Positions 1 to 64,000 of a DNA stretch of 64,000 nt are shown here, piece by piece. Every line of letters begins with the position of its first letter. Within the stretch, counting starts at the first letter, position 1. The notes below the pieces were generated by a model, which saw nothing but the letters and a program-made list of their open reading frames with translations, did no database searches and was not told the origin of the DNA. The translations under genes were made by a program, and so were the position numbers. The stretch spans positions 22,969 to 86,968 of the forward strand of contig CALVWF010000006.1 of NCBI GenBank assembly GCA_944364615.1, written 5' to 3'. The stretch comes from an uncultured Clostridia bacterium (GTDB lineage Bacteria; Bacillota; Clostridia; Christensenellales; CAG-314).

Positions 1-1312
1 TTTGCTTTGCTGTTGCAGTAAAACAGGACACGGGGATGGGTTTACGCTCGGTTTTCTTATCCTTTTGAAGTTTGCGAATGAAATCACCGATATACAAATA
101 ATCTACTCTGAAGTCCTGCCCCCAAGCGGAGAAACAATGCGCTTCATCGATAACAAAACGCACGATATTGCGCGACATCAAGAGTCGCTCTATCGTTTTC
201 GAGCGAAGCTGTTCGGGGGATATGTAAAGCAGAGATGCTTTGCCATTTTTAACTCTTTCTATAGCATCTGCGCGTTCAATGGGATTCATCATTCCATTGA
301 TGGTTACTGCACCTTCGATGCCTTTCTCCACAAGGTTGTCAACTTGGTCTTTCATTAACGATTGAAGAGGAGAAATTACAACAGTAAGACCATGTGTTGC
401 TCTCCCTGCCATCAGCGCAGGCAATTGGAATGTAATTGACTTTCCACCACCTGTCGGGAATACGGCAAGAAGCGATTTTCCATCAACGGCTGCTTGTGCG
501 GCGACTTCTTGCAACGAGATCTCATCACCGGCAAACTTACGGAAGCCGGGATAACCGAAGAAGGTTTTCAGCCACTTATGAATATCAAGAGCGTTGCGAC
601 AATATTCGCAATGTTCTTCACATGGCGTGTTACATAAAAATTTTATAACATTCTCAATTTTGGGATAGTTATAGAGAAGCCAAGGCGGTGTGGTAGAATA
701 ATGATCATCACAACCGACCAAAGCAAGCGCATACGCCAATTCTACGGGATAGTGCTTTATAAGAACATCTAAATCTGCGTTTGCACATATCCTTCTTGAA
801 AATTCATCACTGATCAGTTGTGCTAAGTTATATTTATAGGGTTTGAAATCCACATAGTCAAAAAATCCTTGGAATTCCGGATGGCTATAAAGTAAACCGC
901 AATATATCATTTTGCGATTCTTTGACAATTGATAAAACGCATTCACTTCGTCATAAAACAAGGTGGATGCTTTATGGCTGTCGTTGACGGGATTATTTAA
1001 TTCTTCGACTTGAAGCTTATCATCCTTAAGCAGTTTGTGATAAGGACGCTTTGGGAACATCAGAGGAGAAAGATAGAGTGTATCTATCACCTTCTGATGA
1101 AGAGCATCCCCTATATGTGGTTTGATATGCTTCATATCGTGGTGAACTACATTGTGACCGCATAGAAACTCCACACCTGCCACGAAGGCACAAAACTCCG
1201 ACACGGAAGGAGAATGAAAAACAGTTTTGTCACCTCTGACCGCGCCTATATCAAGTATTTTGTTTTCATGAACACTTATTTCTGTGTCGAAGAATACTAT
1301 GCTTTTTGCCAT
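1..1312 (-). CDS. RecQ-family helicase with N-terminal DEDD-exonuclease-like domain; runs off the left edge (absent from the ORF track)
   Basis: Manual minus-strand translation from ATG at 1312 (GGAGG RBS): MAKSIVFFDTE...CGHNVVHHD...IDTLYLS, then RecQ motifs PTGGGKS, VISPLQSLMKDQV, YISPE, IDEAHCFSAWGQDFR, FTATA at the edge. Confidence 0.9.
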   Translation of the reverse strand, partial: MAKSIVFFDTEISVHENKILDIGAVRGDKTVFHSPSVSEFCAFVAGVEFLCGHNVVHHDMKHIKPHIGDALHQKVIDTLYLSPLMFPKRPYHKLLKDDKLQVEELNNPVNDSHKASTLFYDEVNAFYQLSKNRKMIYCGLLYSHPEFQGFFDYVDFKPYKYNLAQLISDEFSRRICANADLDVLIKHYPVELAYALALVGCDDHYSTTPPWLLYNYPKIENVIKFLCNTPCEEHCEYCRNALDIHKWLKTFFGYPGFRKFAGDEISLQEVAAQAAVDGKSLLAVFPTGGGKSITFQLPALMAGRATHGLTVVISPLQSLMKDQVDNLVEKGIEGAVTINGMMNPIERADAIERVKNGKASLLYISPEQLRSKTIERLLMSRNIVRFVIDEAHCFSAWGQDFRVDYLYIGDFIRKLQKDKKTERKPIPVSCFTATAKQ

Positions 1313-1334
1313 ATTGGCCTCCAGATTGTTCTTA

Positions 1335-2270
1335 TCAAATGATTCTTACAATTGCGTGCAAGTTATCTATTATAAATTTTTGCGCTTTGATATTGTAAAG
1401 AGCAATGCTATACTCACCGTTGCTACCGCTTCTGCGCTCAACGCTAATACCCATTTCACTACCAATATCGCTTGGCAATTTATAGTTCTTTGCATCAAGC
1501 GAAACCACTTTCAGAATTCCAACGCTCAATAACCACTCTGTAATATCCGTCGCTTTTAATTTTGCTGCGCTCGTGTTTGTCTTTAACGCATTTATTCTGC
1601 CAGTAATCTGACTTATCATCAAAGGTGTTTCGGAGAATTCAAATTTTTCAAGCTCTGCTTGAGTGATTTCAAATGGCTCGGATGGCTTGCGTTTAACTGT
1701 TGTATTCGAATATGCTACAGAAGTTTTAGAGAATTCGATAATTTCCGAAAGATGCTCTCTTATGAAGCGTTGAGCGTTCACATTGCATCGAACATAGTAT
1801 TTTGCTCGGCCGTTGTCCTTTATTACCTCATCCGTGGTAATACCGAGATTAACTCCTTTTTGTGTAGGGCGTTTGGTCATCTTATTATCGCTCGTTGCAA
1901 TTCTCGTCAAATATCCTTCATGCAAAAGCCAATTGTTTATCTCGGTTGCGGTAAATTTACGAGTTGATCTTAACGCATCGTTTACTCGCTTTGCAAAAGT
2001 GCTTATGCCCACTCTCAACGCAGAGCATTCGATTCTTGTAAGAACATCGGGCGTGACGATCCACTCGTTAGTCTTATACATTTCTGTCAAGGCAGACGGA
2101 TTTTCAATAATTTTAGATAAGATATCCGCTACATATAAAAAGCATTTGGATAGTCTTGGGTTAAGCGCAACCTCGCCGTCGGGGATAAGTGTGCCGTCAG
2201 TAGGATCAATACCGATGGCTAATTTATCAATAAATGATTTTGCGTAAGCAATCTTTTCTATTTCTGTCAT
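1335..2270 (-). CDS. Hypothetical protein with two tandem antirepressor-C/winged-helix-like repeats
   Basis: 311-aa ORF with GAGG RBS; internal repeat ATEINNWLLHEGYL..PTQKGVNLGI..NAQRFI vs ATDITEWLLSVGIL..PSDIGSEMGI..KAQKFI. Confidence 0.6.
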   Translation of the reverse strand: MTEIEKIAYAKSFIDKLAIGIDPTDGTLIPDGEVALNPRLSKCFLYVADILSKIIENPSALTEMYKTNEWIVTPDVLTRIECSALRVGISTFAKRVNDALRSTRKFTATEINNWLLHEGYLTRIATSDNKMTKRPTQKGVNLGITTDEVIKDNGRAKYYVRCNVNAQRFIREHLSEIIEFSKTSVAYSNTTVKRKPSEPFEITQAELEKFEFSETPLMISQITGRINALKTNTSAAKLKATDITEWLLSVGILKVVSLDAKNYKLPSDIGSEMGISVERRSGSNGEYSIALYNIKAQKFIIDNLHAIVRII

Positions 2271-2282
2271 AACAAACCTCTA

Positions 2283-2492
2283 TTAATTCTCAATATCAGT
2301 GATTTCAACAATATCGCTGATATCGCATTTTAAAGCAGTACAAATACGAACAAGGGTTTCAGTTGAAACATTTTCATCTTTGTTGAGCTTAGTTAATGTT
2401 CCACGACTGATTCCGGCTTGTTCAAGCAAATCCTTCTTTTTCATTTTTCGATCTATTAAAAGCTTCCATAGTTTGTTGTAACAAATAGCCAT
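2283..2492 (-). CDS. Cro/C1-type HTH transcriptional regulator
   Basis: YNKLWKLLIDRKMKKKDL..AGIS..TL.KL..ENVS...L.RIC.AL.CDI.DI, typical of small Firmicutes Xre proteins; GAGG RBS. Confidence 0.9.
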   Translation of the reverse strand: MAICYNKLWKLLIDRKMKKKDLLEQAGISRGTLTKLNKDENVSTETLVRICTALKCDISDIVEITDIEN

Positions 2493-2701
2493 GTTGCACC
2501 TCGAAATATAAATCTTTTATACCATTATACGTCATCGCATAAATAATTACAAGAGATTTGCTGTTTTGTTTTGAATTTTTGATTGATTTGTGGTCAAAAA
2601 GTCTATTTTCGTGTGAATAATTCCTAAACAATTGATATTTCAGTCCAGTATGAAAAAGATAATCCATCACAGACTCTTGTCCATGATGGATTTCCTTGCT
2701 T

Positions 2702-2968
2702 TCACTTAATTAAGGTTTCTATCGCTATCTGCATTCCTAATTTGAAGGCATACTCGAAGATGGCTGCTTCGGCGAGGCTCATGTACTCGCTCCAGCAATC
2801 GTGGAACTTTTCGAATGTTTCTTTCTGCTCGTCCGTGAAGCTCTTTTCTAAGTCTTCGTGATGCCTTGCCATGTAGCCGAGAAGTTCATTCATCTCCTTC
2901 GAGTTGGTTCGGCTGTCCTCTTGCGGAATGATGTTTCCGTGCCATAGTTCTTTTATTGGGTTGTCCAT
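2702..2968 (-). CDS. Small acidic hypothetical protein (DUF6809-like), common in Firmicutes mobile regions
   Basis: GGAGG RBS before ATG 2968; IKELWHGNI.P.E...F.YAFKLG pattern. Confidence 0.65.
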   Translation of the reverse strand: MDNPIKELWHGNIIPQEDSRTNSKEMNELLGYMARHHEDLEKSFTDEQKETFEKFHDCWSEYMSLAEAAIFEYAFKLGMQIAIETLIK

Positions 2969-2992
2969 GTGTTGCACCTCCTGTTAGCACAA

Positions 2993-3040
2993 CACACTAC
3001 CACAGAAAGAGAGAAAAGTCCAGTTAACAAACTGTTAACT
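2993..3040 (-). promoter_or_regulatory. sigma-A-like promoter (TGGACT-17-TAGTGT) with adjacent palindrome AGTTAACA-AAC-TGTTAACT
   Basis: Read on the minus strand upstream of the 2968 start; palindrome at 3022-3040 abuts the -35. Confidence 0.45.
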
Positions 3041-3050
3041 CTCACCGCAT

Positions 3051-3094
3051 AGAAAAAAGTCATTACAGAATTCCTTCCGTAATGACTTTTTTCT
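3051..3094. terminator. Bidirectional intrinsic terminator-like hairpin
   Basis: AGAAAAAAGTCATTAC ... GTAATGACTTTTTTCT inverted repeat. Confidence 0.7.
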
Positions 3095-3495
3095 TAAGCC
3101 CATCTGATCCGTATCGGTCTTTACCCAGTGTTCACTTTTTGTCCCTATGAGTAAAAACACTTCGTTTCGTTGCTATTTGTTTGAGAGTTTTGTTATTCAA
3201 TAAGTAGTTAAAACTGAGGGCAAATAAATACCCCCGTCAGACAAGTTTGAGAGTTTTGTTATTCAATAAGTAGTTAAAACTCAAGCGGAAAGTAATCGAT
3301 ACCGCTTTTTGTTTGAGAGTTTTGTTATTCAATAAGTAGTTAAAACCTCATCATGTCGAAGTAACCAATGCTTGCGGTTTGAGAGTTTTGTTATTCAATA
3401 AGTAGTTAAAACTCTGCATACGAGCGTCGCCGTTGTCCACGTGTTTGAGAGTTTTGTTATTCAATAAGTAGTTAAAACATTTTTGCCTAAATCAG

Positions 3496-3527
3496 TGTTA
3501 TAATTTGGAAAAACACCGAAAAAGGAG
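3496..3527 (+). promoter_or_regulatory. Extended -10 promoter (TGTTATAAT) and RBS (AAAGGAG) inside the giant spacer
   Basis: TGnTATAAT at 3496-3504; AAAGGAG at 3521-3527, 6 nt before ATG 3534. Confidence 0.7.
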
Positions 3528-3533
3528 CGAATT

Positions 3534-3902
3534 ATGAAAAAATATTTCACAAAACGCAACATTCTTATCGTGGCGACAATCTTATGCTTTTTGATTGCAA
3601 TTTTGTTTGCTTTTGTGCCGTCTTGGTATTGGCAAGTTCTCACATATGATACACGCACACACGAATTTAAAATGTTGGGTTTTGGGTACCCGATAGCGTT
3701 AGCAAAATATGGTTGTATTGTTGTTTACAGGTTGGTTATTGTGTGCATATTTGCAATGTTGTTTCTCGTGTGTTCTATTATGCTTTCAATTGACATTTTC
3801 AAGCAATACCGACAAGAACACCCACGCAAGCCGACATACAAGCAACGCATTGCCGAACTTGAAAAGCAAATAGCCGAATTAAAGCAAAACACTAAGGACT
3901 GA
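3534..3902 (+). CDS. 122-aa two-TM membrane protein with C-terminal coiled coil (moron-like), inside the CRISPR array
   Basis: Strong RBS; two hydrophobic segments; QRIAELEKQIAELKQ heptads; followed by a terminator. Confidence 0.8.
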   Translation: MKKYFTKRNILIVATILCFLIAILFAFVPSWYWQVLTYDTRTHEFKMLGFGYPIALAKYGCIVVYRLVIVCIFAMLFLVCSIMLSIDIFKQYRQEHPRKPTYKQRIAELEKQIAELKQNTKD

Positions 3903-3919
3903 AAAACAGTCCTTTTTTT
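3894..3919 (+). terminator. Intrinsic terminator inside the giant spacer
   Basis: AAGGACTG-AAAAA-CAGTCCTT followed by a T run, between two convergent ORFs. Confidence 0.8.
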
Positions 3920-4349
3920 ATTGCTCTATGATGTTTTCCACTACTGCCCCTAACTGCGTGTTGAATTGCTGTTCGTCAAGGCTTTCGCCCACTACGTTTG
4001 TAAACTCGTCCACAATGTCGGGATACACGGTGTCGCTGTTGTCCACAAAGTCAAAGGTTATCACGCTGAACGTGTTGCCGTCCGCTGATATAGTCAGCCG
4101 TGGTATGCAGTCAATCACCGCCCCGATGTCGCAAAGACACTCCCACAAGGTTGTTTGCGTGTTCCACTCAAACTGTGGGGAAATTGTTTCGGTCAGCACT
4201 GCTACTACGTCCATGTCGGTGGTAACGGTGTAAAGTGGCGCACCGCCCGAGGCGGTCAAAGGCGTTACCGCTAAAAGCCGTTGCAACACCGCTAAAAGGC
4301 TCAAACGCTCGGCGGTATCTTCGGGCTGTGTCACCTTAAAACCGTCAAT
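3918..4349 (-). pseudogene. 5'-truncated gene fragment, possibly a phage structural (tail/baseplate-like) protein C-terminus
   Basis: Frame is open to the repeat boundary at 4349 (IDGFKVTQPED...) and stops only inside the repeat; no RBS; acidic, Thr/Val-rich composition. Phage assignment is inference. Confidence 0.55.
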
Positions 4350-4449
4350 GTTTGAGAGTTTTGTTATTCAATAAGTAGTTAAAACTAAAAATCTGCGACT
4401 ACTTTGATATAAGTGGTTTGAGAATTTTGTTATTGCGGAGCAACGTAAA

Positions 4450-4481
4450 AAATGCCTGCAACTGTACAGTTACAGGCATTT
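4450..4481. terminator. Hairpin terminator between the CRISPR trailer and the TIR-FtsK gene
   Basis: AAATGCCTG...CAGGCATTT inverted repeat. Confidence 0.7.
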
Positions 4482-4482
4482 G

Positions 4483-6336
4483 TCAGTTGGTGTCGGACAA
4501 AATTTTCTTGTATTTTTCAAGATCTTCGGGAGGAATGGTCAATTTGCCGCTTTCCTTGTCGGCATAGCCTCTTTGACACATCATTTCGAATATACGCACA
4601 GCCTTGGAAAATCCTATAGACAAAGTGCGCTGCAATGTGCTTACGGTAGCCTTGTTGCAAGACGCCATCTTCACCATTGCGTCGGCAAAAACTTCTTCCG
4701 GAAGTAAGTCGACTGTTTTTAACGGCAGTTGTTCCTCTTCTAAAGATTCCTGCCGCGACGCGCTCCGTCGCAAAATCTCCTCGGGATTGTTTAACCGTTT
4801 AATCGTCTTTTCGATATACTTGTCGTCAGTCGAAAGCGCCTGCAACCGTACGGCAGGGGTAAAAGGCTGAACATACAGTGTATCGCAACCGTCAATCAGT
4901 TGCGTTGCTTCCGACGAATCGGTCAGCACGAAAGAATTTTTAGGGTCGCTGCATTTAAACGCTATCCTGCAGATGAAATTTGCTTTTACAAGACCTGAAA
5001 TTTTAGAAACGTCCTCACCGCCCACAGCGACAAGCGTGTAAATGCCCGCGGCGCGACTTTTTGTCAGAATCTTGGAAAGCAGTTGATCGAGCGTTTTGTC
5101 GGGCACATAGCCGTTAATGACAAATACAATGTACGGCAATGCCTTCCGCGCCGTCTTGTTGTAATCGGCAAGACATCTGCAAATATTTCCCGAAGCGCTT
5201 GCCTCAAGCATCAGCGAATACCTCGACTCCATTTCTTTGGTAAGGTCGAGTATACTTGTCGCCAGATCGGACACTTTGTTTGCGTTTGCTATGTAGACGT
5301 TCGGAGCCTTGTCAAACACTTTCAAATCCCCCGTACCGTCAAACAGACGTATAGACACTTCGGAAGGTGAATAGTTGTCAATTACATATGTCACGGCGCT
5401 CTTGACAAATTCGGAAATGTCCCGTGCGCTGTCACCCCCGACAAGAATGTGAGGACAACTGTTCAACACCGCCTTTTCCACAACGTTGTCTGCCGTTACT
5501 CCCAGCGGAATACTCAGTTCCGCCGATTTGCCTTCGAATTTTTGCACATATTGCGTATACTCGGGAGCCAACGCATATTCTAACGGTGCCTGTACCACGA
5601 AGACGTTTGAACGTACCAGATAATGCACGGTAGCATTGCCTTGGCGCAATTGCGCAGCCAATTTGTTTGTAAGTAAGTTTACATTCACCACGTCCCGTTC
5701 CACTTTTCCGCAGGCATTCTTTACAGATGAAAAGTTTCTGTGATTCATCTGCCGGTCAAACAGAATATTAAATCCGTCTTCCGGTTCCACCGTGTATTCG
5801 GCAACGGACGGCGAACGCATATTACACTTTACGCCCTGAATTTTTATACCGTTTTCGAAAAAGAACGTAGTCAGAAACTTCATTGCCTCAACGGGATCGC
5901 CCATATTGATCTCTTGTGGCAACGACTGTCCCGCCACTCCTGCAAGTTCCGCAATTACCTTTAAAACCTTCTTCATTTGCGGAGAGTTCTCGTCAACCGA
6001 AGGGAGCGACACTATTTGCTGGTCGCACAAAAAAAACTGAAAGGTCGAATTTAACATTATGTCTTCCAGTTGCAGAGGAACAATCGTCTTGCGGTAATTG
6101 ATTGCCCTTTCCACTTCCTTGGACACCCACGGAGATTGCTGGGCGTCTTTTGTAAGCAACAGCACCACACAGGCGCAGTTTTTCAAAGCGTCGGGAATTA
6201 CCTCCGCATAAGACGAGCCCGCGGGAATATCGTAAGGAGCCATCCATGTATCGATTTTCCTGCGACTCAACAGTGAACGCGTTGCGTCCGCCGCCTTCTG
6301 GTTTTTAGTGCTGTAACTGATAAAAACGTAACCCAT
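4483..6336 (-). CDS. TIR domain fused to a degenerate FtsK/SpoIIIE motor domain and an FtsK gamma domain
   Basis: N-term VFISYS...SPWVSKEV (TIR); PHILVGG, RAAGI, KANFICRIAF (FtsK); STLQRTLSIGFSKAVRIFEMM (gamma wHTH). Confidence 0.85.
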   Translation of the reverse strand: MGYVFISYSTKNQKAADATRSLLSRRKIDTWMAPYDIPAGSSYAEVIPDALKNCACVVLLLTKDAQQSPWVSKEVERAINYRKTIVPLQLEDIMLNSTFQFFLCDQQIVSLPSVDENSPQMKKVLKVIAELAGVAGQSLPQEINMGDPVEAMKFLTTFFFENGIKIQGVKCNMRSPSVAEYTVEPEDGFNILFDRQMNHRNFSSVKNACGKVERDVVNVNLLTNKLAAQLRQGNATVHYLVRSNVFVVQAPLEYALAPEYTQYVQKFEGKSAELSIPLGVTADNVVEKAVLNSCPHILVGGDSARDISEFVKSAVTYVIDNYSPSEVSIRLFDGTGDLKVFDKAPNVYIANANKVSDLATSILDLTKEMESRYSLMLEASASGNICRCLADYNKTARKALPYIVFVINGYVPDKTLDQLLSKILTKSRAAGIYTLVAVGGEDVSKISGLVKANFICRIAFKCSDPKNSFVLTDSSEATQLIDGCDTLYVQPFTPAVRLQALSTDDKYIEKTIKRLNNPEEILRRSASRQESLEEEQLPLKTVDLLPEEVFADAMVKMASCNKATVSTLQRTLSIGFSKAVRIFEMMCQRGYADKESGKLTIPPEDLEKYKKILSDTN

Positions 6337-6503
6337 GAATATCCCCTCCCATCAAACTTTAAGACAAGACCTGTGTTTTTACAACTATATTTAAATACGA
6401 CGCACGCAGCATAAATCTGCCCGCCACATTTATTTATATTACAACAAATGCATAAGTTTGTCAATTGCGCCCGTTGCGCGCACGGCAAATTTTTGCTACG
6501 ACA

Positions 6504-6540
6504 AAAGCCCTTTCTCTGCAAAAGAAAGGGCTTTTTTTGT
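6504..6540. terminator. Terminator downstream of trxB
   Basis: AAAAGCCCTTT...AAAGGGCTTTT inverted repeat. Confidence 0.75.
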
Positions 6541-6590
6541 TTTATACATTCGGCAAAAGGACAAGGGAATTGCGATGTCGAAAAATACCT

Positions 6591-7499
6591 TTAAATCTGT
6601 CTGTCCAGCCAATTGACCGCACCCATTGCCGCCACGGCTCCGTCGCCCGCAGCAGTGGTAAGTTGGCGGATCGTCTTCGTACGGCAGTCTCCTGCCACAA
6701 AAACTCCAGGGGTTACCGTCGTACAATCTTCGCCCGACGCAAAGTAACCCTGAGCGTCCAGCGTTGCGACGTTGGCAAACCTCTTGTTGTCGGGAACCTG
6801 TCCTATTGCGATAAACAGAGCGTCTACCTCAAGAACTTCGGTTTTTCCTTCGTGTTCCAGCACCACCGCCCGCAACTCGCTTTCCCCCTGCATATCCACA
6901 AGGTTGACGTTTTTGTGCCATATTATCTTGTCGTTGGCAAATATCCTCTGTTGCAGATAAATATCGCCCATGAGTTTGTCTGTCAGAGTAAGCAGATGCA
7001 CTTCCGGCGCAAGGTTGGACAAATACAAAGCGTATTGCAATGCGGAATTACCGTCACCCAGAACAGCCATTTTTTTGTCTTTATAAAATGCGCCGTCGCA
7101 CACTGCGCAGTAGCACACGCCTTTTCCTTGCAGACGTCTTTCGGCAGGGATATTTAAATGACGGTGTTTTACACCCGTTGCAAGAATGACGGATTTGGCG
7201 ATTGTTTCGCCGTATTCCGTTACCGCGGCAAAGGTTTTGTCGGGCAACCTGCGAATTTCCAGCACCTCGCCCATGTCCACGTCGGCGCCCTGAAACATCA
7301 CCTGATCCAGCAATTTGTCGGAAAACGCACTGCCGCTTATTTCCTTAATGGTGGGAAAATTTTCCACGCGCGGAGAAAACGCTATTTGTCCTCCGAAGGC
7401 GTTACCTTCCAGTACGGCAACTTTTTTGCCTGCTCTCAAAGCGTACAGTGCGGCGGTAAGACCTGCCGTGCCTGCGCCTACTACAACTATGTCGTACAT
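6591..7499 (-). CDS. trxB: Thioredoxin reductase
   Basis: GAGTAGLTAA, CAVCDG, GDGNSA, GVFVAGD motifs; start moved to MYDIVVVG (GAGG RBS). Confidence 0.93.
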   Translation of the reverse strand: MYDIVVVGAGTAGLTAALYALRAGKKVAVLEGNAFGGQIAFSPRVENFPTIKEISGSAFSDKLLDQVMFQGADVDMGEVLEIRRLPDKTFAAVTEYGETIAKSVILATGVKHRHLNIPAERRLQGKGVCYCAVCDGAFYKDKKMAVLGDGNSALQYALYLSNLAPEVHLLTLTDKLMGDIYLQQRIFANDKIIWHKNVNLVDMQGESELRAVVLEHEGKTEVLEVDALFIAIGQVPDNKRFANVATLDAQGYFASGEDCTTVTPGVFVAGDCRTKTIRQLTTAAGDGAVAAMGAVNWLDRQI

Positions 7500-7509
7500 G
7501 TTCACCTCG

Positions 7510-9885
7510 TTACATCTTGGAGTGTTCCGCAAACTTCTTGACGTTGGAAGCGTTTTCGTAAACGTCGTAGGTGTTGTCGTGAGCGACAATGAGTGTAGGA
7601 GTAAGTGAAACGCCGTACTTTACGGCAAGATCCTTGTGTTCTTCCGCAACGATGGGGACGAAATCGATGTGTCCTTTGTTGAGTACAAATTCAGCCATCT
7701 TGCAATTGGGACATTCTTTGCCTATAAACAGCAGATTTTTACCGCTGTTGACGTCCTTTTCTTCCGAAACGACCGGTTGTTCTTCCTGCTTGAACAGGCA
7801 CTTTTTCAACTTGCTTGTGCTGAGATCGTATTCCTTTCTTTCGTTCCATTCCTGAATCTTACCGTCGTTCCAGTTCTGTACGGGACGGTAGTATCCTGTG
7901 ATACGGCTGTAAACTTCCGTATTGCTTCCGCATTTGGGACAAGTATAGTGTTCACCGGAAATATAACCGTGTTCGCGGCATACCGAGTAGGTGGGGCTCA
8001 TTGTGTAATAAGGAAGACGGTAGTTTTCGGCAATTGTACGCACCAGTTTTTCGGCAGCCTTCCAGTCGGGAAGTCTTTCGCCTAAAAATGCGTGGAACAC
8101 CGTTCCGGATGTGTACAGTGTCTGCAGATTGTCCTGAATGTCCAAAGCGTCGAAGATGTCCGACGTGTATCCTACGGGCAGGTGAGAACTGTTGGTATAG
8201 TAGGGAGTTTCGCCCTTCTTGCTTGCCGTTATTATGTCGGGATAGCGTTCTACGTCGTGCTTTGCAAGACGGTAAGTCGTGCTTTCGGCAGGAGTTGCTT
8301 CCAGATTGTACAGATCGCCGTATTTTTCCTGATAATCGCTCAGTCTGCTGAGCATGTGACGCAAAACTTCCGCAGTGAACTTCTGCGTCTTTTCGTGCGT
8401 CATGTCCGCGTTGAGCCACTTGGCGTTAAGACCTACTTCGTTCATACCTATGATACCGATTGTCGAGAAGTGGTTCTTGAACGTTCCAAGGTAACGTTTG
8501 GTGTAGGGATACAATCCCGCATCCAGCAACTTCGTGATGATGGTACGTTTGATCTTAAGCGAACGCGCTGAAATGTCCATCATCTTGTCCAGACGTTGGT
8601 AAAACTCTTCTTCCGTCTTGGAAAGGTAAGCGATACGAGGCATATTGATAGTAACAACGCCTACTGAGCCTGTGCTTTCGCCGCTGCCGAAAAATCCGCC
8701 CGACTTTTTTCTGAGTTCGCGCAAGTCAAGGCGCAGACGGCAACACATACTGCGAATGTCGCTGGGCTTCATGTCGCTGTTGATGTAGTTGCTGAAATAA
8801 GGAGTTCCGTACTTGGCTGTCATTTCAAACAACAACTTGTTGTTTTCCGTTTCGCTCCAATCAAAATCCTTGGTGATGGAGTAAGTGGGAATAGGATACT
8901 GGAATCCGCGACCGTGAGCGTCACCTTCGATCATCGTTTCGATGAACGCCTTGTTGATCATGTCCATTTCCTTCTTGCAGTCCTTGTACTTGAAGTCCAT
9001 TTCCTTGCCGCCCACTATTGCATTGAGTTCGGCAAGGTCATCGGGTACTGTCCAGTCAAGCGTAATGTTGCTGAACGGCGCCTGTGTACCCCAACGGCTG
9101 GGAATGTTTACTCCGTATATAAAGGATTCAATACACTTCTTTACCTGATCGTAATTTAAATTGTCCGCCTTTACAAAGGGCGCAAGATAGGTGTCGAAAC
9201 TGCTGAATGCCTGTGCTCCCGCCCATTCGTTTTGCATTATTCCGAGGAAGTTGACCATCTGGTTGCACAACGTAGCAAGATGCTTTGCGGGCGCAGACGT
9301 AATCTTACCGGGAATACCGCCCAGACCTTCCTGAATAAGTTGCTTCAAAGACCAGCCCGCGCAGTAACCTGTCAGCATGGACAAGTCATGCAGGTGTATG
9401 TCCGCATTGCGGTGTGCGTTGGCAATTTCTTCGTCGTAAACTTCCGACAGCCAGTAGTTGGCGGTAATCGCTCCGCTGTTGGACAAAATAAGTCCGCCCA
9501 CCGAATAGGTGACTGTACTGTTTTCCTTTACACGCCAGTCGTTTACCTTCAGATAGTTGTCCACCACCTTTTTATAGTCCAGCAACGTGTCGTTGACGTT
9601 GCGGATCTTTTCGTGCTGTTTGCGGTACAGAATATATGCCTTGGCGACGTCTACGTAACCTGCCTGTATAAGTACCGTTTCCACGCTGTCCTGAATGTCT
9701 TCGACGGCAATTATTCCGTCCTTTACCTTGGAACTGAAATCGGCCGTCACTTTAAGGGCAAGCATGTCGATTATATCTTGATTGTAGGGCTGTTGCTGAG
9801 ATTCGAATGCACGGGTGATTGCATTGGATATTTTACTCAAATCGAATGAGGCTGTTTTTCCGTCACGTTTTTTTACATTAAACAT
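7510..9885 (-). CDS. nrdD: Class III anaerobic ribonucleoside-triphosphate reductase with ATP cone and C-terminal glutaredoxin-like (CPNC) domain
   Basis: VKKRDG ATP cone, SMCCRL, EATPAE, CxxH/CxxC zinc site, YSRITGY glycyl loop; tail KECPNCK...TPTL. Confidence 0.95.
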   Translation of the reverse strand: MFNVKKRDGKTASFDLSKISNAITRAFESQQQPYNQDIIDMLALKVTADFSSKVKDGIIAVEDIQDSVETVLIQAGYVDVAKAYILYRKQHEKIRNVNDTLLDYKKVVDNYLKVNDWRVKENSTVTYSVGGLILSNSGAITANYWLSEVYDEEIANAHRNADIHLHDLSMLTGYCAGWSLKQLIQEGLGGIPGKITSAPAKHLATLCNQMVNFLGIMQNEWAGAQAFSSFDTYLAPFVKADNLNYDQVKKCIESFIYGVNIPSRWGTQAPFSNITLDWTVPDDLAELNAIVGGKEMDFKYKDCKKEMDMINKAFIETMIEGDAHGRGFQYPIPTYSITKDFDWSETENNKLLFEMTAKYGTPYFSNYINSDMKPSDIRSMCCRLRLDLRELRKKSGGFFGSGESTGSVGVVTINMPRIAYLSKTEEEFYQRLDKMMDISARSLKIKRTIITKLLDAGLYPYTKRYLGTFKNHFSTIGIIGMNEVGLNAKWLNADMTHEKTQKFTAEVLRHMLSRLSDYQEKYGDLYNLEATPAESTTYRLAKHDVERYPDIITASKKGETPYYTNSSHLPVGYTSDIFDALDIQDNLQTLYTSGTVFHAFLGERLPDWKAAEKLVRTIAENYRLPYYTMSPTYSVCREHGYISGEHYTCPKCGSNTEVYSRITGYYRPVQNWNDGKIQEWNERKEYDLSTSKLKKCLFKQEEQPVVSEEKDVNSGKNLLFIGKECPNCKMAEFVLNKGHIDFVPIVAEEHKDLAVKYGVSLTPTLIVAHDNTYDVYENASNVKKFAEHSKM

Positions 9886-9928
9886 AATTCCCTTCTCCTT
9901 GTCATTTTCAGATGTCTTACGGACTGTC

Positions 9929-9957
9929 ATTATAATACACACTTCCCCTGCTGTCAA
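9929..9957 (-). promoter_or_regulatory. sigma-A promoter of nrdD
   Basis: TTGACA-17 bp-TATAAT, perfect consensus on the minus strand. Confidence 0.85.
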
Positions 9958-9965
9958 TACCTTGG

Positions 9966-10245
9966 ACACAATATGTTGTGTTTTATTTTTCATTTTTGCC
10001 ATTTTGACCACAACATATAGTATGCCATACATAATACACCGACAGACATAGTAACCCCCTTTCAGCACTCGAAAATAGCCGTATAGTGTCAACCGCCAAA
10101 GCGTTTTTTATCTTACCGTGCCTTAAAAACAGGCATTTTTACCGCTGAAATACGGTGTGTATTTATATGTAGAAAAATCGCGAAAACAGTTTCGTGCAAC
10201 TGCACCAATCGCCGTGCTAACGGGGTGCGACACAAGATATAGTGT
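9966..10245. promoter_or_regulatory. NrdR boxes
   Basis: ACACAATATGTTGTGT (9966-9981), CCACAACATATAGTAT (10008-10023), ACACAAGATATAGTGT (10230-10245) match acaCwAtATaTwGtgt upstream of nrdD. Confidence 0.8.
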
Positions 10246-10444
10246 CTGCGGTAAAAAACGCAGGCGGGTGAAAAAGCGTGAATAAAATTAAGAATACAAC
10301 GTTAGCGGAAACCGCCAAAATAAAAAAACTGCTTCCGTTTTGTTTGCACAGGAAACAAAAGCACGTACTTCTAACTGTTTTTCCGCGCTTTGGGCAAACC
10401 TTCAAAGGGCAAAAAAAACCGCTGTCTGAACAGCGGTCTGTAAT

Positions 10445-11131
10445 TTATTCTATTCCGCGGACAAATGTCGGAAGATACTTTTGCGCCGTTGCACAAAATC
10501 TGTGAAGAACATCTTCTTCCCATGCGGACATTCCCTGACCGATCAGGTCTCCGCTGTCCACAAACTGCTGAAGATACCACACTTTCGCTCCCGAAAGCCA
10601 CTTGGCAATACTTTCGATGTCCTCTTCGTCGTGAAGTTGGCGCACCACTGTGGTGCGAAACTCGTAATCCGTCTTGCCGCATTTGAGCAACTCGACAGAC
10701 TTTAAAATATTGCGCATGTTTACTTCCCTTCCGCAAGTAAGGTTGTACTTGTCTGCACTGTTCTTGATGTCCATCGCAACGTAGTCTGCCAGTCCGTCCT
10801 TTATAATACTTTCGAGCAGTTCGGGGAAAGTTCCGTTGGTGTCGAGTTTTACGGAAAACCCCATTTGCTTTACTTTATACAGAAACTCCGCCACGTCGCT
10901 GTTGAGCAGCGGTTCGCCTCCCGTAAGGCACATTCCCTCCAACTTGTTTTTGCGCGTGGCAAGAAAATCCAGTACTTCCTCCGAAGTAATATACTGTCCG
11001 TCAATGTGCGTTACCAGTCCTGCGTTGTGACAGAACGGACAACGAAGGTTGCACCCCGACGTAAACACGGTGCATGCCATCTTGCCGGGATAATCCAATA
11101 ATGTAAGTTTTTGCAGTCCGCCTATTTTCAC
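10445..11131 (-). CDS. nrdG: Anaerobic RNR activating enzyme (radical SAM)
   Basis: CNLRCPFCHN, TGGEP, DTNG, YEFRTT; adjacent to nrdD. Confidence 0.92.
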   Translation of the reverse strand: MKIGGLQKLTLLDYPGKMACTVFTSGCNLRCPFCHNAGLVTHIDGQYITSEEVLDFLATRKNKLEGMCLTGGEPLLNSDVAEFLYKVKQMGFSVKLDTNGTFPELLESIIKDGLADYVAMDIKNSADKYNLTCGREVNMRNILKSVELLKCGKTDYEFRTTVVRQLHDEEDIESIAKWLSGAKVWYLQQFVDSGDLIGQGMSAWEEDVLHRFCATAQKYLPTFVRGIE

Positions 11132-11211
11132 TTGTTTTTCTCCTGCGGAAAATTTTTACTTTTTAATACGTAATTGCTACAAAACAACCGTCAGTCGGCA
11201 CCTTTCGGGCG

Positions 11212-12132
11212 TCACTGTGCGATTGCGGCAAGTTCCTTTGCTATGTCCGACGCAAGGCGTGCGTTGTTGTACACCAACTGTATGTTGGAAGCAAGGCTTT
11301 GTCCGAAAGTCAGTTTCTGAATCTTGTCCAACAGATAAGGAGTGGTTTCCTTTCCGTGAATTCCCAGTTTTTCCGCCTCTTTTACCGCCTCTTCTATATT
11401 GCCGTTGATGTAATCGCTGTCCATTGCGTATTCGTCGGGAATAGGGTTGGCAACAAGCATTCCCCCTTTGAGTCCCAACTGTTCTTTACAGTAAAAGGCG
11501 CGCGCTATTTCTGCGGGGGTGTCCAGACGGTAATCCACCTTGAATCCGCTCTTTTGAGTATAAAAGGCGGGCATGTCCTGCGTGCCGTAACCAACAACGG
11601 CGACTCCTCGTGTTTCCAGACATTCCAACGTCAGACCGATGTCCAGAATTGACTTAGCGCCTGCGCACACCACCATTACCGACGTCTGCGCCAGTTCGTC
11701 AAGATCGGCGGAAATGTCCATTGTTTTTTCCGCTCCGCGATGTACTCCGCCTATACCGCCCGTTGCAAACACCTTGATTCCGGCAAGAGAAGCGATGTAC
11801 ATTGTGGACGCAACGGTAGTTGCCCCGTCTGTCTTTTTAGCAACAATAAACGGAATGTCGCGACGGGAAACTTTTATTACGTCATGTCCTTTTTTGCCAA
11901 GATAATCTATTTCTTCCGCAGTACAGCCTACCGTCAGCATACCGTTGATAATGGCGATTGTTGCGGGAATCGCTCCCTTTTCACGCACTATTTTTTCAAC
12001 GGTCAAAGCCGTTTCCACGTTTTGCGGATAGGGCATTCCGTGAGATATAATGGTAGATTCCAACGCCACTACCGGTTTACCCGATGCAAGAGCCTGTCTG
12101 ACTTCTTCGGAAATCTTTAAAAACCGTTTCAT
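11212..12132 (-). CDS. psuG: Pseudouridine-5'-phosphate glycosidase
   Basis: VALESTIISHGMPYP, TGGIGGVHRG, DISADL, GAKSILD motifs. Confidence 0.93.
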   Translation of the reverse strand: MKRFLKISEEVRQALASGKPVVALESTIISHGMPYPQNVETALTVEKIVREKGAIPATIAIINGMLTVGCTAEEIDYLGKKGHDVIKVSRRDIPFIVAKKTDGATTVASTMYIASLAGIKVFATGGIGGVHRGAEKTMDISADLDELAQTSVMVVCAGAKSILDIGLTLECLETRGVAVVGYGTQDMPAFYTQKSGFKVDYRLDTPAEIARAFYCKEQLGLKGGMLVANPIPDEYAMDSDYINGNIEEAVKEAEKLGIHGKETTPYLLDKIQKLTFGQSLASNIQLVYNNARLASDIAKELAAIAQ

Positions 12133-12602
12133 TTTAATCTCCTTTTAATTTGGTAGTCGTTACTGTGCGTTTCCGCCCCCACTGCAGGTTGTTCCGCCCT
12201 GCAGGCAATCGCCGAATGTTTTGCACAACATTATATTTTAAAACACTCTGCCCCGCTTGTCAACACGGGTAAAAGTATTTTCCCGCAAACTGACCTTCGT
12301 TTGTACAATTAAACGTACTTACAGTTACTCACATTCAAGCAGTTTTTTTTACGCCGTAAAAATTTCCGCCGTTTCCGCTGAAACATCGGCAACAATGTCC
12401 GATTGGCAGGCAATGCACTGTATGACTGTATATAATTTGCAAAGCATTGCACAAAAAAGTAAAGTCATTGTAAAGAAAACATTTGCAAATATTGATTGAA
12501 CAGGGTATAATAGTTACAATGAGTAATTTGTGGATTTTTTTTAAACAGACGGAAAACCGCAGACGAAAATTAACCAATCAGTGTTTCCGAGGAGGAAAGA
12601 TA

Positions 12603-14018
12603 ATGAGAAAAACCAAAATTGTTTGTACTCTCGGCCCTGCCAGTACTACTTACGAACAGATAAAGGCAATGGCTCTTGCCGGAATGAACGTTGCAAGAAT
12701 CAACATGAGCCACGGTTCGTACGAAGAACATCAGGTAAAGGTGGACAACGTCAAAAAAATCCGTGAGGAATTGGGAATTCCTCTGCCCATAATGGTCGAC
12801 CTCAAAGGACCGGAAGTTCGTATAGGAACATTCGAAGAAGGAAAAATAGATGTAGTTGAAGGTATGCCGTTGACATTTACCGACGAAGATATCATAGGTA
12901 ACGAAAAGCGCGTATCAATTACTTACAAAGAACTGTACAAAGACGTAAAGGTGGGCGACACCCTGTTGCTCAACGACGGTCTGCTGATATTCCGTATCAC
13001 CGAAATCAAGGGCACCGACATATGCGCAGTGGCATTGAATTCGGGCGTACTGTCTAACCGCAAGGGACTGTTTGTTCCCAACGTCAAACTCAACATGCCT
13101 TTTCTGTCGGAGACGGACAAGAAAGACCTTGACTTCGCGGTAAAGATCAACGCCGAAATGATTGCGGCAAGTTTCGTGCAGGACGCACAGTGCATGATAG
13201 ACATCCGCAACTATCTTAAAAGCAAAAACGCCAATCCGATGGCTCTTATCGCCAAGATAGAAAGTCAGCAAGGCGTAAACAATATAGACGAGATAATCAA
13301 ACAATCCGAAGGCGTAATGGTCGCAAGAGGCGACCTGGGCGTGGAATTGCCCTACGAAAAACTGCCTGCCGTTCAAAAACTGCTCATTACCAAGAGCCGT
13401 ATGCAAGGCAAATTCGTAATAACCGCAACGGAAATGCTGGAAAGCATGATCACAAAACTGCGTCCCACACGTGCCGAAATCGTGGACGTGGCAAACGCCG
13501 TTTACGACGGAAGCAGTTGCGTAATGCTGTCCGCCGAAAGCGCGGTGGGCATCAATCCTCCCAACACAATTGCAACGATGGGACGTATAGCCGAAGAAGC
13601 GGAAAGCAACATCGAGTACTACGAAATGTATTCGTCGTCCCCCTTCACACTGCTTGACACCAACGACGCAATAAGCCACGCAACGGTAAACACCTCCTTC
13701 GACATAAATGCAAAGGCAATAGTAGTTTACACCGCAAGCGGAACGTCGGCAAGAATGATAAGCCGTTTCCGCCCCTCCGCTCCCATAATCGCGTTTACAA
13801 GCGACGACAGAGTGTTCCATCAACTGTCTGTAAGTTGGGGAGTCATTCCGCGCATATGCCGTGTATTCAGCGCAACCGACGATATGTTCCGTCATGCGGA
13901 AAAGGTGGCAAAGAAACTGGGAATTGCAGCACCCGGAGACAACATCGTCATTACAGCAGGCGTACCTCTTGGCAAAAACGTAGGTACAAACCTCATTAAA
14001 GTGCAAACCGTCGAATAG
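12603..14018 (+). CDS. pyk: Pyruvate kinase
   Basis: MRKTKIVCTLGPA, IAKIE, MVARGDLG, PTRAE; GGAGG RBS. Confidence 0.97.
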   Translation: MRKTKIVCTLGPASTTYEQIKAMALAGMNVARINMSHGSYEEHQVKVDNVKKIREELGIPLPIMVDLKGPEVRIGTFEEGKIDVVEGMPLTFTDEDIIGNEKRVSITYKELYKDVKVGDTLLLNDGLLIFRITEIKGTDICAVALNSGVLSNRKGLFVPNVKLNMPFLSETDKKDLDFAVKINAEMIAASFVQDAQCMIDIRNYLKSKNANPMALIAKIESQQGVNNIDEIIKQSEGVMVARGDLGVELPYEKLPAVQKLLITKSRMQGKFVITATEMLESMITKLRPTRAEIVDVANAVYDGSSCVMLSAESAVGINPPNTIATMGRIAEEAESNIEYYEMYSSSPFTLLDTNDAISHATVNTSFDINAKAIVVYTASGTSARMISRFRPSAPIIAFTSDDRVFHQLSVSWGVIPRICRVFSATDDMFRHAEKVAKKLGIAAPGDNIVITAGVPLGKNVGTNLIKVQTVE

Positions 14019-14208
14019 TTAAATACTGTTCGTACGATACCCAATTACCCTTTTATTACAATGGAAGAGGACGGCGTTGCCGTCCTTTTTCATTGTTTGT
14101 TGCCTAACCTGCGCAACGACGTTGTACAATAAAATGCGAAGCGTCTGAGACGTTTCGCATTTTTGAGTTTGTGACGTTTATTGAATTGTTACGCAATAGG
14201 ACACGATT

Positions 14209-15699
14209 TCAGCGGTTGTAATAAACACGCTTGACAGAGTACACGGGTTCGCTTGTGGCCTGAATTCCCAACTTGCGGAATATCTTTTCGTCCACGTGAG
14301 GAGAAATGACCGTTGAATGCAACTGACATCCTGCAAGGTTGGGGAGTTGTTCCAACGCCTTTTCGGCAAGTTGATGTTCCGCGGCAGAAACAGACAAAGC
14401 GATAAGCACTTCGTCGGTATGCAACTGAGCGGTAAAGTCTCCCAGGCTTTCCGTCTTCAACTTCTGTATAGGTTCGATGGCGTTGGGAGCAATCAGTTTA
14501 ACATGATCGGGAATACCCGCAAGTACTTTAAGCGCGTTGAGCAACAGAGCAGACGCACAGCCCATAAGGTCGGATGTCTTACCGTAAACTATCGTGCCGT
14601 CGTTGAGTTCCATTGCGGCAGCGGGCACACCGTGTTTGATACTGTGATGCAACGCTTCCACCGCCACCTTTCTGTCCGTGCTTTTAATGCCCAGTTTGCT
14701 CATTATTATGGTAATTTTTTCCAGTTCGTTAGCGTTGTCCGCTCCTTTGCGTTGGGCGACCAAAGCATTGTAGTAACGGCGGATTATTTCCTGACGGCTG
14801 GCTTCGCAGCACGCCTCGTCGTCGCTTATGCAAAATCCCGCCATATTTACGCCCATGTCGGTGGGGGACTTGTAGGGGGACTGTCCCAGCAACTTTTCGA
14901 ACAGGCTGTTGAGCACGGGGAAAACCTCTATATCCCTATTGTAATTGACTGCCGAACTGTTGTACGCCTGCAAATGCCACGGGTCTATCATATTGACGTC
15001 GTTGAGGTCGGCGGTCGCCGCCTCGTAGGCAATATTGACGGGGTGATTTAAAGGAAGATTCCAAACGGGAAATGTTTCGTACTTGGCATAACCCGCTTTT
15101 ACTCCGCGTTTTCCTTCGTGATACAACTGAGAAAGACAGGTTGCCATTTTACCGCTTCCCGGTCCGGGAGCGGTAACCACCACAAGTTCGCGTGATGTTT
15201 CGATATAATCGTTTTTACCCAATCCTTCTTCGCTTACGACGTGCGCAACGTTATAAGGATATCCCTCAATCGTATAGTGGTGATAAACTTTTATGCCGTT
15301 CTTTTCCAGTTTTTTCTGAAAAGCCACTGCCGCCGTATTGCTTGCGGTAAACTGCGAGATGACAACGCTGCCGACGTAAAGCCCCTTTTGCGTGAGGATG
15401 TCCACCAGTCTGAAACAGTCTTCGTCGTAGGTGATGCCGATGTCGGAACGCAACTTGTTTTTCGCAATGTCCACTGCGTTGATGACTATAATAACTTCCA
15501 CCTTGTCCTTCATGGTGGTGAGCATTCGTATCTTGCTGTCAGGTTGAAAACCCGGCAAAACTCTTGAAGCGTGGTAGTCGTCAAACAGTTTTCCGCCGAA
15601 TTCCAGATAAAGTTTTCCGCCGAATTCCGAAATGCGTTCCTTGATTTTTTCCGACTGCAAAGACAGATACTTGTCGTTGTCAAATCCCTTAGTTGTCAT
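14209..15699 (-). CDS. DUF1846 (UPF0371) family protein
   Basis: LYLEFGGKLFDDYHASRVLPGF, TAPGPGSGKMATC, YAKYETFP. Confidence 0.9.
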   Translation of the reverse strand: MTTKGFDNDKYLSLQSEKIKERISEFGGKLYLEFGGKLFDDYHASRVLPGFQPDSKIRMLTTMKDKVEVIIVINAVDIAKNKLRSDIGITYDEDCFRLVDILTQKGLYVGSVVISQFTASNTAAVAFQKKLEKNGIKVYHHYTIEGYPYNVAHVVSEEGLGKNDYIETSRELVVVTAPGPGSGKMATCLSQLYHEGKRGVKAGYAKYETFPVWNLPLNHPVNIAYEAATADLNDVNMIDPWHLQAYNSSAVNYNRDIEVFPVLNSLFEKLLGQSPYKSPTDMGVNMAGFCISDDEACCEASRQEIIRRYYNALVAQRKGADNANELEKITIIMSKLGIKSTDRKVAVEALHHSIKHGVPAAAMELNDGTIVYGKTSDLMGCASALLLNALKVLAGIPDHVKLIAPNAIEPIQKLKTESLGDFTAQLHTDEVLIALSVSAAEHQLAEKALEQLPNLAGCQLHSTVISPHVDEKIFRKLGIQATSEPVYSVKRVYYNR

Positions 15700-15726
15700 A
15701 AATTCCCCCCTTTGTGTGCGTACGGA

Positions 15727-16470
15727 CTATTTGGCGCCGTCCACTCCGTACTTGTGATCGTAGTAAAAATCCAGCATATACTGTGCGTCGGGAAGTCCCG
15801 AACGCAACATTTCGTTAAAATATCTGCGCCTGTCGTAAGGCTTCGACACACGTCTGTATTCCCAGCCGTCATGTGTGACGGTAAGTATTATTCCCTTCGC
15901 AACGCTGTCGGGGTGACATGCCACCGATCCGACGTCCACGTAAGTGCTGTTTCCCACAATGTCGCACGGTTCGTGCTTGTGCCCGAAAAACACCGCGTCT
16001 GCGCTGTAACCGAACATATTGTCAAAAGATTGCGCAGTAGGGTAACTGTCTATTTTGCCGAATATCCAGCCCTTTGCCGTAAAATTGTCATTTGCCGCGG
16101 CATAATGAGTAAACACAAACGTTTTGCCGTACCAACTGCGCACTACCGCAACGGGAAATCTGCCGACAGCCTCTCTGTAAGTCTCTCCCAAACCGTCAAA
16201 CACAAACGACTTGTGCTCCGCCGAAACATGAGACATTGGCAAATGATGACGACGGTTTATAAGATAATCATAATCGTGATTGCCCAAAAGAAGTGTACAG
16301 TCGGGCAGAGAAAGCAGCAGATCAAGGCACTGCCTGCTCTGAAATCCGATGTCCACAATGTCGCCCGTGTGAATGATCTCCCTGACGCCTTCCTCTTCAA
16401 ACAGTTTCAGTATTGCCTCTAATGCCATGTAGTTTCCGTGGCAGTCGGTAATTATTCCGATTTTTTTCAA
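15727..16470 (-). CDS. Calcineurin-like metallophosphoesterase
   Basis: DCHGN, GDIVD, GNHD, GHKH motifs; TTG start after GGAGG. Confidence 0.9.
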   Translation of the reverse strand: MKKIGIITDCHGNYMALEAILKLFEEEGVREIIHTGDIVDIGFQSRQCLDLLLSLPDCTLLLGNHDYDYLINRRHHLPMSHVSAEHKSFVFDGLGETYREAVGRFPVAVVRSWYGKTFVFTHYAAANDNFTAKGWIFGKIDSYPTAQSFDNMFGYSADAVFFGHKHEPCDIVGNSTYVDVGSVACHPDSVAKGIILTVTHDGWEYRRVSKPYDRRRYFNEMLRSGLPDAQYMLDFYYDHKYGVDGAK

Positions 16471-16624
16471 TTTGCCTCCCCAAACAGGTATCGTCCGCAA
16501 ATTTTCTGTCGGACAACACTTAATTATTATACAATTTCATTTGCCTGTTGGCAAGAATTTAAACAAAATACGGCAAGCATTACCGCAAAAGGTTTGATGT
16601 CCGATTCGGTTGCTGAAATCGGAG

Positions 16625-16770
16625 TTATCCACATTGTTACCGTTTCAGGACAGAAAAAACAGCCTGTTTACAGGTACGATTGTATGTATTTTCACAAAAT
16701 TCGTCCACTTATGCACATATTTACCCACATTTCCACATTGCATTGTGCATAACTTGTATTTTTATACACT
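16625..16770. promoter_or_regulatory. DnaA-box cluster
   Basis: TTATCCACA 16625, TTATGCACA 16709, TTACCCACA 16721, ATTTCCACA 16729, TGTGCATAA 16744 (reverse), TTATACACT 16762. Confidence 0.7.
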
Positions 16771-16946
16771 TGCCGTTTTGGAGTGCGTTACCATTTATTA
16801 TAATGTAAAGGTAATGTGCTATTGCACTGTCGGGCTGTCAGGTCGGGCATTGCACTCTTTTTCAAAGTCTTTGCGATGTCGGTATTGAAATTAAATCTCG
16901 TTGTGGTATAATTTAAATACACTACCAGTTTTTCGGAGGCTATTGG

Positions 16947-19274
16947 ATGATCACCGTAAAAGACAATGTTTTCCACATAAACACCCCCAACAGCAGTTAT
17001 ATATTTGCCGCGCTGCCGACAGGACATCTTGCGACACTGCACTACGGCAAAAGAATAGACGAGCAATCGGACTACAAATTTATTTTCCCCGAACAAGGTT
17101 CCGGGTACGGTACTTCCGTTTTTGTAGAAAAAGATAATCGGAAACTTTGGCCGGACAGTCTGGACGCAGAAACTTCTTTTGTAGGGCGAGGCGATTACAG
17201 AGAACCGATGTTTGTAATTTCCGACGGCAACGACGACTGCATAAGTCAACTGCTGTTCGACAGTTGGCATATGGAAGAAGATTTCGTCATTCCTCAGTTG
17301 CCCAACACGCTGAACAAGCAACAGACGCTGTGCGTAGTGCTTAAAGACAACACAAGAAACTTGCAAATAAAAATGTACTACTCGGTATTTCCCGACAGCG
17401 ACGTGATAGTAAAAAGTTGTTGCGTCACAAACTTCGGAACGCAGGACCTGTGGCTTACAAGAGCGATGAGCAGTCAGATAGATCTGCCCGACGAAGGTTG
17501 GATCGTAGACACGCTGGACGGCGCGTGGGCAAGAGAAAGATACATCAATACCCGACCTTTGCAGGACGGCGTCACACTGATAGACAGCAAACGCGGAATA
17601 TCTTCCAACACTCACAATCCCTATGTCGTACTGCGTCGTGACGACAGCACCTACGACAACGGCGACGCCTACGGAATAAACCTTGTATATTCGGGAAATC
17701 ATGCGGAAATTCTGGAAAAAACTCCCCTCGGCAATGTACGCATTTTAAACGGTATAAATCCCTTCGATTTCCGCTGGCAACTGCGCGCGGGCGAAAGTTT
17801 CTACACTCCCGAAAGCACCGTTTGTTATTCTTCGCACGGCACAAACGGGCTTACTCAGCAATACCACCGATTTATAAACGACAACGTCGTAAGGGGAACG
17901 TGGCAATACAAACCCCGCCCCATACTCGTAAACAACTGGGAGGCCACCTATTTCGACTTCACCGAAAAGAAACTGCTGGAAATTGCCAGAACGGCAAAAG
18001 ACCTGGGTGCGGAACTGTTTGTGCTGGACGACGGATGGTTTTCTAACAGAACGAATGACACAAGGGGGCTGGGCGACTGGACGGTAAATAAAAAACGTCT
18101 GCCCGACGGGCTTAAAGGTCTTGCGGAAAAAATCAAAAAGACGGGACTGCTTTTCGGCGTGTGGGTAGAGCCCGAAATGGTAAATCCCGACAGCGACCTG
18201 TACCGCAAACATCCCGAATGGGCGGTAAAGAACAGCCGCTACGAACCCTGTCTCAGCCGAAATCAACTGTTACTGGATTTCTGCAACGACGATGTGTGCC
18301 AATACATCATCGACAGCATGACGGAAGTCTTCTCATCCGCCGATATTTCCTACGTCAAGTGGGACTTCAACCGCCCCATGTCCGACTTCACTTCGCAGGC
18401 AATATCCAATCAGGGCGAATTTTTCCACCGCTATATGTTGGGACTGTATCGTGTGCTGGACACACTTACCAAACGCTTTCCCGACATTCTGTTTGAAAGT
18501 TGCGCAAGCGGAGGCAACCGTGCCGACATGGGAATGTTGTGCTATATGCCTCAGTTCTGGGCAAGCGACAATACGGACAACTTCGACAGAGTGCGTATAC
18601 AGGAAGGCACGTTGACATGCTACCCTCAAAGCACCATGGGGGCGCACGTTTCCGCCTCGCCCAATCATCAGACGTTCCGCAGCACATCCATAGACAACCG
18701 TTTCAACACCGCCTGTGTAGGAGCGTTCGGATACGAACTGGATTTGTCTGCCCTCAACAGAGTGGACAAAAACGCCGTCAGACAACAGATAGAATGGTAC
18801 AAAAAATACCGCAATACTCTTCAATTCGGAACGTATTACCGTTTGAAGGGAATATTCGATCACGGCAAAAGCAGTTGGATGGTAGTAAGCCGTGACAAAA
18901 CACAGGCGGTAATAAACGTCACAAACGGAGTAGCCGTTACAATTCCTCCGCAGGAAAAACTGGTCACGAAAGGACTGGACGACCATGCACATTACCTGGT
19001 GTCCACAAGACAGCAAAGTTTCAACGTCAAGACTTTCGGCTCGATGATAAACCACATTTCCCCTGTAAAAATACGTCAGGACGGCAAACTTCACGATATA
19101 CTCGACAACAACTTTGCGGTAAAGAGCGAAGTGCAGAAGTTGACCGTCAGCGGAAACGTACTCAACAACTGCGGTATCAGGCTCAACAGACAATGGAGCA
19201 GTACAGGCTACGACGAAAAAACGCGCATAATGCTTGACTTCGGAAGCCGCCTGTACACCGTCGACAAATTGTAA
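16947..19274 (+). CDS. Alpha-galactosidase, glycoside hydrolase family 36
   Basis: NNWEATYFDF, LFVLDDGWF, WVEPEMV, YVKWDFNR, ESCASGG, WASDNTD. Confidence 0.95.
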   Translation: MITVKDNVFHINTPNSSYIFAALPTGHLATLHYGKRIDEQSDYKFIFPEQGSGYGTSVFVEKDNRKLWPDSLDAETSFVGRGDYREPMFVISDGNDDCISQLLFDSWHMEEDFVIPQLPNTLNKQQTLCVVLKDNTRNLQIKMYYSVFPDSDVIVKSCCVTNFGTQDLWLTRAMSSQIDLPDEGWIVDTLDGAWARERYINTRPLQDGVTLIDSKRGISSNTHNPYVVLRRDDSTYDNGDAYGINLVYSGNHAEILEKTPLGNVRILNGINPFDFRWQLRAGESFYTPESTVCYSSHGTNGLTQQYHRFINDNVVRGTWQYKPRPILVNNWEATYFDFTEKKLLEIARTAKDLGAELFVLDDGWFSNRTNDTRGLGDWTVNKKRLPDGLKGLAEKIKKTGLLFGVWVEPEMVNPDSDLYRKHPEWAVKNSRYEPCLSRNQLLLDFCNDDVCQYIIDSMTEVFSSADISYVKWDFNRPMSDFTSQAISNQGEFFHRYMLGLYRVLDTLTKRFPDILFESCASGGNRADMGMLCYMPQFWASDNTDNFDRVRIQEGTLTCYPQSTMGAHVSASPNHQTFRSTSIDNRFNTACVGAFGYELDLSALNRVDKNAVRQQIEWYKKYRNTLQFGTYYRLKGIFDHGKSSWMVVSRDKTQAVINVTNGVAVTIPPQEKLVTKGLDDHAHYLVSTRQQSFNVKTFGSMINHISPVKIRQDGKLHDILDNNFAVKSEVQKLTVSGNVLNNCGIRLNRQWSSTGYDEKTRIMLDFGSRLYTVDKL

Positions 19275-19753
19275 AAACCCGTTACGCAAGCCTGTCGGCA
19301 ACTTAAAAACAGACTCCTTCTCGATATTTACGATTTACGGCAAAAACCTCCTACACCGCCTTCCGACACCGCGTCGGGGAACGGGGAAGCAGTCGGCAAA
19401 CTTATAAAATCCCCAAGACCGTGCAAAAATCGGCACGGATCCCACTCCCCACGGTCAAGTAATTGCTGTATTGCAATGCGGAGAAAAGCCTTTTAAAGGA
19501 CGTAATTTCAGCGTACGTACATCGTTTTTGCAATTACATCGTGCCTGAGACTGCGACTAAATTTTTAAAATCCGACTTTTAGCCAAATTGAAAACAAAAG
19601 TTTTTACCGCCGCAATATCCTTCACATATCTGCGCAACTCGGTTACGCATCAGACAAAAAGCAAAATCCGCAGCGAAAACGGCAATTCGTAATCGCTGCG
19701 GATTTTTTATTCGGTCAGGCTGTTTGGAAACGCTTACGTCGGCAAAGTCACAA

Positions 19754-21091
19754 CTACTTTTCCGTTTCGCTCTGCGTATTGAATTTGTTGAGCCACACGG
19801 TGCCGTCGTCCACAAACACGTACACCGCTCCGCAATCCTGACATGTATAGAAATAGTCTTTGTCGTCCATTGCCGTACTTCCGCACACGAGACACATACG
19901 GCTGTACACCTGTTTGTCCGCCTGTAACACGAACACCGTGCACTTTACTATCGACATTATGTCCGTCAGTGAATTTTTGTTGGAAGGGACAACGCATGTA
20001 GCCTTGTTGCCGTAATCGGTCTTGAACAGACTGACGACAAACTGACAGTCCTGTCGGAAGGGTTGAGAAACGTCGGAATGCAGTTGCAGTAAAGTCGCTT
20101 GCTGTATCTTGATCTTACGACACTGCACCAGTATGCTCAGTTGATCTACGTCTGAATTGATTGTTACTCTGAACAGATCGTTGTAAAGAACAAAGTTTTT
20201 CAGTCCGAACGACAATGCAATATTGTCAAAAGTCTGGTCTTTTTCCATGCTGAATCCCAGTCTGACGTAACTGTCTATTACCGCAAGACTTATAAAAGCA
20301 CAGTACACGTTGCGTCTTTGCGCAAGACTGAGCGAATTGAGACCGGCGTTGTATTCGTCAATCAGTTTCCACAGTTTAAAACAGGCGTTGTAATGCTTGT
20401 TGTGAATAAAAAGGTTGGTGGCTTCCGCACTTCCCGTAAATTGCGGAAATGCAGACATGATCTTGTAAAAATCGCTGTTGCGCAACTGCGAAAACTTGCC
20501 TCGCATATAAAACAACTTCTTGTACTCGTCAAACATCTGAGCATTGGTGTCTTTAAACAGAGAAGTGTCCAACAGTTTGAGTAAGTCGAGTTTGTTCAAT
20601 GCCGAACTCTGAAAATACGCCTGATAAATATTCGTGACGCCGCTTTTGGCATTTTCCGACGGCAGTTCCAGCGCGCGCACTATCTTGTCCATAAGAGTGC
20701 GTACAAGTCTGTTTTCGTAGGTGTTGTACTCGTCTTCGTTTGTCTTGGCGTACACGTATTCGGGGTAAAACGACTTGTCTTCCTTCTGCTTCCACAACTT
20801 GGGCTGTTTGACGGTCATCTGTATCCCCTGCGGAGTAAGCGCGCCCGACCTTTCGGTGCGTCTGAGATTGTACTCCGTCTTCAACACTATGTATGGCGAC
20901 CGCACTATTTCCGCGATGTGAGGAAGTGTTTCGTAAATCTTTTCCACCAAAGTGTGAATGTCGGGACGTTGCGAAACAGGTTGGTAAAGACTTACCAACC
21001 CTTGTTTTTCGCCGTCTATGAATTGCCGCACGGATTTAACTCCGCTGTCCGACATTTGTTTGTTGAATTTTTCCAAAGATAACAAAGACAT
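19754..21091 (-). CDS. DUF2357 / McrC-like partner protein with C-terminal zinc ribbon
   Basis: YNTYENRLV and TNLFIHNKHYNACFKLW match DUF2357; CLVC...CQDC at the C-terminus; TAATG overlap with the upstream GTPase. Confidence 0.7.
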   Translation of the reverse strand: MSLLSLEKFNKQMSDSGVKSVRQFIDGEKQGLVSLYQPVSQRPDIHTLVEKIYETLPHIAEIVRSPYIVLKTEYNLRRTERSGALTPQGIQMTVKQPKLWKQKEDKSFYPEYVYAKTNEDEYNTYENRLVRTLMDKIVRALELPSENAKSGVTNIYQAYFQSSALNKLDLLKLLDTSLFKDTNAQMFDEYKKLFYMRGKFSQLRNSDFYKIMSAFPQFTGSAEATNLFIHNKHYNACFKLWKLIDEYNAGLNSLSLAQRRNVYCAFISLAVIDSYVRLGFSMEKDQTFDNIALSFGLKNFVLYNDLFRVTINSDVDQLSILVQCRKIKIQQATLLQLHSDVSQPFRQDCQFVVSLFKTDYGNKATCVVPSNKNSLTDIMSIVKCTVFVLQADKQVYSRMCLVCGSTAMDDKDYFYTCQDCGAVYVFVDDGTVWLNKFNTQSETEK

Positions 21092-22725
21092 TACAACAAC
21101 TTCCTTTTAAGTCTGGCAATAGTTTCCAGCGTTTCCGAAAACTCCGTCTTGGAATAGTTTTGCAAAATCAGTTTTTCCAGTTTGACAAGGTTACCTTTGA
21201 TACCGTCGTCAAATCTTCCTTCAAGTTTGCGCAACACCTTGCGCGCAAACATAAGATCCAACGCTTTGGCAGACGTTCCTCCGCACGCTACGAACACGGG
21301 CACGAAACGGTATATCTGATTCAATATACGGTTACCGAAGTTGACGTCAAATACATCCAGCGCAAAATCCGTCAACTCGGAGAACTTGCGGTACTCTTCT
21401 CGGGACAGTCCGTTGTTTTCGTCGTTGATTGCCACCGCAAACAGGTTTAACAGATTGTCCATTCCCAGTTTAATGCGCGGTATCGTACGATTGAGTTTAG
21501 TCGCTTCGTTACGGCGCGAAAAGTCGATGATTACGGCACGGTCGTACACCTTGTCGGTAATGGTGAATGTGGAGTCATCCTTGTTGGCCGTTCCTATAAA
21601 CCACACGTTTTTGGGTATGACTACCGAACAACCGTCCAGTTTCATCGGAAGCAATCCCTCTGTCGAAACGGGCATAAGTTCTATTTTCCACTGCGATTCG
21701 TCCAGTTCCAGCACCGACAGAAAATCGGCAAAATAGTATTCTATACGCGACAGATTCATTTCGTCCATTGCCATAAGACAGGGTTGCTGTTTGCGGTAGG
21801 ACGCCTCGTACAAGGCACGCAGGAAAGGCGTTTCCTTGAACTTGCCCACGAAGTCGTTGTAGTAACCCAACACGTCGCTGCGGTCCTTCCAGGACGCCTG
21901 AACGGAAGTAAAGCAGATGTCCGCGCCCGTATATTCGGCAAAATACTTGGGCAACGATGTCTTGCCGGTACCGGACAGTCCTTCCAGTATCATAAATCTC
22001 GAACAAGCCAGACCGCTGACGAATGCGCGTATGTTGTCGGGAGTATAGAACATTCCGTTGCTTTCAAGATACAGATTGAATCCCTGACAAAGTCCCGCAA
22101 GGCTGACTTCGGTAAAGTCGGGTGCCTGATAGGGATTTAACAGATAGTATTTGTCCATTGCCACAAGATCGGGAAAAACACTGCTGTTGGGATCGAGTTT
22201 TTTTGCCTGTTTCTGATCTTCTGCGGAGGGCTGGCCGTCCTTTTTGGAAGATTTTTGTTCTTTCTTGACGATTTTTACGGTTGTTGTTTCTATGCGGTTT
22301 TTGTGAGTTGCCGTTACGTAAGCGTGGTCAAGCAAATAGCACAGACCTACGCCTGCAGCAAGTATAAGCAACGCCACAAGCAGGTTTCCTGCGTTTACGG
22401 CAAAGAAATCGACGGAATGTAAAGCCGCGTAAAGCACTATCAGCACTACCAGCAACACTCCTGCCGGTATACACGTCAATGCCCAGTGAATCGGTTTCAT
22501 AAAGTGCGCCTGACCTATTTCGTCGGAATTTTTTTGCAAAGCAACCATTACCGAAGCCCACTGAACGACTGTTATTACCACCAGAAAGGCAATGAACACC
22601 CATTCCTGCCAACTTACGGCAAATACATCGAATATACTTATAAAAAACAGAATAAATGCGCCCGCACCTATAAAACAAAGACATTTTACAGCGTTGTCAA
22701 AGGCCTTTTTTGTAAGAATTTTCAT
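21091..22725 (-). CDS. McrB-like AAA+ GTPase with N-terminal transmembrane domain
   Basis: About 4 hydrophobic helices; GLSGTGKT, MDEMNLSRIEYYFADFLS, GTANKDDST (McrB NxxD), DKVYDRA. Confidence 0.85.
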   Translation of the reverse strand: MKILTKKAFDNAVKCLCFIGAGAFILFFISIFDVFAVSWQEWVFIAFLVVITVVQWASVMVALQKNSDEIGQAHFMKPIHWALTCIPAGVLLVVLIVLYAALHSVDFFAVNAGNLLVALLILAAGVGLCYLLDHAYVTATHKNRIETTTVKIVKKEQKSSKKDGQPSAEDQKQAKKLDPNSSVFPDLVAMDKYYLLNPYQAPDFTEVSLAGLCQGFNLYLESNGMFYTPDNIRAFVSGLACSRFMILEGLSGTGKTSLPKYFAEYTGADICFTSVQASWKDRSDVLGYYNDFVGKFKETPFLRALYEASYRKQQPCLMAMDEMNLSRIEYYFADFLSVLELDESQWKIELMPVSTEGLLPMKLDGCSVVIPKNVWFIGTANKDDSTFTITDKVYDRAVIIDFSRRNEATKLNRTIPRIKLGMDNLLNLFAVAINDENNGLSREEYRKFSELTDFALDVFDVNFGNRILNQIYRFVPVFVACGGTSAKALDLMFARKVLRKLEGRFDDGIKGNLVKLEKLILQNYSKTEFSETLETIARLKRKLL

Positions 22726-23038
22726 GATACCTCCCTTCGTTCCGCAGTAACGACGCACCGAATCGCGTCGACACACACAATCGGAATGACGCGAAATGTA
22801 ACCGCAAGCAATACGACAAGCCCGAATCCTTGCCGTTTAGCCGATTTATTTCGCTTTTTCCATTCAGACCGACGGAACACAGATATTAATTTGTCACAAC
22901 AGTAGTCTATCATTTATTTTCGGTAACGTCAACAGTAAATTCACTCATAACCGCTACAATTTACGTATACCTTCCATAAAAAAATTTACTGTAAAAGAGA
23001 CAACCGCAGTTGACGGTTGGCTCTACACTTTAAAAACA

Positions 23039-24730
23039 TCAGTCGTCGTACAGACTCATCAGTTCGGAAATATCCGTCACGCCTTTCATTACCAGTTTTT
23101 TACAACTGTCCCAAAGGTTGACCATTCCTTCTTCCTTGGCAATCTCGCGCAGTTCGTCAATGGTACGTCCTTGCGTAACCGCGCTGCGCAGACGTTCGCT
23201 CATGTACATTATTTCGTGAACGGCGACTCTTCCGCGGTAGCCCGTATGACCGCAGAACTGACAGCCCTGCGCACGGAATACCGAAACAGGCTCGTCCAGT
23301 CCCAGCAATTTCATTTCCGCTTCGTTGGTCTTGCCGCGTTTCTTGCATGCGGGACAAAGTCTTTTGACAAGACGCTGAGCAATTACGCCCACAAGAGCGT
23401 CCGCTACAAGGTAGTCGGTTACGTTCATGTCGGTAAGACGTATTATTGCGCCGGGAGCGTCGTTGGTGTGCAGTGTGGAAAACACAAGGTGACCGGTAAT
23501 AGCGGCTCTTACCGCAATTTCCGCAGTGTCTTCGTCACGGATTTCCCCCACCATGATTATATCGGGGTCCTGACGCAAAATGCTTCGCAAAGCGTTGGCA
23601 AAGGTCAGATCTGCCTTGGGATTGACCTGAACCTGATTTATACCGTTCATCGTGTATTCGACGGGGTCTTCGACAGTAATTACATTGACCGTAGGACGGT
23701 TTATTTCTTTAAGAAATGAGTAAAGCGTTGTGGACTTACCGCAACCCGTGGGACCGGTAAGCAGCACTATTCCGTAGGAATGGGCAAGAATCTTGTCTAT
23801 TACCAGATTTTCGTCGGCGGTAAATCCGAGGTCGGTACGCGTAAAGTTAAACGACGTCTTGTCCAGAATACGAATAACGAATTTTTCACCGTAAACGGTA
23901 GGCAACGTGGCTACACGGAAGTCGTACTCGGTGCCGTTTATAGCCATACTTATACGACCGTCCTGAGGTATACGGCGTTCGGCGATGTTGATACCAGACA
24001 TAATTTTCAGACGCGCGCAAATTGCCGAGTAAGATTCTATCGGAAATTCCACCCTCAACTGCAAGTCGCCGTCGATACGGTATCTGACCTTGACGGTACG
24101 TTCGAAAGGTTCGATGTGTATATCCGACGCTTTAAAGGGAATGGCCTCTCGGATAATGGAATCCACAAGACGCACCGACGGATTGTTGATTACGTCGTCC
24201 GCGCTGTCTATAACGGTGACGCTTCCCGTCATTACTCTGTTGATGACGTCCCTGTCCCCCGCGTCCTGCAAATCGCCCAACGCCTTGGTGGTAGACAAAA
24301 CCGCGACAATGGAGTCCACGTAAATGTCTATCTGTGTGGGAGGCACCAGCACGAAATCCATATCGCAGGTAAATTCGGTGGCGATTACCGATCGCGCGTG
24401 CATGTCGAGCGGACGTCCGATAGCCACAAGCAAAACACCGTTACGGTTGAATGAAACGGGCAAAAACTTGTGTTTTTTCAAAAAAGCGTATTCAAAGCGT
24501 TCAACCAACGACTTGTCTATGTCGAGCATGTCCACTTCGATATAGGGCAGACAGTAAAATTCGCCCAAAACAGGCAAAGCCTCTACTTCGGTGCAGTACG
24601 CCTTTGCCTGCATATAGGTTTCGATGGGAACGCCCAACCGCTTGCAGTCTTCGTAAATGGCGTTTATCTGTTTACGCTTGATTATTTTTTTATAAGCGTA
24701 ATACGTTAAGAGTTCGTAATTGATATCCAT
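23039..24730 (-). CDS. pilB: Type IV pilus assembly ATPase
   Basis: ASDIHIEP, GPTGCGKSTT, TVEDPVE, LRQDPD..VGEIRD, TLHTN, CxxC pairs. Confidence 0.95.
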   Translation of the reverse strand: MDINYELLTYYAYKKIIKRKQINAIYEDCKRLGVPIETYMQAKAYCTEVEALPVLGEFYCLPYIEVDMLDIDKSLVERFEYAFLKKHKFLPVSFNRNGVLLVAIGRPLDMHARSVIATEFTCDMDFVLVPPTQIDIYVDSIVAVLSTTKALGDLQDAGDRDVINRVMTGSVTVIDSADDVINNPSVRLVDSIIREAIPFKASDIHIEPFERTVKVRYRIDGDLQLRVEFPIESYSAICARLKIMSGINIAERRIPQDGRISMAINGTEYDFRVATLPTVYGEKFVIRILDKTSFNFTRTDLGFTADENLVIDKILAHSYGIVLLTGPTGCGKSTTLYSFLKEINRPTVNVITVEDPVEYTMNGINQVQVNPKADLTFANALRSILRQDPDIIMVGEIRDEDTAEIAVRAAITGHLVFSTLHTNDAPGAIIRLTDMNVTDYLVADALVGVIAQRLVKRLCPACKKRGKTNEAEMKLLGLDEPVSVFRAQGCQFCGHTGYRGRVAVHEIMYMSERLRSAVTQGRTIDELREIAKEEGMVNLWDSCKKLVMKGVTDISELMSLYDD

Positions 24731-24734
24731 AGTT

Positions 24735-25946
24735 TTACACTCCGAGAGTTTGCATTACTTGCAGCAACGGCGAATAGATGGCGTAGAACAGCACACCCAC
24801 GGAACCGCCGATAATTACCAGAATTACAGGTTGAATGATTGTTGTAATGGAAGCAATCGCGCTTTCCGCCTGATTGTCGAAAAAGGTACAGGACCGTATA
24901 AGCACTTCGGCAAGCGATCCCGAACGTTCGCCCACCGAAATCATCTGAATGATCAGAGGCGGAAACAATCCGTAAGAATCCAGCGCAACGGTAAGACTCA
25001 TTCCCTGCCTTACGTCTTCGATGGCGCTTTTGAAACGCTTTTCGGCATATTTGTTTCCAAGCACGATGTTTACCGTTTCCATTGCGTCTATTACATCCAG
25101 ACCGCCGTCTATAAGCAGTCCGAAAGCCCTTGCGAATCTTGCGGTGACAAGACTTTTGGTGATCTTGCCCACAAGGGGTGCCTTAAACTTAAAAGCGTCC
25201 CACAGATACTTGCCTTTTTCGGTACGCATCCACAGCATTATCAGCACTATCAACACTACCGCGCCGACAAAAAGCATTTTCCAGTTTTCTTTAAACCAGA
25301 CGCTCATGTCATACAAAGCGATGGTCAGAGGAGGCATTTCCACTTCCAGCGAGTCCAACGCCTTCATGAATGTGGGAATAATAAACGCCACCATCAGAAC
25401 AATGATACCGATAGCCATCAAAATAAGAATAATGGGATATATCATCGCGCTTTTTGTCTTTTTCTTGATGCGGGCGTCCGTTTCGAAGTAGTCGGCAAGG
25501 GTAATCATTATTTTGTCCAGCGCGCCGGAAACTTCTCCGACGTACACCATTGACAGCAGAAACTGCGGAAATATTTTCTTGTGTTTTTTGAGCGCCTGCG
25601 ACAGCAGTTGTCCCGACTTGACGTCTTCGTGTACGAAGTCGAGAGTTTTTTTGAGCAATGCCGAGTAAGACTGATTTTTTAATATTTCCAACGCCTCGAT
25701 AATGGGAATACCCGTGTTGAACATTATGGCGAACTGACGGCAAAAAGTAGCAAGTTCGTTTGCGGACACTTTGCCCGTTGTGGAAAAGAACGTGCTTGCG
25801 GTAGTCTGCGTTACGGGAGTAGCCTTGACAAGATACAGGCTTTGTTCGGCAAGACGCATGGCAAGTTGCTGTTCGTCTTCCGCAAGGAACACGCCCGTAA
25901 ATTTTTTGCGTTCGAGATTGACAGCGGTATATTTAAACTTTTTCAC
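24735..25946 (-). CDS. pilC: Type IV pilus platform protein (GspF/PilC)
   Basis: Two GspF repeats (GEVSGAL, GERSGSL), AMIYP. Confidence 0.93.
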   Translation of the reverse strand: MKKFKYTAVNLERKKFTGVFLAEDEQQLAMRLAEQSLYLVKATPVTQTTASTFFSTTGKVSANELATFCRQFAIMFNTGIPIIEALEILKNQSYSALLKKTLDFVHEDVKSGQLLSQALKKHKKIFPQFLLSMVYVGEVSGALDKIMITLADYFETDARIKKKTKSAMIYPIILILMAIGIIVLMVAFIIPTFMKALDSLEVEMPPLTIALYDMSVWFKENWKMLFVGAVVLIVLIMLWMRTEKGKYLWDAFKFKAPLVGKITKSLVTARFARAFGLLIDGGLDVIDAMETVNIVLGNKYAEKRFKSAIEDVRQGMSLTVALDSYGLFPPLIIQMISVGERSGSLAEVLIRSCTFFDNQAESAIASITTIIQPVILVIIGGSVGVLFYAIYSPLLQVMQTLGV

Positions 25947-25957
25947 AGATACCTCCG

Positions 25958-26749
25958 TTAGAAAAACAATGTGACGTACCAGTCAATTACGTAAGAGGCG
26001 AAAAATATTGCAAACGCTCCGCCCCAGGCAAGATATGGCGCAAACGGATATTCGGGTTTGGTGAACATATCTTTGTTTTTGTTTAAAGTATTTTGCAGGG
26101 CTATATCGAACAGCGCGACGACGATGCCGGCTATCACTGCCACCGAAACATATTTCCAGCCCAGGAGAAATCCCAAAGACGCCATAAGTTTGACATCGGC
26201 AAATCCCATTCCTTCTCTGCCGAAAACCACGAAAGACAAGCCGTAAAAAGCGAGGAAAAATCCGCCTGCCCCCAACAACCCCCACAGTTTGGACAGGATG
26301 TCCGCTTCGTCGAACGCCCACACGGAAAGGATTGCCACAACGGCAAGAGCAATCTGCAGACTGTCGGGAATGAACAGGTTGTCATAATCGCACAAAGACA
26401 TTGTCAACAGCACGGACAAAGTCACGGCGAATACGGAACACAGGAACAAATCGTCGTAATACATAAAGGCGCAACACAGCCACAGCAGTCCGTTGAGCAG
26501 TTCCACCCAGAAATACCTCGACGAGTACGGTCTGTGACAGTAACGGCATTTTCCGCCGAGAAAAATGTAACTAAACAACGGAATGTTGTCACGCCAAGCG
26601 AGTTTGTGACCGCACGAAGTGCAGTGGGACGGAGGATTGGCTATACTCATACCGCGCGGAACACGGTAGACAACCACATTTAAAAAACTGCCTACACACA
26701 CACCGAGCAGCGCGAACATTACAGAGACGGTGACAAAAACAAAGTCCAT
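25958..26749 (-). CDS. pilD: Prepilin peptidase/methyltransferase
   Basis: GSFLNVVVYRVP, CxxC pairs, GMGFADVK, PFAPYL. Confidence 0.95.
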   Translation of the reverse strand: MDFVFVTVSVMFALLGVCVGSFLNVVVYRVPRGMSIANPPSHCTSCGHKLAWRDNIPLFSYIFLGGKCRYCHRPYSSRYFWVELLNGLLWLCCAFMYYDDLFLCSVFAVTLSVLLTMSLCDYDNLFIPDSLQIALAVVAILSVWAFDEADILSKLWGLLGAGGFFLAFYGLSFVVFGREGMGFADVKLMASLGFLLGWKYVSVAVIAGIVVALFDIALQNTLNKNKDMFTKPEYPFAPYLAWGGAFAIFFASYVIDWYVTLFF

Positions 26750-26757
26750 AAATCCCC

Positions 26758-27120
26758 CTACAACAGTCCGTACTGATAGGTTACAACCTGTACTTCACCG
26801 CCGACGTTTGCGACGGAGACTATGAGGTGAACGACCTGCCCTATTTTTACCACAAGATCGTTACCGCTTTCCGTCCATTGAAACCCGAAGTCGTTGTCGC
26901 CGTACTTCTGTGCAAGATCGATGTCTGTCTTGCCCTGCTTGTTGGAAATAAAGGAAGTGGCGATGTCGTCCAGAAAAGACTTGCGTTCGAGATATTCGCG
27001 GTACTTGTCCGCCTTGTCCGTACCTACGGTGACGGAAAGCAGTATCACCACGATAAACGCCGCCACAAGCGCCATCATCAGCAGAACGTATTCTATTGTC
27101 AGACCTTTTTTAGAAAACAT
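26758..27120 (-). CDS. Minor pilin lacking Glu5 (PilX/GspK-like)
   Basis: KKG|LTIEY followed by a hydrophobic helix, inside the pilus operon. Confidence 0.6.
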   Translation of the reverse strand: MFSKKGLTIEYVLLMMALVAAFIVVILLSVTVGTDKADKYREYLERKSFLDDIATSFISNKQGKTDIDLAQKYGDNDFGFQWTESGNDLVVKIGQVVHLIVSVANVGGEVQVVTYQYGLL

Positions 27121-27121
27121 T

Positions 27122-27691
27122 CTACAGCACCTCCGAAAGAGATACCAACCGATAGTTGGAGCCTGTCACCGCCGAAATGGACAAAGCGTAGGAATTGTCC
27201 GCATTGACCGCAATGTTTACCGTCATTGTGTATTTGACGGCGTCTATAAGATAGGTAAATGAATACAAGGCGTCGCTGTCTGCGGAACGGGAAACGGTAA
27301 CGCCGTATCTGACGTCTTCCTGGGACAAAGGAGCGTCGGCAACGTAGTCTTTGTTGACGAAAAACTGCCAATTTTCTTCGCCCGTACCCACGCATTGTTC
27401 AAATTTGAACTGAAAATCGGTAACGCCCGCAACAAATGCAAACTTTCCGTTGAAATCGGCAAGCACGTCAAAAGTACCCGACGCGTCTTCCGTACGCTGT
27501 GAAAGAGCGCTGCGAAGACTGTCTCTTACCGAATAGGCAACAGACCACGCCGAGATGTGCTGAGCACGATTGTCCTGCAAAGTCACGCTTACGTTGCACG
27601 CCATAAAACCGGCAACGGACAAAATGACTATCAATGCCATGGACACTATGACTTCCGCAAGGGAAAATGCTTTGTTGAGTTTGAGTTTCAT
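27122..27691 (-). CDS. Minor pilin
   Basis: KA|FSLAEVIVS type IV N-methylation motif. Confidence 0.85.
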   Translation of the reverse strand: MKLKLNKAFSLAEVIVSMALIVILSVAGFMACNVSVTLQDNRAQHISAWSVAYSVRDSLRSALSQRTEDASGTFDVLADFNGKFAFVAGVTDFQFKFEQCVGTGEENWQFFVNKDYVADAPLSQEDVRYGVTVSRSADSDALYSFTYLIDAVKYTMTVNIAVNADNSYALSISAVTGSNYRLVSLSEVL

Positions 27692-27693
27692 AT

Positions 27694-29115
27694 TTAAAAA
27701 TTCTGACGTTTGTTATACATACCCGTGTAAAGCGCGCCCACAAGATCGAGGTTTGCGTTTATCACGGAGGAGGGCAGATTTCCCAACGGCTCGAAGCGCA
27801 CGTCGTTGCCCTCTTCTTCGGAATTTGCCATGTCGAAAACAAAGTTGAATCGAGGATCGATGTTGACCACGACACTGTCCACACGGGGCAGATATTCTTC
27901 GCGCGCCAACTGATATTTGTACAGCAACGCCCACTTCATTATCATTCGGAAATTTTCGTAAACGATTCCTTCCGCCGTTTCCGGCACGGGACGTTGCATA
28001 AACTTGGGCAGACGTTTGGGCATCTTGCGCGCAAATATCTTCTTTTTGCGCGACTCCGCCATTTGTTGGGCAAGTTTTTCACGGCGTTCCGCTTCTTCCT
28101 GTTCGGCGTCCGTCTCGTCAATGCCGTCGTCGGAAGACTGTACTATTTCGTCCACCGCCGATTGCAAAGCGTTGACATCTTCGGTACGGCTGTCCGCAAG
28201 CACCTGACTGACTGCGCCGTCGGCGGTAAGCGCCTCCTGCTGCGCATTGAGATTGTCGCCCGTCGACAGTTGATCGGCAACATTTGCGGCAATTTCTTCC
28301 AGATCGTCGGCGTCCACCGTCAGCGCCTTCATCCTCGCGCGTTCCTTGGCGTTGATGATGGCAAGATCTGCCACGTCGTGATCGTACTGCATGTTTTCCT
28401 GCAACACCTTGTCGTCGGCAAGATGTACGGTGCCCAGTTTGAAATCGGCAAATCCCGCCGTCTTACCCTTCAGACAGAACACCGCCTTGGTGTAGTCGGA
28501 CTTGACGTCAAGCAAAATGAACGTCTTTTTCCTGAGAGCGGGTTTAAACTGCAACACCGTGTTCAGCGTACAGTTCGCGCTGAAAGACGTTGTCTTGGGA
28601 TAAAATTTGTTGACGGACAGATTGCGGTACAGGTTTGTAAGATAGTTTTTGCGCAGTACGGTAAGATAAAAAACGACATACTGCTTGTTGCTTCCCGCAA
28701 TAAACGAGTTGAATTGCAGTTCCTTGTAACTTTTGTACAACTTTTGCAGTTCGGTGGTCAGAGCCGTTTTTATTTTGTTGTTGCTCATTAAAGGCAACGC
28801 AACGTTGTCCATCGCAACGGCGTTGTCAGGCAAAACCACGTACACAGCCAAAGAGTTGGATGTCGGCAACGTGCTTATATACTGAGCAAAAATGTCTTTA
28901 AATTCCGTCAGAAATTCTTCGGAAAGAAAATGATTGGTGTAGGCAAAAGTATCAACGGTCGATTTGTTGAAATTGAGCCCGAACATGCGCATTATCTTGA
29001 CCTGTTTCAACACGCCGTCAAACCCTACAACAATGTTCAAAGCGTGCTTGGACGGTGGAATCTGACGCAAATCGGCAAAGGAAAAATCCGAAACGGAAGA
29101 TTGAAAAAGATTCAT
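27694..29115 (-). CDS. Divergent PilM-like (actin-fold) protein with acidic insertion
   Basis: Position in the pilus operon; VYVVLPD and ILLDVKSDYT resemble PilM; long acidic low-complexity insert. Confidence 0.5.
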   Translation of the reverse strand: MNLFQSSVSDFSFADLRQIPPSKHALNIVVGFDGVLKQVKIMRMFGLNFNKSTVDTFAYTNHFLSEEFLTEFKDIFAQYISTLPTSNSLAVYVVLPDNAVAMDNVALPLMSNNKIKTALTTELQKLYKSYKELQFNSFIAGSNKQYVVFYLTVLRKNYLTNLYRNLSVNKFYPKTTSFSANCTLNTVLQFKPALRKKTFILLDVKSDYTKAVFCLKGKTAGFADFKLGTVHLADDKVLQENMQYDHDVADLAIINAKERARMKALTVDADDLEEIAANVADQLSTGDNLNAQQEALTADGAVSQVLADSRTEDVNALQSAVDEIVQSSDDGIDETDAEQEEAERREKLAQQMAESRKKKIFARKMPKRLPKFMQRPVPETAEGIVYENFRMIMKWALLYKYQLAREEYLPRVDSVVVNIDPRFNFVFDMANSEEEGNDVRFEPLGNLPSSVINANLDLVGALYTGMYNKRQNF

Positions 29116-29124
29116 CTTGACACC

Positions 29125-29658
29125 TCACTTAAATACAATAAGACACAGAAACTGCAACTGCGAAACAGGACAGTTTATTTCAAACCGCACCGATCCCGAA
29201 ACGTTGGCAACGTTGTCGGGGTACGCGACAATGTCGATTTCGCTGACTGTTGTGCAGTCTACGTAAACGTAGTTGAATTGTCCGACCGTTTCGCCGTGGT
29301 AAATGCTTTCGGGGTAACCGAACCGCAACTGCGGAACAACATTTCCATCCACAACGGAAGTGACCAAAGTTACCGAATACACGGTACCGTCGGTGTGCGT
29401 GGCGGAAACTACCGCAGTACCGTCGGTAGAAAACGTGTAGTCCTGTTTGTCAAACGCCGAAAACCAGAAGTCCAGTTCTTCCCTGATGTCCAACGTTTCG
29501 GAATTTCTGACTACCGAGTAGTCGCTGTTTTCCACATTCCGCCCCATAAAAGAAACAAAGGTCAGCACAACGCCCGCCACCAACGCAAAAAGCGCAATGG
29601 CGATCATAAGTTCGTAAAGGGTAAACGCCCTTTTAAAATTGCCGTGACCTTTAAACAT
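29125..29658 (-). CDS. Minor pilin
   Basis: RA|FTLYELMIAI motif. Confidence 0.85.
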   Translation of the reverse strand: MFKGHGNFKRAFTLYELMIAIALFALVAGVVLTFVSFMGRNVENSDYSVVRNSETLDIREELDFWFSAFDKQDYTFSTDGTAVVSATHTDGTVYSVTLVTSVVDGNVVPQLRFGYPESIYHGETVGQFNYVYVDCTTVSEIDIVAYPDNVANVSGSVRFEINCPVSQLQFLCLIVFK

Positions 29659-29742
29659 ACACAAACAGTCCTTTAAAAAATACTGATACCGCACAGATGT
29701 TCCGAACCGTGCCGAAACATTTGTCCGGTATCATTGTACCAC

Positions 29743-29788
29743 TTTTTAAAAAAAAGGGGAATACAAAGACGCCCCTTTTTTTTAAAAA
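29743..29788. terminator. Terminator after the probable major pilin
   Basis: TTTTAAAAAAAAGGGG...CCCCTTTTTTTTAAAA inverted repeat. Confidence 0.75.
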
Positions 29789-29813
29789 TGTTAAGTTTTT
29801 AATACGATATTTA

Positions 29814-30524
29814 TTATACTCCAGGGTTGGGTTCAGGATCAGGTTCAGCAACAACAGTCAATGTAAGACCGTTTGCGGGGATGTTATTATCCTCTGTAGC
29901 CTCGCTGTCATAAGCGGAGATACCCGTATACGGTGCGTACAGTGCGCCTTCCAGTACAAATTCAGTAGGTTTTTCAGTAATATTGATTACAAAGTAACCT
30001 GCATATGCAGTTTCGTTTACTGTAATATTGTAGACATACAGAGCATACGTTTCTTTGAGTTTTTCCCCATTGGGTTGGCCCTGTTGAGGAGTTTCAAGTA
30101 CGAAATCTGTACCCTCAGTGTCTGCTCCGACTTTAATATTGAGTTTGGTAGCAGCTGTAAGACCTTCGCCGGCAATTCCTTGAAGTTCGCCTATATCTAC
30201 AGCTCCGCTTTTCAATACAGCAACGTTTGCATTGCCGGACAATGTGCCGAGTGTTTGCAATTGATTGTTGATGTAAACAAATGCGTAGCCGTCACTTACA
30301 AATACCATACCGGTAAGATTGTCATTATTGGGATCGTCGTCAGTTATTGACTGAGAAATATAATCAGTCATTGCGTTGTGGCATACTTGCATTGCTGCAG
30401 ATTGCTTTGCGCTTGCAACAACGTTGCTGAATGTAGGAATAAGTACGGCTGCCAGAATTGCGATGACAGCAATTACAATTACCAATTCTGTAATGGTAAA
30501 TGCATTCTTTTTCTTGTTGAGCAT
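29814..30524 (-). CDS. Type IV pilin (probable major pilin)
   Basis: NA|FTITELVIVIAVIAILAAVLIP; own TTGACA promoter, AAGGAGA RBS and terminator. Confidence 0.9.
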   Translation of the reverse strand: MLNKKKNAFTITELVIVIAVIAILAAVLIPTFSNVVASAKQSAAMQVCHNAMTDYISQSITDDDPNNDNLTGMVFVSDGYAFVYINNQLQTLGTLSGNANVAVLKSGAVDIGELQGIAGEGLTAATKLNIKVGADTEGTDFVLETPQQGQPNGEKLKETYALYVYNITVNETAYAGYFVINITEKPTEFVLEGALYAPYTGISAYDSEATEDNNIPANGLTLTVVAEPDPEPNPGV

Positions 30525-30651
30525 TTTACAATATTCTCCTTTTAAAAATTTGTTTTTTTATTTCACGAACAAAGTCCGCAAATGTCAATTCAATCAAACT
30601 TTTCTGCTACTGGAATTCAGAAGCAGAAAAGCAACGATTTTTAACGCTTGA

Positions 30652-32580
30652 CTATTCTGCCTTTTGCAAAATAACTGCCCAATTCATCCAACCTATTCTC
30701 GGTTTCTCGTATCTTTCGACAGCAACCCCGTCAACGGTAAGATTTTCGATAACCAGATTTATTCCGTTCAAAGAAGATGTCAATTTCAAAAATTCTGTAG
30801 GAATAACGTTTTTGTCTGTTCCCAATTCCGTCTTTCCCGTAAGGCTGAAATAAACTCCGTCCACCTTCCATTTGATTTTGTCTTTATCCACCCACGTATT
30901 GATAGTTTCACAGTTTACGATGTTAATCTTGGTAAATTTTACCGTTTCAGCCGTAGCGGCAATATCCGTCGTCATATGCGAACAAAGTATACCGGCATGA
31001 GAGTCACCGGAATTTGGATCAAGTTCTGTAAGATTACGGTTTGCTGTTACTTTAACATTTTCAAGCGAAACGTTATCTACAATAGCGGCGCTGTTCTGAC
31101 CGCTTATTGCAATAATGCCGGCAACTTTTCTTTGTCCGTAAACTTCAAGATTTTTAACAGACGAATCGGTAATTTTAACTGTATGCGTTGCACTGAATTT
31201 TCCGTATGCACGGCCAACAATACCCGCCACAGCGTCATAGCCTTTTATGTAGCCCACTTCACCATTTTCATTGGCACCGTCAATATGAATATTGTCGAAC
31301 TCTGCATCTCCAAGTACACAGCCGGCAATAATTCCTGCGGAGTCGGTAATGGACAGTATTCCCGACTTACCGTCAACTGTAATAGTTCTTTCGTTCAGGT
31401 CCAATCTGACATCTTTTACGTTAATATTAGAAATTTTTACGGTTTCGCCTGCTTTGGCTATAACAGTCCCGAACAGTCCGTAAGAGTAGTTATATGCACC
31501 CTGCGGATATTCATTGTCGTCTTCTGTCTGATATTGTGCTCCCTGCGGAACAAATTGAGCATCCAATTCGTAGCCTGTGATGGTAACGCCACCAAAGTCA
31601 ACGGAAAAGCCGGAAGGAACATTGCCCGTTACAACGTCACGGTGCGTAGCGGAAATTGCTGTAGGCGACACTTCGCTGAAACTGACCTCTACCTTTTTAA
31701 GACTGTCTCCGCCTTTACCAAACACTACTTTTTTACCCGCAAGTTTTTCTGCCGTACTGTCTTCATTGGACATCGTAGACAGCGTTGCCATTGTTGCACG
31801 CATTACCTGTGCCTGCTGTTCAACAGTAACCGTTCCGCCACCTTCTATCGTCGCTCCGACTTTGGGCATTTCAAGACTGATTACGTTTGAATTGATTGTC
31901 TGAGTTTCAATGTCTGTTGCTATCGTTTCCGAATATGTATAACCCAACTTCTGATTATTGATTGCGGCAACAATCGTGTTTCCCCACATCTTATCCGTAA
32001 CTTTATCTGCAAGGTCACCGTATTTACCCGAGAAAGACGTCTGGAACTTTGTTATATCTCCACCCGACATTACATAGAAGTCGTAGTAAACTCCTGCAAT
32101 ATACGGACCGTCGCTTTCTCCGATTGTGCACAGCAGGTAACCCTTAGATTTTTGCTGTCCGGATTTATCAAAGACATTTACGCCGTTGCCAAGACCGAAA
32201 TCCGCCGTAAACGATACATTATATTGCTCGTCTGACGAAGAAATCAGCGTAACGAAGTTGGCATTTTCATACCATATAAGATACATATTATCCTGCTTTA
32301 ATGCAGTAGCAAGCAAGAACGGATTTGTCGTGTCGGTAAGTCCTTGTTGAGACAAAGCCAACATCAAATCGTCGTATGTTTCGGGGGCTTTGCCTGTTTC
32401 CGCTTTATACACTGACAATGCCGTATTTAAATTTTCGACCAGTTGCATGTCGTGCGACTTCTTAGAATTGTCTATTACTTCCGAGAAAGTAGGAATCAGG
32501 ATTGCTGCCAGAATGGCAATTACTGCTATTACCACAACCAGTTCGGTAATGGTAAACGCCTTTTTGTTCTTTGGGATCAT
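30652..32580 (-). CDS. Large type IV pilin/adhesin, copy A
   Basis: KA|FTITELVVV motif; beta-rich C-terminal region. Confidence 0.9.
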   Translation of the reverse strand: MIPKNKKAFTITELVVVIAVIAILAAILIPTFSEVIDNSKKSHDMQLVENLNTALSVYKAETGKAPETYDDLMLALSQQGLTDTTNPFLLATALKQDNMYLIWYENANFVTLISSSDEQYNVSFTADFGLGNGVNVFDKSGQQKSKGYLLCTIGESDGPYIAGVYYDFYVMSGGDITKFQTSFSGKYGDLADKVTDKMWGNTIVAAINNQKLGYTYSETIATDIETQTINSNVISLEMPKVGATIEGGGTVTVEQQAQVMRATMATLSTMSNEDSTAEKLAGKKVVFGKGGDSLKKVEVSFSEVSPTAISATHRDVVTGNVPSGFSVDFGGVTITGYELDAQFVPQGAQYQTEDDNEYPQGAYNYSYGLFGTVIAKAGETVKISNINVKDVRLDLNERTITVDGKSGILSITDSAGIIAGCVLGDAEFDNIHIDGANENGEVGYIKGYDAVAGIVGRAYGKFSATHTVKITDSSVKNLEVYGQRKVAGIIAISGQNSAAIVDNVSLENVKVTANRNLTELDPNSGDSHAGILCSHMTTDIAATAETVKFTKINIVNCETINTWVDKDKIKWKVDGVYFSLTGKTELGTDKNVIPTEFLKLTSSLNGINLVIENLTVDGVAVERYEKPRIGWMNWAVILQKAE

Positions 32581-34635
32581 AACTCAATCTCCTTATCTTA
32601 ACATATACAGTCTTGGATCAAACCAAACCGTGTGTATGTGCGAATATAAATTTTAATTTGCACTTGCCGTCAAAATTATTACTTTTGCCCCGCCGTACGC
32701 TAATCCCGGACTGGTAGTCCATGTTTTATTGATAGCAACTCCGTCAATGACGAGATTTGTTATAGTGAATGTTGCCCCATTGTCGGTAGACAATTCGCTG
32801 ATGAGTTTGAGGAAATTGCTGTTACTCAAAGGTACACTTCCGGTATTTCCCGGAACGTTTGCTCCTGCATGAACACTACTGGGCTTATACTCGGTCGTAC
32901 CGTCTTCTGAATAGTAAAGACCTCCATCCTGCCATATAGGTGTAGAATCAGCACCGGAAACGGGAACATAGTTATTTACGCATGTACATCCGTTAATTGT
33001 AATGTCTTTCCATTGTGCATCACTTTTGACCACTCCGAAACCGCCTACAATACCGGCAATAGAAACCTTTCTGTCGCCTGCAGTATCGCCCTCAACATTT
33101 CTCGAAGCACTTACATTGACATTGGTGAGAGAAGCACCGTCAATCGTAATTGTACCGTTCGACGAGTGAATACCGAACAAGCCCCCGGCACGACGCTGTC
33201 CGATTATATCGAGATTACTTACATTGCAGTTTTTCAACTCAACTACAGGATATGGATTAGTTCCTTCTTTCGAGTAAGCACGACCTACAATCGCGGCAGG
33301 ACTGTCGTAAGCCTTAATATAGCCGTTTGATCCGTCTGCCTGTTTGCCGTCTATAGTTATATTCTCAAATACGGCATCGCCTAATACACACCCTGCTACA
33401 ACTGCTGCCGAGTCTGTAATTGTAGGAACGCCCTCCTTGCCGTCAACAGTAATTGTTCTACCGTTTAGATCAAGACAAACGTCTTTGATCGTAAGATTGG
33501 ATATTGTTACCTTTTCTCCGTTCTTTACTATTATAGTTCCAAACAGTCCGTAAGAGTAGTTGTATGCACCGTTGGGGAAGTTGTTATCATCATTTGTCTG
33601 GAATTGTGCACCTTGAGGGGCAAATTGAGCATCCAATTCGTAGCCTGTGATGGTAACGCCACCAAAGTCAACGGAAAAGCCGGAAGGAACATTGGCCGTT
33701 ACAACGTCACGGTGCGTAGCGGAAATTGCTGTAGGCGACACTTCGCTGAAACTGACCTCTACGTCTTTAAGACTTTCTCCGCCTTCACCAAACACTACTT
33801 TTTTACCCGCAAGTTTTTCTGCCGTACTGTCTTCATTGGACATCGTAGACAGCGTTGCCATTGTTGCACGCATTACCTGTGCCTGCTGTTCAACAGTAAC
33901 CGTTCCGCCACCTTCTATCGTCGCTCCGACTTTGGGCATTTCAAGACTGATTACGTTTGAATTGATTGTCTGAGTTTCAATGTCTGTTGCTATCGTTTCC
34001 GAATATGTATAACCCAACTTCTGATTATTGATTGCGGCAACAATCGTGTTTCCCCACATCTTATCCGTAACTTTATCTGCAAGGTCACCGTATTTACCCG
34101 AGAAAGACGTCTGGAACTTTGTTATATCTCCACCCGACATTACATAGAAGTCGTAGTAAACTCCTGCAATATACGGACCGTCGCTTTCTCCGATTGTGCA
34201 CAGCAGGTAACCCTTAGATTTTTGCTGTCCGGATTTATCAAAGACATTTACGCCGTTGCCAAGACCGAAATCCGCCGTAAACGATACATTATATTGCTCG
34301 TCTGACGAAGAAATCAGCGTAACGAAGTTGGCATTTTCATACCATATAAGATACATATTATCCTGCTTTAATGCAGTAGCAAGCAAGAACGGATTTGTCG
34401 TGTCGGTAAGTCCTTGTTGAGACAAAGCCAACATCAAATCGTCGTATGTTTCGGGGGCTTTGCCTGTTTCCGCTTTATACACTGACAATGCCGTATTTAA
34501 ATTTTCGACCAGTTGCATGTCGTGCGACTTCTTAGAATTGTCTATTACTTCCGAGAAAGTAGGAATCAGGATTGCTGCCAGAATGGCAATTACTGCTATT
34601 ACCACAACCAGTTCGGTAATGGTAAACGCCTTTTT
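31551..34635. repeat. About 1015-bp near-identical direct repeat (31551-32565 and 33621-34635, offset 2070)
   Basis: Line-by-line comparison; the only differences seen are a few substitutions near 31625-31706 vs 33695-33776. Confidence 0.92.
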
Positions 34636-34656
34636 AGAACGAAAACGGTTGTACAT
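32653..34656 (-). CDS. Large type IV pilin/adhesin, copy B
   Basis: KA|FTITELVVV motif; GGAGG RBS before MYNRF; first about 340 aa nearly identical to copy A. Confidence 0.9.
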   Translation of the reverse strand: MYNRFRSKKAFTITELVVVIAVIAILAAILIPTFSEVIDNSKKSHDMQLVENLNTALSVYKAETGKAPETYDDLMLALSQQGLTDTTNPFLLATALKQDNMYLIWYENANFVTLISSSDEQYNVSFTADFGLGNGVNVFDKSGQQKSKGYLLCTIGESDGPYIAGVYYDFYVMSGGDITKFQTSFSGKYGDLADKVTDKMWGNTIVAAINNQKLGYTYSETIATDIETQTINSNVISLEMPKVGATIEGGGTVTVEQQAQVMRATMATLSTMSNEDSTAEKLAGKKVVFGEGGESLKDVEVSFSEVSPTAISATHRDVVTANVPSGFSVDFGGVTITGYELDAQFAPQGAQFQTNDDNNFPNGAYNYSYGLFGTIIVKNGEKVTISNLTIKDVCLDLNGRTITVDGKEGVPTITDSAAVVAGCVLGDAVFENITIDGKQADGSNGYIKAYDSPAAIVGRAYSKEGTNPYPVVELKNCNVSNLDIIGQRRAGGLFGIHSSNGTITIDGASLTNVNVSASRNVEGDTAGDRKVSIAGIVGGFGVVKSDAQWKDITINGCTCVNNYVPVSGADSTPIWQDGGLYYSEDGTTEYKPSSVHAGANVPGNTGSVPLSNSNFLKLISELSTDNGATFTITNLVIDGVAINKTWTTSPGLAYGGAKVIILTASAN

Positions 34657-34694
34657 AATATCCTCCATGTTTGATTATCTGTATTTAAAGTTGT

Positions 34695-35459
34695 TTAAGC
34701 CTCTTTCTTGGCCTTGCGCAATTCTTTCTTGCGCTGTTTGCGATACGCCTGTTCTTCCTTGATCTGCGCTACAGTGATATCCACGGTCTGTTTGGCAAGT
34801 TCAAGATCGGCAGATGTTTCAAGACGCACCACAACGGGGTTTATCTTGATGTTTTTAATGCCCTCTTCCTTGACGAACCTGTTTAAATCGCTGTTGAACA
34901 ACATAAAGTTCAAAACCACTACACCGCGGCGAATAGACGCACGCATTACCTTGTCGGTAGCAATCTTGAAAGTTTCGGCAGTAGACGAACGGCTGACCTT
35001 GGCTTTGTCGTGAGCAAGTATATACATGCTCAGCTGACTGTACATGTTGCGTGTTCCCTCGGGCAGATTGTCGTATTTGTCGGCAAAAGTCTTGCTCTCC
35101 TTGCCGGTAGCCTGGAACATTACGCTGTCTTCGGTAATTTCGCCGTACTTGTTGACAAAGTCGTCGATTGTTTCCTGATCGGCAGGCATCTGTTCCACAA
35201 CAGGTTGCTGCTGAGGCTCCGCTGCTGTTTCCGCCACGGTTGCCGCGGGAAGATCCTGAACGATTTCTATCTTGCCGTCCTTGACTTTAAGATAAACGTC
35301 GTCGGACTCTTCGATCCTCATTCCTTTTCCGGCATTGATTTTTTCGGAAACGGCTTTTTTCTTGCCTTCTTTAAGTCGCGATTCTATTGCCCACAGTACG
35401 ATTGCGCCCAGCAACAGTACCACAAACACGCAACTTATAACAATGTAAAAAACATCCAT
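34695..35459 (-). CDS. Membrane-anchored hypothetical protein
   Basis: N-terminal TM, AEPQ-rich linker, globular C-terminal domain, basic tail. Confidence 0.7.
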   Translation of the reverse strand: MDVFYIVISCVFVVLLLGAIVLWAIESRLKEGKKKAVSEKINAGKGMRIEESDDVYLKVKDGKIEIVQDLPAATVAETAAEPQQQPVVEQMPADQETIDDFVNKYGEITEDSVMFQATGKESKTFADKYDNLPEGTRNMYSQLSMYILAHDKAKVSRSSTAETFKIATDKVMRASIRRGVVVLNFMLFNSDLNRFVKEEGIKNIKINPVVVRLETSADLELAKQTVDITVAQIKEEQAYRKQRKKELRKAKKEA

Positions 35460-35476
35460 AGTCTGGGCCCCCCTGT

Positions 35477-35704
35477 TTACTTGCTGACAAGTTCGACGTT
35501 GTCGCTGTTGACGTCCACACATTCAATGCGGACGGTCTTGCCATCCTGAACAATATCCAGCAGATACTGTTCGCTTTGCTCGATTTGCTGTACTTCCTGT
35601 TTGGATTGGTCAATGCGCTTTTTCATTTCGACGGCCTTGTAGACAACAGCCGCAAGCAAGGCAGCCGCAAGCAGAGAACTGACCACAATGATTACAACTT
35701 CCAT
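35477..35704 (-). CDS. Small single-TM protein
   Basis: AAGGAGA RBS; MEVVIIVV hydrophobic N-terminus; shares a V.DGK..I motif with the downstream gene. Confidence 0.6.
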   Translation of the reverse strand: MEVVIIVVSSLLAAALLAAVVYKAVEMKKRIDQSKQEVQQIEQSEQYLLDIVQDGKTVRIECVDVNSDNVELVSK

Positions 35705-35944
35705 ACCAACACTCTCCTTAAATATTTCGCTGTACGTTTGTAAAAAAAAACGCGTTGAATATTGCGAAAAACACCGCAATACCACTAAATGTTACTGTAA
35801 TATCAGTTTAGCACCAATACAGTGTCACGTCAATACCTTTTTTGAAATTTATTATAATTATTATAATAAGCAACGCATTGAACTGTTTTTTTTGTAAAAG
35901 TATTTTACGTATTATGCTTTCATTGATTTTGCGCCTTGCCAAGA

Positions 35945-37528
35945 TTAATTTTCGGATTTAGTTACTATGTAAGTAAATTCATCCGATGTAGGACCGTCTT
36001 GTCTAACAGCCTCGTGGCCATCAGCCACAAAATTCGCAACAGGATTTTCCGTTGTGCTTGCTGCGGGATTATATTTATCAAACGTTCCACCGTAAACATT
36101 AATCTTCGCATTTGTGTTATCTTGCAGATTCAAAAGCCAATAACCGCTACCGTAAGTAGCCATTGCTGTAAAATAACCGCCATAAATTTCACACACTGAA
36201 TCGCCATCTGCCAATACGCATGTGAGTCCGCTTTTGAATGTTCCAGATTTCAACACAAGTTTGCTATTTTCGTTTGTTTCAAACATACGACCGTTAGAAG
36301 CACCGTCTATATAAGCCTGATCGAAATCAAACGTTCCGTTGCCGTCTATCGTCAATTGGGCAGAACCCATCAACACAATGTAACCAGCAGTATAAGACGT
36401 TGTAGCCGAATAAGTTACCGTGTGTCCGTTCATGTCGAGAAACCTTCTGCAATTAGAATCTCCACCCAACTTTAAAACTACCGTCAACGTGATGTCTTTT
36501 ATTAATTTATAGTAACTGTCGCCGTCAACTACTTGCTTCATTCTTAACAGTTGCGCTTGGTTTTCAATGAGATACGGACTTGTCGCAGTGCCAACTCCTC
36601 CGGCAAATAAACTCATTGCTTCGCTGTCTGCTACGTCGGTCATCACGTTTTCGGTTCCGGTTACAACTGTACTCAAGTTCTCTGCCACTATAGCATCTGT
36701 TGCCACTACGGTTGTATTATTATCACTGTTATCAATAACAGCTATGGTATCGGCAGTAAAGTTTTCAGCAGTTGTAGTAATTACGACAGCTGGAACTTTT
36801 GCCTGACTTTCAAGAACCACCCTTCCTTGCGCAATACTAAGATTGCCGAGTACCACGCCGAATTCATGATACGACTGAGATGCAACAGCCGTAATTTCAA
36901 CAAGGGTTGCTGTGCCGTAGTGAGACACATTACTTTGTGGTCCATCAATGGTGAGAGTACCGCCGTTTGTGTTAAAAATCACTTCTCGGGCGTCGTTCGC
37001 AGAATATAAAATTGAAATATTTTGGTTATCACCTACATCAATACCCGTAGAAACGGCCAAACCGGTTGCCGGTATTGCAGAGACATCTATAGCCGAAAGA
37101 AAGTAACTATATTCGCCCGTCGATGTTTCTTCAACATTATCTGTTATTTTCCAAAATTTGTAACCCAGTTCGGATTTGGTTGCGGAATCTTTATAAACAA
37201 AATTTCCGTCTTTAACTAATGCAAACCTGTTAGACACCTGGTCCCATACAATGTCCCCGTTTGAAACAGGAGTAAGATTTTCCACAGAATACCCTTCGCT
37301 TAATGCGACTTTCAGGACATCCTGCATTGTTGTAGGTTTTCCGTTCAACGTTTCGTCAGCATACAGCGCCGTATTAATGTTTCTAACGACTGATGTATCA
37401 GACGATACATTTGCCTGTTCGATGACATTTGAAAAAGTAGGAATAAGTATTGCTGCAAGAATTGCAACTACTGCTATTACAATCACGAGTTCGGTGATTG
37501 TAAATGCTTTGCGGTGTTTGATGCTCAT
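35945..37528 (-). CDS. Large type IV pilin with adhesin-like C-terminus
   Basis: KA|FTITELVIV motif; FAGGVGTATSPYLI motif seen in clostridial surface proteins; GAGG RBS. Confidence 0.88.
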   Translation of the reverse strand: MSIKHRKAFTITELVIVIAVVAILAAILIPTFSNVIEQANVSSDTSVVRNINTALYADETLNGKPTTMQDVLKVALSEGYSVENLTPVSNGDIVWDQVSNRFALVKDGNFVYKDSATKSELGYKFWKITDNVEETSTGEYSYFLSAIDVSAIPATGLAVSTGIDVGDNQNISILYSANDAREVIFNTNGGTLTIDGPQSNVSHYGTATLVEITAVASQSYHEFGVVLGNLSIAQGRVVLESQAKVPAVVITTTAENFTADTIAVIDNSDNNTTVVATDAIVAENLSTVVTGTENVMTDVADSEAMSLFAGGVGTATSPYLIENQAQLLRMKQVVDGDSYYKLIKDITLTVVLKLGGDSNCRRFLDMNGHTVTYSATTSYTAGYIVLMGSAQLTIDGNGTFDFDQAYIDGASNGRMFETNENSKLVLKSGTFKSGLTCVLADGDSVCEIYGGYFTAMATYGSGYWLLNLQDNTNAKINVYGGTFDKYNPAASTTENPVANFVADGHEAVRQDGPTSDEFTYIVTKSEN

Positions 37529-37658
37529 TTTTAAACTGACCTCTGAAAATACTGTTTTTAACAACTCTGACGATTTTACCGCAGTAACGGGAGCGGAACA
37601 AGGCTCAATTTGTCCACAATCTTGCACTGAAAATGTTTCGTCTTTGTTGTTTTAACAA

Positions 37659-37687
37659 ATTTTAACACTATAACAAACTATTGTCAA
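37659..37687 (-). promoter_or_regulatory. sigma-A promoter of the first pilin
   Basis: TTGACA-17 bp-TAAAAT with extended TG. Confidence 0.75.
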
Positions 37688-38262
37688 TATATTTACGTTA
37701 TTTTTTGTCGATTTTTTGATTTTTTAAAGCGCGAAACTTGCCGTACGTCGGGCATTTTCGGGGGGGGGGGGGGGTAAAGGGCCGGTTTTTTTAGCCCGTA
37801 AAAACGCCTTAAAACGGCTTATTTTGCCACTTTTTCCCCTGTTGTTTTCGGCGTTTCGGCGCTTTTTTTTCGGCTGTTTCGATTTCAAACCGTACTCCGC
37901 GTCGTCACCAACAAACAAAAGTGCGTTTACAGCGCCAATTTTTTCCGTCGCGGCTTTCTTGCCGACCGCAATACTCTCTTAAAGCAAGACGTTCATTTTT
38001 ACACATCGACACCGCCCCTATATACTATATATATAGCGCGGTAGTTTTATTAACATATCTTAACGTTTTAAAGGTTCTGAAACCGAAAATCATGCGTAAG
38101 CGCTTGCCGACCGGACGATCCACAATTACTCAAGGAATATTTTCACGTTCAGGCAAAAACGGAAAAGACCTTATTTTCCGCAAATAAGGTCCTGTCGTTA
38201 TATTTTAAATTATTATCTTGTATATCTTGTCCTCGCAAATAAACCGAAAATGTGCCGTTTCG

Positions 38263-39786
38263 TCATTCCCACTCGATGGTTGCAGGCGGTTTGCCCGTAA
38301 CGTCAAGCACTACACGGCTTATTCCTTTTACCTCGTTGACTATACGCGACGTCACTTTGCGCACCACTTTATAGGGAATCTCCTGCGCCTCGCACGTCAT
38401 AAAGTCGTTGGTAAGCACTGCGCGTAACGCCACCACGTAATCGTAAGTGCGGTAATCGCCCATCACCCCAACCGTTTTTATGGGAGTAAGCACACAAAAA
38501 CTTTGGTCGGAATGTACTTTTGCCGCCGCAAGTTCCGTATTGAATATATAGTCTGCCTCGCGCAAAATTTCCAGTTTTTCTTCGGTTATTTCACCGATAC
38601 AACGCACGGCAAGTCCCGGGCCGGGGAAAGGCTGGCGGTTGACGAGTTTTGCGGGAAGATCCAACATTCTGCCCAATTTGCGCACTTCGTCTTTAAAAAA
38701 TCCTCTCAAAGGTTCCACAATGCCTTTAAATCTTGTTTCCTTGGGCAAGCCTCCCACGTTGTGGTGACTTTTTATTACGGCGGAATTGTTTGCTCCGCTT
38801 TCTATTACGTCGGGATAAATTGTGCCCTGCGCGAGAAAACATTCGCCGTATTTGCTGCTTTCCTCTTCGAACACCTTTACAAACTCCGCGCCTATAATCT
38901 TGCGCTTGCATTCGGGATCGGTAACGCCCTTTAATTTTTCCAGAAATCTCTGTTGCGCATTAACACGAACGAATCTGAGATTTTTGCCTTTGAACGCCTG
39001 TTCTATTTCGTCCCCCTCGTTTTTGCGCATCAGTCCGTGATCCACAAATATACACACTACCTGTCCGGGAACAGCCTTTTCGAGCACTGCCGCGGTAACC
39101 GAACTGTCAACACCTCCGGACAATCCCAGAATGACAGTGTCGTTTCCTACACGACTTCGTATAAGTTGCTGTTGCCGTTGAAGCACTTTTCGTACAGAAT
39201 ACCCCTTTTTCGCTCCGCTGACGGCAAACAGAAAGTTGGCAATCATTTTTTTGCCGTAACGCGTGCGGTTGACTTCGGGGTGGAACTGCACCAGGTAAAT
39301 GTTTTTGTCAACATTTTCCGCCGACGCTATGGGACAATCGGCGGTCTGAGAAGTTACGACAAATCCTTCGGGAAGTCGCACCACTCTGTCCGAATGGCTC
39401 ATCAGCACATCCCCCGCATTTACCTCTTTAAACAGCAGGCTGTCCTTTACCACTGTCGTCCTTACCGTTCCGTACTCGCCCGTCTCGGCGGCCTCTACAC
39501 GACCGCCCAGCGTGTGACACACCAGTTGCATTCCGTAACATATTCCCAGTACGGGTATGCCCAGTTGCAACACTTCGGCGTCCATTTTCGGGGACGTTTC
39601 GTCGTAAACGCTGTACGGACCGCCCGTAAGAATTATTGCCTTGGGCGCAATTTCCTTTAAACGGCTTGCGGTCGTATTTCCCGGAAGTATTTCACTGTAA
39701 ACTCCCAGTTCTCTGACCGTGCGTGCTATAAGTTCCTTGTACTGACCTCCGAAATCGAGTACAACGACTTTGTCTTCATTTTTCAC
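38263..39786 (-). CDS. guaA: GMP synthase (glutamine-hydrolysing)
   Basis: LDFGGQY, GICYGMQ, QFHPEV, LSGGVDS, IKSHHNVGG, KPPATIEWE. Confidence 0.97.
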   Translation of the reverse strand: MKNEDKVVVLDFGGQYKELIARTVRELGVYSEILPGNTTASRLKEIAPKAIILTGGPYSVYDETSPKMDAEVLQLGIPVLGICYGMQLVCHTLGGRVEAAETGEYGTVRTTVVKDSLLFKEVNAGDVLMSHSDRVVRLPEGFVVTSQTADCPIASAENVDKNIYLVQFHPEVNRTRYGKKMIANFLFAVSGAKKGYSVRKVLQRQQQLIRSRVGNDTVILGLSGGVDSSVTAAVLEKAVPGQVVCIFVDHGLMRKNEGDEIEQAFKGKNLRFVRVNAQQRFLEKLKGVTDPECKRKIIGAEFVKVFEEESSKYGECFLAQGTIYPDVIESGANNSAVIKSHHNVGGLPKETRFKGIVEPLRGFFKDEVRKLGRMLDLPAKLVNRQPFPGPGLAVRCIGEITEEKLEILREADYIFNTELAAAKVHSDQSFCVLTPIKTVGVMGDYRTYDYVVALRAVLTNDFMTCEAQEIPYKVVRKVTSRIVNEVKGISRVVLDVTGKPPATIEWE

Positions 39787-40188
39787 AACAATCCCCCCAT
39801 ATATTGCAGGGCGCCTGCGTGCGTCCGCCTGCACCCGACTGCGTCGCTCAAACAGTGCGTAGAAACATCTTCGAAAGACATTTTTTCATTGACGTTACGT
39901 GTTTTTAAAACAACAAACAGTCTGCGCAAATATATATTTAAAATACATTAGACAATGCTCGGTTGTCAAGTTTTTACCCGATACTTTTCGGCGCAACCGT
40001 TTTACTTCGCATCAGTCTTGTCGGGATGAAATGATTTTCAACAGCGGACGGCAGTTTTTTTGACTTTTTGCAAAAAATTTATTGACACCGCACCTGTTCT
40101 CTTTTTATAATACCCACATATTGTTGCGCTCGTAAAGAGCGCATTTGCGCTTTTAACAGAAACTGTGTACTCACAAAAGGAGAAGATT

Positions 40189-42270
40189 ATGAACGTTACC
40201 GAGATGTTTTCCGATCTTGTATTTGACGACAAGAAAATGGCGGAACGTCTTCCGCCATCGGTTTATCAACAGTTTCAGCAATGCTGCAAGGAAGGACGTC
40301 CGTTGACGTTAGAAACAGCCAACGTGATAGCCAACGCAATGAAAGACTGGGCGACGGAAAAGGGAGTAACTCACTTTACGCATTGGTTCCAGCCTATGAC
40401 CGGTATCACTGCGGAAAAACACGACAGTTTCATTTCACGTTCTTCCGACGGCGGAATCACAATGGAATTCGGCGGTAAAAACCTTATAAAAGGCGAACCC
40501 GACGCAAGTTCTTTTCCGTCGGGCGGATTGCGCGCCACCTTCGAAGCAAGAGGTTATACGGCATGGGATCCAACGTCCTACGCGTTTATAAAAGACGGCG
40601 TACTGTGCATCCCCACCGCGTTCTGCAGTTACAACGGCGACGCATTGGACAACAAAACTCCGCTGTTGCGCAGTATGGAAGCGCTGAACAAACAAGCCGT
40701 CAGACTGCTCAGATTGCTCGGACGTCAGACTCAGAGCGTCAGCGTGGAAGTTGGTCCCGAACAGGAATACTTTCTTATAGACAAAAAAATGTGCGAAAAG
40801 CGCAAGGATATACTGTACACGGGTCGCACGCTGTTCGGCGCAAAACCTCCCAAAGGACAGCAACTTGACGACCACTATTTCGGACCGTTGAAACCGCGCG
40901 TTGTGGCGTTCATGAAAGAACTGGACGAAGAACTGTGGAAACTGGGCGTATTTGCCAAGACAAAACACAACGAAGTCGCCCCGTCTCAGCACGAACTCGC
41001 GTCCATATACACCACCGTAAATATTGCGTCGGACAACAATCAGTTGACAATGGAACTGATGAAAAAAATTGCCTCACGGCACGGAATGACCTGTCTGTTG
41101 CACGAAAAACCCTTCGAGGGGGTAAACGGAAGCGGCAAACACAACAACTGGTCGCTTACCGCCGACGGAAAATACAATCTGTTTGATCCGGGCAAAAGTC
41201 CGGAGGAAAGCGCACAGTTTCTGCTGATACTGTCCGCCGTTATTTCTGCGGTAGACAAGCATCAGGATTTGCTGAGAATAAGCGTGACAAGCGCCGGAAA
41301 CGACCACCGTCTGGGAGCAAACGAGGCTCCGCCTGCAATCGTTTCTATGTTTTTGGGCGAGGAACTGACAGGAATACTTCAAGCCGTTGCGGAAGATCGT
41401 ACCTATTCCAAACGGGCAGGTTGCGCCGTGGAAATAGGAGTAAAAGGACTGCCCACATTCCCAATGGACAGCACGGACAGAAACCGCACTTCCCCCATGG
41501 CATTTACGGGCAACAAATTCGAGTTCCGTATGCTTGGTTCGGCGTCTTCCATCGCAGGCACAAACGTCGTTTTAAACACCGCTCTTGCCGATGAATTCGA
41601 CCTGATCTGCAATCGCCTCGAACAATCGGAGGACATCAACGCAACAATAAAGCAGATAATCAAAGAAACAATGCAAATTCACGGCCGCATTGTTTTCAAC
41701 GGCAACAACTATTCGGCAGAATGGATACAGGAAGCGCAAAAACGCGGATTGCTCAATCTTCCGTCCACAATGGACTGTCTGCCCCTCTATACATCTGAAA
41801 AGAACATACGACTGTTCACCAAACACAAGGTTCTTACGGAAAGAGAACTGCGCAGCCGTCAGGAAATACTTACGGAAAACTATTGCAAATGTATCAGCAT
41901 AGAGGCTATGACAATGACGGAAATGGCTTTTAAGGATATAATTCCCGCCGTTACTCGTTATATCAAAGACCTGTCGCAGACAATCGCCTGCCAACGGCAA
42001 CTCAACATAGACACAAATCATTTAACAAAACTCGTAAAAACGCTGTCCGAACTGCTTGACCGCGCCTGCGAAAAAGCCGAAACGCTGTCTTCCAAGACAG
42101 AACAGGCCGCACGTTACGGTGAAAACAACGAAGGAGGAATGTTCTGTAAAAACGAGGTTATTCCCGCAATGAAACAGTTACGGGAAGTTTGCGACAAACT
42201 GGAAACGGTAACATCTTCGCAGTACTGGCCTTTCCCCTCCTACGGCGACCTGTTGTTCAGCGTCAACTGA
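40189..42270 (+). CDS. glnA: Glutamine synthetase type III
   Basis: THWFQPMTG, GEPDASSFPSGG, HEKPFEGVNGSGKH, DRNRTSP. Confidence 0.95.
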   Translation: MNVTEMFSDLVFDDKKMAERLPPSVYQQFQQCCKEGRPLTLETANVIANAMKDWATEKGVTHFTHWFQPMTGITAEKHDSFISRSSDGGITMEFGGKNLIKGEPDASSFPSGGLRATFEARGYTAWDPTSYAFIKDGVLCIPTAFCSYNGDALDNKTPLLRSMEALNKQAVRLLRLLGRQTQSVSVEVGPEQEYFLIDKKMCEKRKDILYTGRTLFGAKPPKGQQLDDHYFGPLKPRVVAFMKELDEELWKLGVFAKTKHNEVAPSQHELASIYTTVNIASDNNQLTMELMKKIASRHGMTCLLHEKPFEGVNGSGKHNNWSLTADGKYNLFDPGKSPEESAQFLLILSAVISAVDKHQDLLRISVTSAGNDHRLGANEAPPAIVSMFLGEELTGILQAVAEDRTYSKRAGCAVEIGVKGLPTFPMDSTDRNRTSPMAFTGNKFEFRMLGSASSIAGTNVVLNTALADEFDLICNRLEQSEDINATIKQIIKETMQIHGRIVFNGNNYSAEWIQEAQKRGLLNLPSTMDCLPLYTSEKNIRLFTKHKVLTERELRSRQEILTENYCKCISIEAMTMTEMAFKDIIPAVTRYIKDLSQTIACQRQLNIDTNHLTKLVKTLSELLDRACEKAETLSSKTEQAARYGENNEGGMFCKNEVIPAMKQLREVCDKLETVTSSQYWPFPSYGDLLFSVN

Positions 42271-42435
42271 CACGAATTGCTCTCTACGCAATCAACCGAC
42301 ATTTGCCCTTCCGTCGTCGGACGCGGGGCAAACCGCACACTTGCGCAATTAAAAATTTATCGCAAAACAAACAAGAGCGTCCCGAAACGGTATGTTTCGG
42401 GACGCTTTGTGTTAATCGCAATTATTCACTTTTCA

Positions 42436-43176
42436 TTACAGGTTTTCCCGATAAGGCTTTACGCGGTATCCGGCGAAAGCCCACGTCTGCAAACGGAAGA
42501 AACCCAAAAGCAACGGCAACATCGGATAAAGATAAAAATAATCCACAGGTATCCATCGGTAAAACAGTTCGAACAGGGCATTGTTGTCCCTTTTGAACAG
42601 AAAGGAATGCGTTTGCTCCACTGTAATAACCCCGTTGTCCAGCAAAACTTTGCTTATTACCGCCGATACGGTAAAATAGGCAAATACGGAAAGTAACACG
42701 GGAAGAATATATTTTTTCTGCGGTTTGAGTCTTCCGGAAGCGCACATCAGCACGGGCAAGGCGATCGCCATGGCATGATTGAGCCAAAAGTTTACAATCA
42801 CTATGTCGTTCCACCTCAACGTTGCCCAACTTTCCGGAATGGACATAAACGTCGTCATTGCTCCCCACATTGAAAACATGAAAGAGTACTGACGGGCAAG
42901 TTCGTTTTTGGGAATGAGCATCAACGGCAACAGCACAAAATTGAAGTTGCACACCTGCATCATCTGTTCGAACAGGGTAAACCAATAGAATTTGCCGTCA
43001 AATTTCATTGCCATCGCATATCGGAAGAAAATGCCCGCGCTGCAAACAAAAGCAACCACGGCAAATACCGCGTTCTGAGCCTTTCTGTTAAGTTTTCTGA
43101 TCAGCAGACACGCCAAAGCCAGAAACAGGACAGTCAAAGCCACTGCCGCAATGTGTATCAACCCGTACCTTTGCAT
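42436..43176 (-). CDS. Integral membrane protein (YwaF/TMEM164-like)
   Basis: Multiple TM helices; QVCN and FWLNH motifs; GGAGG RBS. Confidence 0.6.
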   Translation of the reverse strand: MQRYGLIHIAAVALTVLFLALACLLIRKLNRKAQNAVFAVVAFVCSAGIFFRYAMAMKFDGKFYWFTLFEQMMQVCNFNFVLLPLMLIPKNELARQYSFMFSMWGAMTTFMSIPESWATLRWNDIVIVNFWLNHAMAIALPVLMCASGRLKPQKKYILPVLLSVFAYFTVSAVISKVLLDNGVITVEQTHSFLFKRDNNALFELFYRWIPVDYFYLYPMLPLLLGFFRLQTWAFAGYRVKPYRENL

Positions 43177-43471
43177 TATTCCTCCGTAAAACCTTGTTCT
43201 GACAATCCGACCTATCAAGAGTCGAGTCTTTCGATTATATCACACATTTGCTTCGATTACAAACAAAAGACATTCATTTGTCTTCATTTCGGAAATTACC
43301 CCGGCAAAAAAGCGCCATTGTAACTCACCTGACGGACAATTAAAACAACGTGTGACAATTCCGTTACGCCTCTTTTGTAAAGTCTACTCACATTTTCAGA
43401 CGTCATACGGTTGTTGCGCAATTAAAAGGGGCAAAAAAATCCCCGTTGCAATAAAGCAACGGGGACATCGA

Positions 43472-45436
43472 TTATTTGTTCTTCGGTTCGTCGGCGTTGT
43501 TTTCCGCAGGAGCGGCAGCGTCTTCAAACGCATTGTCCGTCTTTGCCTGTTCAACCGCAGGCGCCGCAGCGTCGCGCGCTACGTGTTTTGCGTAAAACAG
43601 TTTTGCCTGTTCGTCGATGTAGGCAATTACTTCTTCCGCACTCTTGCCGTCCATCAACATCTGCACTTCCTCGTTGTGTATCGTTTCGCGTTCGAACAAT
43701 ACTCTTGCCATATTGTGCAGCACGGGTAACTTTTCCGTAAGTATATCCGTTGCGCGTTTGTGACAGGAATCCACAATCGAGCGCACCTCTTCGTCGATTG
43801 TGTTGGCAATTTCGTCGGAATAACTGTGCTGTGTCTGGTAACTTCTGCCGACAAAGACTTCGCCTTCACTTCCGTAGAACAGCGGTCCGATGCGGTCGCT
43901 CATTCCCAGTTCGGTAACCATGACGTGCGCAATTTGGGTAAGGGATTTGATGTCGCCTACCGCGCCTGAAGAAATGTTTTTGATTACCAGTTCTTCGGCA
44001 ACACGTCCGCCCAGATATTCCGTAATACGGTCAAGCAGTTTGGCTTTCGTTTCGTAGTTGTTGTCGTTGTCGGGACGAGTCATTGTGTAACCGCCCGCCT
44101 GTCCTCTCGGTATAATGGTAACTTCATGCACGGGATCGCAATATTTAAGACTGCATGCAAGTATAGCGTGTCCGCTTTCGTGGTAAGCCGTAATACGCTT
44201 GTCGGGTTCGGTGACAAGACGGCTCTTTTTCTGCGGTCCCATTATAACCTTGTTTATTCCTTCGTTTATGTCCGCCATCGTGATGACGTTGTGTTTGCTT
44301 CTGACGGCAAGTATAGCCGCTTCGTTGAGCAGGTTTTCCAGATCGGCGCCGGTAAATCCTGCTGTGATTCTTGCAACCGTACGGAAGTCGACGTCCGGAC
44401 CTATAGGCTTTTTACGGGAGTGAACGCGCAAAATTTCCTCTCTGCCCCTGACGTCGGGTCTGTTGACGTATATCTGTCTGTCAAAACGTCCCGGACGAAG
44501 CAATGCAGGGTCAAGTATGTCAGCGCGGTTTGTCGCCGCCATTACAATGACGCTGGCGTTCGTTTCGAAACCGTCCATTTCGACAAGCAACTGGTTGAGC
44601 GTTTGTTCACGTTCGTCGTGTCCGCCGCCAAGTCCCGCTCCGCGCTGACGTCCTACGGCGTCTATTTCGTCGATGAATATAATACAGGGCATATTGCGCT
44701 TTGCCTGATCGAATACGTCTCTTACACGGCTTGCGCCCACACCTACAAACATCTCGACGAAATCGCTTCCGCTCATGGAAAAGAAGGGAACACCCGCTTC
44801 ACCGGCAACGGCTTTTGCAAACAGCGTTTTACCTGTTCCCGGAGGTCCTACCAGCAGTACCCCCTTAGGTATACGCGCGCCCATGCTTACAAACTTTTGC
44901 GGTTCTTTAAGGAATTCGACAATTTCCTGAAGTTCTTCCTTTTCTTCCTCCGCTCCGGCGACGTCGCTGAAACGCACTTTAACGTTTTGCACTGCCCTTG
45001 CGCGGGATTTGCCGAAATCCATGTTCTGATTGTTTTGTTTGGATATCTGTCTGAATACCAGTATCAGCCCCACAACGGCAAGGCCCATCATTAAAAGAGG
45101 CCACAACATCGACCAGATATTGCCTTGCGCCACGTTGGTTGCCTTGTATTCGGTGTCGGAAGCAAGTCCGTTGTTGTTGGACAGCACCCACTCTTCGAAA
45201 GCGTTTCTGTCCGCAACGTTAAATTTGTAAAATTTACCGTCTACACCCTTTGCCGTTACCACGTAACCGTCAAGTACGACATTGCTGTACGCTCCGTTGA
45301 CATACTGTTTGCGGAATTCGGAATAGGTTATTTCCTGCGCCTGATCCCCCAACATCTGCCATATCATAAGTATAAGCAATACAACAAGTATTGTCGTAAC
45401 TATTGTAGAAATTATATTTCTTTTTTTAGCGTCCAA
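43472..45436 (-). CDS. ftsH: ATP-dependent zinc metalloprotease FtsH
   Basis: Two TMs, [24 protein letters not shown]. Confidence 0.97.
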
Positions 45437-45722
45437 TTTTTTTCTCCTTTGCCGCTGCGCTTTTTAGATTACGGGCAGGGCAATTCGTCAGGCCGAAAGC
45501 GCCTGTAAAACCTTATAACAGTTTACCACAATCACGCCGTTACTGTCAATGTTTTAACTCTTTGTTTAACGTTTGTGTGACTGACACACACTGTACGGCA
45601 ACAATATACGCTATCACGATATTATATCCGCAATCCGTCACACGAAGTTTTTCCGACATGACGTGCCCGACGGCGGTTCTGCGGGTAAATTGTATACGCC
45701 GTGAGTTAAAATAGACTTAAAA

Positions 45723-46253
45723 TCAGACTGCCTTGTTACCGATTTGCTGAGTCGCCAGAATTATTTCCGCTATTTTTTGCGCTGTCTTGAAAACAAGACG
45801 GTTTTTGTCGGCACTTTCGCAGTAGAAATCCGCCATATTGCGCTCGGATACAATTCCTATTAAAGAAACGTCTCCCACGGCAACAAGTTTCTTTTCCGTT
45901 GCCGCTCCGGGAATGATGTTGCCGTCGGTCAGTTGTATACATCCCACCTGACTGCTGTCCCCCACTCCTGCGTCCACCACCACAAGCGTGCTGTCCGGAT
46001 GCAACTGTTTGATAAATTTGTGACAACGTTCCACGTTTTCCGCGGTGATGTTGTACCCTTGTATTCCGTACACAAATGCAGGTTGTCGCATATTGTCGTT
46101 TAGCAACTGCCCGACAAGCGGGCCGAGACTGTCAGAACACACTTTTTCCGTTCCTATACACATAAACACAGGCTTTTTGTCCAAAAGTTTATAAAGTTGC
46201 CTCGACATCTCCTCCAACTGTTTGCCGTCGTTTATGTTTGCCTGAGATACCAT
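45723..46253 (-). CDS. yyaC: Spore protease YyaC family (DUF1256)
   Basis: CIGTE..SDSLGPLVG, VVDA, PGAA..K.L..VGD; usual position near parB. Confidence 0.85.
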   Translation of the reverse strand: MVSQANINDGKQLEEMSRQLYKLLDKKPVFMCIGTEKVCSDSLGPLVGQLLNDNMRQPAFVYGIQGYNITAENVERCHKFIKQLHPDSTLVVVDAGVGDSSQVGCIQLTDGNIIPGAATEKKLVAVGDVSLIGIVSERNMADFYCESADKNRLVFKTAQKIAEIILATQQIGNKAV

Positions 46254-46462
46254 ATCGTTTTTCCTCCGAAATTTTTTAAAATTATTGACAGCCTTTATAC
46301 CGTTTAATTACATCTTTTTAAATAAAATGCTTTTATTTTGTCGGATTTTGTGATATACTTTTACATTGAAGTACGTTGAAATAATATATTACTTTGACGA
46401 CTTGTTTGTTTTTGCACGATGGACGTCGTTGCGTACAACATCAAATAAAACAAGGAGACTTT

Positions 46463-47215
46463 ATGACAGGTACAGTAATAGACATTATATTGGGCGTTAT
46501 TCTGCTTATTGCGATAATATCCGGATTGGTCAAAGGGCTTTCAGGCCAATTTACAGTTATTTTATGCGCGCTGGCGGCGACGATATTCGCAACCGTTCTT
46601 ACCACAATGCTTTCACACCCGATAATGAATATACCCGTTATCGCATCGTGGCAATCCATTCCGACGGGATGGTTTACACAAGAACCGCTCAACACCGCCG
46701 TGGATCTGACAATGTCTGCAGAACTCGGCGCACAAAAAATTGCCGAACTGCTCGGCGAAACGCCTTTAAGTTTCATGAGTTTTTTCAGTGCAACAATCTA
46801 TTCCGCAATGGTTAGCAAATCGCTGACCACAATCGCGCAGTTTTTCGGTGCGTTTTTGTTGGAGACATTTATAGACATCGTACTGTGGATAGTGCTGTAT
46901 ATAGCCGTTTACTATCTGCTGAGAGGGTTCAGGGCGCTTATCAGAAAAATCGCCGAAGTGCCTTTTTTCCGTGTGCTTGACAGACTGTTCGGTATTATCT
47001 GGTCGGTTGCGATGACCTATCTCGTAATTGTCGTTCTGTTGCTTACGGGCACCGAAATTGTGATTGCCAAGTGGTTCGCCGATTTTCAACCTACATTCTA
47101 TCAGTATGTCGAACAATCGGTGTTGCTGTCAAACGCCCACTCCACAAACGTATTAGGCGCAATGATTGCGCAGTTTTTCGATGTAGTGTTACCCACTCTT
47201 CCGTTTACCGTTTAA
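46463..47215 (+). CDS. CvpA-family membrane protein
   Basis: IDII...ISGLVKGL, LDRLFG motifs; AAGGAGA RBS. Confidence 0.75.
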   Translation: MTGTVIDIILGVILLIAIISGLVKGLSGQFTVILCALAATIFATVLTTMLSHPIMNIPVIASWQSIPTGWFTQEPLNTAVDLTMSAELGAQKIAELLGETPLSFMSFFSATIYSAMVSKSLTTIAQFFGAFLLETFIDIVLWIVLYIAVYYLLRGFRALIRKIAEVPFFRVLDRLFGIIWSVAMTYLVIVVLLLTGTEIVIAKWFADFQPTFYQYVEQSVLLSNAHSTNVLGAMIAQFFDVVLPTLPFTV

Positions 47216-48716
47216 CGCAGACCTTTTTAAAGCCGTTGTTTGCAACGGCTTTTTTTATTTGCCGTTTTTCGGCAGTAGCACGAATCTGACTTCCGAGGGA
47301 AACGTCGCAACAGAGGAAACAACACCGTTTCCTTTTATTTTATAAAACTTTTCTCAACTTTTTACACAGAACTTTAATCTCACTATTTAACGTTAGACGA
47401 AATTGCAAGTTGTATTTCGTCTAAAGCACGTCAACAGCGATTTGATTTTACCGCCACAACTGAAAAGGTGACTTTAACGTTTACGGCTATTCTTTACCGT
47501 AACAATGCTGACTTTGCGGCAATACGCAAATACGCCCGTTAAAACGTGCGTGTCGGCCGATTATTTGAGACGCCTTGGTAGTATTGAGCGTTAATTTTAT
47601 CGCACAACGGCTTTATTAGGGCGCCACAGACGTGAACTTAAATAAATGCGGAATAATGTTTACAGACGCTAACAAATGCTATATTTATGTTATTAAATAA
47701 GGTATGCCTGCAAATGCATTTATTATTTGGAATCGAATTGTACAAATATTTACTTGTGTTAAATTAAATTTTGTTTGTTTTAAACAAAACACCTTTAACG
47801 CCGTGTGTTATACTTATGTTATTTGATTTTACTTTAATCAGATTACTTAATATTGGACAATTAACTATTTTAAAATTTTCAAATCCTGATTTTCCATCTG
47901 CGCATTTATTTCTGTTAGCGTTACTGTTTAGGCAAACGCTTTCGGTGCACATAGTATATATAATTAAATTTACGTTGCGCAACGACAGAATCATTGCGAC
48001 AGGGTAAATGATAGCAGTTGCGACCGACAGGCAGAACAGAGCCTTGTTGATGATGAGACCCGCTACCCGATTTAGCAGTTTTCTTTACCATATAAAATTC
48101 CTACCTATAACGATTTAGGGCATTGAATTAAATTTGCCTGCACTAAGCCCGTTTCGCTATTCTAATTAATAAATACTCAACATTTAACACCTGCATTACG
48201 AGTGTGCCAATCTGTTCCGCCAATTCAATCGAATAAATGTACTGCAACGATTAAAAACGGTATTAAATTCAGACATTAAAAGGACAGTAAAATATCAGAT
48301 TCATATTTATACGGCATTATTTGTTTTACCGAACCGCCAATTTGTGTGATCTGTCATTCAATATATTTGCGTTTTGCGCTCAACCGCTTAAAATTATAGA
48401 TCGAATGTGTAATTATTTTGCCGACAACTAAACAGTTAAACGGATTTAAAACGCTTTTCTCGTCTTTTTGCATTAAAGAACCGCCGTCGCACAATATTTT
48501 CCGACAGATTTAAATGCTTGGCGGGGTTTCGCTTACCCCTGCCACGTAAAATTACGGCAAAAGCGCTTAAAAATCCCTGTTCGCAACTAAACAAATTTAA
48601 AATAGCAAAAAAAAGTCTTTTCAGTAAATACATCTTTGGAACACACTACGCAATTAATTAAAACGCGTATTCCCAAGCAAATTTTATCCATGGAAATGAC
48701 TCGCAATAAAATATGT

Positions 48717-48998
48717 TGTTTCACGTGAAACAAACTACTTTGAGTTTTTATGTCTACGAATTGTTTATGCGTGATTTCAAATTCTGTATTTGCAACAATA
48801 GGCTGTTAGTAAAGCGGAACTGTTTAGGCGTTTCACGTGAAACATCTTTACTTTATAAATCATACAGTGACGGCGTTTGGTCAACCTCTTCCCCATATAC
48901 CGCCGAACAGTGCACAAACATCAGCGTTTCACGTGAAACAGTAAAGAACCGTAGGCAAAACTTTTTGCCCGCAAACCACTGCTGTTTCACGTGAAACC
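48717..48998. other. Four parS sites
   Basis: TGTTTCACGTGAAACA 48717-48732, CGTTTCACGTGAAACA 48829-48844 and 48925-48940, TGTTTCACGTGAAACC 48983-48998; about 3 kb from parB. Confidence 0.95.
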
Positions 48999-51643
48999 AC
49001 TATATAAATTCAAACAAACTGCACGTTAATCCCCCGAATCGTGCTACACCATAATTAACCTGCTCAGCCATCAATCTACTTACCAGAGGTCTTAAAATCA
49101 AAACAAGACACGCAAAAACATACAAAAATACGGTTCACAAGCGACTATTTACGGTCGGCACATGTGAAATCAATGCAAAAATACACTAAAACGCTTATTT
49201 TATAACTATTAATTAAGGCGACATGTAGCCGCTTACCGCTTATAGAAACAAGAAAAATGAGTCCTTGATTACTACGGAAAATTTTAATAAGTCATATATC
49301 TTATTTCCATGAAAACTTTGGACAAGAAAGAGGCAAACAGAAAGCAAATGTTTTTCAATAGTTAAAAATTACTAAACCAAGCAAGACACGTTTTCCCGAT
49401 AAACACGCTTGCACACATTTTACAGACACGTCTGAAGGTAAAAATCTTTTTAAAACGACATAACAAAACCACACAACCGAACATTCGGCAGCAGATTTGC
49501 ACCACCAACAACTGTCGACATTGCCTTATTTGTCCATAAACATCAGCGAACAAATTTCATTTTAGTTAAAGAAAATATACGTCCGTTATGTTCACTATTC
49601 AGACAGATTAACGCTAAAAGTAAACGGAAATTTTACACGATTTAATAAAAATTCTGTCAGAATGCCTGTTTCAGCCAGTCTAAAAATCGCAAATTTATTA
49701 AAATGGTCGCATTTTACATTAAATTTAAATTATTTTAAATATAATTAAAGCAAAATTGATATGCAATCCCTGTCTTTTACAATATCTTAAATATCAATTT
49801 TAAGCAATGAAATGGCTGGAAATATATTGTTTTTATAATATATACTGTACATTTGCACATTTTTCAGAGGTTGTACTACTAAAATCGACTTCAAACTACG
49901 AAAAACCCGTCAGTTTAAACCACCTCAGCAAAAGTTATGTTTACTTCGGCAAATAGAAATCAACAAAATTTTACAGGAAGGCGCTCGGCAGTAAACAGTC
50001 AGAATACAGATCACCGCAACAAAATACTATTTTATTGCACGTTGGCACATCAAAAGCCAAGTGATATTCATAAAAAAAGCACTAAAACAAACTTTTTACA
50101 AAAAAAAATAAAGAAGTTATTGATTAAATAAGATAAAAAACAAGAAAAACAACCGCACTTACAAGTCGAAACACACGTTCACAAACAAATTTACGCAAAA
50201 TCCGGCAAGAAATTCGCTAAAAACCATATAAACATACAGTAAAATTAAGCTATAAAGGCAATAAACCAAGCAAAACATCCGTTTTTAAGCCCAAAAAACG
50301 CAATCAAACACCGATAAATAAAGGCAAAACAGCGAAAACGAAGCAAAACTTGCAGATTTTAAGCATAAACTCGCTAAAACCACAAAAAATCGAGCATATT
50401 TATAAAATTTTCGAGCATTTTTCCTTGAAAATTATCAAATTTGTAACATTTTAAAATGTTATAAAATTCGACAGAAATTCCGACAGTTTTTTCAATTCTT
50501 ATTTTTATATAAATTGCCGTAAATAGGCAATTTACGACAAATAATTGTTAGACTTAACAATGGCGTTAAGTATTAACATTTATAGATGAAAATTGCCCCA
50601 AACAGGCAGTTAAACAGAAATCGGACAGACAAGTTCGATGCAAAATGTATTAAAACCAAGTAACTGTCAGACACGACACAACTTTAAGAAGGCAAACTCC
50701 CCTGCGAAAACGGCAGATAAAGTAGTCAGATAGTGTGAAAAACTGATTTTTAAACGAAAATTTCGACAGTAAATTTGTTGCAATAGCCCTATTCACGGGA
50801 CAATTCGTAAAATTAACAATCGCTTTAACATAAGCGTTAAGAACAAAAACAAGCACATCGCGCACAACAACTCGGAAGGAGCAGTCAAATAGTTCCAAAA
50901 AACGGCAAAAACAGTTAACACAAATTTCGACAGTAATTTTGACATAAAAAACCATCACACGGTCGATTTCGACAAATTAAGTATGAAGTTAAGCATAAGC
51001 ACTTATTTAAATCGTAAATTTTTATTTTAAAACGTGCTTTTATACTAAAATACGCTGATACTCAGGTTTGAATGTTCGGCAAAACAATTAATTGCTTTAA
51101 TTCTTATTTTGACTGAAAATTTAACATTGATTTTTACAAAATTGCCCGCAATACGACCAATTTCGACAAATTAACAATCGCATTAACATCGGCAAAAAGT
51201 GTCAGACAACCTTTATTTCACTGTTTTTTGCGCAAAACATTTTCCATGGCATTTCACTTGCAATAATATTTTGCCAACAGCAAATCACACAACGTAACCG
51301 CTTTGCTTTGTCGAAAAACTTCACACAAGTACCACATGCTCAGACCCAACTTTGTTTGACGGCAGGTAAATACAAAATATACGGCACGTTACTAAACATT
51401 TGATGTTTTAACGCCCAATATAGCCCCCAAATCGCTTGATAGAGTACACAGTTTCGCTCAAATCACAAAAATACGCAGTACGTTCCCAACTTAAAAGCTA
51501 TATGACGCAAACTTTTCTGAAAATATTACTACCACACGTGGTACAAATTTTAGTTGAATTAGGTTCTTATAAGTGAATGTCTTAAATATTAAAAAAAATT
51601 ACGGGCGCAATGAAGCGCCCGCAACTTGTTTTAAATTATCAGG

Positions 51644-52153
51644 TCAGGCCATAAAACCTGCCAGTAACTGCCCTATCGGATTTACCTGTCCGTAAAGAGC
51701 ATTAAGCACCATGCTGTCGGAAACAAACTGCTGTAAGTTAGCAACGATATCCGTTGCCTCACCGGCGTTGATTGTAACTCCTGCAAAGAAATATACAGCG
51801 CCGAACACACAGTAAACTACTGCCCCGGCAAAGACAAGGCCGAGTATTTTATCAAGAACGTTCAGCGGTTTTGCAACTTTAAGCAGTTTTCGCGCCGCCC
51901 ATCCTATCAACCCGAACAACAGGCAGCATACGAACATGACCAACAAACCGCCCACTAATTTGGCAATGTTTTCGTCCAGTATCCACTGATTGGTCATCAG
52001 CCACTTTGCAGGGTAATCGCACAGCAACACGGCAAGTGCAATTGAAACAACGCCTCCGATTACTCTGAAAATCTGATCGGCAAGACCGTTGACCAGACCT
52101 ATCAGCAAAGACAGCGCCGCCACGATTATAAAAACTATACTGATTACGTCCAC
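51644..52153 (-). CDS. CvpA-family membrane protein
   Basis: Hydrophobic; IGLVNGL, LDKILG motifs; directly downstream of parB. Confidence 0.75.
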   Translation of the reverse strand: MDVISIVFIIVAALSLLIGLVNGLADQIFRVIGGVVSIALAVLLCDYPAKWLMTNQWILDENIAKLVGGLLVMFVCCLLFGLIGWAARKLLKVAKPLNVLDKILGLVFAGAVVYCVFGAVYFFAGVTINAGEATDIVANLQQFVSDSMVLNALYGQVNPIGQLLAGFMA

Positions 52154-52157
52154 GGGG

Positions 52158-53042
52158 TCAGTCTTCCTCCTTATAGAAACACTTTTCCATCCAATCTTCC
52201 ACCAACTTGCACAGTCTGTCCAAGTCGTCAGCGGTGTAGTAATCTATAAAAATGCGCCCTTTATTGCCGTTTCCGACGGCGGAAACTTTGGTGGCAAAGG
52301 CACGTTGCATATTTCCGACAAGTTCTTTAAGTTCGAGATTGGGTTCTTCCTTAGGCTTTTCCGCCTTGGGGTTGAGAAACTCTCTTACCATTTTTTCCGC
52401 TTCACGGACATTCATCTTATTGTCGCAAGCCTTCAAAGCAAGTTTATACTGCGATTGTTTCGGAACAACGACCAGAGCCCGCGCATGTCCTGCGGAAAGC
52501 CTGTTTTGCTCAACAAGTTTCAACACGTCTTCGTCAAGAGTGAGCAAACGGAGAATATTGGCAACTGCCGAACGGCTTTTTCCTATACGGTCGGCTGCCA
52601 TTTCCTGAGTCATATTGAATTCAGACATCAGTGTTTTTATTGCACGTCCCGCCTCAACAGGGTTGAGGTCTTCACGTTGAAGGTTCTCAATAATGCTGAT
52701 TTCCTTTATCTGCTGAGGAGTGTAGTGTCTGATAAGGGCAGGTATCTGCGTTTTTCCCGCAAGTTTGGACGCTCTGAATCGTCTTTCGCCTGCAATTATC
52801 ATGTATCTTCTGCCCATGGGTGTAACTACGATGGGCTGAATTACTCCGTGCACCTTGATACTCTCCGCCAACTCGGCAAGAGCCTGTTCGTCGAAATTTT
52901 TACGAGGTTGTTCGAAATTGGGGTCTATTTCCGCTATATCGAGCATCACCTCTCCGCCGGAAGATTGTTCGGAAGTGAGTTCTTCAACGTCGTTTAAACC
53001 CATCAACGAGGCAAAGCCGCGTCCTAATCCTTTGTTAGCCAT
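52158..53042 (-). CDS. parB: Chromosome partitioning protein ParB/Spo0J
   Basis: GLGRG, QPRKNF, IIAGERRFRA, IENLQREDL, HTH. Confidence 0.96.
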   Translation of the reverse strand: MANKGLGRGFASLMGLNDVEELTSEQSSGGEVMLDIAEIDPNFEQPRKNFDEQALAELAESIKVHGVIQPIVVTPMGRRYMIIAGERRFRASKLAGKTQIPALIRHYTPQQIKEISIIENLQREDLNPVEAGRAIKTLMSEFNMTQEMAADRIGKSRSAVANILRLLTLDEDVLKLVEQNRLSAGHARALVVVPKQSQYKLALKACDNKMNVREAEKMVREFLNPKAEKPKEEPNLELKELVGNMQRAFATKVSAVGNGNKGRIFIDYYTADDLDRLCKLVEDWMEKCFYKEED

Positions 53043-53815
53043 TATTTTTCCTCTCTTTTAAGAAATTGCTGTGCCAGCCGTTCGTATGCCACGGCTCCGC
53101 TGCTGCGAGGAGCGTGTTCCGAAACGGGCATTCCGAAACTGGGCGCCTCCACCAACTTGACGTTGCGCGGAACTGGAACGGTGTAAATCTTGTTGCCGAA
53201 ATACTTGTAGATTTCTTCGGTTACCTGCTTGCTTATAGTAGTTCTGCCGTCGTACATTGTCAGAATGACGCCGTTTATCGTGATGTCGGGATTGAGATTG
53301 GGTCTTTGTTTGATTACTTTAATAGTGTTCATCAACTGACTCAAACCTTCCAGGGCAAAAAACTCGCTTTGAATGGGAATGATAACCTCGTCACATGCCA
53401 CAAGAGCATTTAAAGTGATGAGTCCCAAACTGGGCGGACAATCTATAAATATGTAGTCAAAATCGTTTTTAATGGAAGAAAGGGCGTTTTTCAGCACGCT
53501 TTCCCTTTGCTGTTTATTTACCAGATCCACTTCGGCGGCCGCAAGATCGATATTTGCGGTTATCATGCTGAGATTTTTTACAGACGTAGGCAAAACCGTT
53601 TCTTTGGCGCCGGCATCGCCCATCAGCAAATCGTAAGCGTTTTTGGATATTACGTTTTTTTCAAATCCCAGACCGCTGGACGCGTTGCCCTGAGGATCGA
53701 AATCCAGAAGCAGAACTTTGCGTCCCATTGACGCCACGTATGCGGAAAGATTTATAGCAGAAGTGGTCTTGCCCACTCCGCCTTTCTGATTGGAAAAAGC
53801 AATTATCTTGCCCAT
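53042..53815 (-). CDS. parA: ParA/Soj ATPase
   Basis: NQKGGVGKTT, DPQGN, IDCPPSLG. Confidence 0.96.
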   Translation of the reverse strand: MGKIIAFSNQKGGVGKTTSAINLSAYVASMGRKVLLLDFDPQGNASSGLGFEKNVISKNAYDLLMGDAGAKETVLPTSVKNLSMITANIDLAAAEVDLVNKQQRESVLKNALSSIKNDFDYIFIDCPPSLGLITLNALVACDEVIIPIQSEFFALEGLSQLMNTIKVIKQRPNLNPDITINGVILTMYDGRTTISKQVTEEIYKYFGNKIYTVPVPRNVKLVEAPSFGMPVSEHAPRSSGAVAYERLAQQFLKREEK

Positions 53816-54088
53816 AATACACCTCGCAAAGGTATTCTACCAAATAATAATAACACAAATACTCTGTTTTTTCAACACATTGCGTGGAAACTTTTCGGTA
53901 AGAACAAATACTGCCCAATAATCGGACAGTCGTTTGCTTACATTCGTTTGTCTGACGATACGTTCGGCAAAGTTTTCCTTCACGTTTTAATTCGCTTAAA
54001 CGAAACCGCGTCAGCAACCGTTCCGATGGTTATTGACGGTAGTGCACGTAAAACAAAGGTAATTTACGGTAACGCCTCCGTCAGATTT

Positions 54089-54766
54089 TTACAGCGGTTT
54101 TTTACGAGGAAGATTTTGTCCGCGCGGGTAAGCGGGCGGCGTGTCCTTGATCTTTGTATATCTCAACACGCACCTTTTGTCACCCGACGGAAGTCGGAAA
54201 CAAAAAGCCCCGTCGTAATTAAGTCCCAGTATTTTTTCCGCGTTTTTTGCAATCTGCCTTTCTTCCTCATCCGTCTTGTAACAAAGTACGGATCCGCCCT
54301 TTCTGACAAGAGGAGCGGTGTATTCCAGCAGAATGTTGAGCGGTGCGACCGCCCTTGCCACGGCAACGTCGAATTGCTGACGGTGAAGACGCGCAAAGTC
54401 TTCCGCACGGCTGTGCACGCAAACGCAATTCAGTTTCAGCATTGTGGCAAGTTGCACAAGAAAGTTTACCCTTTTGCCGAGACTGTCCACAGCGGTGACT
54501 TTTACGTCCGGCCTCACAATGGCGATGGGAAAAGAGGGAAAACCCGCTCCGCTCCCCACATCCACAACAGTGGCGTTTTGCGGAATAAATCCGACTCCCG
54601 CAAGGCTGTCCGCAAAGTGTTTTTCAAATACAGCCGACTCTTCGGTAATTGCCGTAAGGTTGAATTTTTCGTTGGTTTCCGTCAAAAATTCGTAATACCG
54701 CCTGAATCTGAGCAATTGATCTTCTGTCAGGTTTATATTGAATTGTTTTAAAATAAAGTCCGTCAT
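54089..54766 (-). CDS. rsmG: 16S rRNA m7G methyltransferase
   Basis: NLTAI, HFADSL, DVGSGAGFP, ARAVA, YPR. Confidence 0.95.
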   Translation of the reverse strand: MTDFILKQFNINLTEDQLLRFRRYYEFLTETNEKFNLTAITEESAVFEKHFADSLAGVGFIPQNATVVDVGSGAGFPSFPIAIVRPDVKVTAVDSLGKRVNFLVQLATMLKLNCVCVHSRAEDFARLHRQQFDVAVARAVAPLNILLEYTAPLVRKGGSVLCYKTDEEERQIAKNAEKILGLNYDGAFCFRLPSGDKRCVLRYTKIKDTPPAYPRGQNLPRKKPL

Positions 54767-54972
54767 TTACACCTCACAAACAGTCCCGTTTCGCGCAACA
54801 ATTACCGACTGCGACGCTTTGAATTTTGATTTTCATACTATACAACCGTTCGGTTTGATTTGTAATCGAAGTGCACAGTCTTTTTTTTTCGACGCTCTGT
54901 TACTCTGTAAAACATCCGAACGTACGGCACAGATACCGAACAAAACGCATTGTATCCTATGCAAAAATGCGG

Positions 54973-56838
54973 TTACTTCTTGCGGTTTTGCGCAAGATAC
55001 ACTATAAGTATCTGAACGTCGGCAGGCGACACTCCGCTTATACGGCTTGCCTGACCGAGATTTAACGGTCTTATCTTGTCCAATTTCTGTCTTGCCTCTA
55101 ACCGTAAGCCGTCCATATGCATGTAATCGATGTCGTCGGGGAGCAGTTTGCCTTCAAGTTTTTTAGCCTGTTCGATAAGATTCTGCTGTCTTTCTATATA
55201 CCCGCTGTACTTACAGTTTATTTCCACCTGTTCCAACGCCTCGGGAGAAATGTCCTGCCAGATTCCGAGATGTTTTCGTATGAGTGCTGCGGTAATTCCG
55301 TTACGCCTCAATGCATCTGCGACGGAAAGCCCCGTTTTGGGCAGAGGTTCGCCCGCCTCGGCAAACATTTCTTCCAACTGTCTTGGCGGATAAATTTTAT
55401 TTAAAAGTTTACCTGCCTCTTCTATTTCTTTAACTTTATTGAGATAGCGGTTGTAACGGTTGTCGTCGACAAGCCCTATTTCGCGGCCTATGGGAGTGAG
55501 TCTGAGATCGGCGTTGTCCTGTCTTAAAACAAGACGATGTTCCGCACGGCTGGTCATCATTCTGTAAGGTTCGAAACTGTCCTTTGTGGTGATGTCGTCG
55601 ATGAGCACTCCTATATAACTGTTGTCACGCTCGAAAATGACGAGGGGCTGATTTTTTACATAACGTGATGCGTTTATACCCGCTACAAGTCCCTGACAAC
55701 CCGCTTCCTCGTACCCGCTTGTACCGTTTATCTGGCCTGCGAAAAACAATCCGTCCCGTTTCTTGGACATAAGCGACGGCAACAACTCCGTTGCGTCTAT
55801 ACAGTCGTACTCGATGGCGTAGGCGTCACGCATTATCTCAACGTGTTCAAGACCTTCTATGGAGTGATATATTTTTTCCTGTATTTCTGCGGGCATGGAA
55901 CTGGAAGCCCCCTGCACGTAGTATTCGTTGGTAAATTCGCCCTCCGGCTCGAGAAATATCTGGTGTTTTTCCTTGTCGGAAAATCTGAATACTTTGTCTT
56001 CTATGGAAGGACAGTAACGAGGTCCCACTCCGTTTATATCTCCGTTGTAGATGGGAGCAAGTTGTTTGTTTTCCAAAATAATCTGTTTGGTGAGCGGTGT
56101 GGAATAGGTAAGATAGCAACTGCGCTTATCTGACTGTATGCTGTCCGTCATAAAGGAAAACGCCGTAGCGTTGCTTTCTCCCTTTTGCTCCGACATCACT
56201 GAAAAATCGATGGAATCCACCTTTACTCTTGCGGGCGTTCCCGTCTTGAATCGCCTTACCGTATGTCCCAGTTTTTTTATGGACGAGGTCAGTTTTTTGG
56301 CGTTTGCAAATCCGTTGGGACCACTCACCATGACGTGCTTGCCCACAATGGTGCGACTGTTGAGATACACTCCGCAGCACAGTACGACTGCCTTTGCAAA
56401 ATAATGAAGGTTTACGGCGGTAGTGACCTTGTAGCCCTCTTTTAATGGAGTTATTTTCACCGCTTCGCCCTGTCTTAACGTAAGCAGAGGCTGAGTTTCC
56501 AACGTAAACTTCATGTTTTCGTGATAACGGTGTTTGTCCACCTGCGCCCTCGGAGAGAACACGGCAGGTCCTTTACCCCTATTGAGCATTCTCATCTGCA
56601 ACAGGCTTTTGTCGGCGTTCAAAGCCATCTGACCGCCCAAAGCGTCTATTTCACGCACGATTTGTCCCTTTGCCGTTCCGCCTATACTGGGATTGCACGC
56701 CAGAAAGGCTACCGTGTCCAGATTTGTGGCAAGTACCAGCGTTGTACAGCCCAGCCTTGCCGAAGCAAGCGCCGCTTCACAACCCGCATGACCCGCGCCG
56801 ATTACTATTACATCGAATGTTTTGTCTTTTACTGTCAT
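54973..56838 (-). CDS. mnmG: tRNA U34 modification enzyme MnmG/GidA
   Basis: GAGHAGCEAA, CNPSIGG, GPRYCPSIEDK, GQINGTSGYEEA. Confidence 0.97.
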   Translation of the reverse strand: MTVKDKTFDVIVIGAGHAGCEAALASARLGCTTLVLATNLDTVAFLACNPSIGGTAKGQIVREIDALGGQMALNADKSLLQMRMLNRGKGPAVFSPRAQVDKHRYHENMKFTLETQPLLTLRQGEAVKITPLKEGYKVTTAVNLHYFAKAVVLCCGVYLNSRTIVGKHVMVSGPNGFANAKKLTSSIKKLGHTVRRFKTGTPARVKVDSIDFSVMSEQKGESNATAFSFMTDSIQSDKRSCYLTYSTPLTKQIILENKQLAPIYNGDINGVGPRYCPSIEDKVFRFSDKEKHQIFLEPEGEFTNEYYVQGASSSMPAEIQEKIYHSIEGLEHVEIMRDAYAIEYDCIDATELLPSLMSKKRDGLFFAGQINGTSGYEEAGCQGLVAGINASRYVKNQPLVIFERDNSYIGVLIDDITTKDSFEPYRMMTSRAEHRLVLRQDNADLRLTPIGREIGLVDDNRYNRYLNKVKEIEEAGKLLNKIYPPRQLEEMFAEAGEPLPKTGLSVADALRRNGITAALIRKHLGIWQDISPEALEQVEINCKYSGYIERQQNLIEQAKKLEGKLLPDDIDYMHMDGLRLEARQKLDKIRPLNLGQASRISGVSPADVQILIVYLAQNRKK

Positions 56839-58130
56839 TTTCCCAAGCAGAATTTACTGTATATTCTGTCTATAATGTCTTCGTTTGCCTGCGTTCCGGT
56901 TATTTCTCCGAGTACCTGCCATGCGTCGTGCAATGTGGAGGCAACACAGTCAAGAGTGCCGTTTTGCGCGTCCTCCTCGGCGTTTTTAAGCAATTCGGAT
57001 GCTGTTTTAAGGCAATCTATATGTCTTTGATTGGTAAGAATGAGGTCGGAATTGTTTATTTCTCCCATACGAAACGCGTCGTACACAGTCTGTTTCAACA
57101 GTTCAACGTTCTGTCCCGTTCTGGCGGAAACCACGATGCCGTCACTCACATCGGAATAATCGTTGACGTCCCCTTTGTTGTACACTTTTATTATCTTTTT
57201 GTCGCACTGAAGGAAGTCGTCTTTTCTGTCTGTGACGAACAAAACCACATCGGCGTCGGCAATGGCGAGATTCGTGCGGCGTATGCCTTCCTTTTCTATT
57301 TCGTCTCTTGCGTTTCTTATACCTGCGGTGTCTACGAAATTGAATTTCGTGTCTTTATAGGCGATGCTTTCGTTTAAAGTATCTCGGGTGGTGCCTTCTA
57401 CAGAGGAAACAATTGCTCTGTCACTTCCCAAAAACGCATTCAACAGACTGGATTTGCCGACATTCGGACGTCCCGCAATAGCCACGTTTATACCGTATTT
57501 TACTATACGTCCCGCAGAAACGGTGCCGAGCAACTGAGAAATTTCGCCGTGAAGTTCGGCAATTTCGCCGCGCAGCGACTGGGCGGTGGGAAGTTCCAGA
57601 TCTTCTTCGGGGTAATCGAGCGCAACTTCCGTACGACTTATCATGTCAGTGAGTTTGTCCTGCAGTTTTACCGTCAGTTCGCCCAATTTGTTGTTTAAAA
57701 GGTTGACGCCCGCTTTTACTCCCGACACCGTTTCGGCGTCTATCATTTCAATGATACCTTCGGCGTTGGTGAGATTTTGTTTGCCGTTGACAAACGCTCT
57801 TTTGCTGAATTCGCCGTTTGTTGCCATTCTCGCGCCGTTGTCGAGGCATGCCTGTATGACCGCCTGCGGAACGGATATTCCGCCGTGACAGTAAAATTCG
57901 ACGGTGTTTTCACCCGTATAGGAGTGGGGCGCGACAAAGTAGACGCACATTGCCTGTTCGGCAAAGTGCTCGGTCTGCAGTTTACCCACCCTGACAAAGT
58001 TGGGTTTGTCGGGCATGGGATGAAAAAATCTGCCCGCGATTTTTATACTGTCCTCTCCGCTCATGCGGACCACGGCAATCGCGCTGCGTCCCACCGGCGT
58101 GGAAAGAGCGACTATCGTCTGTTCTGACAT
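56835..58130 (-). CDS. mnmE: tRNA modification GTPase MnmE/TrmE
   Basis: GRPNVGKSS, GTTRD, DTAG, terminal FCLGK. Confidence 0.97.
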   Translation of the reverse strand: MSEQTIVALSTPVGRSAIAVVRMSGEDSIKIAGRFFHPMPDKPNFVRVGKLQTEHFAEQAMCVYFVAPHSYTGENTVEFYCHGGISVPQAVIQACLDNGARMATNGEFSKRAFVNGKQNLTNAEGIIEMIDAETVSGVKAGVNLLNNKLGELTVKLQDKLTDMISRTEVALDYPEEDLELPTAQSLRGEIAELHGEISQLLGTVSAGRIVKYGINVAIAGRPNVGKSSLLNAFLGSDRAIVSSVEGTTRDTLNESIAYKDTKFNFVDTAGIRNARDEIEKEGIRRTNLAIADADVVLFVTDRKDDFLQCDKKIIKVYNKGDVNDYSDVSDGIVVSARTGQNVELLKQTVYDAFRMGEINNSDLILTNQRHIDCLKTASELLKNAEEDAQNGTLDCVASTLHDAWQVLGEITGTQANEDIIDRIYSKFCLGK

Positions 58131-58190
58131 AAAATACCTTCCTTTATAAAGCAAAACCTCCCGTCAAGACGGGAGGCGTGGAAAACAATG

Positions 58191-58868
58191 TTATCTGCGT
58201 CTTTTTTTGTCCGAACGGTACACAAAATTCAGACTTTTACGACTGACGGGCGCATTGAGTATATCGCCTGTCAGTTTGGGGCTGACAATGATATGTCTGC
58301 CGTTAGCCGTTCCTTCGCTTTCCGTTGAAACATATTTACTGTTTTGTAAAGCAGTGTGGATGATACGTCTTTCGTATGGATTCATGGGTTCGAGTTTGAA
58401 CGCCTTTCCGCTGCGTCTGACTTTTTGTTCGAGACTTCTGGCAAGTTTGTTGAGGCTTTCTTCCCTTTTACTGCGGTAGCCTTCCGAATCCACAACTACT
58501 CTGCGGTAGCCTTCCTTGTTGTTGATTATAAGGCTGGCAAGATATTGCAATGCGTCAAGCGTTTCGCCGTGGTAACCTATTACGTTGCCTTTGCCCGAAC
58601 CGATGATGTTTACCGCAATGCGTTCCTCGTTTTCTTCCGTTTCGACAACATAATTGTCAAAACCCATTTTTTCCAGCACGTTTTCCAAAAAGTCCTTGAC
58701 TTTTTCGCTGTCGGAAGGTAACTTTTCCACCAAAACCTTGCTCTTGGTAAACAGCCTGCCTTCCTGCAAAACGGTAACTTTAACGCAGTCTCTTGTAAGG
58801 TTGAGTTCTTTCAACGCATTTGCGACAGCGTCTTCCACCGTTTTTCCTGTTGCTTCTGTCTTAATCAT
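58191..58868 (-). CDS. jag: Jag/EloR (KhpB) RNA-binding protein
   Basis: Jag_N, KH (IGYHGETLDALQY), R3H (ERRIIH). Confidence 0.93.
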   Translation of the reverse strand: MIKTEATGKTVEDAVANALKELNLTRDCVKVTVLQEGRLFTKSKVLVEKLPSDSEKVKDFLENVLEKMGFDNYVVETEENEERIAVNIIGSGKGNVIGYHGETLDALQYLASLIINNKEGYRRVVVDSEGYRSKREESLNKLARSLEQKVRRSGKAFKLEPMNPYERRIIHTALQNSKYVSTESEGTANGRHIIVSPKLTGDILNAPVSRKSLNFVYRSDKKRRR

Positions 58869-58872
58869 TTAA

Positions 58873-60072
58873 TTACCTCTTGTAACTTTCCTTCTGAGTG
58901 CCGGCACGGCTGTCCGCCTTGGCGACGCTCTTTGCAACGATCTTTTCGACCGGCACTTTAAGCGCTACGGTTGCAATGATACTCAACATATAGTTAAACA
59001 CCATATACACTGCGAATGCACCGGTGTACATAAATCCGAAAAACGCCATCATAAGGGGCATTATTATCATCATCGAACGGTTTGTACGAGCCTGCGTGTC
59101 GTTTGCCGGAGCAGGCGCGCCCTTTTTCTTGTCCAGCAACTGCGAAATGAATATGGACAGGAAAGACAGACCTACCGACATCAAAGGCAGAATCATCAAT
59201 CCGTTCCAACTTCTGTCCGTGGAACCGAGCACTGCGTTACGGATGTTGTTGTATTCCATCTCGTTTACGTAGTTTTCTATGCCTTCGTTGTTGAAGTTGT
59301 TGACGAATGTCTGGTAATCTACCATTATAGGCGCCCAGGTGTCCGGTTGCCAGATATTCTGTATCCACAACCAGGATTCGTGATGTTCCTGATAATATTG
59401 AGGTATTTTCAGGAGAACTTCGTCTTTAAGTTGATTGTTGAGTTGAATGTTGTTTTCGTAAAAATCTCTCAACGCCTTGTCGTGGGCGGCAGTTGTGTCC
59501 AGCCCTTCGGCGATGTAGCCGTCGTAATACTCCTGATAAGCGGGCTGTTCCTTTACGAGAGCGGTGTATTCGCTGTTGTAGTAAGAGGACAGTTGCTGAT
59601 AGTTTACGACGCTGTTGTAGTTGGAGTAACTGGTAAGACCGCCGAACATTACAAAGAATACAACCATTGTAATGATCATCGGCAAGCACGAACCTGATGC
59701 GGAAAACCCGTACTTCTGATAAACTTTCTGCTTTTCTCTTGCGGCGCGCTGAGGATCCTTGCTGTAAACGGTGTCTATTTCGTCCAGCAGAGGTTGCATT
59801 TTGCTCATCATCTCGGATGTTTTGCGGGCAGACACACGTTGCCAGAAATCCAGAGGCAAAGTTATCAACTTCAAAAATACGGTAAACACAACTACGGTCC
59901 AACCGTAATTGCCCACCCACGAGTGCATCCAACGAACGATTTTGCCCACAAAGTTGAGCAGGCTTTCGGGGTCTTCGGTGTAGGAAGGTTTGGATGAACA
60001 TCCCGCCAGAAGCGTGACGCTCAACACGATAACCATCGTCAGCATTATAATCAGTGACGTTTTTCTGTTCAT
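58873..60072 (-). CDS. yidC: Membrane protein insertase YidC/SpoIIIJ
   Basis: Lipobox LAGC, GCLP-like GSCLP, WLWIQN; conserved synteny. Confidence 0.9.
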   Translation of the reverse strand: MNRKTSLIIMLTMVIVLSVTLLAGCSSKPSYTEDPESLLNFVGKIVRWMHSWVGNYGWTVVVFTVFLKLITLPLDFWQRVSARKTSEMMSKMQPLLDEIDTVYSKDPQRAAREKQKVYQKYGFSASGSCLPMIITMVVFFVMFGGLTSYSNYNSVVNYQQLSSYYNSEYTALVKEQPAYQEYYDGYIAEGLDTTAAHDKALRDFYENNIQLNNQLKDEVLLKIPQYYQEHHESWLWIQNIWQPDTWAPIMVDYQTFVNNFNNEGIENYVNEMEYNNIRNAVLGSTDRSWNGLMILPLMSVGLSFLSIFISQLLDKKKGAPAPANDTQARTNRSMMIIMPLMMAFFGFMYTGAFAVYMVFNYMLSIIATVALKVPVEKIVAKSVAKADSRAGTQKESYKR

Positions 60073-60095
60073 TTACGCTCCTTTTGTGCAACAGA

Positions 60096-60341
60096 TCAGA
60101 CAAACCATTTTGCATCACCCCTGACGTTGAAGGGGACGGGATCGAAACCACCCTTGTGCAGAGGATTGCATCTCGACAGTCTTAAAACGGTCATCAGCGT
60201 ACCTTTGACAAACCCGAACTGACGGTAAGCCTCCATCGAGTAGACGGAACAACTGGGAGTAAAGATACATCTTTTGCCCCCTTTCAGTCGGGAAAGAGTA
60301 GCCTTGTACAGTTTGAGCAAAGCAATGGCGACGTACTTCAT
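60096..60341 (-). CDS. yidD: Membrane protein insertion efficiency factor
   Basis: CIFTPSCSVY, RCNP..GGFDPVP. Confidence 0.92.
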   Translation of the reverse strand: MKYVAIALLKLYKATLSRLKGGKRCIFTPSCSVYSMEAYRQFGFVKGTLMTVLRLSRCNPLHKGGFDPVPFNVRGDAKWFV

Positions 60342-60670
60342 TGTAAAAGTCCCGCCTTGCAAAACAATTGTGTAAGACTGCTTTCGATGGTAGCGTAGTC
60401 GTAGGGCTGATGTTTACGCGGAACGACCACGATGTAGCGATGGTCAATGACGGACGGCATCAGTTTAGCCACAACGCTTTTCATCTGACGACGTATTCTG
60501 TTGCGTCTGACGGCATGTCCGTACTTTTTGCTTACGGAAAATCCCGCCTGACTTTGTTTTTGATTACTTTTACAATACAGTACAACAAAATTTCCGTCCG
60601 AAACCGACTTGGACTTTTTGTAGACGATATTGTATTGGTAGTTTTTTTTAAGCCTGTATTTTGCTTGCAA
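60338..60670 (-). CDS. rnpA: Ribonuclease P protein component
   Basis: RLKKN, GFSVSKK, AVRRNRIRR. Confidence 0.95.
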   Translation of the reverse strand: MQAKYRLKKNYQYNIVYKKSKSVSDGNFVVLYCKSNQKQSQAGFSVSKKYGHAVRRNRIRRQMKSVVAKLMPSVIDHRYIVVVPRKHQPYDYATIESSLTQLFCKAGLLQ

Positions 60671-60703
60671 AGTTATTTACCGTAACCGGCAACAGTTGCC
60701 GTA

Positions 60704-60838
60704 TCAGGCAGACAACTTATGACGACCCTTGTTTCTTCTTCTTGCCAAGACTCTTCTTCCGCCCGTTGTCTTCATTCTTGCTCTGAAGCCATGAACCTTG
60801 CTTCTTTGTCTCTTTTTGGGTTGGTAAGTTCTTTTCAC
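60704..60838 (-). CDS. rpmH: 50S ribosomal protein L34 (below the ORF-track cutoff)
   Basis: Manual translation [44 protein letters not shown]; GTG start, AGGAGG RBS. Confidence 0.97.
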
Positions 60839-61070
60839 TTGTCATTCCTCCTTAATATTTGAGCAACGAGCGAAAAACCGTATTTTCCGCAAAATTGCAC
60901 ACTTTTCATTGTAACGCACAACATTGTACCAAACATTGAAGTTTTAGTCAAGTGTTTGAGTGTAACGCATTATACAATAGAGCGTCCGGAACAAAAAACC
61001 ACCATTGACAAAACCGTCGTAAATAGGTTATAATCAGTATGCACAAAAACATAAAAGGAGATAACGATTT

Positions 61071-61775
61071 ATGGCAATACCTACACCGCACATTTCTGCT
61101 AAAAAGGGCGATTTTGCACAGACAGTGCTTATGCCGGGAGATCCTCTCCGCGCTAAATACATTGCCGAAAACTACCTTACCGACGCCGTTCTGGTAAACA
61201 ACGTCAGGGGAGTGCAGGGATACACCGGTTACTACAAAGGCAAGCGTGTTTCCGTAATGGCAAGCGGAATGGGAATTCCCTCCATCGGGATATACTCTTA
61301 CGAACTTTTCAACTTCTACGGCGTGGACAACATCATCCGTATAGGCTCGGCAGGAGCAATCAACGCCGATTTGAAAGTGCGCGACCTTGTATTTGCGCAG
61401 GGCGCATGCACCAACAGCAACTTTATCAATCAATTCGGCATACAGGGAACATTTGCTCCCATTGCCAGTTACTCCCTTTTGGAAAAAGCCGTGGAAACTG
61501 CTAAAAAAACAGGGCTTCGCTACAAGGTAGGCAACGTACTGAGCAGCGACACTTTTTACGACGACACACAACCGGGAACGGTGTGGAGCAAACTGGGCGT
61601 ATTGGCAATAGAAATGGAAGCGGCGGGACTGTACGCGAACGCCGCGCGCGCAGGCAAAAACGCCTTGTGTATCTGTACCATTTCCGACCACCTGCTGACG
61701 GGCGAAGAACTGGATTCCGAACAAAGACAGAACTCCTTCCACCAGATGATGGAACTTGCGCTTACAATCGCGTAA
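61071..61775 (+). CDS. deoD: Purine nucleoside phosphorylase (DeoD type)
   Basis: TPHI, PGDPLRAKYIA, GMGIPS, EMEAAG. Confidence 0.96.
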   Translation: MAIPTPHISAKKGDFAQTVLMPGDPLRAKYIAENYLTDAVLVNNVRGVQGYTGYYKGKRVSVMASGMGIPSIGIYSYELFNFYGVDNIIRIGSAGAINADLKVRDLVFAQGACTNSNFINQFGIQGTFAPIASYSLLEKAVETAKKTGLRYKVGNVLSSDTFYDDTQPGTVWSKLGVLAIEMEAAGLYANAARAGKNALCICTISDHLLTGEELDSEQRQNSFHQMMELALTIA

Positions 61776-62022
61776 AGTATTAACTGAGGGGAACCGATAT
61801 TCAGTCCCATTGGCAAAAGGAAGGGTTTTACCCGATGGGTTTGAGCGTTGCACGTTGAACCAATACCTGCAACTTTTACAGCAAAAAACAATTTAAAAGC
61901 AGCCGTCTGTTTTTGCCGACGGCTGCTTTTTTAAGTTTTTGGTGTGTTTTGTACAGATTAAATTACAAAACGATTTTTATTTGTACCGCAATTGCTCTGT
62001 TGCGGCAACGAAAGAACGGTCT

Positions 62023-63459
62023 TTATTGAAGATTTTCCGTTGCGACGGCAAGACGGCGGAGGGTTTCTTCCTTGCCGAGCAGTGAGGCAATTTCGCTTGC
62101 TCCGCCGGGAGTGGCTTCCAGTCCCGACAATGCGATACGCGCAGGCCACAGCACCTGTCCGTTTTTCCACCCGTTTTCCTGTGCGGTTTCCAGCAAGGCG
62201 TTGTACAGAGTTTCATTGTCCCATTGCTGAACGGCGGCGAACTTTTCCGCAACCTTGGGCAACACCTGCTTTGCAAATTCCGCGTCCGTCTTTTGTTTCT
62301 TGTTGAAGTACAAAGCGTTGTCAAACTTTTCGTACTGATACAAGAACGACAGTTTGGGTACTATTTCTCCGAATGTTTCCACACGGCTCTGTATGAGTTT
62401 AGCCAACTTGTTGTAGTCGAATCTGCCCTTTAAAGGACTGTTGTCCAGCCACGGACGGGCGTATTCCACAAAATCCTGTTCGGGCATTTCCTTTATATAC
62501 AACGAGTTGAGCCATGCCAGTTTGACAGGATCGAATATGGACGGGCTTTTGTTGATGCCTTCGATGGAAAACTTTTCCTTCAGTTCCTCAAAAGACATCT
62601 TTTCGCTGTCGTCCTTGGGCGACCAGCCGAGCAACGCGATGTAGTTTACTATGGCGTCCTTTAAAAATCCCTTTTTGACAAGGTCTTCGTAACTTGCGTC
62701 GCCGTTGCGTTTACTCAGTTTGTGCTGTGCGTCTTTCATTATGGGAGGCATGTGCACGTACATGGGCTTTTCCCAACCGAACGCATCGTACAAAAGGTTG
62801 TACTTTGGCGTGCTGGAAAGATATTCTATGCCGCGCATTACGCAGTTGATTGCCATCAGATGGTCGTCTATAACGTTTGCGAAGTTGTAGGTGGGCATTC
62901 CGTCGGACTTTATCAACACCTGGTCTTCCAGTTCGCTGTTTTCCACAGTTATGTCGCCGTAAACCTCGTCGTGGTAGGTAGTGCTGCCTTCCGTGGGCAT
63001 GTTCTGGCGAATGACGTATTTTTCTCCGGCGTCCAGACGACGCTGAACTTCCTCTTTGGACAAAGACAGACAGTGCTTGTCGTATTTACGGGTACCGTTT
63101 TCGTCCAACAAAGTCTGCAAGCGTTCTTCGGTGCAGAAACAGTAGTAGGCGTGACCGCTTTCCACCAACTGTTTGGCGTATTTAAGGTATTCGTTCTTGC
63201 GTTCGCTCTGAATGTACGGACCGTAATCTCCGCCCACATCCGGACCTTCGTCATACATTATACCCGTTTCGCGCAATGTGCGGTAAATTATATCTACCGC
63301 TCCTTCGACGTATCTTCCCTGATCGGTGTCTTCTATACGTAGTATCAGTTTTCCGCCCATTTTCTTGGCGTACAGGTAGGAATACAACGCCGTGCGCAAT
63401 CCCCCTATATGAAGGTATCCCGTAGGACTGGGGGCAAATCTTGTTCTCAATTCTTTCAT
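62023..63459 (-). CDS. gltX: Glutamate--tRNA ligase
   Basis: RFAPSPTG, HIGG, KLSKR. Confidence 0.96.
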   Translation of the reverse strand: MKELRTRFAPSPTGYLHIGGLRTALYSYLYAKKMGGKLILRIEDTDQGRYVEGAVDIIYRTLRETGIMYDEGPDVGGDYGPYIQSERKNEYLKYAKQLVESGHAYYCFCTEERLQTLLDENGTRKYDKHCLSLSKEEVQRRLDAGEKYVIRQNMPTEGSTTYHDEVYGDITVENSELEDQVLIKSDGMPTYNFANVIDDHLMAINCVMRGIEYLSSTPKYNLLYDAFGWEKPMYVHMPPIMKDAQHKLSKRNGDASYEDLVKKGFLKDAIVNYIALLGWSPKDDSEKMSFEELKEKFSIEGINKSPSIFDPVKLAWLNSLYIKEMPEQDFVEYARPWLDNSPLKGRFDYNKLAKLIQSRVETFGEIVPKLSFLYQYEKFDNALYFNKKQKTDAEFAKQVLPKVAEKFAAVQQWDNETLYNALLETAQENGWKNGQVLWPARIALSGLEATPGGASEIASLLGKEETLRRLAVATENLQ

Positions 63460-63577
63460 ATTAACCTCATTGCGACCGATTTTCCGTCGGTTGTGATTGA
63501 TTTATCTTATAACTGTCTACGATTATATCAGAAAAAGTAAGTATTTTCAACGGTTTTCCGTTTTTATGTATCATTGT

Positions 63578-64000
63578 TCAGCCGGACGTCTCGTTGTACT
63601 TTTTGAGCAGATACTGCAAACGTTTATTTTCAAAGTAACTGTAATAGTCCTCGTCCTCGCCCAATATGATGTGATCTATAAGAGCGACGTTTATTCCCGA
63701 CAACGTGACGAACAGTTTTTCGGTAAAATCATTGTCGTCGTTGCTGGGCTGAGTGGTTCCTTTGACGTGACAGTGAAACAGCATTACTCCCGACGCGTTG
63801 TACTGTACCGCTTCGGTGACTATCTGTTTGGGAGTCACCAGTATGGTGTTTGCGTTGTTGGAACTGTATTCCGTCTTTTTAAGAAAGTTGCTTGCGCTGT
63901 CCACGTAGACAACTATCATTCGTTCGCATGTGCTGTGACGTAACAGTTGTTTTGCGTAAATCATTACGTCGGAAAGGTTGTCAAGCGGTTTGGATTGAAG
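63578..64000 (-). CDS. RadC-like JAB-domain protein, 5' end outside the window
   Basis: HCHVKG..QPSNDD and LIDHII resemble RadC HNHPSG..PS..D / LDH; frame open to the window edge. Confidence 0.75.
   Translation of the reverse strand, partial: LQSKPLDNLSDVMIYAKQLLRHSTCERMIVVYVDSASNFLKKTEYSSNNANTILVTPKQIVTEAVQYNASGVMLFHCHVKGTTQPSNDDNDFTEKLFVTLSGINVALIDHIILGEDEDYYSYFENKRLQYLLKKYNETSG

Follow-up and report, generated by a model that had tools for sequence, protein, structure and literature searches.

In canonical type II-A acquisition, Cas1-Cas2-Csn2, with Cas9 selecting the PAM, place foreign DNA exactly between complete repeats, and the array that results is polarised and ends in a degenerate terminal repeat. 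Casposons rely on Cas1-solo integrases that move kilobase DNA, and they possess terminal inverted repeats together with their own Cas1 and polymerase. Integron cassettes are promoterless and stand in series, with an IntI integrase and attI/attC sites. In S. pyogenes, phage DNA interrupts a type II-A array in the case of phiAP1.1, described as a whole prophage that enters by means of an integrase and an attP sharing 8 identical bp with the repeat, which is thereby split into attL and attR (bioRxiv 10.1101/2020.10.09.333658). Insertion sequences, transposons and the “long spacers” that contain degenerate repeats are a further class, reported by array finders as an over-long spacer or a split array (PMC4869251). 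Lastly, recombination between spacers and their targets in phages has been documented by Varble et al. (2019), as recounted in a review (PMC8616872), according to which 30-nt identity between spacer and target anchors the recombination of phage and array, with transducing particles that move CRISPR loci as the outcome. A stable chromosomal relic of the DNA between two protospacers is not described in the literature searched.

The array considered here comes from a chicken-gut bacterium and is a decayed, type II-A-like array. Within the window, the whole 64,000-nucleotide stretch that was analysed (window positions are contig C6 positions minus 22968, the repeats having C6 coordinates from 26147 to 27318), six exact copies of a 36-nt repeat begin at 3179, 3245, 3311, 3377, 3443 and 4350. 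The first five alternate with spacers S1-S4 on the plus strand (3179-3478), and the sixth opens a plus-strand segment (4350-4451) that continues with spacer S6 (4386-4415) and a seventh, terminal repeat (4416-4451), which is degenerate (63% over 43 nt, with 18 of its first 19 nt matching). Repeats of the GTTT...AAAC type, 36 nt long, with spacers of about 30 nt and a degenerate terminal copy are characteristic of type II-A, and 26 of the 36 nt, including the first 11, are common to the T. denticola II-A repeat as tabulated in PMC4607530. All spacers measure 30 nt with the sole exception of the segment between repeats five and six, which spans 871 bp (3479-4349, plus strand). As a ruler for spacer length, inter-repeat gaps were measured in other genomes, in 11 arrays whose repeats are related to this one; 29-31 nt was found in 207 of the 209 gaps (29 nt in two, 30 nt in 202 and 31 nt in three), the remaining two being runs of N, and the readable spacers thus conform in 207 of 207 cases. 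The 871-bp segment is far outside this range. It shares with a canonical spacer its exact junctions and an intact duplicated repeat; unlike one, it is 871 bp rather than 29-31 nt long and bears a gene.

The repeat itself is rare. The exact sequence has no match in IMG/VR or in genome_contigs, it was not found with up to three mismatches in the 81 other genomes of the family that were searched, and in an order-level sample it was matched in only one of 400 other genomes, G376. In the latter, a repeat identical at 33-34 of 36 positions (2-3 nt differ) accompanies a full II-A operon of cas9-cas1-cas2-csn2. The syntenic site of a sister species (G001) contains no CRISPR and a 1224-aa repeat protein instead. 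Upstream of the first repeat lies a remnant of the leader with an eroded leader-repeat junction (3093-3178, plus strand), of which approximately 3110-3151 can be aligned to its counterpart in the intact G376 locus; the junction here lies 27 nt before the first perfect repeat, whereas in related leaders ATTTGAG abuts repeat 1.

The set of adjacent cas9, cas1, cas2 and csn2 genes by which a II-A locus is recognised does not accompany the array here. What is left of cas9 is its first 38 codons (C6:18593-18709), identical to the N-terminus of the G376 Cas9 at 26 of 38 residues and matching TIGR01865 with an E-value of 5e-6, and an island of about 7.4 kb with a helicase occupies the place of the rest of the operon. 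Neither Cas1 nor Cas2 was found in the genome, which is 93% complete. Immediately upstream of where cas9 begins, the minus strand holds a candidate tracrRNA, a stretch complementary to the repeat over its full length. The position fits; the anti-repeat duplex, at -19.9 kcal/mol, is unexceptional in energy when set against 60 random 300-nt chunks (mean -15.8, best -20.9). With only 38 codons of cas9 left and neither cas1 nor cas2 found, the array is best described as an orphan relic of a II-A locus, and since cas9 is cut at codon 38 and the operon has been replaced, it is now inert in this genome. Its ancestor probably had the adaptation machinery, given a relative with an intact II-A operon and a repeat that differs by only 2-3 nt.

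An over-long spacer in a metagenome-derived genome of 14 contigs invites the explanation that an assembler, at a spacer identical to a phage protospacer, was led into a co-occurring phage and back again, and the left repeat is indeed unbridged by contigs built from 31-mers. However, such contigs break at the multi-copy repeat, which is why none joins the left repeat to spacer 4, and the remaining evidence makes a chimera very improbable. A 930-nt contig from run X1 spans 3449-4378 without a single difference, with a depth of 15.1 in the insert and 15.8 and 15.3 in its flanks; a 931-nt contig from another study (X5) spans 3449-4379, again with no differences; and in a third study (X7) a single contig runs from 3806 to 4900 through the right repeat, spacer 6 and the terminal repeat into the chromosomal flank. 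The contigs of the first two studies are unbranched, beginning 30 nt within one repeat and ending 29-30 nt within the next, with all 871 bp between. No loose contig ends were seen at 3508 or 4320 in the four sequencing runs examined, parts of the low-depth runs X7 and X10 that were without cover not having been used for inference. The insert is also single-copy in the 1.69-Mb genome. It is thus genuine and inherited, and no artefact of assembly. The original prediction had proposed these same tests, namely even coverage and contigs that cross a repeat together with more than 30 bp of insert, and both came out in favour of its reading of 871 bp in place of 30 between perfect repeats; the repeats are exact, three studies share the insert, and its single copy disposes of a multicopy element. 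In X5, the same insert and right flank occur, but without the left flank and S1-S4, and the contig adjacent to the repeat ends in sequence resembling the leader consensus of related arrays, so that this other strain seems, by that resemblance, to keep its leader. Being common to strains that differ at the leader end, the insert is old relative to their divergence.

As to what the insert contains, comparison with a metagenome contig, L015, indicates that it is contiguous tailed-phage DNA, an internal fragment of a tail-tip region comprising the 3' part of a split tail-hub gene and a convergent moron. L015, the only metagenome contig that gives context, is collinear with the whole insert (92% over 3800-4349 and 83% over 3479-3620; 88% identical at the protein level) and runs past both ends with genes of its own, which have no Pfam or PHROG match; at neither breakpoint does it have a repeat-like or att-like sequence. 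A closer donor was not detected in the phage collection by blastn or tblastn, and IMG/VR gave no match when queried with peptides from the two ORFs or with the opening 30 nt of the insert. On the minus strand, 3918-4349 encodes P0001, codons 120-262 of a 262-codon gene truncated at its 5' end. These C-terminal 143 codons form a frame without stops right up to the repeat, at whose edge it is cut exactly; upstream, within the repeat, the frame meets a stop codon. The missing part of the gene occurs nowhere in the genome, which counts further against a chimera. Full-length 262-aa homologues exist (P0003, P0004 and P0005, at 98, 93 and 92% identity); P0003, encoded on a 15.7-kb contig and without a match in genome_contigs, is 98% identical to P0001 over its residues 120-262 and continues across the right breakpoint. 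Because neither P0001 nor its full-length homologues have a sequence match in Pfam or PHROG, the hub assignment is by fold only. The predicted model of P0003 (pLDDT 77) resembles gp27/VgrG/Tal hubs: each of its top 12 PDB matches is a tail or injection hub (E from 1.6e-4, TM 0.24-0.43), and of its 41 BFVD matches with E at or below 1e-3 (best 9.8e-9) those with names are tail, hub or Gp37-like proteins. By this model, P0001 is a fragment of a baseplate hub or Tal N-terminal domain of the gp27-like kind.

The second gene is intact. P0002 (3534-3902, plus strand) encodes a predicted 122-aa membrane protein with a coiled-coil-like C-terminal tail, here classed as a phage moron, and L015 carries a homologue at the same convergent position. 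An AAAGGAG ribosome-binding site stands just before the ATG at 3534, a hairpin predicted to terminate transcription in both directions lies between the convergent genes (3894-3914), and TGTTATAAT at 3496-3504 is a putative promoter by virtue of its extended -10 consensus; a simple sigma-70 scan does not list it, as the site has no -35. The gene is thus predicted to be expressible from sequence signals alone. P0002 matches no Pfam family, PHROG hints of “membrane protein” are weak (E of at least 0.018), the Atlas search yielded only generic helical-membrane look-alikes below the bar, and none of its 13 homologues (39-97% identical) is named. A superinfection-exclusion-type moron would be our guess at its most likely role, and the only present activity that might be conjectured for the locus is production of this protein from its own promoter. 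The intact frame is no evidence of selection, since the truncated hub frame likewise lacks stops. The original prediction, made before any database search, had listed the complete gene with its ribosome-binding site and terminator, the convergent ORF cut at the repeat edge, the phage-like origin of the DNA and the lack of a transposase or terminal inverted repeats. The gene layout is as it had stated, the collinearity of L015, the hub fold and the full-length homologues bear out the phage source, and domain and end searches confirmed the rest.

A complete gene with its own terminator and a putative promoter between two repeats might suggest that the array works as a recurrent, integron-like platform for gene capture, as the original prediction went on to propose. 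This part of it did not hold up, and we consider it highly unlikely: a single insert is present, about half of it is a truncated and useless gene, each of the 207 readable spacers of the 11 related arrays has a normal length, no integrase domain was found within the array or next to it, a recombinase and any evident attC-like sites are lacking, the gene has a putative promoter of its own where cassettes have none, and the cas operon has been lost here. A mobile-element relic, whether an IS or MITE or a decayed prophage that had integrated site-specifically into the repeat after the manner of phiAP1.1, is scarcely more credible. Integration into type II-A repeats is documented for that phage (bioRxiv 10.1101/2020.10.09.333658), and a phage-type integrase is encoded about 14 kb upstream on the contig. 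However, both repeats that flank the insert are complete and identical, not attL/attR hybrids, and the 871 bp are an internal tail-gene fragment without att-like ends, with L015 collinear past either end and P0003 crossing the right breakpoint; two deletion endpoints falling exactly on repeat edges would be improbable. Of the marks of an IS or transposon (transposase, terminal inverted repeats, target-site duplication, multiple copies) none is present, a Pfam search of the insert gave no transposase or integrase domain, and no degenerate copy of the repeat is hidden inside it.

Two routes by which phage DNA may have come to lie between intact repeats are left to be weighed, both of them already named in the original prediction, and the evidence leans modestly toward the first. 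In this account, which we favour tentatively, two adjacent spacers would have recombined by homology with their protospacers in a single phage genome. This model proposes that the ancestral array contained neighbouring 30-nt spacers, A (3479-3508, plus strand) and B (4320-4349, plus strand), which would both derive from one strand of a single phage, where they lay at a distance of 811 bp; the first of these putative former spacers, which holds TGTTATAAT, is identical to L015 at 30 of 30 positions and the second at 29 of 30. Recombination between spacers and protospacers would then have exchanged the 36-nt repeat between A and B for the intervening phage DNA. The phage may have entered at spacer A in a Campbell-type event, after which protospacer B and spacer B recombined and what separated them was deleted, or a double crossover may have taken place; either route would leave complete repeats on both sides. 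The 30-nt anchors described in the review of Varble et al. would give exactly these junctions (PMC8616872); in that case the products are transducing particles and not a relic in a chromosome. In a cas-proficient cell, the last 20 nt and the downstream repeat could still have matured into a working crRNA. In this genome, truncation of cas9 and replacement of the operon came later than the insert. The donor flanks, with no similarity to the repeat, and the strict ruler of related arrays are in keeping with recombination, as is the lack of a transposase or integrase and of inverted repeats at the insert ends. Against it, two crossovers on 30-bp homologies would be rare, and arrays with A and B as separate spacers were not found among those searched, just as loose ends at 3508 and 4320 are missing from the four runs.

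The main rival is that a phage fragment of 871 bp was inserted in one piece by Cas1-Cas2 acting together with Cas9 and Csn2, with duplication of what was then the leader-proximal repeat as for a normal spacer, possibly by a casposase-like, ruler-independent full-site integration or by two complexes each holding one end. Were this so, the locus would resemble casposons in that a Cas1-family integrase inserted kilobase DNA and duplicated its target, although the insert has neither terminal inverted repeats nor Cas1 or polymerase. Cas1-Cas2 integration characteristically leaves exact repeat-spacer junctions with complete, identical repeats on both sides, as seen here, and the intact operon of the relative suggests that the machinery was probably present in the ancestor. 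The insert lies second from the trailer end and is common to strains whose leader ends differ, which fits a piece acquired early at the leader end and then displaced inward by S1-S4. However, the same ruler, 207 of 207 readable related spacers at 29-31 nt, speaks against it, and for S. pyogenes Cas1-Cas2 in vitro the second strand transfer, that of the repeat-spacer step, is reported to be inhibited when prespacer mimics are longer (PMC8390005). Gene-sized or kilobase spacers are likewise not described in the literature searched, the scope of which did not extend to supplements and any tables of odd spacers in them. Aberrant adaptation is for these reasons possible but rather doubtful.

The sequences next to the two putative former spacers bear on both accounts. 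Exactly 30 nt into the insert stands AAAAAC (3509-3514), and the L015 flank after spacer B reads CAGAAC; both fit NARAAC, a motif at only 0.2-0.7% of positions, though one noticed post hoc and, on the right, taken from an 88%-identical relative and not from the true donor. The T. denticola Cas9 has been reported to use NAAAAC (PMC4197953). Recombination between two former spacers would account for a PAM-like motif both at +31 and after the last base of the insert, whereas capture of a single long fragment gives no reason for one exactly 30 nt from the left end. On the other hand, a PAM-like donor flank by the 3' end would fit Cas9-guided choice of that end, and two acquisition complexes, one per end, would also put a PAM at +31. 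Weak protospacer candidates for S2 (27/30) and S4 (26/30), each at E 0.3, have the flanks AACACT and CGAAGT, neither of which conforms to NARAAC; what they have in common with the flanks of A and B is only NRNA, expected by chance at about 15% per site. The nearest Cas9 of solved structure to that of G376 is FrCas9, whose PAM, NRTA, is matched by the flank of neither A nor B. IMG/VR scans with parts of S4 and S2 gave no matches, S6 matched no protospacer, the 36 spacers of G376 matched no phage, and 211 pooled spacers gave no convincing protospacer among the sequences searched (best 24/30). A 14/15 match of S4 inside the insert was set aside as chance, its 5' half being mismatched and many S4 12-14-mers occurring genome-wide.

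In its widest form, the proposal would be that an adaptation complex, or an array acting as a landing pad for homology, is able in nature to admit phage DNA on the kilobase scale together with a functioning gene, the product being stably inherited, and its boldest version would be casposase-like integration of 871 bp by Cas1-Cas2 in vivo; we regard this as conceivable yet improbable. If it is true, the last 20 nt may yield a functional crRNA, and the membrane moron would add a second, innate form of phage exclusion. Array finders with a maximum spacer length will split or miss loci of this kind. CRISPR arrays have been treated as fixed-length memory stores. An inherited “spacer” of 871 bp with exact junctions shows that larger pieces can be admitted: rare as the relic is, it indicates that the phage DNA an array can receive goes far beyond what the normal machinery permits. 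If recombination is the true origin, spacers would be recombination anchors that pull in the phage DNA between two targets; if aberrant integration is, the integrase would be able to bypass its ruler. Both readings matter for the evolution of arrays, for the entry of phage genes into defence islands and for the limits within which Cas1-Cas2 recording tools work.

The window spans C6:22969-86968 of the source genome (1.69 Mb, 14 contigs, 93% complete). The array in it, the genome's only one with its 36-nt repeat, has six exact repeat copies, starting at window positions 3179, 3245, 3311, 3377, 3443 and 4350, and ends in a degenerate terminal repeat at 4416-4451. Spacers S1-S4 and S6 are each 30 nt long, and the gap between repeats 5 and 6 measures 871 bp (3479-4349). 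In a control pooling 11 arrays with related repeats from another family of the same order, 207 of 209 inter-repeat gaps were 29-31 nt and the remaining two were runs of N; the 871-bp insert is therefore a true outlier to a ruler that is not lax. The array is a decayed type II-A array, of which the 871-bp member has the junctions of a spacer but not the length. Runs holding the locus amount to 20 rows from 11 studies, mostly labelled chicken gut metagenome, of which 8 contain half or more of the sampled words. Logan contigs from four runs (X1, X5, X7 and X10) were aligned over window 2900-4900. The gap between perfect repeats, as first noted, is borne out by repeat-insert-repeat contigs with 0 differences from X1 (930 nt, 3449-4378) and, in a second study, X5 (931 nt, 3449-4379). 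A single contig from X7 (third study) begins at 3806 and crosses the right repeat, S6 and the terminal repeat to reach the flank, and X10 yields error-free pieces of the insert. An assembly chimera through spacer-protospacer identity would require contigs to end or branch at 3508 or 4320; in the four aligned runs none does, so this explanation is rejected. The proposed comparison of depth gave no sharp difference (X1 insert contig 15.1 vs. 15.8 in the left flank and 15.3 in the right), and a multicopy mobile element is countered by a copy number of one in the genome. Linkage of the insert to S4 is taken from the source assembly alone, because 31-mer contigs cannot span the left repeat.

The contents of the insert identify it as an internal piece of the tail-tip region of a tailed phage (or tailocin), comprising a truncated hub gene and a complete moron. 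On the plus strand, an extended -10 element (TGTTATAAT, 3496-3504) and an AAAGGAG ribosome-binding site, both read in the sequence, precede a 122-aa ORF (3534-3902) whose product combines hydrophobic segments with a C-terminal tail of heptad-like pattern; the complete gene with ribosome-binding site and terminator that had been described is thus present. Its 13 relatives (39-97% identity) include none that is named. A bidirectional hairpin terminator (3894-3914) lies between this frame and a convergent minus-strand frame of 143 codons (3918-4349), which reaches the last base before the repeat and, upstream of it, meets a stop inside the repeat. This frame corresponds to residues 120-262 of 262-aa metagenome proteins (P0003, 98%; P0004, 93%; P0005, 92%), confirming an ORF cut at the repeat boundary with 143 of 262 codons left; its more distant relatives are the N-termini of ~900-aa proteins. 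Neither the insert proteins nor the full-length hub homologues have Pfam or PHROG profile matches. An AlphaFold model of P0003 (25 homologues in the alignment, pLDDT 77) was compared with the PDB, where the best 12 matches are all tail or injection-system hubs (E from 1.6e-4, TM 0.24-0.43), including the eCIS hub, the phage P1 baseplate, the MuSo2 43-kDa tail protein, VgrG, T4 gp27, phage NF5 Tal and the phi812 hub; of 41 matches in BFVD at E <= 1e-3, those named are tail, minor tail, Gp37-like and gp27 proteins. L015, a 3.9-kb metagenome contig, encodes in order a 149-aa ORF, a 262-aa hub, a convergent 124-aa membrane gene, and 200-aa and 473-aa ORFs. It aligns with the insert end to end (92% over 3800-4349, 83% over 3479-3620, the first 67 nt identical) and runs on at both sides, so the insert is an internal fragment; beyond both ends, L015 has no likeness to the CRISPR repeat. 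This collinearity and the hub fold of P0003 uphold the foreign, phage-like origin. A comparison of L015:498-3803 and proteins P0023-P0025 shows that the tail hub is one ~900-aa protein in some phages and is split in L015 into ORFs of 262, 200 and 473 aa, the first two of which have the membrane moron, in reverse, between them.

Several routes of entry were considered and set aside. Site-specific prophage integration of the phiAP1.1 type (bioRxiv 10.1101/2020.10.09.333658) is rejected, as the repeats are intact and the donor breakpoints have no att-like sequence, and so is recombination through phage-borne repeats, as no repeat-like sequence occurs at the breakpoints in L015. Hidden degenerate repeats, a cause of long spacers elsewhere (PMC4869251), were ruled out within the insert. 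IS insertion fails because the insert, as originally noted, has no transposon features, and no terminal inverted repeats were found at its ends. Two models produce the exact structure, and both had been put forward: integration of a long phage fragment by Cas1-Cas2, and recombination between spacers and protospacers. The evidence leans to the second, which we hold tentatively, at a little under an even chance. The array would first have held neighbouring spacers A (3479-3508) and B (4320-4349), with targets on one phage; A and B would then have recombined with their protospacers, swapping the repeat between them for the 811 bp separating the targets. Phage targets are known to recombine with spacers (PMC8616872). 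AAAAAC starts at insert base 31 and the L015 flank past the last insert base reads CAGAAC, both fitting NARAAC (0.2-0.7% of positions), a candidate PAM motif noticed post hoc, with the right flank read from an 88% relative. The Treponema denticola Cas9 PAM is reported as NAAAAC (PMC4197953), and its II-A repeat is the nearest published repeat encountered (26/36, the first 11 identical; PMC4607530). Recombination is favoured because a PAM-like motif exactly 30 nt from the left end is unexplained by integration of a single long fragment, and because related arrays keep a strict ruler (207 of 207 readable spacers at 29-31 nt) and longer prespacers fail at second strand transfer in vitro (PMC8390005). 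A two-complex version of long integration would, however, likewise put a PAM at +31, and long integration is retained as a rather unlikely explanation. The lean to recombination is further weakened because the solved Cas9 nearest to that of G376, a relative with an intact locus, is FrCas9, whose PAM (NRTA) fits neither insert flank, because the flanks of weak S2 and S4 protospacer candidates share only NRNA with those of the insert, and because the motif was post hoc and partly a relative's. The other listed rivals are together improbable, and the remainder is left to mechanisms not conceived here.

Of the cas genes, a cas9 stump survives (C6:18593-18709), ~7.5 kb upstream of the array and ~4.3 kb left of the window start, consisting of the first 38 codons (MQKFFIGLDIGT...) and then a TAG stop. 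It is identical at 26 of 38 positions to the N-terminus of G376 Cas9 (1338 aa), and among solved structures it is best matched by a 1372-aa Cas9. A repeat-complementary stretch immediately upstream of it, on the other strand (within C6:18520-18710), is a candidate tracrRNA anti-repeat with a duplex energy that is not exceptional. No Cas1 or Cas2 was found in the 93% complete source genome. In G376, which belongs to a different family of the order, cas9-cas1-cas2-csn2 is followed by 37 repeats differing from those of the array at 2-3 positions, which supports a type II-A origin. In place of the remainder of the operon there are ~7.4 kb of genes on the minus strand: an AAA_25 fragment, a 1605-aa protein in which a UvrD-type helicase is joined to a DEAD/Helicase_C module, a 311-aa ORF assigned to no family, a Cro/C1-type HTH protein and a DUF6809 protein. 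The helicase cassette (C6:19463-24280, window 2-2977), at the former cas position, looks like a defence-island cassette. Directly right of the array is a minus-strand gene (4483-6336) that is a candidate for TIR-based defence; its 617-aa product begins with a TIR domain and further contains an ATPase core of the FtsK/SpoIIIE type and the DNA-binding FtsK-gamma domain. Some 14 kb upstream of the array there is a phage integrase gene of the tyrosine-recombinase type (C6:11538-12713). The interval from the GNAT/LPG-synthase gene to trxB-nrdD is a variable island; in the sister species (G001:C13:57154-63023) it has no CRISPR and encodes two proteins instead, one of 1224 aa with internal repeats of 1.25 kb and one of 541 aa. 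At the array's left end (3143-3178), TATGAG is followed by 27 nt (TAAAAAC...) and then the first perfect repeat; in related arrays the leader ends in ATTTGAG with repeat 1 directly after, so the junction is eroded in the source genome, the 27 nt possibly being a collapsed repeat and a shortened spacer. The strain in X5 shares the insert, S6 and the right flank with the source genome but not the left flank or S1-S4. A 1222-nt contig from X5 (ends at window 3372-3406) joins the repeat to sequence absent from the source genome, and the final 30 nt of this contig are similar to the leader consensus seen in related arrays; judged by that resemblance, this strain seems to retain the leader and perhaps cas genes. 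The shared insert and leader-like contig end therefore lead us to read the insert as older than the strain divergence, having arisen in a cas-proficient ancestor, with the cas operon lost later in the source genome's lineage.

For S2 (3281-3310) and S4 (3413-3442), even the best matches are weak; they fall in two records of gut viruses, each ~5 kb long, one match in a Microviridae major capsid gene (26/30 overall, 22 contiguous) and the other in a record without taxonomy (27/30). There are hints that the array formerly targeted microviruses besides tailed phages. In the source genome it is an orphan and probably inert. In the literature searched, supplements lying outside the search, no publication was found that describes a non-IS insert of gene size with repeats exactly at both ends. 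The insert works like staphylococcal spacer-anchored recombination, or else in casposon style; it belongs to neither of these described classes. Given type II-A processing, its last 20 nt and the repeat could still form a crRNA against the phage in a carrier that is cas-proficient. The 122-aa gene has all expression signals by sequence, and by analogy with the membrane morons of temperate phages its product may exclude related phages, a guess and a rather doubtful one. That the gene is intact does not speak for selection, since the hub fragment, though useless, is just as intact and differs by only 2% from a sampled phage protein. The 871-bp insert, although a real and rare find that informs on mechanism, is a single relic.

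Follow-up and report, generated by a model that had tools for sequence, protein, structure and literature searches.

A TIR domain fused to a catalytically degenerate FtsK motor as a candidate one-gene conflict module in a chicken-gut bacterium

The combination of a TIR NADase with an oligomerising sensor is a recurring immune design found from bacteria to plants and animals, and SARM1, AbTir, the SPARTA TIR-APAZ protein, TIR-STING and Cat1 are TIR NADases that are activated by clustering. An NAD+-destroying effector can also be coupled to a ring-former of the FtsK/HerA superfamily, as in Sir2-HerA and DUF4297-HerA; the abstract of PMC11514289 describes how, in Sir2-HerA, binding of HerA allosterically activates the NADase. 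FtsK-like domains can also persist without working Walker motifs, as in EssC, where according to a passage of PMC11090510 such domains act as binding or regulatory modules.

The protein described here, TIR-FtsK, is encoded in a 64,000-nucleotide stretch of DNA that was analysed as a whole (the window). Its source is a small chicken-gut bacterium, in which it is a rare accessory gene. With the FtsK/SpoIIIE translocases of E. coli and P. aeruginosa (2ius, 2iut, 6t8b) TIR-FtsK has the alpha and beta folds and the gamma winged helix in common, but it lacks their 4TM anchor, long linker, Walker A, Walker B and TQRPS motifs and carries an N-terminal TIR domain. In fold and catalytic motif its TIR domain matches the oligomerisation-activated TIR NADases, whereas the partner module is derived from FtsK and is none of the ARM/SAM, Argonaute, STING or Cat1 partner domains. 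Its likeness to Sir2-HerA would lie in the coupling of a ring-former to an effector that destroys NAD+, but Sir2-HerA consists of two genes with a Sir2 effector and a HerA partner, whereas TIR-FtsK is a single fusion that uses TIR, belongs to the FtsK branch and differs further by its gamma domain and its lost motifs; no PADLOC model of HerA or Sir2 matched it. EssC and EccC of type VII secretion also contain degenerate FtsK-fold domains, but these are arranged in tandem, anchored in the membrane and devoted to secretion, unlike the one domain of TIR-FtsK with its gamma and TIR additions. No printed description of a TIR-FtsK fusion was found in the literature.

Domain architecture and predicted structure

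The gene (Table 1) ends with a stop codon at 4483-4485. Since the open frame comprises only 622 codons and begins only 5 codons ahead of the ATG, an N-terminal extension of the protein is impossible. The domain order and each of the motifs quoted in a preliminary description of this DNA were recovered in the translation: SPWVSKE at residue 68 (its Glu being E74), PHILV at 295, GGDSARDIS at 300, VFVINGY at 404, RAAGIY at 428, AVGGED at 437, KANFICRIAF at 451 and LQRTLSIGFSKAVRI at 568. Pfam assigns TIR_2 to residues 4-92 (E 2.1e-18), a partial FtsK_SpoIIIE match to residues 265-381 (E 5.4e-08) and FtsK_gamma to residues 548-597 (E 1.1e-09; 38.3 bits, cut-off 30.6). No PADLOC or NCBIfam model spans the entire protein; all of the matches are partial and remain under the curated cut-offs (FtsK 66.5 bits vs 1566, EssC 49.4 vs 778, ThcB4 35.6 vs 220). 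The lack of a transmembrane anchor, also proposed at the outset, agrees with the absence of a Pfam match to FtsK_4TM, with the shortness of the frame and with a hydropathy profile that reveals no membrane segment, its maximum 19-residue Kyte-Doolittle mean being 1.37 and located inside the TIR core.

Table 1. Coordinates of the TIR-FtsK gene, its domains and motifs, and adjoining features in the window
Feature	Position	Strand	Basis or remark
Whole gene: TIR / FtsK-alpha-like / pseudo-ATPase beta / gamma	4483..6336	-	617 aa, ATG start; ORF list and translation, Pfam, AlphaFold2 model
TIR domain, residues 1-135	5932..6336	-	Pfam TIR_2, TIR profile, TIR-only model
Codon of putative catalytic Glu E74	6115-6117	-	within TIR domain
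FtsK alpha-like domain, residues 151-264	5545..5886	-	Foldseek alignments
RecA-like beta domain, ATPase motifs dead, residues 265-512	4801..5544	-	alignments to intact FtsK
Former Walker A, GGDSARDIS	5413-5439	-	beta domain
Former Walker B, VFVINGY	5107-5127	-	beta domain
Former TQRPS, AVGGED	5011-5028	-	beta domain
FtsK gamma winged-helix domain, residues 548-617	4486..4695	-	Pfam, alignment to 2ius, AlphaFold2 model
Promoter-like site, TTGACA-17-TAATAT	6436..6464	-	10/12 consensus matches; consensus scan, such sites being no commoner than in shuffled sequence
Shine-Dalgarno sequence, GGGAGGGG	6343-6350	-	sequence reading
Intrinsic-terminator-like hairpin	4450..4481	-	14-pair stem, then T run; scan; directly after stop codon
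Orphan type II-style CRISPR array	3179..4451	+	repeat finder and sequence; adjoins terminator hairpin
Island neighbours	2..2977	-	Pfam, PADLOC, NCBIfam

The AlphaFold2 model of the full-length protein has a mean pLDDT of 87.8, and its best PDB matches in Foldseek are the FtsK motor domains 2iut, 6t8o, 6t8b and 2ius, with TM-scores of 0.68-0.75 on the target and E values of 5e-22 to 3e-21. The alignments (394-419 columns) span the whole FtsK alpha-beta chains, and phmmer matched 2ius with an E value of 1.9e-19. The gamma domain, which is predicted to form three helices and a wing (pLDDT 94-96), aligns with the E. coli FtsK gamma domain in 2ius. The alpha-like domain contains an insert at about residues 189-219, modelled as a low-confidence beta-hairpin (pLDDT 49-62 at 200-220), which in alignment A1 occurs only in P0001 and P0003 and is common to the sister clade. 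The motor also matches the EssC/EccC-type structures 4nh0, 4lya and 9jv8 and, weakly, 8woc of the Sir2-HerA type. A complex prediction for two copies of residues 145-515, based on alignment A2 and run without controls, yielded a score of 0.00 (mark 0.42), which speaks neither for nor against oligomerisation.

Modelled alone, the TIR domain reached a pLDDT of 93.6 and was closest to the TIR domains of AbTir, SPARTA TIR-APAZ, MAL and SARM1; with AbTir (7uxu) and SPARTA (8spo) the TMq was 0.74-0.79 (7uxu, TMq 0.74 and TMt 0.77). In the TIR profile alignment the W-x-x-K-E motif falls on W-V-H-K-E of SARM1, the Glu of which we take to be the catalytic E642, and F-I-S-Y falls on F-I-S-Y of SARM1. 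The profile of this TIR family also matches Cat1 and TIR-STING, which are NAD-cleaving TIR proteins. E74, W70, Y8 and S7 are invariant in 30/30 aligned family members; the catalytic Glu is kept, as had been claimed, and the TIR domain looks catalytically competent. The same module, 50-60% identical over residues 1-135, was found in 334 representatives at E<=1e-30. When 89 TIR matches were sorted by their Pfam annotation, 14 carried FtsK, 26 PF13306, seven a protein kinase, five Sel1 and five PF00308, with single matches to PF00091 and to PF14572/PF13793; we take PF00308 to be DnaA, PF00091 tubulin/FtsZ and PF14572/PF13793 PRPP synthetase. The TIR family thus appears to be of modular design, in which an effector is combined with a variable partner. 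In the genome studied here TIR-FtsK is the only gene with TIR_2.

The degenerate motor and its maintenance

In alignments to FtsK motors with intact motifs, GDSARDIS falls on GxxGxGKS, NG on the DE of Walker B and VGG on the TQR of the TQRPS segment, in which the sensor Gln and the Arg finger presumably lie, so that all three losses listed in the preliminary description (Walker A, Walker B and ATQRP) were found as replacements. The position of the Walker A Lys is occupied by D306, which, like N408 and G409, is invariant in both dead clades. The sister clade, represented by P0003, is 45% identical overall and shows the same motif replacements. By domain the identity to P0003 amounts to 72% for TIR, 44% for alpha, 39% for beta and 39% for gamma, which makes TIR the most conserved part of the protein. 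Twenty-eight sequences from the two dead clades share LPYIVFVINGYVPDKT and KSRAAGIY without variation, and the former Walker B stretch is likewise invariant in both clades.

The reading frame is preserved at the level of strains. In the cluster of the window protein, 13/15 listed members have the full length of 617 aa, and in the sister cluster 15/15 listed members have 635-637 aa. Within the CDS, 16/18 listed strain differences are synonymous, whereas random changes would be so in 23% of cases; of the listed differences that fall in codons 221-527, 9/10 are synonymous. These data show purifying selection on the whole ORF. Because the replacements are common to two clades, the former Walker B stretch is invariant and 16/18 of the listed differences are synonymous, the dead motor is maintained and not decaying.

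The fusion also occurs with a motor whose motifs are intact. These ATPase-intact relatives (P0004-P0011, P0101, P0102/G482 and others), which are unnamed and were found in no paper, have the same TIR-alpha-beta-gamma order and are 50-60% identical to the window protein in TIR and 25-31% in the motor. They keep GxxGxGK[ST], DE and TQRPS, whereas the window's clade does not, and they match Pfam FtsK_alpha and the full FtsK_SpoIIIE model (5.1e-46 in G482), both of which matches are absent from the window's clade. Walker A and B are intact in 17 of 29 TIR-fused FtsK sequences, borderline in three and degenerate in nine. On the motor tree two of the degenerate lineages lie on separate branches, and the ATPase motifs were lost more than once in TIR-fused FtsK. 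A long stem, 1.12 changes per column in length (SH-aLRT 100), leads to the dead clade, whose sister (97) is the TIR-fused P0016/P0103. This quick tree, in which 17/37 inner branches are unsupported, requires five changes and is compatible with one fusion of TIR to FtsK or with several. The genome carries a normal FtsK elsewhere (contig C3), to which the dead motor is about 28% identical.

Distribution and genomic setting

The gene is accessory and sporadic. Conserved housekeeping homologues, which in the preliminary description were to speak against a defence role, were not encountered: no homologue was found with this query in 81 other species genomes of the family, the same-genus genome included, where the syntenic site holds unrelated genes, or in two class-wide samples (0/398 and 0/398 other genomes). 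Among 5.8 billion clusters the dead form accounts for two 90% clusters; it is very rare and comes at present from chicken-gut metagenome assemblies only. Viral contigs scanned with P0001 contained no relative. Although 256 phage records and 552 plasmid records were matched, none covered at least 80% of the protein and all of the matches were to the FtsK part only. In a metagenome scan with the two-clade alignment A4 (TIR-only patterns), one of 69 loci (L083, on a 3.2-kb contig) had a match that extended into the FtsK part, covering residues 1-586; L012 and L016, matching residues 1-181 and 1-183, were dropped as TIR-FtsK candidates since their ORF sizes do not fit. An order-wide search around G482 with its active TIR-FtsK gave matches in 393/401 genomes and was swamped by housekeeping FtsK; the list of 150 matches, beyond which lay 264 more, contained a single one starting at residue 1, that of G482 itself.

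In layout the gene is a stand-alone transcription unit: a promoter-like site and a ribosome-binding site precede it, and a terminator-like hairpin follows (Table 1). Contigs from two metatranscriptome libraries cover it, which is consistent with its transcription; the parts of the window that these contigs leave uncovered, such as the CRISPR array, are not thereby marked as silent. On one side the gene is adjoined by a trxB-like gene and on the other by the CRISPR relic. The array comprises five exact 36-nt repeats, an interruption of 871 nt (3479-4349), a further exact repeat and, at its end, a degenerate one. It contains all six exact repeats of the genome, and the hairpin fills the gap between the end of the degenerate repeat and the stop codon. 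Cas1 gave no match in the genome, which is 93.45% complete, and Cas9 is reduced to an N-terminal stump of 34 codons that ends in TAG and matches positions 2-41 of the 1070 in the model (25.1 bits, cut-off 100). Rfam at gathering thresholds yielded no match on the 13.9-kb island, and hence neither a tracrRNA-like RNA nor any other known one. Contigs of runs X5 and X15 carry a different sequence to the left of about 4441-4483. The adjacency to CRISPR noted in the preliminary description is real, but the neighbour is a decayed orphan, and because the array lacks cas genes and the sequence to the left differs in other runs it offers weak support for a role in defence.

Further along the island are the start of a 1605-aa RecQ-like and UvrD-like double helicase, which crosses the left end of the window, a 311-aa ORF without family, an HTH_26 protein and a DUF6809 protein. 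In G000, the genome of the window, the double helicase has strong PADLOC matches of the DpdF, PsyrT and GajB types, and the variable slot of about 11 kb contains the TIR-FtsK gene, the CRISPR remnant and the RecQ/UvrD helicase. In the same-genus genome G066 the same flanking genes enclose a Big_3 surface protein and a C39-like peptidase. Three relatives have readable flanks, and their context is mixed: the present island contains defence-type genes, but the relatives in G482 and G483 are encoded among core genes. The active TIR-FtsK of G482 follows immediately downstream of the 4TM ftsK with the housekeeping role, in a neighbourhood of core genes that includes cysS, with a DUF4011/AAA_11/AAA_12/REase_MTES_1575 helicase about 4.7 kb downstream. 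In G483 a TIR-X-gamma protein is encoded between relA and hisS.

Proposed function and alternative readings

Rather than a pump, the protein is most likely an infection alarm encoded by one gene, because the TIR domain looks intact whereas the motifs that use ATP have been lost in a form that selection keeps. More specifically, we consider TIR-FtsK to be a self-contained conflict module directed against phages or mobile DNA, of the kind that unites a sensor with a TIR effector, with a probability of roughly 0.55. The N-terminal TIR domain would cleave NAD+ only when several TIR domains are brought together. The FtsK alpha-beta-gamma descendant would be sensor and scaffold, having lost nucleotide binding and hydrolysis but kept the ring-forming fold and the DNA-reading gamma domain. 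Binding of a trigger, most simply the double-stranded DNA of an invader, would lead to an FtsK-like oligomer that does not translocate; the oligomer would cluster the TIR domains, and the resulting breakdown of NAD+ would arrest the infected cell. What we infer in this scheme is that TIR acts as an NADase, that the protein oligomerises, that DNA is its trigger and that it has a defence phenotype. Plain DNA would need additional specificity as a trigger, since the cell's own chromosome is there at all times. The parts have precedents in the work cited above, in that the ring of Sir2-HerA activates an NADase and EssC retains Walker-dead FtsK-like domains. The defence role put forward in the preliminary description is in keeping with the architecture, the motif losses and the non-housekeeping distribution; it gains little from its CRISPR neighbour, which is a relic, or from the mixed context of the relatives.

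If the conflict-module reading is correct, the sensor would be of new origin, a DNA translocase turned pseudo-enzyme, and the gene would be a candidate compact one-gene system for DNA-dependent (or decoy-dependent) TIR activation. Since ATPase-intact and ATPase-dead members bear the same TIR head, the family would be a natural experiment on whether TIR firing requires translocation or assembly on the target. Should it be merely a rare accessory gene without a phenotype, little would be lost.

A rather improbable alternative is an integrated decoy of the kind that plant NLRs carry. Instead of sensing DNA, the dead module would mimic the cell's own FtsK, and a phage or plasmid protein that attacks FtsK would be caught on it and thereby switch on TIR. 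In a broader form of this reading, a core machine of chromosome handling would have been copied without its catalysis and joined to a TIR death domain, and NAD+ depletion would be set off either by a phage or plasmid factor seizing FtsK or by DNA to which FtsK is recruited. A decoy needs fold and surface but no chemistry, which is exactly what the dead module keeps, and the TIR module is also fused to PF00091, PF14572/PF13793 (single matches) and PF00308 (five). One active relative lies directly behind the host ftsK, and genes of the FtsK/SpoIIIE kind occur in many phages, 256 records of which match the motor part, so that FtsK biology is a contact point with phages. On the other hand, the analysis identified no phage factor that targets FtsK, an identity of about 28% to the genome's own FtsK makes for poor mimicry, and 17/29 of the TIR-fused relatives keep an apparently active motor, for which a decoy has no need. 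If true, the TIR-module family would be a bacterial counterpart of the plant NLR-ID receptors, its partners presumably being FtsK, DnaA-like, FtsZ/tubulin-like and PRPP-synthetase-like folds.

It is unlikely that TIR-FtsK lies outside immunity, as a regulator or adaptor in segregation or division, docking on DNA or FtsK through its dead motor and gamma domain, with TIR serving as an interaction domain or as a toxin in another conflict (plasmid, strain competition). The retention of gamma and the positions of the G482 relative next to housekeeping ftsK and of the G483 relative among core genes would fit such a role, but a sporadic accessory gene in a variable slot, whose most conserved part is a TIR domain with its catalytic residues, does not.

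Even less probable is a TIR of the ThsB type of Thoeris, whose product, a small nucleotide, would signal to an effector encoded by another gene while the FtsK-like part senses infection. Partial matches point in this direction (Pfam ThsB_TIR, 28.2 bits; PADLOC ThsB, 4e-06 and weaker; NCBIfam ThcB4, 4.4e-09). The unit contains no partner gene between its promoter-like site and terminator, however, and no ThsA-type effector was found at the locus; the only SIR2_2 gene of the genome is located on a separate contig (C1) and has no PADLOC match, and TIR-FtsK stands alone in the genome as a TIR_2 gene.

That the gene is a functionless relic on its way out is very unlikely: the loss of all three ATPase motifs, the long stem branch of the dead clade and the decayed CRISPR-Cas neighbour would agree with it, but two clades with 45% identity both keep the ORF intact and agree in their replacements, 16/18 of the listed strain differences are synonymous, the former Walker B stretch is invariant across both clades, and contigs of two metatranscriptome libraries cover the gene, as would fit its transcription.

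Domain architecture and loss of the ATPase motifs

The gene is a single open reading frame of 617 codons, and its frame opens just five codons 5' of the ATG. An AlphaFold2 model of the full-length protein, based on 38 aligned relatives, had a mean pLDDT of 87.8. In the PDB it matched best the motor domains of FtsK from P. aeruginosa and E. coli, at a TM-score on the target of 0.68-0.75. These matches span ~400 columns, so the protein contains the alpha as well as the beta domain. TcpA and EccC/EssC followed, and Sir2-HerA matched weakly. A model of the TIR domain alone (pLDDT 93.6) matched the TIR domains of AbTir, SPARTA TIR-APAZ, MAL and SARM1. In the TIR-family profile, which also matched Cat1 and TIR-STING, W-V-x-K-E aligns to W-V-H-K-E and F-I-S-Y to F-I-S-Y of SARM1. 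E74 is invariant among 30 aligned family members; the SARM1 Glu with which it aligns is presumably the catalytic E642.

The preliminary description had proposed a TIR domain joined to a catalytically degenerate FtsK motor and a gamma domain. Pfam, the model and the alignments with intact FtsK proteins confirm this architecture, and the alignments also bear out the replacement of Walker A, Walker B and ATQRP. Every scaffold motif named in that description is present in the protein, and no membrane segment was found in its 617 residues, in agreement with the proposed lack of a transmembrane anchor. The protein belongs to none of FtsK, Thoeris and Sir2-HerA, since it lacks the defining chemistry of FtsK and its gene falls outside the operon definitions of the other two. 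No description of a TIR-FtsK or TIR-SpoIIIE fusion was found in the open-access literature searched.

The gene appears to be laid out as a single-gene transcription unit, its promoter and terminator being consensus matches only. Contigs from two metatranscriptome libraries cover it, which is consistent with transcription without proving it.

Features of the TIR-FtsK protein, its gene and the surrounding loci (window positions unless a residue, contig or locus is named)
Feature	Position	Strand	Remarks
TIR_2	residues 4-92		Pfam, E 2.1e-18
FtsK_SpoIIIE, partial	residues 265-381		Pfam, E 5.4e-08
FtsK_gamma	residues 548-597		Pfam, 38.3 bits, cut-off 30.6
Walker A	Lys position = D306		GxxGxGKS replaced by GGDSARDIS (alignment with intact FtsK proteins)
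Walker B	N408-G409		replaces DE (same alignment)
ATQRPS			replaced by AVGGED (same alignment)
Phage-integrase-family gene	L010:8539-9714 (G000:C6:11538-12713)
Cas9 N-terminal stump	G000:C6:18605-18781		left of window; FIGLDIGTESVG..., RuvC-I-like, DIGTESVG, 34 codons then TAG
1605-aa helicase	2-1312, on to G000:C6:19463	-	RecQ-like DEAD/Helicase_C plus UvrD/GajB-like
311-aa ORF	1335-2270		no family
HTH_26 protein	2283-2492
DUF6809 protein	2702-2977
CRISPR array	3179-4451		survives
871-nt array insert	3479-4349		between fifth and sixth repeats
Small ORF in insert	3534-3902	+	122 aa, hydrophobic, then terminator-like T run
Small ORF in insert	3918-4334	-	138 aa, no clear family
Terminator-like hairpin	4481-4450	-	14 pairs plus T run, directly 3' of the TIR-FtsK stop codon
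TIR-FtsK gene	4483-6336	-	617 aa
Shine-Dalgarno			GGGAGGGG, seven bases 5' of the TIR-FtsK start
Promoter-like sequence	6464-6436	-	TTGACA-17-TAATAT, consensus match
Second hairpin	6503-6535		between TIR-FtsK gene and upstream trxB-like gene
TIR-FtsK and ftsK pair of genome G482	L018:5599-11379
TIR-X-gamma gene of genome G483	L013:10001-11332

Conservation of the dead motor

In a collection of 5.8 billion protein clusters, the dead alpha-beta-gamma module is confined to two 90% clusters, that of the window protein (72 members) and a sister cluster, P0003 (15 members), both of which are TIR-fused; an exhaustive search of representatives concurs. The next matches are ordinary FtsKs of 25-30% identity. 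Identity between the two clades is 72% in the TIR domain, 44% in alpha and 39% each in beta and gamma, and the same motif replacements are common to both. Neither the stretch LPYIVFVINGYVPDKT, which corresponds to the former Walker B, nor KSRAAGIY varies among the 28 aligned sequences of the two clades. Full-length proteins account for 13 of the 15 listed members of the window's cluster and for 15 of 15 in the sister cluster. Among the strain differences listed (40 of 65 in all) from contigs of four public runs, 16 of 18 single-base differences in the coding sequence are synonymous, as opposed to 23% expected at random, as are nine of the ten within codons 221-527. In a quick maximum-likelihood tree built from 40 motor domains, a long stem (1.12 changes per column, SH-aLRT 100) leads to the dead pair, which is sister (97) to the TIR-fused proteins P0016 and P0103. 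Given the shared replacements, the invariant stretches, the full-length members, the synonymous differences and the stem, the motor was remodelled once, prior to the split of the two clades, and has been under purifying selection ever since.

In the sister cluster (P0237-P0250), variable sites are concentrated in the linker before gamma (14/35, 40%) and in gamma (20/70, 29%), compared with 9-10% in TIR (12/135), alpha and beta. A variable linker and gamma would suit a target-reading surface; the pattern could reflect either relaxed constraint or diversifying selection on a DNA-reading head.

Representatives of the TIR module (residues 1-135) are numerous (334 at E<=1e-30), and the module is fused to a wide range of partners. 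Among 89 TIR matches, Pfam identified FtsK_SpoIIIE in 14, PF13306 in 26, protein kinase in seven, Sel1 in five and PF00308 in five, with single cases of PF00091 and of PF14572/PF13793. We take the partners in P0012-P0090 to include BspA-type LRRs, Ser/Thr kinases, Sel1, MORN and TPR and, once each, tubulin/FtsZ-like and PRPP-synthetase-like domains. These proteins form a large, unnamed TIR fusion family, mostly from gut and rumen metagenome-assembled genomes whose record titles read Clostridia, Ruminococcus or Oscillospiraceae. Their N-terminal TIR modules are 50-60% identical and their partners very different.

Among 29 tabulated TIR-fused FtsK-like sequences, GK[ST] is intact in 17, together with an acidic pair at Walker B; another three, with Lys to Arg or Ser to Gly, are borderline cases, and nine are degenerate. 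The degenerate proteins include two lineages that fall on different branches of the motor tree, as well as those of locus L013 and P0130, which lie outside the tree; ATP turnover has thus been dispensable on more than one occasion for the role of the TIR-linked FtsK module.

A putative assembly switch

FtsK forms rings on double-stranded DNA and its gamma domain reads DNA, and the NADase sites of TIR domains form only once the domains pack together (SARM1, AbTir, SPARTA, TIR-STING, Cat1). A motor that neither binds nor burns ATP but retains the ring-forming fold and gamma would have the expected look of a DNA- or ligand-dependent assembly switch. Since the dead motor has kept both, and TIR sites need packing, the protein is most likely a one-gene sensor-effector, in which the FtsK-derived module would bind a trigger and then oligomerize. 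The TIR heads would thereby cluster, NAD+ would fall and the infected cell would stop. Specificity is the difficulty for a DNA trigger, as the cell's own DNA is always present; it may arise if gamma recognizes certain sequences or ends. A protein trigger, with the module as decoy, is another possible answer.

The closest working analogue of such a sensor-effector is Sir2-HerA, where an NADase is switched on allosterically when an FtsK/HerA-superfamily ATPase binds it (PMC11514289); here, by contrast, the parts are fused, the effector is a TIR domain and the NTPase is dead. That dead FtsK-like domains can serve as binding modules is described for EssC in PMC11090510.

Distribution and genomic setting

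The source genome (1.69 Mb in 14 contigs, 93.45% complete) has no TIR_2 gene other than this one, and encodes a normal FtsK, 28% identical, in a 975-codon frame on a different contig. A search with this protein as query found the gene in none of the family's 81 other species genomes; matches spanned only residues ~265-598, in frames of ~900-1100 codons, with the sole exception of a TIR-only match in genome G033. Nor was the gene found in either of two class-wide samples (0/398 each), or the fusion in the phage, plasmid and viral-contig records searched. The stretch was present at half or more of the sampled words in 16 rows; without four possible source rows, 12 remain, from 11 studies with mostly chicken-gut labels. 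Over 3449-6538, contigs of public run X9 match the window arrangement. One DNA contig of run X5 and one RNA-library contig of run X15 cease to fit at ~4441-4483, with 27-28 different letters beyond, so the left junction of the gene differs among strains.

In the same-genus genome G066, the slot between the conserved nrdD/trxB-like pair and an LPG_synthase_C/GNAT gene contains a Big_3 surface protein and a C39-like peptidase. The same slot in the source genome comprises ~11 kb, in the order Cas9 stump, helicase, 311-aa ORF, HTH_26, DUF6809, CRISPR array and TIR gene. All six exact CRISPR repeats of the genome lie in this array, and Cas1 had no match in the genome. Because the slot contents differ, Cas1 is without a match and Cas9 is a stump, the slot that houses the TIR-FtsK gene is variable and its content of the defence type, and the adjoining type II CRISPR-Cas locus is decayed and dead. 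The array thus adjoins the gene, as first described, but not as part of a working system. The opposite-strand block from helicase to DUF6809 seems to have taken the place of the remaining cas operon, and may itself be a separate defence module. PADLOC matched the helicase to DpdF (2.4e-96) and PsyrT (5e-81), both through its RecQ-like part, and to GajB (3e-45).

Relatives with readable flanks offer a mixed context, too thin for statistics. Genome G482 encodes an ATPase-intact TIR-FtsK (627 aa) 60 nt downstream of, and on the same strand as, a housekeeping 4TM ftsK (1278 aa); a 1257-aa DUF4011/AAA_11/AAA_12/REase_MTES_1575 protein lies ~4.7 kb beyond. A recent tandem duplication as origin of the pair is ruled out because their motors share only 39% identity, which is no more than the TIR-FtsK shares with FtsKs elsewhere in the order. 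In genome G483, a 443-aa protein with the same TIR module lies between relA/spoT and hisS; Pfam identified no FtsK motor between its TIR and gamma domains, and it may be a further reduced family member. The preliminary reading of the gene as a defence sensor-effector is plausible and partly supported.

The two small ORFs of the array insert had no Pfam or PADLOC match; a single weak match came from NCBIfam and another from PHROGs (E 0.004 each). The insert is also present in an X9 contig. The phage-integrase-family gene lies ~6 kb left of the Cas9 stump.
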